A stretch of DNA of 63,516 nt, the filler included, from Octopus bimaculoides (lineage: Eukaryota), in the NCBI RefSeq assembly GCF_001194135.2. It is 6 parts of 6 records of this genome, joined end to end, with 100 filler letters (N's around TTAATTAATTAA, not from the genome) between each part and the next. Parts side by side here need not be neighbours in the genome. Positions count along the whole stretch, not along the records: positions 1 to 23,623 come from NC_068982.1; 5 more parts are not named here. One strand, given 5' to 3'. A model generated the notes under the pieces. That model had not been told where the DNA came from. It made no database searches and saw nothing but the letters and a program-made list of their open reading frames with translations. Within the stretch, counting starts at the first letter, position 1; each line of letters starts with the position of its first letter. This document shows positions 1-63,516 of this stretch, one piece after another. The translations under genes were made by a program, and so were the position numbers.

Positions 1-330
1 AGCTTGCCTTCCCTATTTTCTTCTTAGTTCTTTCTATGGTGTTCCATGATTTGCTCCTATAGAGTGGGCAAATCCCATTCCTATCGTTGCGTTTGATTGT
101 TTCAAACTTCTTCATAGCTCCTTTGTAAACCCTGATCCTTTCTTTATGGCTGTAACCCGAGAACTGCATGCGGTGGACGAAATGTTGTATATGTCTCTTT
201 AATTCTGTAGGGTCGCACTTGCAGGAGACATTTCGCATTACTCTGACGAGGTCTGCCATCAATATGTTGAATTTGGCATTGTCCGCGACAGAGTCAGAAT
301 TTCTTATAATGAATTTTACTCGGTTTATTC
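1..330 (-). mobile_element. Penelope-like element (PLE), C-terminal RT/thumb region; open frame runs off the window start
   Basis: Manual minus-strand translation gives about 110 codons with no stop: INRVKFIIRNSDSVADNAKFNILMADLVRVMRNVSCKCDPTELKRHIQHFVHRMQFSGYSHKERIRVYKGAMKKFETIKRNDRNGICPLYRSKSWNTIERTKKK. The pattern K..IL...L.R.MRN.S...H...F..RM..SGY....R....PLYR.K.W is typical of the PLE RT thumb. It is absent from the ORF track, probably because its stop lies outside the window. Confidence 0.7.
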
Positions 331-1000
331 AATTCGAGACAATTATTATACGTCTGTCACCTCATCGCTATGACTTTAGGTTCCTAATCTGGTTATAAAA
401 TGTGGTGAGAGTAGTACTAAGTTTCATGTGATTATTCAGGCTCATAAAATGTTCATATGGTAAGGTAATACTATTGCGTTAAAAAATCCACAAATCCACA
501 AACATTTCGACGTTATAATAAGAGTTATTGAGTTGAAATTATTATCCTGACAAGTCTATGTATTCTGCGTCTACTTAGAAAAGGATTTTCCAATTTAAGA
601 TGGTGTTTGTAACTTAACGATAGCTATCTGACAATGACCAATTGCAGCCAGGAACTATATTTATATACTAAAAATAGATAAAGTTTGGAAGGTCTATTTC
701 GCTTTTTGAAATTTTCTATCTGCAGTTATTTTTGCAAGATGTGATGTGATTCTCGTCTATAGATTATTCGACGCATTACGAAATTCTTAATTATATCTGT
801 AAGCTTTTCGAACCAACTACACGGCATTGAGATTATCTCCTTTGTCACCAAATGTGTAGCATTATATGAACCACGTGACCTGTAATAACGAAGGGTTAGC
901 TTGTAGTAGTTTGAAGGCGAAATAGCATTATGTGAACTTCGAGGGTATAATCAGGAGAAACATTTCTAGGCACATTATTTGTAATAAACTCGTTTATCAT

Positions 1001-1398
1001 TATTTTGTTTCTAGGAATAATTGCTCCATTGTTGGGGATTGACAAATTAATGTTGTACGGTTAACATCCCATGACTTGCATAACTTATTGAATCACATCA
1101 AACAATGAACTTCAAATTCGATAGCATAGGATCCATACCATATTTCTTGTAGAACATAGATTTGATAAGACCTTTGACAGGAACACTGTTAGATTGTCAT
1201 TCTACAACACCTAACCTTGCGTAAAACATTGCATCTCAATTAACAAAAAAATAATAATGGTGCTGCAAACGTTGGTAGCAGCTGAAATTCCAATAATTAT
1301 TATGTTTGTAGGAATAATTGCTGAATTGTTAGGGGTTGTCAAATTAATGCTGTATGGTTAAAATCCCATGACTTGCATATCTTATTCAGGCATATCAG
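1001..1398 (+). repeat. About 95-bp direct repeat (copies ~1001-1095 and ~1299-1393, spacing 298 bp)
   Basis: ctaggaataattgctccattgttggggattgacaaattaatgttgtacggttaacatcccatgacttgcataacttatt versus gtaggaataattgctgaattgttaggggttgtcaaattaatgctgtatggttaaaatcccatgacttgcatatcttatt. Confidence 0.9.
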
Positions 1399-1520
1399 AA
1401 TCCGAGAAATCGGCCTTATTATACAGGCACTAAATGTCTTGGCTATTCTCTATCTAATTCTATAAATCTTACTCTTATATAGCGAGTGTTTGAGCTTTCA
1501 TAAAGAACTATTAGGCGTAA

Positions 1521-2535
1521 TATTAGGTCGTCAAGTATGAAATTTGTAGTAAGGTATATGGTAAACCATGACTGCTGCTCATTTGCGCAGTTATTATATT
1601 TTGACAATCTTTATCTTTTGTTAGAAAGCTGACACATTTATTCTAATTCATTTTGCACTTCATAAAGTATTTATATCTTTTTTGCTAGTGTTTAGAGATG
1701 GACAAGTCGGAAATTCGTACAGTTTTGAAGTATGAGTTCTTTCTTGGAAACACAGCATCACAGACAACTCGGAATATTAATGGAGTATTTCATTCCAATG
1801 TTATTACACAACAGACAGTATAAAATTGGTTTGCAAAATTTCGATCTGGTAGCTTTGACCTCACAAATGAGCAACGCGGTCGACCAGAAACAAAGGTGGA
1901 TAATGAGGAACTGAAAGCCACCGTCGAGTCAGATCCATCTCAAAGTGCCCGTGAGTTATCGTTGCTGTTTGGTGTTAGCAAGCAAACAATATTAACTCAC
2001 CTAGTTCAAACCGGTAAGGTGTAAAAGTTGGATAAGTGGGTTCCACATGAACTCAATGAAAATCAGAAACAACGTTTGGAAGTCTGCATTATGCTACTTT
2101 CTCGTCACAAATATGAATCGTTTTTGAATCGAATTCTAACATGTGAGGAGAAATGGATCCAGTACAACAACCATAAACGTTCAGCACAATGGTTGGACAA
2201 AGCCGAGCCACCAAAACACAGTCCAAAAAACGAAATTCATCAAAAGAAGCTGATGGTGTGTATTTGATGGTCTGGCGCAGGAGTGATCCATTATGACTTC
2301 ATTAAACCTGGTTCATCAATCACGGTCGAAGTATACTGCAGCCAACTGGACCAAATGATGCAAAAACTTACAAAAAACAGCCAAGATTAGTCAACAGATC
2401 CACTCCTATTTTATTGCAAGACAACACCAGACCACACATCACAAAAATGACATTGGTGGAACTACAGGAGTTGGAGTTGGAAGTCCTCCATCATACTCAC
2501 CTGATCTTTCCCCCCACTGACTACCACTTCTTCCA
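1521..2535 (+). mobile_element. Mariner (DD34D) transposon, decayed; 5' TIR plus transposase pseudogene, 3' end replaced by a SINE tail
   Basis: TA followed by a TTAGGTCGTCAAG TIR-like start at 1521. ATG at 1698 gives MDKSEIRTVLKYEFFLG...WFAKFRSGSFDLTNEQRGRP...KLDKWVPHEL...ILTCEEKW...LLQDNTRPH...YSPDLSPTDYHFF. There are three in-frame stops and at least two frameshifts. Confidence 0.95.
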
Positions 2536-2688
2536 CTTTCTCTCACTCTTTCCTCCTGCATCTAGCAGCCCACCTACGAAGGGCTGGCATCGCGTCTAGG
2601 TGGGGAGCCTATATACCAATGAAACCGGGAAACCGGCCCTTATGAGTCAGGTATAACTCGAGAATGAACAAAAAACAAACAACAACTA
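2531..2688 (+). mobile_element. 5'-truncated SINE 3' module (tail variant iii)
   Basis: ctttctctcactctttcctcctg matches the central-domain end of the SINEs at 18465 and 22419. A distinct tail follows (gggctggcatcgcgtctaggtgggg...gaaaccgggaaaccggcccttatgag) ending in (CAA)n. Confidence 0.7.
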
Positions 2689-2928
2689 CGTAACCACTTT
2701 TCATCGCAACACACACAAACTCTATGCACTAATAGCATTTTCTATTCAAAAGACAAGAATAAACATGATCCATTCTGGCTTTGTTTTCTTTTTACTTGTG
2801 TATGAATACAAACATCAACTTATTTTCAGTTAAACTGCAATACGTAGATATTTATTATGGGAAAACGTATTTTATATCTTTATTTCCTTGCATAGAAAAA
2901 CATACAATAAAACTATTTAACCCTTATG

Positions 2929-3300
2929 TTAAAAAATTAAACTTGTTTTAATTGCACAAGAAATATATAGGTATATAAGTAAAACTCCTAAAATAGATGC
3001 AACTGCATTGGATGGTCCATTATACCTACCCATTAGATATTGACTAATTTTGTTATCATTGCTTATTTGAACAGCATCTTGGTCATTTCTTTTCAGCGTG
3101 TACTTGATTACGTACTTAATTAACCTCACTCTCACCAAGGCAACGATTGCAACGTTGCATTGGCATTTGAATGCTCTTAAAAAAGTTTGATCATAAGGTA
3201 CGATCCATTTGTTGTTGATTGTTTTTTCCATTCTTGTGAGATTCAACTCGTCCCATTGCAACTGATCGTTTATATAGCGATAGTCTCTCCATCTGTTTTT
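2929..3300 (-). mobile_element. Helitron Rep-domain remnant
   Basis: INNKWIVPYDQTFLRAFKCQCNVAIV...IKYVIKYTLKRNDQ...ISQYLMGRYNGPSNAVASILG matches the Helitron Rep consensus DNRWIVPYNP.L...FNCHINVE....KYV.KY..KG.D...EI.QY...RY.GP.EA.WRI.G. Confidence 0.85.
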
Positions 3301-3652
3301 CTGCCTTTTGATTAAGATGATAAATATTAATATTTTATTTTAAATAAAATAGTTATTTCCCTTTGTAACAAAAAAACATCAAGTACTCGTGATTAAGAAA
3401 TATCTCATAATAATATAGGGAACATTTCTATCTTTCATTCTACGGCACTCCGAATGTTGTGTAAATGATTAAGGGGAGAAAAAAGAAAGTAAGAAAAAAG
3501 GGCGGACGGCGGTAGGTACGACTACTCTTTGAAGTGTGGCACCCCAAATGACGTTTTCAACTTGAGTTTTTATTTTTTTAAAGATTGAAACACTATTTTA
3601 TTTGTAATCGTTATCATCTTAATGAAAGGTGAAGAAAACAAGCAGACAAACT

Positions 3653-3776
3653 TTCGGAAAGGGAGTAAGTCCATAATATCGATCCCAATAATGAAGTGGT
3701 ACATAATCTATCGACCCCAAAAGAATGAAAAGCCAAGTTGACGAAATGCCGCGAAGTATTTTGTTCGGTACCCAAG
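3653..3776 (-). mobile_element. CORE-type tRNA-derived SINE, internally deleted copy
   Basis: Reverse complement contains the core ttttcattcttttggggtcgatagattatgtacc and lacks the B-box segment. Confidence 0.85.
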
Positions 3777-3920
3777 CGTGTTTTAATATAATCTATATAT
3801 ATATATAAAGAGGAATAAAAGCATGCATATACAAACATACAAATAAATATATATATATATATATACGTACTTTCACACATGGAAGATATGGAATAAAGAG
3901 TACACTTAACAAAAAGCAAC

Positions 3921-4081
3921 AGTTTTCAAATTTGGTTACAAGGCGGACAGTAGGGACTAGTCGATTACATAAATCCCAGGACACAACTAGTACTCATTTT
4001 ATCAGCCTCTAGAAAGATGGAAGGCAAAGTCAATCACGGCGGAATTTGAACTCAGAACGTAAAGACTGACGAAATGCCGTC
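3921..4081 (-). mobile_element. CORE-type SINE
   Basis: Antisense B-box and core signature gcaaagtcaatcacggcggaatttgaactcagaacgtaaagactgacgaaatgccg. Confidence 0.9.
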
Positions 4082-4111
4082 TTGAAAAAGCTATTAATAT
4101 TCGTTTCAAAT

Positions 4112-4280
4112 AAGGCGGTGATCTGGCAGAATCGGTTGGGTACCGAGCAAATTGCTTCGCGGCACTTTGTCAGCTTGGCTTTTCATTCTTTCGGGGTCGA
4201 TAAATTATGTACCACTTCATTATTGGGGTCGATATAATGAACTTACTCCTTTTCCGAAATTGCCAAAATTTGAAACCAAT
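4112..4280 (+). mobile_element. CORE-type SINE with the same internal deletion as 3653-3776
   Basis: aaggcggtgatctggcagaatc head, core ttcattctttcggggtcgataaattatgtacc, tail tgccaaaatttgaaacc. Confidence 0.9.
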
Positions 4281-4286
4281 ATTGAT

Positions 4287-4464
4287 GGCTATCTGACAGA
4301 ATCTGTAGCATACTGGGCAAAATGCTTAGCGGCATTTCGTCGACCCTGAAATAATAAAAGTCAAAGTCGACCTCGGCGGAATTTGAACTTAGAAAGTATA
4401 AACAGACAAAATGCCGTTGAGCATTATACTAGGCCTGCTAAGGATTGTGCTTTGTTGCTGCCTT
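4287..4464. mobile_element. Fused fold-back SINE: + strand head (4287-4340) joined to an antisense copy (4338-4464)
   Basis: ggctatctgacagaatc...gcttagcggcatttcgtc is followed directly by gaccctgaaataataaaagtcaaagtcgacctcggcggaatttgaactt...gctgcctt. Confidence 0.75.
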
Positions 4465-4480
4465 AAGCAGTTATTAGTAG

Positions 4481-4694
4481 TGGTTTCAAATGTTGGCACA
4501 AAGCCAGCAATTTTGGCGGAGTTGGTAATCGATTACATTGATCCCAATACTTGACTGGTACTTATTTTAACGACCACGAAATAATGAAAAGCAAAGTTAA
4601 CCTCGGTGGAATTTGAACTCAGAATATAAAGACAGACAAAATACCACTAAGCATTTTGCACGACATTCTAACGCTCCTGCCAGCTCTCTGTCTT
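4481..4694 (-). mobile_element. CORE-type SINE, near full length
   Basis: ggtttcaaatgttggcacaaagccagcaattttgg...gactggtacttattttaacgacc...cctcggtggaatttgaactcagaa...ctgccagctc. Confidence 0.9.
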
Positions 4695-5220
4695 TGAGTA
4701 GCTCGTATTATTGGTTGCTATTTATATTATTACTCTTTTTTACTCTGCTTATAGCGACCTGCTTTTTTGATTGGAGCCATTTTTAATGTGCATACAGCAG
4801 CATAGTATTTGGTGTACTATAATATTGAGATGAAACATGTGCGGCCCTTATTTTTGCTGAGACCACACAACCGGCAACGTTTTGCTTTAACGAATTACCN
4901 NNNNNNNNNNNNNNNNNNNNNNNNNNNNNNNNNNNNNNNNNNNNNNNNNNNNNNNNNNNNNNNNNNNNNNNNNNNNNNNNNNNNNNNNNNNNNNNNNNNN
5001 NNNNNNNNNNNNNNNNNNNNNNNNNNNNNNNNNNNNNNNNNNNNNNNNNNNNNNNNNNNNNNNNNNNNNNNNNNNNNNNNNNNNNNNNNNNNNNNNNNNN
5101 NNNNNNNNNNNNNNNNNNNNNNNNNNNNNNNNNNNNNNNNNNNNNNNNNNNNNNNNNNNNNNNNNNNNNNNNNNNNNNNNNNNNNNNNNNNNNNNNNNNN
5201 NNNNNNNNNNNNNNNNNNNN

Positions 5221-5293
<73 letters not shown>

Positions 5294-5558
5294 TATGTGT
5301 GTGTGCATGCGTGTTCTTATCGTTCACAAAACAAAGTCAAACGTATTGAAATAGAAAACTTTGTGCTTGAAGATATCTACGAGGTAAGTATAAGTAATTT
5401 ACTTTGATTTGGCACAAGATAATTTTGCAGAGAAAAAGGTAAATTCAGTCACCAGGAATTAGTAGGCAGACAGAAATGAAATAGCGTTCGACTAATTCTT
5501 AACCTGTATTTACTTATGGAGTTTTACGTCTGTATTCGATTATATTTTCCTATTTTAG

Positions 5559-5634
5559 ATGGAGGGCTGGCAGTCGTAATGACATTTTCAGTCGATCACG
5601 CACTGGAGAGATTGATGCGGCTGATGATATGCAG
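5559..5634 (+). CDS. Candidate internal coding exon (76 nt), product unknown
   Basis: Acceptor tattttcctattttag, donor CAG|gtcaat (weak +3 to +6). The frame (R)WRAGSRNDIFSRSRTGEIDAADDMQ is open and the segment is GC-richer than its flanks. No homology recognised. Confidence 0.3.
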
Positions 5635-6449
5635 GTCAATATCTGTTGCTTCTCAACTTCGTCCAGAGTATCAATATTATAATATTTCAAAGCGCTGTGC
5701 TGTTTTCCTTGAACTGTCTGGCTTTTTGCTATGTAGTGAAAACGTTATTCTTTTAGTATTATGTAAGCTTTTTTTTTCCTCTGATCTGAAGTTTGGTTTG
5801 AGCTGAATTCATGACTATGCTTTCTTTCAATCGTTCACAGATTCAAGTACGCTCGGTTATGCGCCAAGAAGAACGCTTCTCAGCGGCTCTTCAACTTGCA
5901 AGCAATAGCAAATAAATACCTTTAAAACTAACTTTACGAAACACTAGGAAATGTAGTTTTTGACACTCTTAAATAGATGGACTGGCCATGGTAGGAATAC
6001 CAATATTTTAGAGGTTTGTTTGAAAAGGGTGTATATGAGCCTAAAAAAAATACAGAAATAAATTTTCTGTGAGAAAAAGTCAATAAAAAGTCCATGTAGG
6101 AAGTGTCAAGCATTTAAACTAAACTCATCGATTGAATTGATTCTAATATGTTGTTGTTTCGTAGAAATCTGCTACATAAGATAAGATTGCTTACGGCAAA
6201 CCGAGATGGCGATACGGATTGTATAAGGCATTTGAGTTCACTTATGCTTTTAATATATTTATGAAAGATTAACTGTAAACAATATACTACTTCGATCTCC
6301 ATTAGATATATAGGATTTTATCCCTTGTGAAAGCAAAAATATTAAAAGAAAATAAAAAAAGATGCTTAGCATATTTTTTAGTGAAGCTTATTTAACTGAA
6401 CAAGGTACATCTGGAACCCAAGTGAAACAGATATTCCTATACAATGGCC

Positions 6450-6592
6450 GCTGCAGCAGCAACAGCAGCAACAAGGACAACAAGAACAACAACAGCAACA
6501 ACAACAACTACTACTACTACTACTACTAGTAGTAGTAGTTGTAGGAGGAGGAGGAATAGGAGTAGGAGGAGGAGGAGGAGGAGGAAGAGGAA
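6450..6592. repeat. Compound trinucleotide array (CAG/CAA/CTA/TAG/GAG)
   Basis: Read directly from the sequence. Confidence 0.95.
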
Positions 6593-7136
6593 TCGCTGTA
6601 TTTTTCTTAGATCTTTTTGTCAATATTTGGACAATACACTATCCGCTATTTTCCCGTTTGGACTTTGAGTTTATCCGAGCTAGCGGCTAATTAGACTGTC
6701 ATTTTCTTCTCTTGACCTCTCTAGCGTTTCTCACTTACACATCCCAAAGACGTTACCAAATATGTCCTTCAATTGTTCCTTTCTAAAATTGCAAACGTTT
6801 GAAGAACATCGGTACAAACGTCAATCTATACACAAAAAATCCATACAGACAGACAATAACTGCACACTATTACGCCTCTTTACAATAAACAGTACAAAAG
6901 TGGTGCTTATTTATATTCTTACTTCATTGGCGTGAGTAATTATGTGGAAAATTGTCTCTAAATTATTAGATTCTGATCCTCATGAGGTGACCTATTAACG
7001 AATATGTATATACAATCCAGCATAGATCCGACTTACGAAATTTTAGAAATAAAGCAAAACTTAGCTATAGGAATATGTCTAGCAATTATATTAAATATTA
7101 TTACATTAATATATAATTATTCTACGTACAGTAGAT

Positions 7137-7268
7137 ACAGGGCCTGAAATTTGGGCGAAGAAGTCTAGTCGATTACATCGTACCCAGTGCTCCACTTGTA
7201 CGTATGTGATTTTGATCGAAAGAATGAATGGCAAAGTCGACATTGGAGGAATTTGAACTCAGAACATA
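7137..7268 (-). mobile_element. CORE-type SINE, partial
   Basis: ggcctgaaatttggg...gtcgattacatcgtacccagtgctc...gcaaagtcgacattggaggaatttgaactcagaac. Confidence 0.85.
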
Positions 7269-10200
7269 GATTAATATATAATTGCATATGTAAGTATAAA
7301 CATATCTAGCCACTGAAAGTAAACAAGGCATAATGTCATACATAGTAAAGGCATTAACAAATCTACATTTAGAAATTAGGAATATTCTTTCGATATAAGC
7401 AGAAATGAATGAACATATTGTAATAGGAAACATTTGATTATAAACACGAGCTTACACAAAAGTATCCAACCTGGAGATCGAATTATTAATCCAGAAAATT
7501 ATTATTGTAATTTCAATAATTAATCCGGCATATTAAATATAAAATAGAACTGCCACAAAGATTTTATACAGAAAACTTTAAGCAATTTACTTATGGAGGT
7601 TTTTTTCTTTACATTTCTTTGGTTTTTCAAGTAAGTATGGGGTAACAGATCTAATCGAAAATAATATATTCTACCTACGTCTATAAACATATTGACAAAT
7701 ACGGAGATCTCCATTAAATCTCCATCAAATGTAGCTTCGTAATATACAAAGCCGGATTAAGATTATCGAATATCATGTCAACAAGCATTTTACAAATCCA
7801 CTATAATTGTATTTCTCCACAAACACATGTATACAAACACATTTATTTATATATAAAAGGATGTTCTAATTTTATGCTTTACGACGTTTTCTCTCTTCCT
7901 ATATTCTTAAGATAGCTTCTTAAGTTTGCTTCATAAAACTAGACCACAGCTTTTCATTCAATCAACATATCTGTATCACTATATAACTATTTTCCTATAT
8001 ATATATATATATATATATATATNNNNNNNNNNNNNNNNNNNNNNNNNNNNNNNNNNNNNNNNNNNNNNNNNNNNNNNNNNNNNNNNNNNNNNNNNNNNNN
8101 NNNNNNNNNNNNNNNNNNNNNNNNNNNNNNNNNNNNNNNNNNNNNNNNNNNNNNNNNNNNNNNNNNNNNNNNNNNNNNNNNNNNNNNNNNNNNNNNNNNN
8201 NNNNNNNNNNNNNNNNNNNNNNNNNNNNNNNNNNNNNNNNNNNNNNNNNNNNNNNNNNNNNNNNNNNNNNNNNNNNNNNNNNNNNNNNNNNNNNNNNNNN
8301 NNNNNNNNNNNNNNNNNNNNNNNNNNNNNNNNNNNNNNNNNNNNNNNNNNNNNNNNNNNNNNNNNNNNNNNNNNNNNNNNNNNNNNNNNNNNNNNNNNNN
8401 NNNNNNNNNNNNNNNNNNNNNNNNNNNNNNNNNNNNNNNNNNNNNNNNNNNNNNNNNNNNNNNNNNNNNNNNNNNNNNNNNNNNNNNNNNNNNNNNNNNN
8501 NNNNNNNNNNNNNNNNNNNNNNNNNNATATATATATATATATATATAATATGCACGACTAATATATATATATATGTTTATTTAACACACCCAAATCAAGT
8601 GTTCCTATGTCCAGGTATTCGTTAAAGTCAACTGGAAAATGAATAGATTTGAGGGCTTTGTGTTAAATTCGTAAGTCCTAAGCATAGATGACACTATTTC
8701 ATAAGTTATATAGGTAATACGTAAGCTGCATTCTGCTATATATATTATGTATTAAACACGAACGTTGAATCTTTTCAATATCATTATGAAAGTACAAACT
8801 TCATGCAGGTAATTCAATAAATATTTTTTAAAATAGATAGCAATAGATGTTAAAAGAGTAATGTACAATTTCAACACTCGGTGATGGACGCCTCTTACAG
8901 CAAGTTTTCAGAGAATTACCACTCAGGTTGACATATATCTTCATTATACCATAAATATATTCTTTGAATGTTTGGCGTTTTTGCGGCTATGTAACGTATA
9001 TTGGAAAGTTTTACGTCTATGTAACATATTGGAAAGCTTACAAATCAGCGATGCCCGTGCTTGCACCTTTTTAAAGTGAGAAAATGTCTACGACAGGGAC
9101 AGTGCCTCTCTCTAAAAATGTATTCATTTTCTCAAAAAGAATTTGGTAGAAGCAAAATCCTAATGTAACGTAAGCGACTTTGTACCCAGTTGTGCAGGCA
9201 AGGTATTCTTTTGGATATACAGAAATGCATGCATGCATCAACACATCTGGTAGTTGCAGACAACTTTTCGTTCGGGCGAAAAACATGTTCCTGTTGGGTT
9301 TTCAAATTGGTGGTATTATATGTCATTGACATACCTTGGCATAAATCACACTACTTTTTGGTCATGGAGTAGAATTTGAACACAATATTCGTAAACATTC
9401 CAAAATGCATCACGATCGGCACTTTAACTCTTCTGCAAATTCGCCTTATGTATATGCATATATATGTACATATATATATGTGTATATGCATCTGAATATA
9501 TATGTAAATTTTAACTTACTGATTTAAACTTATATTACTTAACATTGTGTAAGCACAGATTGCACTAGCATATTCAAATAAAGAAATTAAACAATGCTTT
9601 TTGGTGTATGTATTTGTGTTTCCATTAGTCAGTCTGAGTTTTATTGATACTCTGCTATGCAACTACGCTTGATAATTCCATGAAATGCCCCATGTCGTAG
9701 AGACGACAGTATATTAGTTCCAAATAGTGTACAGTTTTATGAATTGGCAGTTCAGTGACGACGTTTATAAACAGGCGAGTTAACTCCCTAAATCTCACAT
9801 ACTGGTTACGTTGCAAAGTCCATTTTCTATAGCGACACCATTTCGAAACCGATGGTATTAGAATATAGAAAGCTAGCATAAGAGCCAACGATTTGAAGGT
9901 AAGTTTTACGCTACACGTGCATTGATTCAGGTATAAGGAGTGTGTAAGTTCCACTTCCGTGTCCAGTTTCACAGGTCTTGGAAGCAAAGAAAAATCTCTA
10001 ATATCGACATAGAGCATGCTTGATAGGTACCTTTCTTACACACATATAGTAATAGCAACAGTGTTATCCACTTCTTAACAATGTAATCAAAATTAAAAGC
10101 CGGTTCATCTCTGTGAATCACTTGTAGCAGGTGGAAGATATCTCTGTTTTACATTAATAAATCCATTTAATAAATCTATAAATGAAATTGCAGACGATCG

Positions 10201-10451
10201 ATGATATGCGCAAATGGAAACAGACAGCAAAACTTAAAAGAATATAGAAACATTCTTCTGTTGAGTGAAAATTATATTTGCATTGGAGACATGTATTTAT
10301 AATTAATACCCGGTTGCTAATCTCTATAAGAATATTGTACCTCCGTGGTTTGCAACATCCGTTTTTAAAGCACAAATAAGACTAAGTAGATCCATTCGGA
10401 TTTGTCAGGCGTAGTTATTTTCTCAATAAAACATGAGTGACATCAGTATCA

Positions 10452-10550
10452 GTCGATAAATTCGATCCTAGTATTTGACAACTAGTTTATTTTATCGACT
10501 CCGAAAGTATGGAAGGCAAATCTGTTCTCGATAGAATTTAAACTAATAAC
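10452..10550 (-). mobile_element. Degenerate CORE-type SINE
   Basis: ttattttatcgactccgaaagtatggaaggcaaa is a core variant. Confidence 0.6.
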
Positions 10551-10558
10551 ATAACGAA

Positions 10559-10598
<40 letters not shown>

Positions 10599-12102
10599 TC
10601 ACACACACAGACAGACACTCACACACAGAGACAGACACACACACACACACACGAGCACACGCACAGCCCAGGAGTGGCTGTGTGATATNNNNNNNNNNNN
10701 NNNNNNNNNNNNNNNNNNNNNNNNNNNNNNNNNNNNNNNNNNNNNNNNNNNNNNNNNNNNNNNNNNNNNNNNNNNNNNNNNNNNNNNNNNNNNNNNNNNN
10801 NNNNNNNNNNNNNNNNNNNNNNNNNNNNNNNNNNNNNNNNNNNNNNNNNNNNNNNNNNNNNNNNNNNNNNNNNNNNNNNNNNNNNNNNNNNNNNNNNNNN
10901 NNNNNNNNNNNNNNNNNNNNNNNNNNNNNNNNNNNNNNNNNNNNNNNNNNNNNNNNNNNNNNNNNNNNNNNNNNNNNNNNNNNNNNNNNNNNNNNNNNNN
11001 NNNNNNNNNNNNNNNNNNNNNNNNNNNNNNNNNNNNNNNNNNNNNNNNNNNNNNNNNNNNNNNNNNNNNNNNNNNNNNNNNNNNNNNNNNNNNNNNNNNN
11101 NNNNNNNNNNNNNNNNNNNNNNNNNNNNNNNNNNNNNNNNNNNNNNNNNNNNNNNNNNNNNNNNNNNNNNNNNNNNNNNATATATATATATATATATATA
11201 TAGACACAAAGACTTGTGTCCACCGGGCTGACCACTCTACCAACGCACTCCAAACTTGTCAAAAGAATACGAAAATTAAATAAAGAAATTCCATGAAGAA
11301 GGCACTTAAACTAACGATCAATAATTTGGTAATGATTTTTAACATTTTAGCACGATCACAAATTAGTTGAAGTTTGTGAGAAGACAATAATATCTTATTA
11401 ATCATTAATCAAATGTTGTTCTTTGGGACATGAATTTTGAGGGCTGAAAGGATTAACGGTAGCATTGATCCAACGAAGTTTGAAATGAGAAAGTAAAAGA
11501 TAAATATACTGTAAGGTGGTTTATCGATTGAGCCATCCCCGTTTACATTAGACATTTCTAATATCGAGTAAGAACATAACTTTTGCTACTGTAGTGAACA
11601 GTCAACTTCATCGATTCTACTAGTACTTATGTTATCGATCCGAATTCTATGCCATTAAATAACTAAATTGAATGACATGTCTAACGAACAACAGTTTCAG
11701 CACAGTCGTCTTGCAATACTGTTATATAACTTATACAGAACGCACGCATTATAATTATTACTTAATACCTTCTCATGCCCATTGCAAGAGACCGCGACGT
11801 AACATATTCCACGCAAGGCATAAATAAAACACATGAAACATGAATATTAAAAGACAAAACCATAAATTTGATGGAACCTATATAAAACCTCCCACTAACG
11901 TCTTATTCAATACTGCTCACACTTTAAGAAAAGAGACAATCGTTTGATAGTGCAATGATTATTAAGCGCATCTAATTATGCTTTCAGTAATTAGTTACAA
12001 ACGCAGATGATCATACTGTGAGGACTGAATAGTCGAGAAATTACATTCACTATATTTGATTGGTACTTAGTTTGTTGACACTAAATAAATCAACTGAAAG
12101 AA

Positions 12103-12145
12103 AAAACAAACAATTCCTATCATAGTAGACGCATTAGGTATAAAA
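12103..12145 (+). mobile_element. Short R4/Dong RLE C-terminal fragment (subfamily of 60972-61257)
   Basis: aaacaattcctatcatagtagacgcattaggtataaaa (TIPIIVDALGIK) is nearly identical to aaacaattcctatcatagtaggtgccttaggtataata in the minus-strand element at 61.2 kb. Confidence 0.6.
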
Positions 12146-12821
12146 TTCACAGAGACAATTGATCATGTTGTTTCTGACTGCCCAGTCCGCACTGAAAAGG
12201 TGTATCTCATAAGACATGACAGACTAGGGCAGTACATCCAACGGAATGCTTGTAAATACTACAAAATTAAATCCAATGATAAGTGGTACAGGCATCATCC
12301 AGAGGACGTAGTAAATAGCGAGGGCGTCATCATCCTTTGGAACTTCCCAATACAAACCGATAAAAATTGACTCTAATCGGCCAGACATTGAGATCAAAGA
12401 CAACAACAGAGGAGCTTGTCTGTTAATAGACATGTCTGTCCCACAAGATCAAAATGTCTCAAAGAAAGAATACGAAAAGCTTTCTCACAATAAAGATCTG
12501 CAAATTGAAATCACAAAAATATGGAAGCTTAGTACTACGATAATACCAGTAGCAATTAATGGTTTGGGAATGATAAAGAAGGGAGCTGAGAAATATATTA
12601 AGCAACTTCCCGGTAACCTCAATCTCCGTGAAGTACAAAAGATAACCTTGATGGGTACAGCCCATATACTACAGAAAGCAATCTCCATCTAAAATGGAAT
12701 AAATGTGGTGATAATTTAACATGCATAGCAAAACAAAAGTGCCCTTGCTACTCTTGGCCTCCGGTGAAATGACCGATACTAGGGCAGCTGAAATAAATTT
12801 ATAATGAAAGGAAACCATAAA
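12146..12821 (+). mobile_element. 5'-truncated R4/Dong-type non-LTR retrotransposon (zinc knuckle end, RLE, 3' UTR)
   Basis: ETIDHVVSDC..RHDRLGQYI..WY.HHPE..ILWNFPIQTDK, a frameshift, then NRPDI..LLIDMSVPQDQNVSKKEYEKL..DLQIEI..IIPVAI..LGMIKKG..GTAHILQKAISI* (stop at 12692). It is followed by (TAA)n. Confidence 0.92.
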
Positions 12822-12877
12822 TAATAATAATAATGATAATAATAATAATAATAATGATAATAATAATAATAATAATG

Positions 12878-12914
<37 letters not shown>

Positions 12915-12919
12915 TAATA
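12822..12919. repeat. (TAA)n/(TGA) microsatellite
   Basis: Read directly from the sequence. Confidence 0.97.
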
Positions 12920-13063
12920 TTCACTAGAACAAAACTGTACAAATCCAAATATATGGTACCCTAGGCATAACACCTACATGAACTTCTAACTTGTTGTCTC
13001 TTGAGGTCTCTGGGTGAGACTTGGATCCAACTTGTACAAATGCAAATCAAAAGTCAAACATAA
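12920..13063 (+). mobile_element. Probable 3'-UTR-only fragment of another R4/Dong-type element
   Basis: A unique 144-bp segment bracketed by (TAA)n on both sides and ending in aaacataa(aat)n like its neighbours. It has no coding part, so the assignment rests on context and recall. Confidence 0.5.
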
Positions 13064-13079
13064 AATAATAATAATAATA

Positions 13080-13587
13080 TTGAGAAAAGTGTGGGATTAG
13101 AGAGAGGCAAGACGTGGTATTAACACAAACCGCATAGAGTGGCGGAGTTGGAGACTAGCAAGATCCTCTGGGATTTCCCAATACAAGTATAACAGACAGG
13201 ATGTTGTGGAGTTCGACATGATGCACTACATGTGCTATATATTTGATGTTGCGTACCACTTTGATCCACAAATAGTGAAGAAGGAAGGCCAAAAATAGAT
13301 AAATACAACCCACTTATATACGAAATAGACCAGCTATAGAAAATGGAGGTGAGGATAGTGCCAATTATTGATGGATCGTTGGGGACAGTGTCAGAAGGCA
13401 TCAAGAGGAATATAAAGGAAATCAGAATAGAGTGCCCAGTAGAACTGTTACAAAATGTTTACCTCCTTGTCACGGCTAGAATGATCAGGGAAGTATTAGA
13501 TAATTGAAAAGAACAGATAGCATGCAGGCAGCAAGCCCCCTAGGCGTGCAAGACTCCAGGAGCTCCAACAAAGCTTGAAATAAAAAG
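13080..13587 (+). mobile_element. 5'-truncated R4/Dong-type RLE fragment, second subfamily
   Basis: EKCGLERGKTWY*HKP..KILWDFPIQ..CYIFDVAYHFD..KKEGQKIDKYNPL..IVPII.GSLGTV..LL.TARMIREVLDN* (stop 13505-13507), then a UTR and (TAA/CAA)n. Confidence 0.88.
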
Positions 13588-13884
13588 TAATAATAATAAC
13601 AACAACAACAACAACAACAAAAATAATGATAATAGTAATAATAATAATAATATTCTTTTCTTTTCGTTCGTTTTACTTTCTTTTCCCCCCTTTATATTCT
13701 TTATTTACGTCCTTATTTTTTATTTTATATTCCTTTTCCTTTCTGTCTTGCTTGCGCCTTTTCTTTATCACATGACTTTCTAAATTAAGAATCTGGTGTG
13801 TTTATGTTAATGACCTACGAATTTATACAGTGTATTTCTCTGCCCTGTCACCAAAACACTCGAAATGGAAGCCAAATTGAAAGA

Positions 13885-13942
13885 AGAAGAAGAAGAAGAA
13901 GAAGAAGAAGAAGAAGAAGAAGAAGAAGAAGAAGAAGAAGAA

Positions 13943-14031
<89 letters not shown>

Positions 14032-14047
14032 TGATGATGATGATGAT
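13885..14047. repeat. Compound (GAA)n(GAT)n(AAT)n(GAT)n array
   Basis: Read directly from the sequence. Confidence 0.97.
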
Positions 14048-14633
14048 AGGGTAGGACAGTGTTTACATTGGAAAATATGTAATCACTACAAAATCAGCAC
14101 TCCCGCTTACTGGTATGAATATCATCCTGATCCAGACATTGAAGGTAAAGATGTCACTATTCTCTGGGATTTTCCAGAACTATCCGGACTTATCGACCAG
14201 ACATAGTCATTAAAGACGTGGAAGAAAATACTTGTAGACTTACAGATGTAAATGTTCCCACTGATAAAAATATACCTGTAAAGCAATTTGACAAATTAAG
14301 TAAATATATGGTCCTGGAAATTGAAAAACAAAATATGTGGCATCTTTAAGCGGGAACTGTTCTTGTTTTTGTGGGTGCCCTAGTTATGATAAGAAAGACA
14401 TGTCAAAAACATCTAGATAATATTCCAGTAGAACCATGTCTTAGAGAAATATTTAGGAAAAACCCTATCCATTTAAATGTCTGTGTAGTATTACATGAAG
14501 ATATTTCGCTATTGCCCCTGCCACTTCCCCTCCACAAGCTTTCAGTCATACTGTAACATCTCTTAACGTTCACTCGCACTAGGACGCTGGGATTGTCTCG
14601 GCAAGTGATTGTAACAAGCATGCAGATTTAAAG

Positions 14634-14636
<3 letters not shown>
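14045..14636 (+). mobile_element. 5'-truncated R4/Dong-type RLE fragment, third subfamily
   Basis: DRVGQCLHWKICNHYKI..WYEYHPDP..VTILWDF..RPDIVIKD..DVNVPTDKNI.VKQFDKLSKY.VLEIE..VGALVMIRK, then a UTR and (CAA)n(TAA)n. Confidence 0.9.

Positions 14637-14716
<80 letters not shown>
14637..14716. repeat. (CAA)n(TAA)n tract shared by a Dong 3' end and an antisense SINE tail
   Basis: Read directly from the sequence. Confidence 0.95.
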
Positions 14717-14718
<2 letters not shown>

Positions 14719-14872
14719 TCATTTCTACTACAGATCCAAACAAGATCTGAGGTTTCATGTAAGGGTGCCAGTCAATTACGTCGACCCCAGTGCTCGATCC
14801 CCGATCCTGAAAGAATGAAAGTCGACCTCAGCAGCGTTTGAACTCAGAAGGCAAAACCGGAAGAAATGCCTC
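14717..14872 (-). mobile_element. CORE-type SINE
   Basis: gatcatttctactac tail; gtcgaccccagtgctc; gaaagtcgacctcagcagcgtttgaactcagaa. Confidence 0.8.
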
Positions 14873-15804
14873 ACGACACACTAAGGAATAAGTCCGCTCA
14901 CCATATGGCAAGCTGACAAGTATAATGAATTACGGCAAGAAACTTTAAGCAGGTGACTACAGAGACGGGGTGAAAGATGTTATATAATATATATGGGACC
15001 AAGATGAAATGTTATAAAATATATATCGCAAATAAAATAAAATAAGGAAAATATTCAACTCCATATTATTTGAAAAATGATGGAAGTTATTTGAGGTTAT
15101 TGTTTACGCACAAGTAAGAAATCACCAGCTAGAACAGGTTAGAGTTCTCTACGTTTCTGCTCGCCCACATGTCTGCCATTCCTCCTATAGGAGCTTCGTG
15201 CACTCGACATTTCCCGGTAACATGTTTTGATGTTTTATATCTAGGATACAGTATATCTCAGTTTTAGCGCATTATGGTGTATTTCTATTGTTTCAGTTAA
15301 GACCTTCTCTCCAGGTGTCAAATTTGCAAGCTACGATAACTAGGCCAAAACGTCTGCTGTACTATTGAGTGCTTCTCTATAATAAGACTCCGTCTGACCT
15401 CCGGCACACAATGAATTATATTTAATTGTTTCCTTCATTGCCGTACCATTGCTTTTCTAAGGGGGAACATCATTGTGATTTTGAAGATAAATATTATTGT
15501 TTTTCTCAGGGTGCTCTCTTTTGTATTTTTTTTTCTCTGTTAAGAGTGACCAGATTTTGGAAGACTTACATGTCTTTACTTCTTTCATGCTCTACTCGAC
15601 GGTTTGAAATTATTTCTTTCATCGTCACCTGCAATTCAGTCACAAGACATTGGAGTGCAGATGATGCTGTTCAGAAGTTCCTTGGAGACTAAATTATGCT
15701 GCAACAGCTGTTTCTTTTGTCTTATATTCTGCATCATTTATTGATACTTGTAGCCAAGGCAGGAAAAATGTGCACTTTCTCTACTTTGTTAGGTTCTAGA
15801 GACG

Positions 15805-15900
15805 CAAAAGAGGTGGTGATATATTCATATCTACTGTAACCTACAAAAGCATATGGACAACTTGCTGTGGGAAGTTGAAAATGCAACGATTCAGACAGAG
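15805..15900 (+). mobile_element. Possible decayed RTE LINE 3' coding end
   Basis: KRW*YIH ... AYGQLAVGS*KC weakly resembles the RTE motif LRW.GH..RM....PK..YGQL..GKR. Confidence 0.3.
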
Positions 15901-16052
15901 TTCTTCCTCGGGAAAAAGTCGACAGGGGAGAAATTAAAGTGTCACTGCAGAGTTTTATATCCTTTTAGTTCGAAAAACAGGCTTCAACTGATAAGGAAGA
16001 CCACGGAACTTCATACACAAACAGAAAGTAGTAGGAAACAAGCATTGGTTGT

Positions 16053-16134
16053 ATGTGTGTGCGTGTGTGTGTGCGTGTGTGTGTGCGTGTGTGTGTGCGT
16101 GTGTGTGTGCGCACGTGTGTGCGCGTGTGTGTGC

Positions 16135-16168
<34 letters not shown>
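16053..16168. repeat. (GT)n(GA)n microsatellite
   Basis: Read directly from the sequence. Confidence 0.95.
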
Positions 16169-16170
<2 letters not shown>

Positions 16171-16646
16171 AACTGAATGAAATGTGAAAGAGAAGCTTGT
16201 GGAAAGCAAGAGTGAACTAAAGGGAAAAGATGGGGTAAGAGGGAAGTTGATGGATAAAAAAGGATTACTGAACTAAGAGTAGGTATAGGAGTAAGAGGAA
16301 AAACATTCGTAAACACATGTCGGTGACATGATACGAAGTTCAACCATAAAACATCGCCTTTTCCATTTCTTTGAGTATGTACATCGATGTTGTGTGGAGG
16401 TACTGCTTCTTGTGCTTAAAGTTAGTAATGACAGGTTGGCCAAACATGCTTCGTATTATGCTTCGAGTGTGCTCTCGATAGCGATTAACAAGGTATCAGT
16501 CAATTTCCTCAATGTAGAGAGCGCCTCAGAATATGCATATGATACAAAATATTGAAGAAAAGTGAGTTGGAAACACTAGATTATCAGTCCGGTTTTTATC
16601 TCTTTTGCTGAATAATACAAGTCCTGTAGGCGTAGACCAACACTGC

Positions 16647-16714
<68 letters not shown>

Positions 16715-16748
16715 GTCTGTCTGTCTGTCTATTTATCTATTCATCTAT
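16647..16748. repeat. (ATCT)n tetranucleotide array
   Basis: Read directly from the sequence. Confidence 0.95.
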
Positions 16749-16959
16749 CTTTGAGTGGGAGAGAGGAAGAAAGTTTATGTGTAGTAAATACTTTTCCTTT
16801 TATAATAAGATTCATACAGAATTTGAAAAGTTTCCACCCTATAAATAGCCTTATCTCAAACTGCAGAGCCCGAAAGAAACATGTCTAACTCGGGCAGAAG
16901 CAGAAGCAGTAGCACTAGAAGCCCCACTACCAACAATAGCGGTGATAACAACTACAATA

Positions 16960-17083
16960 TCAAGAAGAAGAAGAAGAAGAAGAAGAAGAAGAAGAAGAAG
17001 AAGAAAAACAAGAAGAAGAAGAAAAAAAAAAGAAGAAGAAGAGGAACAAGAAGAAGAAAAAGAAGAAGAAGAAGAAGAAGAAG

Positions 17084-17119
<36 letters not shown>

Positions 17120-17155
17120 AATAACACTAATACTAATATCAATAATAATAATAAA
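16960..17155. repeat. Compound (GAA)n(CAA)n(TAA)n array continuous with a SINE tail
   Basis: Read directly from the sequence. Confidence 0.95.
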
Positions 17156-17159
17156 AATT

Positions 17160-17335
17160 ATTTTCTATCACAAGGCCTGAAATTTTAGGGAGGGGTTAAG
17201 TCGATTACATCGACCCCGGTGCTCAAGCAGTACTTATGTTATTGACCCCGAAATGATGAAATGCAAAGTCGACCTCGGCGGAATTTTACTCCAGAAGGTG
17301 AAGGCGTACCAAATACCGCTAAGCAACTTTTACTT
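17160..17335 (-). mobile_element. CORE-type SINE
   Basis: cacaaggcctgaaattttagggaggggttaagtcgattacatcgacccc...gcaaagtcgacctcggcggaattt...ccgctaagca. Confidence 0.92.
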
Positions 17336-17484
17336 TGCATACAAACGATTCTACTGTTTTAATAATAATAATAATAATAATGAGAACAATAAAAATAAGA
17401 ATTTCTTCGTTGTTCACAGAGATCGTAAAATGTTTAGCAAAAAAATAGGAAAAGACAATGCTGATTTAGATAAACATGAGTAAG

Positions 17485-17995
17485 TTAACGTTACAGATGT
17501 CGAAGCCTCAGCGCATAGTTGAGCATCATCAACCACGGCATGTCCAGTCTTCTAATCAGTGGATTTTGACTGCAAATGGTCCGTCAGACATTAACAAGAG
17601 TAAAGCTCATCAAATAGGTAACTTTAGATGAATGATACAATGTAGGAATTCACCAATTCAGCCTGACCTTTCAGGTATGTTCCATGTCGGTGATTTCTGG
17701 ATGAGATGTATTACCCTACACGTCACCTCATCCTAGTTATGTCCGCCGGGAGATCTGGATCAACCCAAACCAAACGAAACCATAAACAATTTAACGTTCC
17801 GTCCGACAGCGCCCCAGAACGCTATTGGATAGCACGAACCCTTTCCAGGTGCCGAGATTCCGGTACAACAAATTCCTCTGGCTAATTTTTGCGCCAGTCC
17901 ACCCTTAAAGTGGTGCGGATCACCCTAAAATGTTTGCTGCCTGACAATATTCCGGTGACGTTCTGCGACACCATCAAGCCTGTAGAATAGCATTA
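17485..17995. repeat. Unclassified GC-richer interspersed repeat (possibly a LINE 5' region)
   Basis: A composition step of about 500 bp, CpG-containing, with no long ORF. I recall it as a repeated octopus sequence but cannot verify this. Confidence 0.35.
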
Positions 17996-18464
17996 AATTA
18001 ATATACACATTTTAATTAATCTTTTCTCAGAGCACTCGAGTTCGTCTACTGTTTTAAAAGATTACAACGATTACTACTCAATGTTTGTATATACATTATA
18101 TATATATGACACAAGCGGTATTGAAATACTGCTTCTCATATAGCGTAAGGCCAGAAATTTTGTGCAAGTAGGATTAATTATTTTAAAAATGTTAACTAAA
18201 AAGTCAGCTTTTTGTTATACACAAATAACTGATAGCAATATTTCAGTAAAGATACGACATACATGATGCGTAATTTATTGCCTAAAATCAGTAACAAAAG
18301 TGAAATTTAAATGGCGTTAGGGAATTAAATTATATTGTACACCACTTCTACGCCGGCATCATTTGTAGCTGGATAATACCGAATTATCAAATATGCTGGA
18401 GAATCAGATTTCAACTTAACAGTCAAAAACAATATAAGCACCCAACAAATTCGTATCTATTTGA

Positions 18465-18815
18465 TGGCACTCCGTCGTTTACGACGTCGAGGGTTCCATT
18501 TGATCCGATCAGCGGAACAGCCTGCTCGTGAAATTAACGTGCAAGTGGCTGAGCACTCCACAGTCACGTGTACCCTTAACGTAGTTCTCAGGGATATTCA
18601 GCGTGACACAGTGTGATAAGGCTGACCCTTTGAATTACAGGCACAACAGAAACATGAAGTAAGAGTGAAAGAAAGTTGTGGTGGAAGAGTACAGCAAGGT
18701 TCGCCACCATCCCCTGCCGGAGCCTCGTGGAGCGTTAGTTGTTTTCGCTCAATAAACACTCACAAGGCCCGGTCTGGGAATCGAAACCGCGATCCTATGG
18801 GCCATTGCGCCTCCA
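18465..18815 (-). mobile_element. tRNA-derived SINE, head plus central domain A plus tail variant i
   Basis: Reverse complement starts tggaggcgcaatggccc...gcggtttcgattcccagaccggg (A/B boxes), continues gagcgaaaac...ccggcaggggatggtggcgaa...caactttctttcactc, and ends with tail gaactacgttaagggtacacg...cacgagcaggctgttccg. Confidence 0.92.
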
Positions 18816-18899
18816 CTCGTATTTATTAAACAGTTTATTAAATACGTAAGTATTATTTTCAGGAACATTAATACCAGCCGAAACTTGTAAGTTTAAGTT

Positions 18900-19140
18900 T
18901 AGAAATGTAATTTCTATTAAAGTTTTTCCACAATTCAACTATAAATAAGCAAGTCTTTGTTATTTATACCTTCTTGTATTTACTTAGCTTCTCCATGCCC
19001 AATGACCCGGATATCGGCCTACTCTTGGAAAGCTTTGCACTAAACCACTTAAATAACAGCTCGTCTATTTGTGTTAGTTTTGAATTTTGTTAATGTTTGC
19101 CGAGTAACAACACGTATAGATTTGTCTGAATCAATCACAA
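18900..19140 (-). mobile_element. pogo/Tigger (CENP-B HTH) transposase remnant
   Basis: SKLTQIDELLFKWFSAKLSKSRPISGSLGMEKL resembles the CENP-B-type HTH D..L..WF...R....PISG.LL.EKA. Confidence 0.55.
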
Positions 19141-19510
19141 ATTGCATTTATCTGACTTTATTGTTTTTAAAATAGCTGAAAACTTACGTTCTATTCAAGC
19201 ACAATCACGCTCTGGTGTTCACTACTTTTCTAACGCCGTATTATTCACAATTCTCCTATATTGGTTATTATAATAGCATTGGAAGCCCCTTTTCCTAATG
19301 GATGCGCAACATATGAGTAGGTAAAGGCAAAAAAAAATACCTACGAGCTAGGTTTTAAAAATAAATATAAACAATTATGAGAGAAGTCGATGGTTAGTGG
19401 CGGCACGAACAGAATAAAACTTTGGACAACCAGAAAATGCGTATGCTAATCGGGTCTAATATATATGTTTATATGTATGTATGTATGTATATATGTATGT
19501 ATGTATATCA

Positions 19511-19617
19511 TTATTCAGTTTATTTCTAGGTTTCTTGCCAATAGGGAAAGAACCGGTCTCTAACCTACATCCAAGGCTTCTTCATTGGAATTTCAACGTC
19601 AATAAGAGAGTAATTTT
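19511..19617. repeat. Short interspersed repeat fragment embedded in (ATGT)n
   Basis: tttcttgccaatagggaaagaaccggtctctaacctacatccaaggcttcttcattggaatttcaac. I recall this as a LINE-type 3' tail but have not verified it. Confidence 0.4.
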
Positions 19618-19762
19618 GTATGTATGCATGTATGTATGTATGTATGTATGTATATATGTATATATGTATGTGTGTGTGTATGTATGTATACATGTATATA
19701 TATATATGCATGTATGTATATAGGTATGTATGCTTGTATGTATATCAACATATCCATGTGAT

Positions 19763-19799
<37 letters not shown>

Positions 19800-20431
19800 A
19801 TATAATACAGTATAATATATATATATATATNNNNNNNNNNNNNNNNNNNNNNNNNNNNNNNNNNNNNNNNNNNNNNNNNNNNNNNNNNNNNNNNNNNNNN
19901 NNNNNNNNNNNNNNNNNNNNNNNNNNNNNNNNNNNNNNNNNNNNNNNNNNNNNNNNNNNNNNNNNNNNNNNNNNNNNNNNNNNNNNNNNNNNNNNNNNNN
20001 NNNNNNNNNNNNNNNNNNNNNNNNNNNNNNNNNNNNNNNNNNNNNNNNNNNNNNNNNNNNNNNNNNNNNNNNNNNNNNNNNNNNNNNNNNNNNNNNNNNN
20101 NNNNNNNNNNNNNNNNNNNNNNNNNNNNNNNNNNNNNNNNNNNNNNNNNNNNNNNNNNNNNNNNNNNNNNNNNNNNNNNNNNNNNNNNNNNNNNNNNNNN
20201 NNNNNNNNNNNNNNNNNNNNNNNNNNNNNNNNNNNNNNNNNNNNNNNNNNNNNNNNNNNNNNNNNNNNNNNNNNNNNNNNNNNNNNNNNNNNNNNNNNNN
20301 NNNNNNNNNNNNNNNNNNNNNNNNNNNNNNNNNNNNNNNNNNNNNNNNNNNNNNNNNNNNNNNNNNNNNNNNNNNNNNNNNNNNNNNNNNNNNNNNNNNT
20401 TTATTTTTACTCACACACACACACACACACC

Positions 20432-20489
<58 letters not shown>

Positions 20490-20493
20490 CATA

Positions 20494-21358
20494 TACGAGG
20501 ACTGATCTATCTGTATCCGGACTGTTGCCATAATAACGAAGCTAAAGCACGCAGAGTAAAGCCGCTTGGCACAGATTGACTCTGTACGCTGCTGTGCTGG
20601 TGCACTAAGTTTTAACGTACTAGCTCACTTCCGCTGTTTAGAGCAGTGATTCGATGGAAGGTATGTAGCGTGTGATCGTCGCATTGAACATTACTGAGAA
20701 AGTTGAGCAGAGAATCTACATCAAATTTTGTTAAAAGCTTGGCGATACCCGCTCAGAAGCCTACGCAAAGTTTTCAAAAAGATTTCATCGTTCTGGATAC
20801 AAACAAGGAGATCTTCTACAACTGAGACCCGAGTGTCTTTATGTTCAGTTGAAAACAGTTTTGGCACAAACTTGGCAGTCACACGTCTCATACCCAAATC
20901 TTCAGTGATAATGTACTGGACTGAACCATAATTAATCTGCACATCCTCTGATAATTCACGGATGGTGATGCGACGATTTTCCCTCACGGCTACATGCACA
21001 TCTGCGATGCTTTTCTCCCAAAACGTTCGTCAATATCGACATTTTTCGGCGATGTTGGAAACGTCTCAACCACATGTGTGCAACTCATGCACTCCACTCC
21101 ATACAATTTCTGCAACTTTGCGTATGCCTCTCATTACTTATCGCCACAACAACTTTTTCTATCGTGGTCAATGCGACGATCACACGTTACACATTTCTCT
21201 TCCAAGCAGTACTGTAAACAGTGAAAGTGAGCTGGAACATTAAAACTTAGTGCACGTACACCGCAGAGCACATAGTCAATCTGTGCCAAGCAGCTTTACA
21301 CTACGTGCTTTAGTTTCGTTACTATGGTAACAGTCTTGATACTTATTGGTCAGTTCTC

Positions 21359-21361
<3 letters not shown>
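20494..21361. mobile_element. Non-autonomous mariner derivative made of two 5' ends in inverted orientation, inserted in (TA)n
   Basis: Arms tacgaggactgatc...cacttccgctgttta and the reverse complement tacgagaactgacc...cactttcactgttta. The left arm continues into TEKVEQRIYIKFC*KLGDTRSEAYAK on +. The right arm continues on - into the HTH region ITIRELSEDVQINYGSVQYIITEDLGMRRVTAKFVPKL..FLK. Confidence 0.9.
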
Positions 21362-21392
<31 letters not shown>

Positions 21393-22044
21393 NNNNNNNN
21401 NNNNNNNNNNNNNNNNNNNNNNNNNNNNNNNNNNNNNNNNNNNNNNNNNNNNNNNNNNNNNNNNNNNNNNNNNNNNNNNNNNNNNNNNNNNNNNNNNNNN
21501 NNNNNNNNNNNNNNNNNNNNNNNNNNNNNNNNNNNNNNNNNNNNNNNNNNNNNNNNNNNNNNNNNNNNNNNNNNNNNNNNNNNNNNNNNNNNNNNNNNNN
21601 NNNNNNNNNNNNNNNNNNNNNNNNNNNNNNNNNNNNNNNNNNNNNNNNNNNNNNNNNNNNNNNNNNNNNNNNNNNNNNNNNNNNNNNNNNNNNNNNNNNN
21701 NNNNNNNNNNNNNNNNNNNNNNNNNNNNNNNNNNNNNNNNNNNNNNNNNNNNNNNNNNNNNNNNNNNNNNNNNNNNNNNNNNNNNNNNNNNNNNNNNNNN
21801 NNNNNNNNNNNNNNNNNNNNNNNNNNNNNNNNNNNNNNNNNNNNNNNNNNNNNNNNNNNNNNNNNNNNNNNNNNNNNNNNNNNNNNNNNNNNNNNNNNNN
21901 NNNNNNNNNNNNNNNNNNNNNNNNNNNNNNNNNNNNNNNNNNNNNNNNNNNNNNNNNNNNNNNNNNNNNNNNNNNNNNNNNNNNNNNNNNNNNNNATGTG
22001 TGTATGTGTGTGTGTGTGCATAAACTTGCACTTTGTTGGTTACG

Positions 22045-22290
22045 ACGATGAGTGTTCAAACGGATCCGATAAACGGAACGACAGCCTGCTCGTGAAATTA
22101 ATATATAAGTGAACTGAGCACCTCACAGACACGTTTATCCTCAATGTAGTCTCGAAGAGATTCAATGTGACACAGAATGTGACCAGGCTGGTCCTCTGAA
22201 TTACAGGTAAAACTCATTTTTGCCAGCTGAGTGGAATGGAACAACGTGAAATAAAGTTTCTTGTTCAACGAGAAAACGCGCAGTCGTGAA
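22045..22290 (-). mobile_element. SINE with CORE-like central domain plus tail variant i
   Basis: Shares the cagcctgctcgtgaaattaa tail with 18465, but joined to ttgaacaagaaactttatttcacgttgttccattccactcagctggcaaaaatgagt. Confidence 0.8.
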
Positions 22291-22418
22291 TCATACTTAA
22301 TGCACTAATCACAAAGTCACGCACACTTATGTTATATCTATATTCGTTTCGAACAACTGAGGAAATAAGACATTACTTATAATGTACTTATTTTCTCAGT
22401 CTGGTATACATTGTATCG

Positions 22419-22646
22419 TGGAGGCGCAATGGTCCAGTGGTTAGGGCAGCAGACTTGCGATCGGAGGATCGCGGTTTCGATAACCAGACCGGGCGTTGTG
22501 TATGTTTATTGAGCGAAAACACCTAAAGCACCACGAGGTTCCGGCTCGGGGTGGTGGGACTCCTGTTGTACTCTTTCGCCCCAACTTTCTTTCACTATTT
22601 CTTCCTGTTTCTTGAGTAACGCTGCGATGGACTGGCGTAGGGGGGG
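22419..22646 (+). mobile_element. tRNA-derived SINE, head plus central domain A plus tail variant ii (cut by gap)
   Basis: tggaggcgcaatggtccagtgg (A box), ggtttcgataacc (B box), central domain as at 18465, then gagtaacgctgcgatggactggcg (V-domain-like). Confidence 0.9.
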
Positions 22647-22828
22647 NNNNNNNNNNNNNNNNNNNNNNNNNNNNNNNNNNNNNNNNNNNNNNNNNNNNNN
22701 NNNNNNNNNNNNNNNNNNNNNNNNNNNNNNNNNNNNNNNNNNNNNNAGTTCCTCCAATAGAGTGGAAAGTAATACGTCGAGAACCACGGCACCTGTATCA
22801 CATGCACAAGCACTCAATCGCATACCAT

Positions 22829-22894
<66 letters not shown>

Positions 22895-23059
22895 GTATTG
22901 ATGAAGGAAAATGTTCTCTATGTGGCTTGTGTGTTTTCTGCACTCTGGTTATTATTATTTCTTGTCTACGTTTTGTTTGCAATGTCCTGTACCCAGATAT
23001 GCACCTATATATACAGGTAGACGTAGGTATGCACACACCTGTACGTATATATTCATATA

Positions 23060-23623
23060 CTCATTTATTATCTGTTTTTACATGACGGAACGCCAGCGTC
23101 ACCACTGTTGTAAGTAATTTCAACTTTATATTTTCTGACGCTACTCTATCTCTTTCTCTATCACTTTTCCCCCTCTCGTTCTTCCTCTGTTACTACTACG
23201 TACCTCTGTTTACCCCTCTCATTCTTCCTTCTGTTACTACTATATCTCTCTCTTCCCCCTCGTACTTCCTTCTTTTACTACTATATTCCTCTCTTTCTCT
23301 CGTTGCTCACCTATTCTTCTACTTCCTCCCTTTGTTTCTCCCTCTACCACTCTCTCTCTCTCCCTTACCCCTGCATGGTCACATGCTTCCGGTCAATAAT
23401 CCTTTTCTTCCTTGGCTATCGCCGAGCAAACACGCGAACTTACTTCGTCCCCACTTTCAAGTTCGTGCCTCACAGCGTTCATATACACATAATTTTTCAC
23501 GTCTGGCCGCATGGCCGTTTCCGTTTGTTTTCCTGTCTTGTTTTCTTTTCCGTTTGTTTTCCTGTCTTGTTGTTTGTCCGCCACTACATTCCTCCATGAC
23601 ACAGGTTTAATCTGTGTATACAA
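23060..23623 (+). repeat. Pyrimidine-rich repeat with internal tandem units (about 45-bp imperfect unit; 28-bp duplication at ~23519-23575); possibly a PLE pseudo-LTR
   Basis: ttccgtttgttttcctgtcttgtt occurs twice and ttactacta-containing units three times. The PLE pLTR identity is recall only. Confidence 0.4.
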
Positions 23624-23723
23624 NNNNNNNNNNNNNNNNNNNNNNNNNNNNNNNNNNNNNNNNNNNNTTAATTAATTAANNNNNNNNNNNNNNNNNNNNN
23701 NNNNNNNNNNNNNNNNNNNNNNN
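23624..23723. other. Artificial scaffolding linker 44N+TTAATTAATTAA+44N (also 33382-33481, 52138-52237, 55940-56039, 61258-61357)
   Basis: Five identical 100-bp constructs. The palindromic 12-mer places TAA in all six frames. Confidence 0.97.
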
Positions 23724-24439
23724 AAAACACAATGCATAACGAGTGTGTACGTAGATATTATTTATTAGCTTTGATAGTACACCAGTTATACAAGATCCAG
23801 CCTAAGTTTTCATACCAAACGACTTATAGAACTTTCTATATAGATGCTTGTGTGTGGGGAGGGGCATGAGTGCGTTGACGTACGTGTGCTGTTATACATT
23901 TTACAATTCATACGTTCACACATATATACGTATGTATGTATGTATGTATGTATGTATGTATGTATGTATGTGTGTGTGTGTGTGTATGCATGTATATTTA
24001 TGTGTGTGTTTATGTATTGTATAGGAACATACAAAACGATGTCGGAAAAATATACCAGACTTCCTTTAAGATTTCAGGAAAAATTGTCTTTCTCCGTATA
24101 CAAGAAGAGAAACTGAATATAGTTTCTCAGCTGATTCGGATTGTAGATATTCCTAAAATATTTAGAGTACTTGAATACATTTATAGTCAAATGGGTTATA
24201 GTTGGATGAAGTTTCGCATCAAATATGTTCGATTCTAACCGGATAATTGCTGAGAGGATAATGCCTTTAAGCGTTCATCTATGCATATATGTAAGGTTGT
24301 TTCTTGATTTGTATTCTTTGTGTGACTTTATTTCAAAAGGCAGCTTACAAAGAATGGTTTCGAAATCCATAATAGTCGCTTAAATTAGGAAGACCGTAGA
24401 TTGTGGATGCTACTAGGAATACTTAGTGTATATAACATA

Positions 24440-24920
24440 ATTTCAGCACCACCTGGAAATGACATTTAATGAAGTTTCAGATATTCTTTGGACACCATAG
24501 CCGATTCGAGTAATAAGTTATTGTTTTAGGAAATGTATACATGTGTTGGTGGTTTATTTGGAAGCTCTTGGAGATATATGCCCAGGGTCGATTTGAATGC
24601 TCTGAGGTCTGTTTCTTCTCTCACGTGCCTTGGCATGATGTTAAAGAGAGCAGGATAAGTTCAGGTGAAATAGTTCTGTGTAGATGTTATGATGTGATGA
24701 CTGACTGATTTTTGTAGATGACCGCTAGCATGAAAACCAAGCATTGACTGAATTTTGAAGTTGATGCCAACATAATTTGGCCAAGGCCATTGAAACATTT
24801 TCTACATCGTACAAATGATATAGTGCTTGCAGTGGCGTTGGAGGGAAGATGTTTTGAAATTCTCAAGATGGTTTCAATTATAAAAATCTGGGATGTGGTC
24901 TACTTTCTACGTGATCGATT
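24440..24920 (-). mobile_element. Decayed CR1/L2-type LINE 3' end
   Basis: YPALFNIMPRHVREETDLRAFKSTLGIYLQELPNKPPTHVY.S*NNNLL resembles the CR1/L2-group RT C-terminus GP.LFN.LP..IR..T....FK..L..FL..IPD.P...Y. Confidence 0.65.
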
Positions 24921-27400
24921 TCTGGCCGTATCAAATTTTATAATTTGGGAGACGACAGCGGACAAGAGTATTGAAGTCGAGGACGGACGAAGGTGGAGAG
25001 GAGAAGGATAATGGTTGGAGCGTCTCTAGACCGAAACAATCTGCGTTTACTGGAACACCCGCTGAGGCCCTGTCGACGCTCCTTCTAGTGTGGGTACGCC
25101 AGTTTTAATTGTTAATTACTACATGAAATTTGTTATTACTACATGTAAGTCTAATATTTTCGGAGCCATTCTAATTTTGTACAATACCTTGTCGGTAATC
25201 TAATACATCTATTTGTTTATGATGAGCTTTTTATTAGTTTTCAAAATACGTTGAAACTGTCAAATTCCTTGTAGCTGTCAAAATAACGTCAAAACACGCG
25301 TGTATTTATGCTTCTGACTTACCGAAATTATTCAAACAATAGGGATTGAGTAACATCTGATCCTCTATTCATACGTAATTATTGCTGATTAGATTTTTTA
25401 GCTCTGTGAATACTACGAATGTTTACACTGACTTCACTAACGATTTTTCATGGGGGAAGCACCATTCCAAAATTTCATAACAAATTAGCTTTCACTATCC
25501 ACATAAATACAAACGCTGTTAAAACGATACTAGATAAAAAGGAACACGTACACAGATGATAAGAGAGTAAAGCTAAAAATTATCAAAAAGAGGGTTGTAC
25601 TGTGATTAATTAAATGTTCTGCCAGTCGCAGGGCTTGATCAAGCATTGCGGCCTGTGAAGCATGAAGTTAAAGTATATCCTTTACATACGTATGTATGTG
25701 TGCGGGTGTGTATTCAGATAAACACACACATACACACAGACGCATATATGAATATATATACCTAAACTTACGTAAATTCAAGAGGATGTATCCAGCGTTC
25801 CCTTAGTTGTAATGACATAAACAAACTAATGCACTAAAAACATCTACGTATGTTTATCAAAAATTATAGGAGATATAAACGTTTATATATATATATATAT
25901 AAACATATATACATATATGCATATATATATAAAAATATGTACATATGCTTCTATGTATGTCTATATATGTGTGTGCTTGTATACATGTGTATACATATCT
26001 GCATATATATATATATATANNNNNNNNNNNNNNNNNNNNNNNNNNNNNNNNNNNNNNNNNNNNNNNNNNNNNNNNNNNNNNNNNNNNNNNNNNNNNNNNN
26101 NNNNNNNNNNNNNNNNNNNNNNNNNNNNNNNNNNNNNNNNNNNNNNNNNNNNNNNNNNNNNNNNNNNNNNNNNNNNNNNNNNNNNNNNNNNNNNNNNNNN
26201 NNNNNNNNNNNNNNNNNNNNNNNNNNNNNNNNNNNNNNNNNNNNNNNNNNNNNNNNNNNNNNNNNNNNNNNNNNNNNNNNNNNNNNNNNNNNNNNNNNNN
26301 NNNNNNNNNNNNNNNNNNNNNNNNNNNNNNNNNNNNNNNNNNNNNNNNNNNNNNNNNNNNNNNNNNNNNNNNNNNNNNNNNNNNNNNNNNNNNNNNNNNN
26401 NNNNNNNNNNNNNNNNNNNNNNNNNNNNNNNNNNNNNNNNNNNNNNNNNNNNNNNNNNNNNNNNNNNNNNNNNNNNNNNNNNNNNNNNNNNNNNNNNNNN
26501 NNNNNNNNNNNNNNNNNNNNNNNNNNNNNNNNNATATATATATACGTGTACACAAATACGATGAGAAAGCCACACGTGCATATATTATAATTATATACGT
26601 ATTGCTTTTCGACCCTTCTATTCAACCATATTCTATTCTCCTTCTCTTTCTCTCTTTCTTTCTCTCTCTCACATACACAGGCACATATACACACACTTGC
26701 ACAAACTCACACATTCTCTCTCGTCTTCTTTCTGCCTGTCTATCTTTCTCTCTCTCTCTCTCTCACCCTCTCTTTCCCTGTATAAATATGTATATGGCCA
26801 TACATACAAACCCTCTACATGTGTGCACATTATGTAAAATGTGTTTTCACGTGGTTCGTTAGGTGCACGGACATTCGTTCCTAATCTGGGATGTGAGGAT
26901 CAAATTTCGAAATCTACACTTTGAAATTTACTCAGCTGTTAAATAAATGTATATCAACAACAAAGTACAGCTCATAAAATCCCTGATATCTAAAGCTGTT
27001 GACATTTGCGTATCACGTGTATACTTTCTTCTAGTATATAAGAAACAGTCTCAGGAAGGGGTGTAAAGATATTATTGTATATCTTTAATTTATAAAACCT
27101 GATTAATTCGCACTCACGCGTGCATACGCTCACAATTCACATAACACTATTCGACATAGTCTCTCACGCTGACAAGTCGCAAATTGTCGTATACATACAT
27201 ATACATACATACAAACATCTTTACATACATACATACATGCATACATACATATATACATGCTTATATTTATATATACGTGTGAATGTCAGTGCATGTGTAT
27301 GTGCGTGTGAACTTATATGCGCATATACATACATATATAAATACACACACATATATATATATGCATATATTTTGTAATATGTTTGTGTGAGTGCGCGCGC

Positions 27401-27455
<55 letters not shown>

Positions 27456-27977
27456 GGGGGGGGGTATATATAAACCACAGATAAGATCCATAGATTCTCA
27501 ATATAGAAGACATTTAGTATTGCTCAAAAGATTCAAGCCGAGACTCCGATATCTTTACAGGAGATCGATTCGAATGGTCAAAGAATGGCTATAAGACGGC
27601 TCAAGCTGGGTGGGTGTAGAGTCAAATTGTGGAGAATAAACAAATAAGATATATTAGATACAATAACTTGTGTGTAATAGAAAATATGCATGTATGTATA
27701 CATGCAAAACGAGAGAAAGCAAAAAGGTGAACACATGCAAACAATAAATGTCTCAATATAAATATATAAATAGGGTAGAAGAACAGTGTTGCAAGTTTAA
27801 CAGCTGTTTTGGGATGCTCGAAGCTGCCTGATAATGCCGGTAGATGTACATACGTACTCAAAAATGTTCATTGCCTTCCAACTAAAGATACTCTTCACCA
27901 ATAAACACACCCAATACTTATACATTTATATTTTTGTCCACAGCACTTTCTATGTATCATTATTATCGCAATCTCAC

Positions 27978-28160
27978 AAGGCGGTGAGCTGGCAGAAACG
28001 TTTGCACGCCGGGTGAAATGCTTACCGGTATTTCTTCTGTCTTTATGTTCTGAGTTCAATTTCTGCCGAGGTTGAGTTTTCATTTCGGGGTCGATAAATT
28101 ACGTACCAGTTGGGTACTGGTGTCGATGTGATGTATTGTACCCCTCCTCCTACTAAATTT
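27978..28160 (+). mobile_element. CORE-type SINE with small internal deletion
   Basis: aaggcggtgagctggcagaaacg...ctgagttcaatttctgccgagg...catttcggggtcgataaattacgtaccagtt. Confidence 0.9.
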
Positions 28161-28399
28161 CGTTTTTGTTTTCTTTATTCGTCTCTTCTATATTTCTCAC
28201 TTCCTTGTATTCAGTTTGTTCCTATCTCCTTTAGATATAGAAGTTATTCATATGTGTTTCTTGTGCATCATCTTTGTACAAATTATTTGGTGTATTCTTC
28301 TTGTACGAATCTGATATAGAATATCTAGTCAAATCTTTAAACGGGCCAGTATTGTAGTAAAAGACTATGACGGAGAAGTTTGAACCACTCTGTTCCTTC

Positions 28400-28560
28400 G
28401 ACATGTATTTTGAAAATAGATACACTACATCTTAGAAAGGAGCATACATTATTTCATGCAATATCAGAAGATAGTCTCTCCGTTCATTTCTCATGTGTCC
28501 AGCATAGAGGTATACCACCTGTCTTCTGGGAGATTCTTGGACGGAAGCGTTTGGCAATTA
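28400..28560 (-). mobile_element. Possible decayed RTE LINE RT C-terminus
   Basis: RRQVVYLYAGHMRNERRDYLLI weakly resembles RRL.FAGHCWRS..E..S.LLLW. Confidence 0.3.
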
Positions 28561-30562
28561 CACTCACTCTTTTTTCTTTCGTGGCATATATCTGTCACGT
28601 TTCCCTAAGTCACCGGATTAGAATTGCATGTCCAAAATTCCCACATGGCTCGTAAATTTTAGAAATAAATTGTTAGTTATAATAAAAATGGATATAACAA
28701 TGCACTGATGGTGTGTTGGCACCTTGAACTCTGTCCCCGATGGAACTGACCACCAGTGGCTTTGAAGTGCGATATAATCAACATTTACAATTTTTCAGTT
28801 GTCGTAACACCACAAATTACTCTTTTCTGTTTCGTCTCACTTTGAATGATTAGAGACGAAAGATAGCTAGAGAGTAGCCAATATGGCTACTTTTTCCACG
28901 AGAATGCTTAAGTACAGATCCTGCTTCCTTTAGAGGCTGCATATGGAGGCTCAGTTTCTCAAAATATCGCTTAACAGAAAATCCACAGTGATTTACTATT
29001 GACATCTCTGTAGGGGTTTGCTTGCTATTATTTCGTCCAACACTCGCGCAAAATAAACTCAGAGACAATCAAGAGTTTAACACTGTTTATTAGGAATCCT
29101 GGTCACAGCCACTTAAATTCCAGTGCGATCGTACAGTCTGAAATCGAAGTCAATTAATTTAAGCAACATCCTAAATATTTTAATCATGTCTACAAGAACT
29201 TTTAAAAGAAGACTTCTGTTCCAGCGACCAATAAAGGATCACTTTTCAATATCAACGTAGACTCACATATTATTCACTTCTCACAAAATGGTGGCTTGGC
29301 CAGGTCTCACTATATCCATTAAATCGGAAGGAAATTGTATGCCGCAAATGTATGGTAAATTAACTATATAAATAAAAAACACAAATACATATATTCAGAG
29401 ACATTTAAATATCTACACACACATGCACACATGTATAATATATAGCCACATATTGATCGTCTTATGTATATAAACTCGCAAATACAGACATATATATATA
29501 CATACACACACACACACATATATGTATATATATATATATATATATACATATACTTATGTGAATGTTTGTGTGCGTGTATATATATATATATATGTATGTA
29601 TGTATGTACTCGTATGTAATTGTTAATGACGAAAATAAAAACAGAAAAATGAACATAACACGGAATATTTGTGTGTGTATGTGTGAGTGTGTGTGCATGT
29701 TTATCAGTATGTGTCTGTGAGTGTGGGCTTTTGTGAGCGCGAATTTGTATGTATGTATGTATGTATGTATGTATGAATGAATTCAAACATTTCTCAAAAA
29801 TTTACGAAAAACTAAAACTGAAAAAATGGAACCACAAAATATCTTCCGGTTAGATACACACACACACACACACACACATACACACACACATACACACACA
29901 CACACGCATTCGCACACACACACACACATACTAACACATGTGCATATACATTACTTACATACATAAAATAAAATAAATTTATGTTTGCTTCGTTAATTAA
30001 TACCAGTAAAGTAATAAGACAAGTTTCATCTAGATTTCAACTTGTATCTCTAATTATGCTATTGCATGCAGTTATTCCATTTGCGTAATAACTAGCGGGA
30101 ACCTGATTTGTTAATTTGATATCTTTTTTTTCTTCTTTATATTTCTTTTGTTATCTCTCTCCGTTGCAATTAGCGTCTTTTAAAGGCTCCATCAAGCAAA
30201 TATTCCGTACGAAACAAACGCTCCTTAATCAACTTTACTTACATTAGTTTTATGTTTAATTGAGTCGTTCGAGGAACACGTGGGGATAAATGAATTAACA
30301 CACTGAAGTAAATTATGTGGGTGTATGTATATATATATGTTTGTGTATGCTTCTATGAATGTACGTATGTGTCTTTGTGTCTTTGTATACAAATACATCG
30401 ATACACATCTTTGTGTATGTATGCGCTTTCTCTCTTCATGTATATTTACAAATATAGTTTTAGACATATAGACACGCTACATTTACACATAAATGCACAC
30501 ACGCACACATATATGCATATATAAATACATACATGTAATTACATATGTAAGTATGTATGTGC

Positions 30563-30610
<48 letters not shown>

Positions 30611-32851
30611 CCAATATGTTTACAAATATATATAGTTGTACTCATGAATGTATATTGTTCTACTCATAGCGCAATAATCAAGTGTATTAAATATTGGCAA
30701 ATAAACCAAGTATTACTCGGGTAATAGTACACCTGCTACCTACAAAAGCTATCTAACTGTACAAATATTTTTAACCGTATACACTCTTCAACGGCAACTG
30801 AGATTAAATCGTATAATAATTGCTTGAGTTATTGAAGCAGATATAAATATATCAGAAAGGAAAATTTTCATTGGAAGGTTTTTCTTTCGCTTTTTCCCAA
30901 CATTAATTCAATCACACATTACGGATACATATGGTAGAGGTCAACTCGTGACCGAGTGAGAACACTTCTTTGGCATAGGAATTTCGAACAAATATTCCTG
31001 GAGATAATTTGTGGTTTCAATTTTGAAATGTTTGAATTCTTGTGAGTGAATTTGCTTTGAGAACAAAATGTGTTTACACAACACTCAACGCACATTTTAA
31101 CGCAATCAACCATAAAATCTAGTGGCCCAACAGACATTGAGACGACCACGTATGAACAGCACTTTAGGTTTCCTTTCTAGGAGAAGGTAATTATAACAAA
31201 AACTAAATGCATTAATACTACAGCTAAGACTAGGTGCTAATACTACTGTTGAAACGTGGTTCAACACACCTCGAAATACTATAAGTCCTGTACTGGTAGC
31301 CTATGACTGGATAAATTTTAATAAAAGCAATTTTAAATTAATCTCGATGATAATTCCATCCTTTTGCAGAGTGAATATTTATTATTTTTGCAGAAGAATT
31401 TTACAGACAGTTACTTCGAAGTTTTGGCCAGCAAACCAGCATCGGATTGTGATTCATTAAGTTAAACTTGGCTTTATGTATCTTCTGTTAGTTCTAGGGT
31501 TCAGTTGAATGGTAATTAATTTGTAACCTGAGTTGTCCTGTTGTTGCGGAGAAATGTTTATTATTTAAATTTCGGGCCACGTTGTTGTTCAAAATTTATT
31601 CATGCGTTTAGAAATTTGTAAAGAGTTGTGTCTGCTTACGTCTTTCAGCTCTAGGACATGGAGTTTTTAGTTTTTAGTTGCTCACAAAAAAGATGTAGAT
31701 AGAGGATGTTTTTCGTCACAGGATTTCTCAGTGGCTTTAGTTATTTTTGGATTTATGCTTACAAATGCATAATTTGTTTTGGAATATACGGATATGGACT
31801 AAACATCATACTGTAATACTTTGGCCATTTCAAGTTTCTTACAATTTAACAAGTATTCGGACATTGAAACGAAAGATGTGATCACATAAAAGTCATTTGA
31901 AAAATGAAGTTACTTCAAAAACTACGTGTCAGGGTCAAAATCATTTCACATAAGCCATTATTCACATTTTACACGATCATTTCTTTTGCTTTTCTCCCAT
32001 TGGCCTCTCCATTGTTGATGTACCGATATAATCTTTTAATTCGACATAACATAATTATTATTTTCGATTTTAAACAAAATCACCATTAGCAAGTCATGGT
32101 GGAACAACTTTTAGCTACCACGAACAGTAATTTATTGTAACGAAAGCGAAAACATTTACATGTATTTTATTATATATCAAAACCCACCTGGAAACTCAAA
32201 GGTTGCTCAGCATTCCACTTCTAATAATTGATAAATATCAATATACATTATGTATATATATATATATATATATGAGAACACACCTACACAAACACAAGCA
32301 AACATATATTTATATGTGTATGTATATGTCTTTATTATTTGTACTAGAACTGCGCACTCTACGATCATATACTGCTATATACCTTGTATGGCCCCTTGGT
32401 ACTTCAAAAGCATCCGAAACAATTAGCAATAGTTTGTCTCCTTTGCTAGCCAATGACGGCTGGTTGTCCTGATTTTTATAAACAGAAAAAAGATAGAAAA
32501 ATATTTATGTGCATACAAAATCCTTATGATTTATAAGGTGGCATAAATGTGTGCTGACGTATACACACATATATACACACACACGCACATATATGTGCGT
32601 TTTATTTGGTCAAATGCAACAATATCCACCTTAATTAGAATTACCAAATTCTCATATTTTCGTCCGCAGATTGTCATTATTTTCTTTTAGCATGGTTTTC
32701 CATTCAACTCTCTTTTTCAGACATTACAAAGTCCTTCATCAATGCATATTACACTAAATAGTGCAAAACATATTTTTGAGAAGGTATAAAATATTCGCTT
32801 TCATATTTCATTTAAATTATGTTTTTAATATTACATATACGTGGCTCTTGT

Positions 32852-32852
<1 letters not shown>

Positions 32853-32919
<67 letters not shown>

Positions 32920-32972
32920 ATTATTATCATCATCATCATCATCATCATTATTATCACTATTGTTGTTGTTGT
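32853..32972. repeat. (ATT)n(ATC)n(GTT)n array
   Basis: Read directly from the sequence. Confidence 0.95.
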
Positions 32973-33330
32973 AGTGCATATGATATTTTTTCGTAGAGGT
33001 GGGGGTGTAATATTTGTTTTGTTGTTGGTCATATTCTCACAATAGCTGAAAATAAACCGAGCTTCATATCATACATATTCTCATATTTCTATGTCAAGAC
33101 TATTATATTTGAATAACTCTATACATATTTTGTTCTATTACCTATTAATTTAATCCTCTTCTCTCAGTTCTTTGAACAGTAACGAAATCTTTCATAGTCT
33201 TCAAGAAATCCCGAAGCCTCTCTATGTGTACACATACGTATATATAAATACACACATACACTCACACACACAGGCACACACGCACGCACTCACACTCACA
33301 CACACATATATATATATATATATGTTTATT

Positions 33331-33381
<51 letters not shown>

Positions 33382-33493
33382 NNNNNNNNNNNNNNNNNNN
33401 NNNNNNNNNNNNNNNNNNNNNNNNNTTAATTAATTAANNNNNNNNNNNNNNNNNNNNNNNNNNNNNNNNNNNNNNNNNNNNATATATATATGC

Positions 33494-33526
<33 letters not shown>

Positions 33527-35385
33527 CGCGCGCCTTTATCCATTTATATACACATATATACATAAAAAAACACATACTTATATAAATACTCACAGAATAA
33601 CGCACACAAACACACATATATATATTGTATGTATATATAATCTCTTTTTCTTTGCTTTCTTCCTATTGATTAGAAATTTCTATATCACAGTATTTTTCAT
33701 CCAAGCGTAGAGACAAATGAGGTGTAAATAGGAAGACAAAGGAAGAAAATAATAAGAATTCATAGTCGAGTGGAGAAGACTGTTAAACTTTAATTGCTAT
33801 CAAAACTCGGATTTGTTCAATAATGCTTAATAGCGGCTGTTCTTCAAGATATCGGTAACTTTACACAGACAATATGTTGTTGGTCACGTTTGTGTTTTCT
33901 TTTTGCTCTTTTTTGTTTGTTTTCTTTTCCTTTGGCTCTTTGTTCATTGTCGAATAACTACGTTGTTGTAAATGGCAACACCTATCTCACTTTAAAAATC
34001 AACCACCGCTGTCATCTACAGATGATATTTAGAATGTTATCTTTATTTTGCACTTCGTTGCTCCCGGCAGTCAATCATGCATGACTAAGAACATTTCGTT
34101 TTATTCGAAAGATTTTTTTTCCTGTTTTGCTTTTGTTTTGCATACAGTGGTGATATGTAGCGAAAAACGTTTTGTTCTCTAGATTAATACGGTGATAAGG
34201 AAGTCATATATTCATAAGATAATGTCCAATGACCAAAAACAAACAACCACAGGGTTTTTAATAGAGTGACAACGAATATGTGCGGCGTTAAAGTTTATCA
34301 CAACAATGTTAACATCTCGAGTATCATTTCTATAAAAATCTATAAGTAACAGAAATAAATCTGTGAAGTTTATTCAAGCGTTTCTCAGTATATTCAATAT
34401 ATTAAATATGCCTATACAGATTAATTTTTCAGAAAGTCTACGCTATGTACATACAATGTTCATACAACTACTTAGGAAAATCTGGACAATAAGTATTTAA
34501 CGGCTTCTGAAGTTTTTCAACTCAAGTCTATTTTTCGTTCTAAGTCACTTCATTATTGATCTTTACCGTACTGATAATATTTTCTCTGTATCAGTTTCGC
34601 ACATTTTCCGAATTAAATATTCATAAGTTCATATCGGTGGAAAAAACAATAGATATTTAGCACAGCAAGTACTAAGTTAATGAATAACTATATATATATA
34701 TAAGTATATATGTATTCATACTCGCACACGTACGTACACACTCACATGCGCGCGCATGCATGTGTGTATATATGAAGCAAGATAAAACTTATGTGGATAA
34801 GCTGTTAGTTTGGGCTATTTTAAGCATTGAATTCGAATACCAAAGCACAGGGAACAACGGTTTAATATTTAAATCATTGTGTTCATGCATTTGAAAATAG
34901 TCCATCTACAGTGGGGGGGGGGAGTAATGTGTCTCATAAGAAATTTCAGGGATATGCATATGAAAAAATAGAAGTATATGCCATTTGTAGGTTATGAAAA
35001 TTCACTTTTGTGAGAGTCATAATGTATTATTTCATTCAACTAACAACTGAAAACGTGTGCCTAATTTGTTTTAGCTAATATTTTCTGTACATTACCACAT
35101 AATGTCCAGCAGCACAATGACAGTCGAACCTTCAGTTGATGACAGCCAAATCTTCAGGTGCTGGTGTCTCAAATAGTCAGTGAGCTTATCTAAAACTAAT
35201 TAAGAGTAACAGAAGCAGTGTTAATGCGAAAAGGTAATCTTGATCTCTAACTTAATGAGTTAGTCGTTTTAGAACACAAAATACTGCGTGATTACCTTGA
35301 GAAGGACCTTTCTCATTTTAACGAGAGTAACTACTGTGTCTCAGCATCGTCTCTTAAATTACATGTTGCTTTTCTCATCGCACGT

Positions 35386-35610
35386 GCTCTCACTCTCTCT
35401 CTCTCACTGTCCCTCTCTCTCACTGTCCCTCTCTCTCACTGTCCCTCTCTCTTACTGTCCCTCTCTCTCACTGTCCCTCTCTCACACTGTCCCTCTCTCT
35501 CACTGTCCCTCTCTCTCACTCTCCTTCTCTCTCACTCTCCCTCTCTCTCTCACTGTCCCTCTCTCTCACTGTTCCTCTCTCTCTCACTCTCCCTCACTCT
35601 CACTTTCACT
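35386..35610. repeat. Minisatellite, 14-16-bp unit ctctct(ct)cactgtcc
   Basis: About 10 or more imperfect copies read directly. Confidence 0.92.
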
Positions 35611-37093
35611 CAATCTACAGTAAATATGGTCTATCTTAATGGGCAGTTTTGTCTACACAGTATATCTAAATATCTTTGACCTGCTTAATGACAAATCAGC
35701 TTTCGTTCAATCCGCCTAATTCTGCACACAAACACCATCAACACTCAAACAAAATAGACCAAACCTGCATTCACACGATCTTTCATCAACTAGAAAACTG
35801 CCAATATTCAAGAAACAAAATAAGCAATGTTGATTTCAAGCAGTGTCTGAGGCAATCCGAAAGCAAAGCTTGTTCCACCTGAGCGAACTAATATAAAATA
35901 GTTAAAATCAAAACAAAATAATAAAACACGCGAAACAATTATTAATAATTATTTTATAGGATAATTATTCATTTATACAAAGCTGATAGTTCAATGAGAC
36001 ATTACTTAATACTTCCCACTCTCCAAGATTATTCAATTGTAATGGTGTCACTATATTACACGTTTCGTCTGAACGAACCTGTACAGAGATGTTTACTGCG
36101 AGTGCGATATACGACGGAATAGAGCATAATATATGAGTATATATATATATTTATGTGTGTGTGTGTGGGTGTGTGTGTGTGTGTGTGTCTATATATATGT
36201 GTAGATGCATATATGTGTACACACATATGATGAGAGATAATGTAGAACGCAATACGTAATCGAAGAGCAGTCACAGTTGTGGATTCCACACTGCATTATG
36301 GTATCCAGTGCAATACGGCGCGGGGCATCAACCTCGGGACAGTCTAGTGTGCGAAATAGGTATGGTTATAATTTTATGTCTCATCTGTATATATTTATAT
36401 CAAAAATAGTCGCTACATCTAGCATTTACATCACTACTGACTTAGCTGATTTACACAACTCGATGTTTAACGACCCTCTGCTATTGGTTTCATCAGTCTT
36501 CTTGTTCCCCCCTTTATTTATCTATTTGATATTGTTTTAAATCTTTATTTGTATTCTCTCTTGTGCTTTTGAGAGCTGCGTGGTATAGTTCGGACATCTG
36601 TGATACGCTTTTTCTCTTGCTATTTTGTGTGTATACCTGTTTATAGATAATTTGCCTAATGGGAAAAGTGTATACATTTGGAGTTGAAGATGTGCTGTAT
36701 TTTTTTGTGGAACACTGAATTGGTGAGGTAGATGATGGCAAAATGTTTCTAAAACTGTTATGTAATTATCACGGCATTTTGCCGAAACGGATATATGCTC
36801 TATAAAGCATTGAATCACATATCTGTTCTCTGCTAAATTATCATTCTTTCTATATACATACAAGCATGCATCATTCATGTAAATATCATACATACTGACA
36901 TACATGTACATGTTTTTTTTTTTTATGGTGGCTTGAAAGTAAGAAAGAGATTTAGAAACTCACTTCCTCCTTTAGAAATATGGAGAAACCATATCGTACA
37001 CAATTCAAAATTGCTGCAACATGCAAACTATGTTACAATGAGTTACACACGATGCTCTAGATAGATAAAAAATAATCATAAAATCATTTACGT

Positions 37094-37206
37094 CACGAGA
37101 TAGTGCTTTTCATGTGCTGTGAGGCGGAAAAGAGTTTCCCAAAGTTATCCTTTGAGAAAAACAAATTCCGGTCTATCATGAATAAAGAGTGCTTACCTTT
37201 TCTCTA
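37094..37206 (+). mobile_element. hAT transposase C-terminal dimerization-domain remnant
   Basis: CCEAEKSFPKLSFEKNKFRSIMNKECL versus the hAT consensus SCEAERSFSKLKLIKNKLRSTM.QERL. Confidence 0.65.
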
Positions 37207-37354
37207 AAAATACTTAAAACAAGTAATTCTCAAACAAAAACACTGAGAAAAATGTGTTGCTAGAAAATATACAGCGTATTTTGTAAAATACAGCTTATAT
37301 AGAATGTATATTTGTCGGTATTTGTAATGCAAGTTCATATTCCCTGCTAATTAT

Positions 37355-37500
37355 GCCACAAGGCCAGCAATTTTGAGGGATAGGTGAATCAATTTCAACG
37401 ACCCTAGTGGCCAACTAGTAGTTATTTTGTCGACCCCGTTAGGATGAAATGCAAAGTCAACATCGGCAAAATTTGAACTCAGAACGTACAGAAACGAAAG
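37355..37500 (-). mobile_element. CORE-type SINE
   Basis: gccacaaggccagcaattttgaggg...ttttgtcgaccccgttaggatgaaatgcaaagtcaacatcggcaaaatttgaactcagaacg. Confidence 0.88.
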
Positions 37501-37876
37501 AGAAGGACATTTCATTGATGAGGCAACATGATCTTTGTTCTAGTAACTTGGCTGATTCTACGATGCTTTCCCATAGCGAATTAATGTGTAACAATGCTCG
37601 ATTATTAAACAAAACGGTACAGTACGACCAGTCATATGGCCACCCATTTGGTTTATTAATTTTCATAATCTTATTTCGCCGACAATTTCTAATTATTTGA
37701 ATTAATTGTGCATTAAAGTTCTAATTTTATAAAGATATGTATACATCCTATATCATTCGAAAAAGAAAAAAAAATAATACATAAACTGTAAAATGTAAAA
37801 TAATTTTATACAATTTTCTTAAACATATATTAATAAAGGCATAGAACTGTCGTCATTTTGCTAATGTATATTTATA

Positions 37877-38760
37877 TACAGGATGCGTAAGATATTTGGG
37901 GATAGATTTATATTTATAAAAAAAAAAACGATACATAATAATTGATAACTTTATCACAAAATGCTATGGGGATAAAAATAACCTTTTATATAATGTTGTT
38001 CAATAAAGCCACCTTCAAATTCCACAACTGATTCTATATGGGATCTATATCATCTAGATGCTCGAATCAAGTGCTCCAGGTTCATTTTGGACATTACTCT
38101 GACTATGGCAGCTTTCAAAGAATCTTTGTTGGTATGGGCGTGTTCGTTGACTTCTCTTTCAAAAAAGCTCCACATGGATTCAGATATGGGGAATTTCGAG
38201 ACCAAATGTTAGGGGTTACGTGATCATGAAAATTTTCATCCATCTATTTCTGTGTTACTAGAGCCAAGTATGATAGCCTTATGGAAAGACTTAAGGAGGC
38301 ATCACTTATCCTTCATTGCTGACAACCCCTAAAACTATGACAGTTGCAGGAAATTTTGTATGCAAAACACTTGGAACTTCAGCAAGGTCTGCACATAACC
38401 CTCTGTCATTTTTTCTGTTAACATTTTGATCTTGGTCGCAGTTTTTCTCGTTTGAGAAAAATGAAATCAAATATTCTGCTGGATTTACAGTTTGTTTAAG
38501 AGCCTTGTAGATCTCATGTAGTGATTTTATTTTGCTTTTTCTGAGAAAATTACCTTTCCTCATCACATAAGACTTATATCTGATGTCTTCGTGGACAACA
38601 TTTCTGTTTGTTCCTTCTGACACAAGGAGATATTTTGCAATTAAGCTCATTGTCTTTCTGGGAGTGTAATCAATGGCCTGTTGAACTTGTTGGATACATT
38701 CAGGTGTTCTAACGATTTCAGAGTGCTTAGAATGCTTTTTACATCAAATGACCTACATCT
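37877..38760 (-). mobile_element. Tc1/mariner maT (DD37D)-like transposon, internally deleted, 3' TIR retained
   Basis: SLIAKYLLVSEGTNRNVVHEDIRYKSYVMRKG..FFSNEKN.DQDQNVNRKNDR..HTKFPATVIVLGVVSNEG, then a jump to ALVTQK*MDENFHDHVTPNIWSRNSPYLNP..HTNKDSLKAAIVRVMSK..GGFIE. TACAGGATGCGTAAG end at 37877. Confidence 0.88.
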
Positions 38761-40613
38761 TAAGTTCTAGGTTTATTAAAATTGTATTCACCTGTAGAAG
38801 GAGTGTCACAGTCCGAAGGGCAATTCAAAACAGCTCCATTTGAGAGGGAAGTGGGGAGATAATACAAAATTTAAGATTTCTCTAAATCTTACATAATATT
38901 AAGAAAAATGACAGCTGTATTGAGTGTAGATAAGAAGACAGTCGGAACAACGTGTTTCTACCTCAATAGAAGTCATAAAGACAGTAATTGTACTAACCAT
39001 TTTCTAGCAGCCAGTTTAAATATATGAACACACACGCGGGCGTGAGCACACGCACGCGAGCGCATACAAGCATAGCAAGTGAGTGGCTTGATCAATGTGT
39101 TCTTTTAGTTATTTTGTTTTTGTCATCCATTAATATTGCTCTTATGTTAATTTTAATGAAGCCCAAATGGATATTAATCGAAACTGCAAATAAACCATCG
39201 CTAATTGCAACATGATATATTGATATATTTTCTATTATTTCACTGTATATATTTATCAAGTTCGAAGATTTACAGGTCAACACTTCTATTGGATTATTAA
39301 CACGTTATACGACGAAGTATCAATATAATGCTCGATTTTTATCTCTGAAAGCTAACTCCCTGAAATATTTCGGCCCCTCGAATTTTGTATCAGTACTATA
39401 CTCTATTTTCATATAAGACAAATTTCTGGCAGCGGCAATTTTGTTGTTTAATTATTTAGAGATGAATTTAGTCTGTTCATTATCGAACGTGATGTGGTTA
39501 GAACCCATAATATGAAAGGGACTAAATATAGCGAATATAGTTATTGACATGCACAACCATATGATATTTTTTCCCGATTATTATTTTTTTTTTTCACAAA
39601 TCACGGCTGGTTTTCTGTATTGTTGTTTTGGTCGGATCTTTTGCAGCTGAATATTATGTTTGTTTATGGGATTGCAGTTAATTTCCCTTGGCAAAAATGA
39701 CATTTTGTTTACATTTTAACACAACAAAAATCAATACAATCATATCAAATATCGATGAAACAGGTTTGGAATTAGGCAGATAATTGCAGATCCTCTGCAA
39801 ACGTATCATAGTTATTGCCCATTAAACATATCAACTGAGAACAATAATTGAACCAGTTTTTAACTTGCCTTTCGATTGACATTTTACTGACAAGGTAATT
39901 TTCTCCTGAAATTGAAATTATCCAAGTCAAGCTTTTAGATTCCGATTTGTTTTGTTTCGTTTTTTGTTGGTTCAATTTTTCACAACTAAAAACAGAAAGA
40001 AAAAAAACTGTAAGGAAAAACACAAGCAAAAATAAACATAAAAAAACAAATATTGAAAAAATTCCTACGAGAAGCATGTAAATAAACGCAACGTTCTAGC
40101 AAACAGATGTACGTATATGTTTATGTACGTACGCACACACACATACATTCGCACACATACACAGATATATACACACGCAGACATATGCATACGTATATAT
40201 TTACACGCACACATACATACATACACATACACTCATTTCCACACATACACACACACACATACACATACACATACATACTGTAAAACATTTGCTTGTATAC
40301 ACATAAGAATTTAGCAAATCATTGTGGAAAAACAATTATCTATAACCCGGCAGGAATATATGTGTGCGTGCGTGTGTGTGCGCGCACACACACACACACA
40401 TATATATATGTATGTATGTATGTATATGTATATACATGTATCTATGTATATGTACACACACAGATAGATACATACATGCGTTTATATATGTATGCTGTGT
40501 GTATATATTTATATAAATATAAGAATGAACTTTTTCATATATACGTATACGCGTGCGCGCACACACACAAGTGCATATACGTATACATAATATATATACG
40601 TATTTGTGTGATA

Positions 40614-40655
<42 letters not shown>

Positions 40656-40665
40656 NNNNNNNNNN

Positions 40666-40710
<45 letters not shown>

Positions 40711-41382
40711 AGCACGAATACTGGATACACATGTATTTGCTTATTTTCTTTCGGTTTTGTGTGTATATGTGTGATGTGTGTGGGAGGTAGGGTTTCATTT
40801 TAACTTTTGCATGAATAGGTATGTGCACCATCGATCTACAAGAATGTTTATAGCACGCAAATTTGTGATACTCGTAGGAGAGGCGAGTCGCAAGTGGACT
40901 TACGAGCGATAAAATGGGGGTGGAAGAATTGCGACGTTTAATAAAATTCAGATTGTTTGATATTGTGAAGTTGCCTCAAACCATGGCCAAGTATGTAAAG
41001 GACATTGATGAAAACTCTTTGGTATGGTTTCATCAATAAAGAAGCTGATTTATTTAAGTTTCAGTCGTTTATTTTGTGGCATTTCGTATTTATTCGTTTG
41101 AGTACCATTGATCAAGATGATATCGTCTTTACTGAGATCACCTCATCATTTTACCATAGAAGGTTCGAGATACAGAAAACCTGCACATTCAAACGCATAC
41201 ACGCGTATGTATATACCTGAGTGAGTCACAAGTTTTTAATATTTTCACTGAGGATTTCTTGATACTTGTTTTTCCATGTTTTATCATCAATTTAATCCAA
41301 TCGTTGCTAAATTATGTAATTTTTGTTTTGACATATAAAAAAATACCTTTAATTGTTTATTTCTTGTTTCACAAGTTTGATA

Positions 41383-42363
41383 ATGAGTGATCAAAATATT
41401 GTTATTAAAGTCATTTTACACTAACAGCAGAAACAAAAGAACGGAGTGCAAGTTTATCAGCAAAAGAAATGAATAATATGGAAGGCACAGAAATTAAAAG
41501 CGAACTTGTGGCTCAAAAACTGGTTCAGATGTTTCAAGGACGTTCAGGGAGACATTCTATTGTGGAAGATGAGGTCTTGTTTGATATCGTTGAATAACAG
41601 CCAATCACAACGCTCTACATTTTCGACAGAGCTGGTCCGTCACGAGGATCCACTCATCGACATCACCTTATGAACACACACTGTCGGGAAGTGCCTCATT
41701 AAATGAGCAGTGACCAGATACAACAACGTGTGACGATGTGGACAAATTACCATCAAATTCTCGATATTCCCATGTTTTGTAACTGGAGATAAATAAATGT
41801 ATTTAATTTCATGATCTCAAGTGAAAACAGTGGATTCAATCCCTTCAGACATCAGAACCTTTTGTCAAACAATGGTAGTTTGAACAGAATGTCAGGTTGT
41901 ATGTCTGATAGAAATTCGAGAGGTTGTATTTTGAATTTGTCCTAGATTGTCATGCTGCGAAAGCTACCTTTGATGCTCAATAGCTTGTGCCAGCATATGA
42001 TGCATTGAATGTCCACTCTCCGGGATTGGCTACTCGAAGACCTACACTTCTACAGCATGTGAATATCGTAGCACAACTGGCAATGTGACCAAGTACAAAT
42101 GCAAAAAAAAAAACTTGAAGGGATAGAATTGCCGTCTGCTCCCACCCATAGTCCAGACTTTCTTACCATACAATTACCACCTTTTCCTATCCATGGTTCA
42201 TTTCATCCGTTGACGGCGGCTTAACAATGTGGATGAGGTTGAAAACGATTGCAGGGAGATATTTTCCGCGAATCCAGCCAAACGGTATAAGTGGGGAATT
42301 GACTTTCAAGCAAAAAGATGGCAACACGCAATAGAATATGATGAGATATATTTCGGTGAATAA
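41383..42363 (+). mobile_element. Heavily decayed mariner transposase pseudogene
   Basis: AQNWFRCFK..RSGRHS near the 5' end. The 3' end reads HSPD...NYHLFLSMVHFIR*RRLNNVDEVENDCREIFSANPAKRYKWGI..AKRWQHAIEYDEIYFGE*. Confidence 0.85.
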
Positions 42364-43629
42364 ACATTTTAGGCATGCATTTTGATTGAACTATAATTGA
42401 AGGCTTCAAAGACGAAAAATATTCGACTCAAATTGAAAAAAATTTCGACACATATGTATGTATGTATGTGTGCATGCGTGTGCGCGCGTAAATGAAGTTT
42501 ATAATTATATTGTAAATACCGGGCTACAATCACAGAATATACCAAATTTTTTATTCATGATTATCGAAATATAGAATTTTCATCAATATGGAGATGTAGT
42601 TTTAGGTGAATCTGTGGATATATTTGTACACGTTTTGTTAAAAAGTTCGCATTGGCTCATGTAATATCACCGATTCTTCTCATAATTGGTATGCGTAATT
42701 TGACATAGTCAAGCATCAGCAAAAACTGAAAATTTACAGATGACAATGAGATGACTTTCACATACTCATGGTTAGTGGACTATTATAACTATCATTCGTT
42801 TTCATATCGATACTTTTTATTTTGTCTATGCAACAAAGTCCACTATCGTGTAAACATTCAGATTAGCCTTGTATTCTAATATTATCAAGAACTCTATTTC
42901 ATTCACACACTAGGGTACGCAAATTCTTCACGATCTCAACCTCTTAATCCCCTGTTTAGACCATAAAAAGGAAATTAAGCAAGTGGATGAGTTAATTCCA
43001 TTTCTGAGTGTCGGTGTATACATGATACTTCATCTGTATTTCCACACATTTTCAGAATGGCTTTTTAAAGAGCCAATATGATATGAAGAATTATTAATGT
43101 CAAGTACCAAATGTAGAAAAAATATGTAGGATTTACGATCGGAGAATATTTTAAATATCACTATCAAACCAGAGTTGATGTGAGAAATAATGTTTAATTT
43201 TATAGAGACGATCACGTGAACAAAAACAATAATGCTCATACTGAGGAGAATTTACATTCGTTTCGTCATTCCTTATTCACCCAAATTTATCATATATTTC
43301 ATATGTATGCATGTATGTATGTATTATGTATGTGTGTGCGTGTGTGCGCGTGTGTCCATATATATATGGATATAAATGTGTATATATAAGTGATACATGC
43401 GTTCACCAGTGTGACTCATTCTTACATACTCTTTCTCTCCCTCTCTCTCTTTATGTGTTTGCACATGTGTGCATGTATATATAGATACATACAATTCCAC
43501 GTACATACATACTCAAACACAGATATTCACATTCAAATACATCTTTATAAAATGCATGTTTTCTGTACGAGATTACGCGTATCTTCAAAGCGAGCAAATA
43601 TTAAAAATAAACACGATTCAATCTCTCGG

Positions 43630-43639
43630 TTTCTTTTCT

Positions 43640-43675
<36 letters not shown>

Positions 43676-43729
43676 TATTTCTTTCTTTCTTTCTTTCTTT
43701 TTTCCATTCTTTCTCTCTATGTCTCTGTC

Positions 43730-43764
<35 letters not shown>

Positions 43765-43826
43765 CTCTCTCTGCCTCTGTCTCTCTCTGTCTCTGTCTCT
43801 CTCTCTGTCACTCTCTTCCACTATGG

Positions 43827-43887
<61 letters not shown>
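43630..43887. repeat. (TTTC)n(TGTC)n(TC)n(AT)n compound array
   Basis: Read directly from the sequence. Confidence 0.95.
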
Positions 43888-44813
43888 NNNNNNNNNNNNN
43901 NNNNNNNNNNNNNNNNNNNNNNNNNNNNNNNNNNNNNNNNNNNNNNNNNNNNNNNNNNNNNNNNNNNNNNNNNNNNNNNNNNNNNNNNNNNNNNNNNNNN
44001 NNNNNNNNNNNNNNNNNNNNNNNNNNNNNNNNNNNNNNNNNNNNNNNNNNNNNNNNNNNNNNNNNNNNNNNNNNNNNNNNNNNNNNNNNNNNNNNNNNNN
44101 NNNNNNNNNNNNNNNNNNNNNNNNNNNNNNNNNNNNNNNNNNNNNNNNNNNNNNNNNNNNNNNNNNNNNNNNNNNNNNNNNNNNNNNNNNNNNNNNNNNN
44201 NNNNNNNNNNNNNNNNNNNNNNNNNNNNNNNNNNNNNNNNNNNNNNNNNNNNNNNNNNNNNNNNNNNNNNNNNNNNNNNNNNNNNNNNNNNNNNNNNNNN
44301 NNNNNNNNNNNNNNNNNNNNNNNNNNNNNNNNNNNNNNNNNNNNNNNNNNNNNNNNNNNNNNNNNNNNNNNNNNNNNNNNNNNNNNNNNNNNNNNNNNNN
44401 NNNNNNNNNNNNNNNNNNNNNNNNNNNNNNNNNNNNNNNNNNNNNNNNNNNNNNNNNNNNNNNNNNNNNNNNNNNNNNNNNNNNNNNNNNNNNNNNNNNN
44501 NNNNNNNNNNNNNNNNNNNNNNNNNNNNNNNNNNNNNNNNNNNNNNNNNNNNNNNNNNNNNNNNNNNNNNNNNNNNNNNNNNNNNNNNNNNNNNNNNNNN
44601 NNNNNNNNNNNNNNNNNNNNNNNNNNNNNNNNNNNNNNNNNNNNNNNNNNNNNNNNNNNNNNNNNNNNNNNNNNNNNNNNNNNNNNNNNNNNNNNNNNNN
44701 NNNNNNNNNNNNNNNNNNNNNNNNNNNNNNNNNNNNNNNNNNNNNNNNNNNNNNNNNNNNNNNNNNNNNNNNNNNNNNNNNNNNNNNNNNNNNNNNNNNN
44801 NNNNNNNNNNNNN

Positions 44814-44887
<74 letters not shown>

Positions 44888-45231
44888 CGTGTATGTATGT
44901 ATATATGCATATATGTATATATATTTGTATATGCATATATATAAATAACATATATGTGAACCCACACATGTGAGTAACAGAAGTGTAAAAACTAATATTA
45001 AACCTAGTGAATGAAAATATATATATGAATGAATTATTTATTCATTCTTCCAGATGAAAAAATCGAATATATTTGCCATATTATCAATGAAATAGATGAC
45101 TACCTATTCCCACACGCACTAATATGTTCATGCAAACGTCAAATAGCAGACATGCACACATTCCATTTAATCGCACGTCTGTTTGCACACACACCTACAA
45201 TTACTCTCAAATATTCTTTTTATAAATAGAA

Positions 45232-45276
<45 letters not shown>

Positions 45277-46569
45277 NNNNNNNNNNNNNNNNNNNNNNNN
45301 NNNNNNNNNNNNNNNNNNNNNNNNNNNNNNNNNNNNNNNNNNNNNNNNNNNNNNNNNNNNNNNNNNNNNNNNNNNNNNNNNNNNNNNNNNNNNNNNNNNN
45401 NNNNNNNNNNNNNNNNNNNNNNNNNNNNNNNNNNNNNNNNNNNNNNNNNNNNNNNNNNNNNNNNNNNNNNNNNNNNNNNNNNNNNNNNNNNNNNNNNNNN
45501 NNNNNNNNNNNNNNNNNNNNNNNNNNNNNNNNNNNNNNNNNNNNNNNNNNNNNNNNNNNNNNNNNNNNNNNNNNNNNNNNNNNNNNNNNNNNNNNNNNNN
45601 NNNNNNNNNNNNNNNNNNNNNNNNNNNNNNNNNNNNNNNNNNNNNNNNNNNNNNNNNNNNNNNNNNNNNNNNNNNNNNNNNNNNNNNNNNNNNNNNNNNN
45701 NNNNNNNNNNNNNNNNNNNNNNNNNNNNNNNNNNNNNNNNNNNNNNNNNNNNNNNNNNNNNNNNNNNNNNNNNNNNNNNNNNNNNNNNNNNNNNNNNNNN
45801 NNNNNNNNNNNNNNNNNNNNNNNNNNNNNNNNNNNNNNNNNNNNNNNNNNNNNNNNNNNNNNNNNNNNNNNNNNNNNNNNNNNNNNNNNNNNNNNNNNNN
45901 NNNNNNNNNNNNNNNNNNNNNNNNNNNNNNNNNNNNNNNNNNNNNNNNNNNNNNNNNNNNNNNNNNNNNNNNNNNNNNNNNNNNNNNNNNNNNNNNNNNN
46001 NNNNNNNNNNNNNNNNNNNNNNNNNNNNNNNNNNNNNNNNNNNNNNNNNNNNNNNNNNNNNNNNNNNNNNNNNNNNNNNNNNNNNNNNNNNNNNNNNNNN
46101 NNNNNNNNNNNNNNNNNNNNNNNNNNNNNNNNNNNNNNNNNNNNNNNNNNNNNNNNNNNNNNNNNNNNNNNNNNNNNNNNNNNNNNNNNNNNNNNNNNNN
46201 NNNNNNNNNNNNNNNNNNNNNNNNNNNTATATATATATATATATATGCGTGTATACACGTATATAACTTTATGTAAGACCACATGTGTAAGCTAAATGAT
46301 GTGTAACAATATAAAACGGACATATAGAAGTATGAACTATGATCTGATGACACTTGGAGTGAGACGATTCATTCTCTGATCGCATTTCGAAGAAAGAGAA
46401 ATATGTATATGATATAATTTTTATACCGCAGAACAACGCGGTGACAACTTGTCTGATCAACCGGTTAAACTCGACCTTGTTAACAACGCAAATTTAATTC
46501 GCTGTAGTTTCTTTCTGGATCTGTTAGGGAGATAAGTCAATGGGGGTCGACGATTTAGGAAAGTACGAT

Positions 46570-46990
46570 TGACTACTCACGGGATGGAATTCAGTAAACG
46601 AACGTATAAACAGAGTACGTTTTCAGACAAAGTATGCAAGACCCTCCATCAATTTCAATTATGCAGTGATGGATGTGTTTGATGTTAATGGGAAAGCCGC
46701 ATCCTATAACTAAGAAGAGTTTGCAGTCATCAACTATCACGTGATGGGAAATATAGTTTTCACATCAGCACAAGCCCGCACGGAAACAAAATTGGTAATA
46801 GGGTCACGTAGATCAACTAACGACAAAAGTGAGTAATGAAAACAGCTGATGCAGTCTTGTTTCAACACCAGCAAGTTCTATTCGCGCACAAAGCGATCAA
46901 TATGTACATATAGCGATCCCTAATGTGAACACAAAATATGAAATTAAATAATTCTGAATCACTGCGCGTTGGAAGGTCCATCAATATTTA
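46570..46990 (+). mobile_element. Decayed RTE LINE, apurinic endonuclease region
   Basis: GWNSVNERINRVRFQTKYARPSINFNYAVMD..KAASYN* matches W..VS.RI...RF......I...YAPT....K..FY. FAHKAINMY.*RS matches F.HK.IH..TW.SP. Confidence 0.7.
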
Positions 46991-48110
46991 TTGCAATAAC
47001 GCTATCCAAAATAACTGCAACTAACCAGGAAATTATTTAGCATAAGTCTGCTGCCTTGAGAAAGTGATATTACAACTTTGAATAAAGAGGCAAATGACGA
47101 TTAGAACTCTTGAATCATGTGCTGTGAAGAAGCAAAAGTACATAGGATGTGAAAGCTAAACCCGAAGAAAGTCACTGCAAGAATTTGATAATAAAATACG
47201 GCATTGAAATGCAGAAAGTGTCTGCGACATTAAGGCAGATACGGGACACGTCTTAATGCCAATGCTTATAAAAGAACTTCAAAGTACCTGGTGACATATG
47301 CTTACAACAAATAATTAAGCAACTCAGCTGAAACTTGAAGTCGTAGCCAACACAAAATGATTAATACATTCTTATCTACTAACAGCGAGACTCCATCTTC
47401 GAGAAATATTTCATACGTTTTGTCAGTACTCTCTCTCTATTATGATCTGTTGTAACATTACATGTATCATGCTTTTACAGGCATGCATCATGGACTATAC
47501 GAATCTGAGAAATAATAGTGCATCGCGTTGTTTCTCAAAGTTCATTTCCATTAACTTCTAACAGTAATTGACTTTCCTTAAGTCACCCTTGGTGTACAGC
47601 GTATATTTATGAGAAAATACATTAATGAAATAATATATTCACAAAATAATATTTATGAAATAATACATTACTGAACTAATACAAGAGCCATCTTAATTAT
47701 TTAGAAATTTGATAAGGGTAGAATTTCTCGTCTAACAGGGTTGTGTTCATACACTGCTTATCTGGAGTGAAACCTGTCTTGGAACAATATCAACTCCATG
47801 CTTTATGCATTTGTCATAATTTGGAGTCCTGGACAGACATTATGATCCCGGACAAGAGCGCACATGTAATTTTTGATAATAAAAGCATTAGTTTTTTCTA
47901 TCTTTAACACCAGAATTCTGGAGCGGTAACCTCAAAACTAGTTGCAATTGAGCAACCCCAATACTATGCATATATGCAGACATATATAGCCACGCACACA
48001 TATCTGTGTATATATAGTCATGTGTATGCATATATACGAACATATATATACGTACCAGTATATATGCGTGTGAGTGTGTTTCAATACATTCATACATGCA
48101 TGCACACACG

Positions 48111-48215
<105 letters not shown>

Positions 48216-48248
48216 AGAGAACGAGAGAGAGAGAGAGAGGTGCCTAAA

Positions 48249-48295
48249 GGCGCGTGGACTAGTGGCTGGGATATTCGGCTCACGATCGTGGGTAA
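48249..48295 (+). mobile_element. tRNA-derived SINE head fragment
   Basis: ggcgcgtggactagtggctgggatattcggctcacgatcgtggg. Confidence 0.55.
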
Positions 48296-48813
48296 ACTAT
48301 ATAATAGTACGATCACGTTTAATAGATAGGTTTTCAGTAGAACTGAGGGGCCAAAATTACCTATTGTCTCTGTAAGAAAGAATGTATAAAAGTTAAATTA
48401 GAGAAAAAAAGGAGAAGGATGAGAAGGTGTTGCAGTAGTAGAAAAATTAAAGGAGGAAGATGGATTGAGTTTGATCGGAAAGTGGAAGAAATGAGAGGGA
48501 CCGGATAGCAATGTGTTACGTTTTTGGAGGACATTGTTTAGTTTTTTGAGTAAAATGTTCATTTCAAACAAGAAGAAATTAATGCACATACTCGTTATTA
48601 AATGGTGATTGTTTCATGCGAAGTTGTTTGTAGTCATGGCTATCAAAAGAGGTTTCTGAATGAAATTCAAATGAACTTCGTATTCATGTAGAAGCGTTCT
48701 TCTAAAATTTATTGTGCGACTTTCGATGCACGTCCAGAGATTGTGTTGAGTATGGAAACGTTATACCACAGGAGTGAGTGTGTTAGAGTCTTTTATGGTT
48801 CCGTCTAAATTAC

Positions 48814-48869
48814 CTCTGTGTATGAAACAAAGTCTTCCTGCTGTCTTCCTCACTTGTTTTAACACATTT
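48814..48869 (-). CDS. Candidate internal coding exon (56 nt), product unknown
   Basis: Acceptor cctttcatttttgtcttggcaacatttcag, donor GAG|gtaatt. Frames KCVKTSEEDSRKTLFHTQ and NVLKQVRKTAGRLCFIHR are both open. Confidence 0.3.
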
Positions 48870-60971: not shown

Positions 60972-61257
60972 CAGTAGTTTTATTTTTATAACGTGCTTTC
61001 ACTTCACTACCGAGCGCAGCTCTGTGCGCCTTGGGTATGTGCTGTGGTTTGCTGTGGTGCTCTTATGTTTACTGTATTGAAAGTGTTTTGCGTAGAATGT
61101 GTGCAGTACCCAGTAGTGCAATTTTCTGTATGTTATATATATTTGTAAGTCCTGCTATTTTTGTTATGTATTTGTCTGAATATTTTTTTATTATACCTAA
61201 GGCACCTACTATGATAGGAATTGTTTCTGTTTTTAGATTCCACATTCGAGTTATATC
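60972..61257 (-). mobile_element. R4/Dong-type RLE 3' end (5' part lost in gap), (TAA)n tail at 60958-60971
   Basis: DITRMWNLKTETIPIIVGALGIIKKYSDKYITKIAGLTNIYNIQKIALLGTAHILRKTLSIQ* (stop at 61069-61071). Confidence 0.9.
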
Positions 61258-61357
61258 NNNNNNNNNNNNNNNNNNNNNNNNNNNNNNNNNNNNNNNNNNN
61301 NTTAATTAATTAANNNNNNNNNNNNNNNNNNNNNNNNNNNNNNNNNNNNNNNNNNNN

Positions 61358-61392
<35 letters not shown>

Positions 61393-62147
61393 TATACATA
61401 GATATATATATAAAATAGCCAAACCGATATAGGAGTTCTTATAACAGATAATATAACTCACCCTGTTGCGTATATAGGTATATTAATAGCCAGGTAGTTA
61501 AGATACATAGACGACAAATAGAGAGGACGACAGATAGACAGACAGAAGGTCAGACAGACATACAAACAGACAGACGGATCGATACATATGATAGATAAAT
61601 GGATGGATAGATAGACTGATAGATAAACAAATGGATATGCGCAAACAGATATAGATATATATATAGATAAACAGATAGACAGACAGACAGACTGATAGAT
61701 AGACAGTTAAAGATGCACAACTACCTACAGGCATTTGACACATAAATCTATGCATGCTATATATATATATATATATATATATGCACATACATATCTTACA
61801 TGCATACATTGAATATTAAAAATATATTACCGTTTGTAAAGGTATTCTCATTAGAAAATCAGGTGGATGTCTCCGTGGATAGCTTTTTTTAAAACTGAAT
61901 GGAGTATGTAAGACCACTTGACTTTTACATATTTCCGGTTTGTTTACTGGAGAAGAAAAAAAGACATATATATATATTCATACAAACTTATATATACAAG
62001 CGAAAATACATAAGAAGATATTCTTACATATATATAATACGTTCACACCTATATGTATGTAGATAGTTATATGTGCATATATATATATGTATATGTAGGT
62101 TTTGTAAATCTATTTGCATAGGTAGAAATACTTAGTATGTGAATTAA

Positions 62148-62151
<4 letters not shown>

Positions 62152-62215
<64 letters not shown>
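62152..62215. repeat. (ATCT)n array
   Basis: Read directly from the sequence. Confidence 0.95.
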
Positions 62216-62216
<1 letters not shown>

Positions 62217-62217
62217 G

Positions 62218-62248
<31 letters not shown>

Positions 62249-62971
62249 NNNNNNNNNNNNNNNNNNNNNNNNNNNNNNNNNNNNNNNNNNNNNNNNNNNN
62301 NNNNNNNNNNNNNNNNNNNNNNNNNNNNNNNNNNNNNNNNNNNNNNNNNNNNNNNNNNNNNNNNNNNNNNNNNNNNNNNNNNNNNNNNNNNNNNNNNNNN
62401 NNNNNNNNNNNNNNNNNNNNNNNNNNNNNNNNNNNNNNNNNNNNNNNNNNNNNNNNNNNNNNNNNNNNNNNNNNNNNNNNNNNNNNNNNNNNNNNNNNNN
62501 NNNNNNNNNNNNNNNNNNNNNNNNNNNNNNNNNNNNNNNNNNNNNNNNNNNNNNNNNNNNNNNNNNNNNNNNNNNNNNNNNNNNNNNNNNNNNNNNNNNN
62601 NNNNNNNNNNNNNNNNNNNNNNNNNNNNNNNNNNNNNNNNNNNNNNNNNNNNNNNNNNNNNNNNNNNNNNNNNNNNNNNNNNNNNNNNNNNNNNNNNNNN
62701 NNNNNNNNNNNNNNNNNNNNNNNNNNNNNNNNNNNNNNNNNNNNNNNNNNNNNNNNNNNNNNNNNNNNNNNNNNNNNNNNNNNNNNNNNNNNNNNNNNNN
62801 NNNNNNNNNNNNNNNNNNNNNNNNNNNNNNNNNNNNNNNNNNNNNNNNNNNNNNNNNNNNNNNNNNNNNNNNNNNNNNNNNNNNNNNNNNNNNNNNNNNN
62901 NNNNNNNNNNNNNNNNNNNNNNNNNNNNNNNNNNNNNNNNNNNNNNNNNNNNNNNNNNNNNNNNNNNNNNN

Positions 62972-63012
<41 letters not shown>

Positions 63013-63294
63013 ACATATACACATAGATACACATACTCACACACACATACACACACATACACACACATACACAAACATACATATACATTCATCGATACAC
63101 GTATATGTATTCTTTTGAATACGTATGTCTTATGCATATCAGACTAGGCATTGGTTGGTATCAGCGTATTTTAATGTTTACTGAACATATAATACGTATA
63201 TGTAATATTCTGTACGACATCAATATGCCGGTCGCCCGCAACTGGGCTTCCATACTCTCAAATCTCTTGATGCAACTGTTTTTTTTTCTTTTAG

Positions 63295-63328
63295 CTACAC
63301 TCGTAGAAACTGATACAGAAAGAAAAAG
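63295..63328 (+). CDS. Candidate internal coding exon (34 nt), product unknown
   Basis: Acceptor gtttttttttcttttag, donor AAG|gtaatg. The only open frame is (A)TLVETDTERK. Confidence 0.3.
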
Positions 63329-63463
63329 GTAATGGTCTGCTTGTCTCTCAATATGTCTGCCTTCTTATGCCTCTCACTCACTATTTGTCTTTATCTATCT
63401 ATGTATCTATATATATATGGCTATGCATACATACATACATATGTATGTGTGTACGTAAGTATG

Positions 63464-63499
<36 letters not shown>

Positions 63500-63516
63500 T
63501 AGATATATATACATAT

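What the first reader, a model, noticed from the sequence alone, without database searches (positions are those of the whole stretch)
14045..14872. SINE tails as landing pads: Dong element and antisense SINE share one (TAA)n tract (site 1 of 3)
Seen: the Dong 3' end is followed by (CAA)n(TAA)n and then immediately by the reverse-complemented 3' end of a CORE-type SINE. The same tail-to-tail geometry recurs at 57.4 kb, and at 60.95 kb a Dong tail abuts a SINE's internal repeat. All three Dong loci in the window therefore touch SINE-derived simple repeats. The SINE at 17160 has the same (TAA)n tail with no Dong, which would be the unoccupied state. Inference: a very abundant SINE with an (ATT)n tail disperses target sites for a (TAA)n-specific retrotransposon, a SINE-to-LINE facilitation opposite to the usual SINE parasitism. 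I am not aware of this being described, but could not search.
Basis: partly seen in the sequence, partly recalled or inferred. Interest (0 to 1): 0.75.

Follow-up and report, generated by a model that had tools for sequence, protein, structure and literature searches.

The report
Dong LINE copies beside octopus SINE
An octopus genome stretch holds three dead copies of a (TAA)n-targeting jumping gene (Dong), one of which shares its (TAA)n tract with the tail end of an old SINE; the layout is real, but this window cannot show that SINE tails act as landing pads for Dong.

Summary
A 5'-truncated Dong/R4-type LINE remnant lies at 14048-14637. It is followed by (CAA)12 and (TAA)14-15, a 6-bp spacer, and then the 3' end of an antisense tRNA-derived SINE from 14722. 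The host is an Octopus: the best protein hits are O. bimaculoides at 83% identity.

Neither has a SINE at its tail.

The contact between (TAA)n tracts and SINE 3' ends is not chance. Two of eight tracts are abutted, with P about 2e-4. One SINE subfamily seems to carry (TTA)n-type tails.

The direction of cause is unresolved:
- A SINE RNA with a (UUA)n tail priming on a (TAA)n strand would give the same tail-to-tail layout.
- The supposed "unoccupied" SINE at 17160 has (NAA)n on both sides, as if it had itself landed in a microsatellite.
- The (CAA)n block belongs to Dong.
- In another animal's contigs, Dong copies form head-to-tail arrays in each other's (TAA)n tails, with no SINE.

Dong's (TAA)n specificity in molluscs is already published. 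No octopus genome was reachable, so the genome-wide test could not be run. This is an ordinary locus carrying a plausible, modestly new, untested idea.

The parts
12152..12692 (+). Dong copy C: 5'-truncated coding remnant (CCHC motif plus RPD..D..K endonuclease domain), stop codon at 12690-12692
   Evidence: tblastn (P0045 residues 1026-1204); 83% identical to O. bimaculoides A0A0L8FLB2; translation
12693..12919 (+). Dong C 3'UTR (to 12821) and (AAT)33 tail with periodic GAT units; followed by unique DNA, not a SINE
13085..13507 (+). Dong copy B: heavily decayed 5'-truncated coding remnant, stop codon at 13505-13507; preceded by (ATA)7 at 13060-13079
   Evidence: (E 2.7e-15 to P0005)
13508..13652 (+). 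Dong B 3'UTR ending ..AAAAGTAA, then a mixed (TAA)3(CAA)7(TAA)n tail; followed by pyrimidine-rich DNA, not a SINE
13881..14047 (+). Perfect compound microsatellite (AAG)21(ATG)10(ATA)18(ATG)6; upstream remnant of the tract that Dong A entered
14048..14476 (+). Dong copy A: 5'-truncated coding remnant with one in-frame stop, one frameshifting deletion and a C-terminal deletion
   Evidence: (79% identity to P0017 over residues 18-60; E 7e-39)
14477..14637 (+). Dong A 3'UTR ending ..AAAGTAAA. Copy B ends ..AAAAGTAA and a foreign Dong in L002 has GAAAGTAACAA close to its 3' end
14638..14715 (+). (CAA)12 then (TAA)14-15, both perfect. The CAA block is part of the Dong tail; the TAA block is the tract shared with the SINE
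   Evidence: CAA variants occur in other Dong tails
14716..14721 (.). TGATCA spacer between the tract and the SINE 3' end; possibly two mutated repeat units
14722..14925 (-). Old, internally deleted tRNA-derived (CORE-type) SINE with its 3' end facing the (TAA)n tract; the 5' boundary is uncertain (14903-14925)
   Evidence: nhmmer (E 8.5e-39, profile positions 3-202); alignment
16962..17158 (+). Impure compound microsatellite (AAG)41(AAC)14(AAT-like)14 abutting the 3' end of the next SINE
17154..17359 (-).
   Evidence: (E 1.4e-53)
17360..17402 (+). (TAA)7 followed in phase by seven degenerate NAA units, on the 5' side of the 17160 SINE; this puts the SINE inside an (NAA)n tract
7084..7275 (-). 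Third SINE copy of the same 3' variant (7119-7275), with a degenerate A/T-rich tail at 7084-7118

Best explanation
The region 12.1-14.9 kb of an Octopus genome is a small same-strand array of three dead copies of Dong/R4-clade LINEs. All three are 5'-truncated and 3'-complete.

These elements carry a reverse transcriptase and a C-terminal restriction-like endonuclease. They integrate by target-primed reverse transcription specifically into (TAA)n microsatellites, so each copy ends in a (TAA)n tail and recreates its own target.

The rightmost copy (A) entered a compound A-rich trinucleotide tract. The right-hand boundary of that tract is the 3' end of an old antisense tRNA-CORE SINE. The most likely history is that this SINE subfamily carried a (TTA)n-type tail, which reads (TAA)n on the plus strand. 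That tail, grown by slippage, then formed at least part of the tract that Dong A used.

The (CAA)12 block next to the Dong 3'UTR is Dong's own tail variant.

Shown: the identities, boundaries and orientations of the elements, and the non-random contact between tracts and SINE 3' ends.

Inferred: that the SINE was there first. Even if it was, SINE tails are only one source of Dong targets, alongside Dong's own tails and free microsatellites.
For: Dong identity:
- The C-terminal domain matches O. bimaculoides proteins at 83% identity.
- Full-length relatives of 1000-1300 aa have a central RVT_1 domain, a CCHC zinc motif and this C-terminal domain, with no match to an APE-type endonuclease family.
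- Their best solved relatives are R2 proteins, aligned from the reverse transcriptase through the endonuclease (E 9e-38).
- All three copies end in plus-strand (TAA)n.
- (TAA)n is the published Dong target in molluscs (PMC7998251, PMC3812793). Dong-R4 and tRNA-Core SINEs are both abundant in octopus (PMC13282606, PMC8967140).

SINE present first at this site:
- The tract ends 6 bp from the SINE 3' end, and there is no (TAA)n beyond the SINE 5' end.
- A second SINE of the same 3' variant has a similar distal-(AAG)n to proximal-(AAT)n tract and no Dong.
- Three of three copies of that variant have A/T-rich or (TTA)n tails. None of the three copies of the other variant does.
- The contact between tracts and SINE 3' ends has P about 2e-4.
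- The SINE is the most decayed long copy in the piece.
Against: - The order of events is not demonstrated. No target-site duplication could be found for either SINE, and no orthologous empty site was available.
- The same geometry arises if a SINE RNA with a (UUA)n tail primes on the plus-strand (TAA)n of a Dong tail.
- The SINE at 17160 has (NAA)n on both sides.
- The SINE subfamily assignment rests on six copies only.
- SINE copies in this piece are strand-biased (9 of 11 on the minus strand). Antisense orientation is therefore the regional default.
- Dong copies C and B have no SINE at their tails.
- The (TAA)15 tract is perfectly pure although the SINE is very decayed. It may therefore be mostly Dong-made or slippage-made.
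Confidence: 0.5

Rival explanations
1. The SINE came second. A SINE RNA with a (UUA)n tail annealed to, and was primed from, the plus-strand (TAA)n 3'-OH of an existing tract. That tract was either Dong A's tail or the microsatellite Dong A sits in. On this reading SINEs exploit (TAA)n tracts and Dong tails, not the reverse.
For: - TPRT logic predicts exactly the observed layout: plus-strand (TAA)n followed by an antisense SINE (inference from the established mechanism).
- The SINE at 17160 is flanked by 197 bp of (NAA)n on its left and 43 bp on its right, as expected for insertion into a tract.
- Compound trinucleotide tracts also exist here without any SINE, at 6460-6591.
Against: - At site 1 no (TAA)n remains beyond the SINE 5' end, so the nick would have had to fall at the very edge of the tract.
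- The SINE copy looks at least as decayed as Dong A.
Confidence: 0.25
2. Self-seeding Dong array in a pre-existing microsatellite zone. The (TAA)n-rich zone and Dong's own regenerated tails are the landing pads. The SINE is a bystander that happens to bound one tract.
For: - There are three Dong copies on one strand within 2.5 kb, and all eight (TAA)n tracts are on the plus strand.
- In foreign contigs L001 and L002, all 10 Dong 3' ends examined are followed by (TAA)n. The copies form head-to-tail arrays of 5'-truncated elements with no such SINE.
Against: - Exact abutment of SINE 3' ends to two of eight tracts is unlikely for a bystander (P about 2e-4).
- In the window, Dong copies are separated by 140-400 bp of non-Dong DNA rather than sitting directly in each other's tails.
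Confidence: 0.2
3. Pure coincidence in a genome that is about 12% SINE.
For: SINE relics are dense here: 11 in 21 kb. SINEs make up 11.6% of the O. vulgaris genome (PMC13282606).
Against: The simulation gives P = 0.024 for one abutted tract and 2e-4 for two.
Confidence: 0.05

Closest known systems
Dong of Bombyx mori and its relatives DongAg and DongBg (R4 clade; Xiong & Eickbush 1993; Kojima & Fujiwara 2004, as cited in PMC3812793 and PMC7998251)
   Same: - LINE with RT plus a C-terminal restriction-like endonuclease.
- Inserts in (TAA)n, with the sense strand ending in (TAA)n.
- Mollusc members are known.
- Dong-R4 is already annotated as abundant, and as having many recent insertions, in octopus (PMC13282606).
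   Different: - Only the last ~150-180 codons and the 3'UTR survive in these copies.
- The three copies are too diverged from one another for blastn to link them.
- Clade placement by RT phylogeny was not done.
Retroposon tails as birthplaces of A-rich microsatellites (Alu/L1 poly(A) giving rise to (NAA)n; review PMC3812793)
   Same: A SINE 3' tail is continuous with a long trinucleotide tract. The review also lists microsatellite-targeting LINEs, Dong among them, as interrupters of such tracts.
   Different: - Here the tail would be (TTA)n on the SINE sense strand, not poly(A).
- The explicit chain 'SINE tail becomes Dong target' was not stated in the passages of that review I read.
RTE-linked microsatellite families in Lepidoptera (PMC2887409) and the RTE-2_OV element of octopus, whose 3'UTR is a microsatellite (PMC9115989)
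   Same: LINE or SINE 3' ends that carry and spread simple repeats. This is a plausible origin of the SINE's trinucleotide tail.
   Different: The partner LINE of this SINE and its tail unit were not identified here.
Tx1L LINEs of Xenopus, which insert specifically into another mobile element (recalled from memory, not checked here)
   Same: A site-specific LINE whose target is supplied by a different, more abundant mobile element.
   Different: The Tx1L target is a specific sequence within a DNA transposon, not a simple-repeat tail. The dependency is established there but is only hypothesised here.

Membership tests
Dong/R4-clade (R2-superfamily) LINE | Single ORF with a central RT, a CCHC motif and a C-terminal PD-(D/E)xK restriction-like endonuclease, with no N-terminal APE endonuclease | tested here: met
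   - The window copies carry the CCHC and RPD..D..K region.
- Eight full-length relatives have RVT_1, seven of them zf-RVT as well, followed by this C-terminal domain, and none matched Exo_endo_phos.
- They align to solved R2 proteins across the RT and endonuclease.
- There is a weak sub-threshold match to PF15518, which I recall as a viral PD-(D/E)xK endonuclease domain.
- The RT itself is absent from the window copies because they are truncated.
Dong/R4-clade (R2-superfamily) LINE | Insertion in (TAA)n, with (TAA)n following the 3' end on the sense strand | tested here: met
   3 of 3 window copies and 10 of 10 foreign copies.
Dong/R4-clade (R2-superfamily) LINE | RT phylogeny groups the family with Dong/R4 rather than with R2, NeSL, CRE or Hero | not tested
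   There is no RT in the window and no reference Dong or R4 sequences were on hand. The assignment rests on target site, architecture and published octopus annotation.
Dong/R4-clade (R2-superfamily) LINE | 5' HDV-like self-cleaving ribozyme (PMC3774820) | not testable with these tools
   All three copies lack their 5' ends. The Rfam scan of the piece found nothing.
tRNA-derived CORE SINE (octopus OR2 / tRNA-Core type) | Short dispersed multicopy element of about 200 bp | tested here: met
   11 profile matches in 21 kb; alignment.
tRNA-derived CORE SINE (octopus OR2 / tRNA-Core type) | tRNA-like head with A and B boxes | tested here: inconclusive
   A B-box-like GAGTTCAAATTCC is visible by eye in the alignment. 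ARAGORN and Rfam call no tRNA.
tRNA-derived CORE SINE (octopus OR2 / tRNA-Core type) | CORE central domain | not testable with these tools
   - No reference CORE or OR2 sequence was available.
- The resemblance of ..TTTCATCCTTTCGGGGTCGATAAAATAAGTACC.. to the MIR core is recalled from memory only.
- The literature says tRNA-Core and tRNA-Deu SINEs dominate in octopus (PMC8967140).
   Two clear cases (14722, 17154) and one degenerate case (7119) out of six copies with intact 3' ends. The other three (4480, 3922, 4292) have none.
tRNA-derived CORE SINE (octopus OR2 / tRNA-Core type) | Target-site duplications | tested here: inconclusive
   Flank alignments scored no better than shuffled controls.
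Proposed 'SINE tail as Dong landing pad' relationship | The SINE and its tail predate the Dong insertion | not testable with these tools
   No orthologous or polymorphic allele was available. There were no family consensus sequences for dating.
Proposed 'SINE tail as Dong landing pad' relationship | Dong tails are enriched for antisense SINE 3' ends relative to all (TAA)n tracts | tested here: inconclusive
   In this piece 1 of 3 Dong tails qualifies, and so does the (AAT)n-like tract at 17143-17154, which carries no Dong.

The most novel reading that the evidence does not exclude
(TAA)n/(TTA)n tracts in octopus genomes may act as two-faced landing pads that couple two retroelement families. 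The (TTA)n strand primes Dong, whose RNA ends in (UAA)n. The (TAA)n strand primes an abundant SINE subfamily with a (UUA)n tail. Each insertion would lay down fresh tract for the other, forcing tail-to-tail pairs. This mutual facilitation would help explain why both Dong-R4 and SINEs have done so well in octopus.
Probability: 0.25. Interest if true: 0.55.

Novelty: new member of a known kind. Interest (0 to 1): 0.3.

Why it matters
If SINE tails really supply a large share of Dong's targets, the niche of a 'safe-site' LINE would scale with the copy number of an unrelated SINE. SINEs make up about 12% of the O. vulgaris genome. That is a dependency running opposite to the usual SINE-on-LINE parasitism. 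It would bear on why Dong-R4 shows many near-identical, near-full-length (apparently recent) insertions in O. vulgaris. As it stands, the locus mainly illustrates known behaviour: Dong's (TAA)n specificity, its tendency to array, and the link between retroposon tails and microsatellites.

Tried and rejected
1. Fetching octopus genome DNA for the genome-wide test failed by every route.
- The O. bimaculoides proteins P0001 and P0002 are not in the contig index.
- A metagenome scan with an 18-mer from the SINE core returned 77 loci, none with more than the seed itself. They are chance hits.
- A protein search with the open antisense reading frame of the SINE, meant to sample what precedes SINE 3' ends in predicted octopus proteins, found no candidate.
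- A literature search for a SINE sequence string found nothing.

2. Papers that might state the tail of the octopus SINEs were not held. This covers Gilbert & Labuda 1999 and Albertin 2015. The held papers do not give it.

3. A target-site duplication search for both SINEs scored at or below shuffled controls.

4. ARAGORN and Rfam found nothing in the piece.

5. One literature search was swamped by unrelated meanings of its terms.

6. A possible antisense SINE relic directly upstream of Dong C (11984-12089) scored only 4.8 bits. It is too weak to use.

7. Microsatellite purity was considered as a clock. It was rejected because long tracts are kept pure by slippage.

Full report
**What is at the coordinates.** The plus strand from 14048 translates to the C-terminal part of an R2-superfamily LINE protein. 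The readable segments are ..VGQCLHWKICNHYKISTPAYWYEYHPDPDIEGKDVTILWDFP.. and RPDIVIKD..C.L.DV.VPTD.N...K.FDKLSKY..LEIE...MWHL..

The copy is damaged. It has one in-frame stop, a frameshifting deletion in the TDR..AN segment, and a deletion just before the C-terminal ..LGKTLSI*. The stop codon is at 14474-14476. The 3'UTR runs to 14637 and ends AAAGTAAA. A perfect (CAA)12 follows at 14638-14673, then a perfect (TAA)14-15 at 14674-14715.

Six bases later (TGATCA) a profile built from the SINE copies in the piece matches the minus strand from 14722 to about 14903. The match reaches the 3' end of the profile (E 8.5e-39; alignment).

**Organism and identity of the LINE.** The best protein matches to the equivalent domain of a neighbouring copy are Octopus bimaculoides proteins, at 83% identity.

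A library-wide search with relative P0017 found 8,672 proteins. Many are 1,000-1,300 aa long with this domain at the extreme C-terminus. Eight of them were scanned against Pfam. All have a central RVT_1 and none matches an APE-type endonuclease family; seven also have a weak zf-RVT (CCHC) match.

The best solved relatives are R2 retrotransposon proteins. The alignment runs from the reverse transcriptase through the restriction-like endonuclease (9nl2, E 9e-38). The domain alone gives only a sub-threshold match to PF15518, which I recall as a viral PD-(D/E)xK endonuclease.

Published work states that R4/Dong elements carry RT plus a REL-endonuclease. [quoted passage not shown] Dong-R4 and tRNA-Core/tRNA-Deu SINEs are both major octopus repeats. 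In O. vulgaris, SINEs make up 11.6% of the genome, and 1,129 Dong-R4 insertions count as recent (PMC13282606, PMC8967140). I did not run an RT phylogeny. 'Dong-like' therefore rests on architecture, target site and prior annotation.

tblastn finds exactly three Dong fragments in the piece. All are on the plus strand, all are 3'-complete, and all are truncated to the last 150-180 codons.

| Copy | Coding remnant | Tail |
|---|---|---|
| C | 12152-12692 | (AAT)33 at 12822-12919 |
| B | 13085-13507 | mixed TAA/CAA at 13588-13652 |
| A | 14048-14476 | (CAA)12 (TAA)14-15 at 14638-14715 |

The DNA after the tails of C and B gives no SINE profile match, even with filters off. In this piece alone, then, one Dong tail in three touches a SINE.

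**Whose repeat is it?** Copy A ends ..AAAGTAAA and copy B ends ..AAAAGTAA. A Dong copy in an unrelated animal (L002) has GAAAGTAACAA close to its 3' end. B and several foreign tails contain CAA units. The (CAA)12 block is therefore best read as Dong's own tail variant. Only the (TAA)14-15 block can be 'shared' with the SINE.

**Is the contact between SINE and tract real?** The piece holds eight (TAA)n>=4 tracts, all on the plus strand and none on the minus strand. All (CAA)n, (AAG)n and (ATG)n tracts are also on the plus strand only.

Two of the eight tracts are abutted within 7 bp by the 3' end of an antisense SINE, at 14722 and 17154. If the five antisense SINE 3' ends are placed uniformly, one such contact has P = 0.024 and two have P = 2e-4. 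The association is real.

The alignment suggests two 3' variants of the SINE:
- Copies at 14722, 17154 and 7119 share ..TTTCAGGCC..TGT..TAGAA. Each is followed on the SINE sense strand by (TTA)n or by degenerate A/T-rich repeats.
- Copies at 4480, 3922 and 4292 end ..TTGTGCC/AACCAA..ATTTGAA, two of them reading on to ..ACC. None has such a tail.

Three against three is suggestive, not proof.

**Why the direction is open.** Dong's RNA ends in (UAA)n and is primed from the nicked (TTA)n strand. A SINE RNA ending in (UUA)n would be primed from a (TAA)n 3'-OH on the opposite strand.

Both routes give plus-strand (TAA)n followed by an antisense SINE. The tail-to-tail layout is forced either way and says nothing about order. 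This is inference from the established TPRT mechanism.

For SINE-first at site 1:
- The tract stops at the SINE 3' end, and no (TAA)n remains beyond the SINE 5' end.
- The SINE is very decayed.
- The SINE at 17154 has a similar arrangement, distal (AAG)n and proximal (AAT)n, without any Dong.

Against SINE-first:
- That same 'unoccupied' SINE has (TAA)7 plus seven in-phase degenerate NAA units on its 5' side (17360-17402). It therefore sits inside an (NAA)n tract, as if it had itself landed in a microsatellite.
- Compound trinucleotide tracts also occur without a SINE, at 6460-6591.
- Nine of eleven SINE relics here are on the minus strand anyway.
- No target-site duplications could be resolved.

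**Dong seeds its own targets.** Two 20-kb loci from ENA contigs of another invertebrate lack the octopus SINE. They carry 13 Dong fragments.

All ten 3' ends examined are followed by (TAA)n. The protein map shows head-to-tail runs of 5'-truncated, 3'-complete copies on one strand. There are six in a row in L001 and four in L002. By eye, the sequence after most of these tails is another Dong fragment. The three-copy array in the window looks like a sparse version of this pattern. A SINE is therefore not needed to disperse Dong targets.

**Verdict.** The locus is an ordinary Dong/R4 mini-array in an octopus (TAA)n zone. One copy is tail-to-tail with an old SINE.

The inference 'SINE tails are landing pads' is plausible for this site: I put SINE-first at about 0.5. 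It is not demonstrated, it is weaker than stated, and it competes with the mirror-image model and with Dong self-seeding.

Each component is already documented: Dong's (TAA)n targeting, retroposon tails giving rise to microsatellites, and abundant Dong-R4 and SINEs in octopus. In the literature I could search I found no explicit statement of the SINE-to-Dong link. That link would be a modest extension of known behaviour. The decisive test is genome-wide and was out of reach here.

Noticed in passing
window 12152-12919 and 13085-13652: Two further 5'-truncated Dong-like copies lie on the same strand as the reported one. Each has its own (TAA)n tail and neither is followed by a SINE. Together with copy A they form a three-copy array.
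   Followed up: yes
window 12800-17400: There is a strong strand asymmetry. All (TAA)n, (CAA)n, (AAG)n and (ATG)n tracts lie on the plus strand and none on the minus strand. Across the piece, 9 of 11 SINE relics are on the minus strand. This may reflect an intron or transcription-linked bias.
   Followed up: partly
window 20721-20999 (-), with inverted repeat 20471-20705 / 21150-21384: An ORF reads MHVAVRENRRITIRELSEDV..VTAKFVPKLFSTEHKDTRV. From memory this resembles the N-terminal HTH region of mariner-type transposases. It is flanked by a 235-bp inverted repeat at 81% identity. Pfam gives only a sub-threshold HTH_24 match.
   Followed up: partly
window 18467-18796 vs 22028-22612: An unclassified dispersed repeat is present in two pieces. 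One pair is direct (76% over 187 bp) and one is inverted (85% over 149 bp).
   Followed up: no
window 996-1100 vs 1293-1397: A 105-bp direct repeat at 85% identity, about 300 bp apart.
   Followed up: no
window 23170-23295: A 41-bp tandem repeat in three copies, pyrimidine-rich.
   Followed up: no
window 4290-4465: A composite of SINE fragments. A sense head fragment is joined to an antisense body fragment. Four SINE pieces are packed between 3637 and 4690, which looks like nested or recombined insertions.
   Followed up: no
window 11984-12089 (-): A very weak antisense SINE relic (4.8 bits) ends where Dong C begins. If real, Dong C interrupted a SINE body rather than a tail.
   Followed up: partly
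L001 about 10635-10680: Inside the (TAA)n tail of a foreign Dong copy sits a ~45-bp insert: GTGGCGTGCACCTGTAATCCAGCTGCTTGGAGGCTAGAATC. From memory it resembles 7SL/Alu sequence. It could be a template switch onto 7SL RNA or an assembly contaminant.
   Followed up: no
3'UTRs of window Dong B and C (13508-13587, 12693-12821) and L002 10550-10700: Dong 3'UTRs from octopus and from the foreign animal share a motif, ..(T)AGCATGCA(A/G)G..CAA(G/A)CCC(C/T)CT.. In L002 it is followed by what looks by eye like a GC-rich hairpin. This may be the element that the RT recognises.
   Followed up: no
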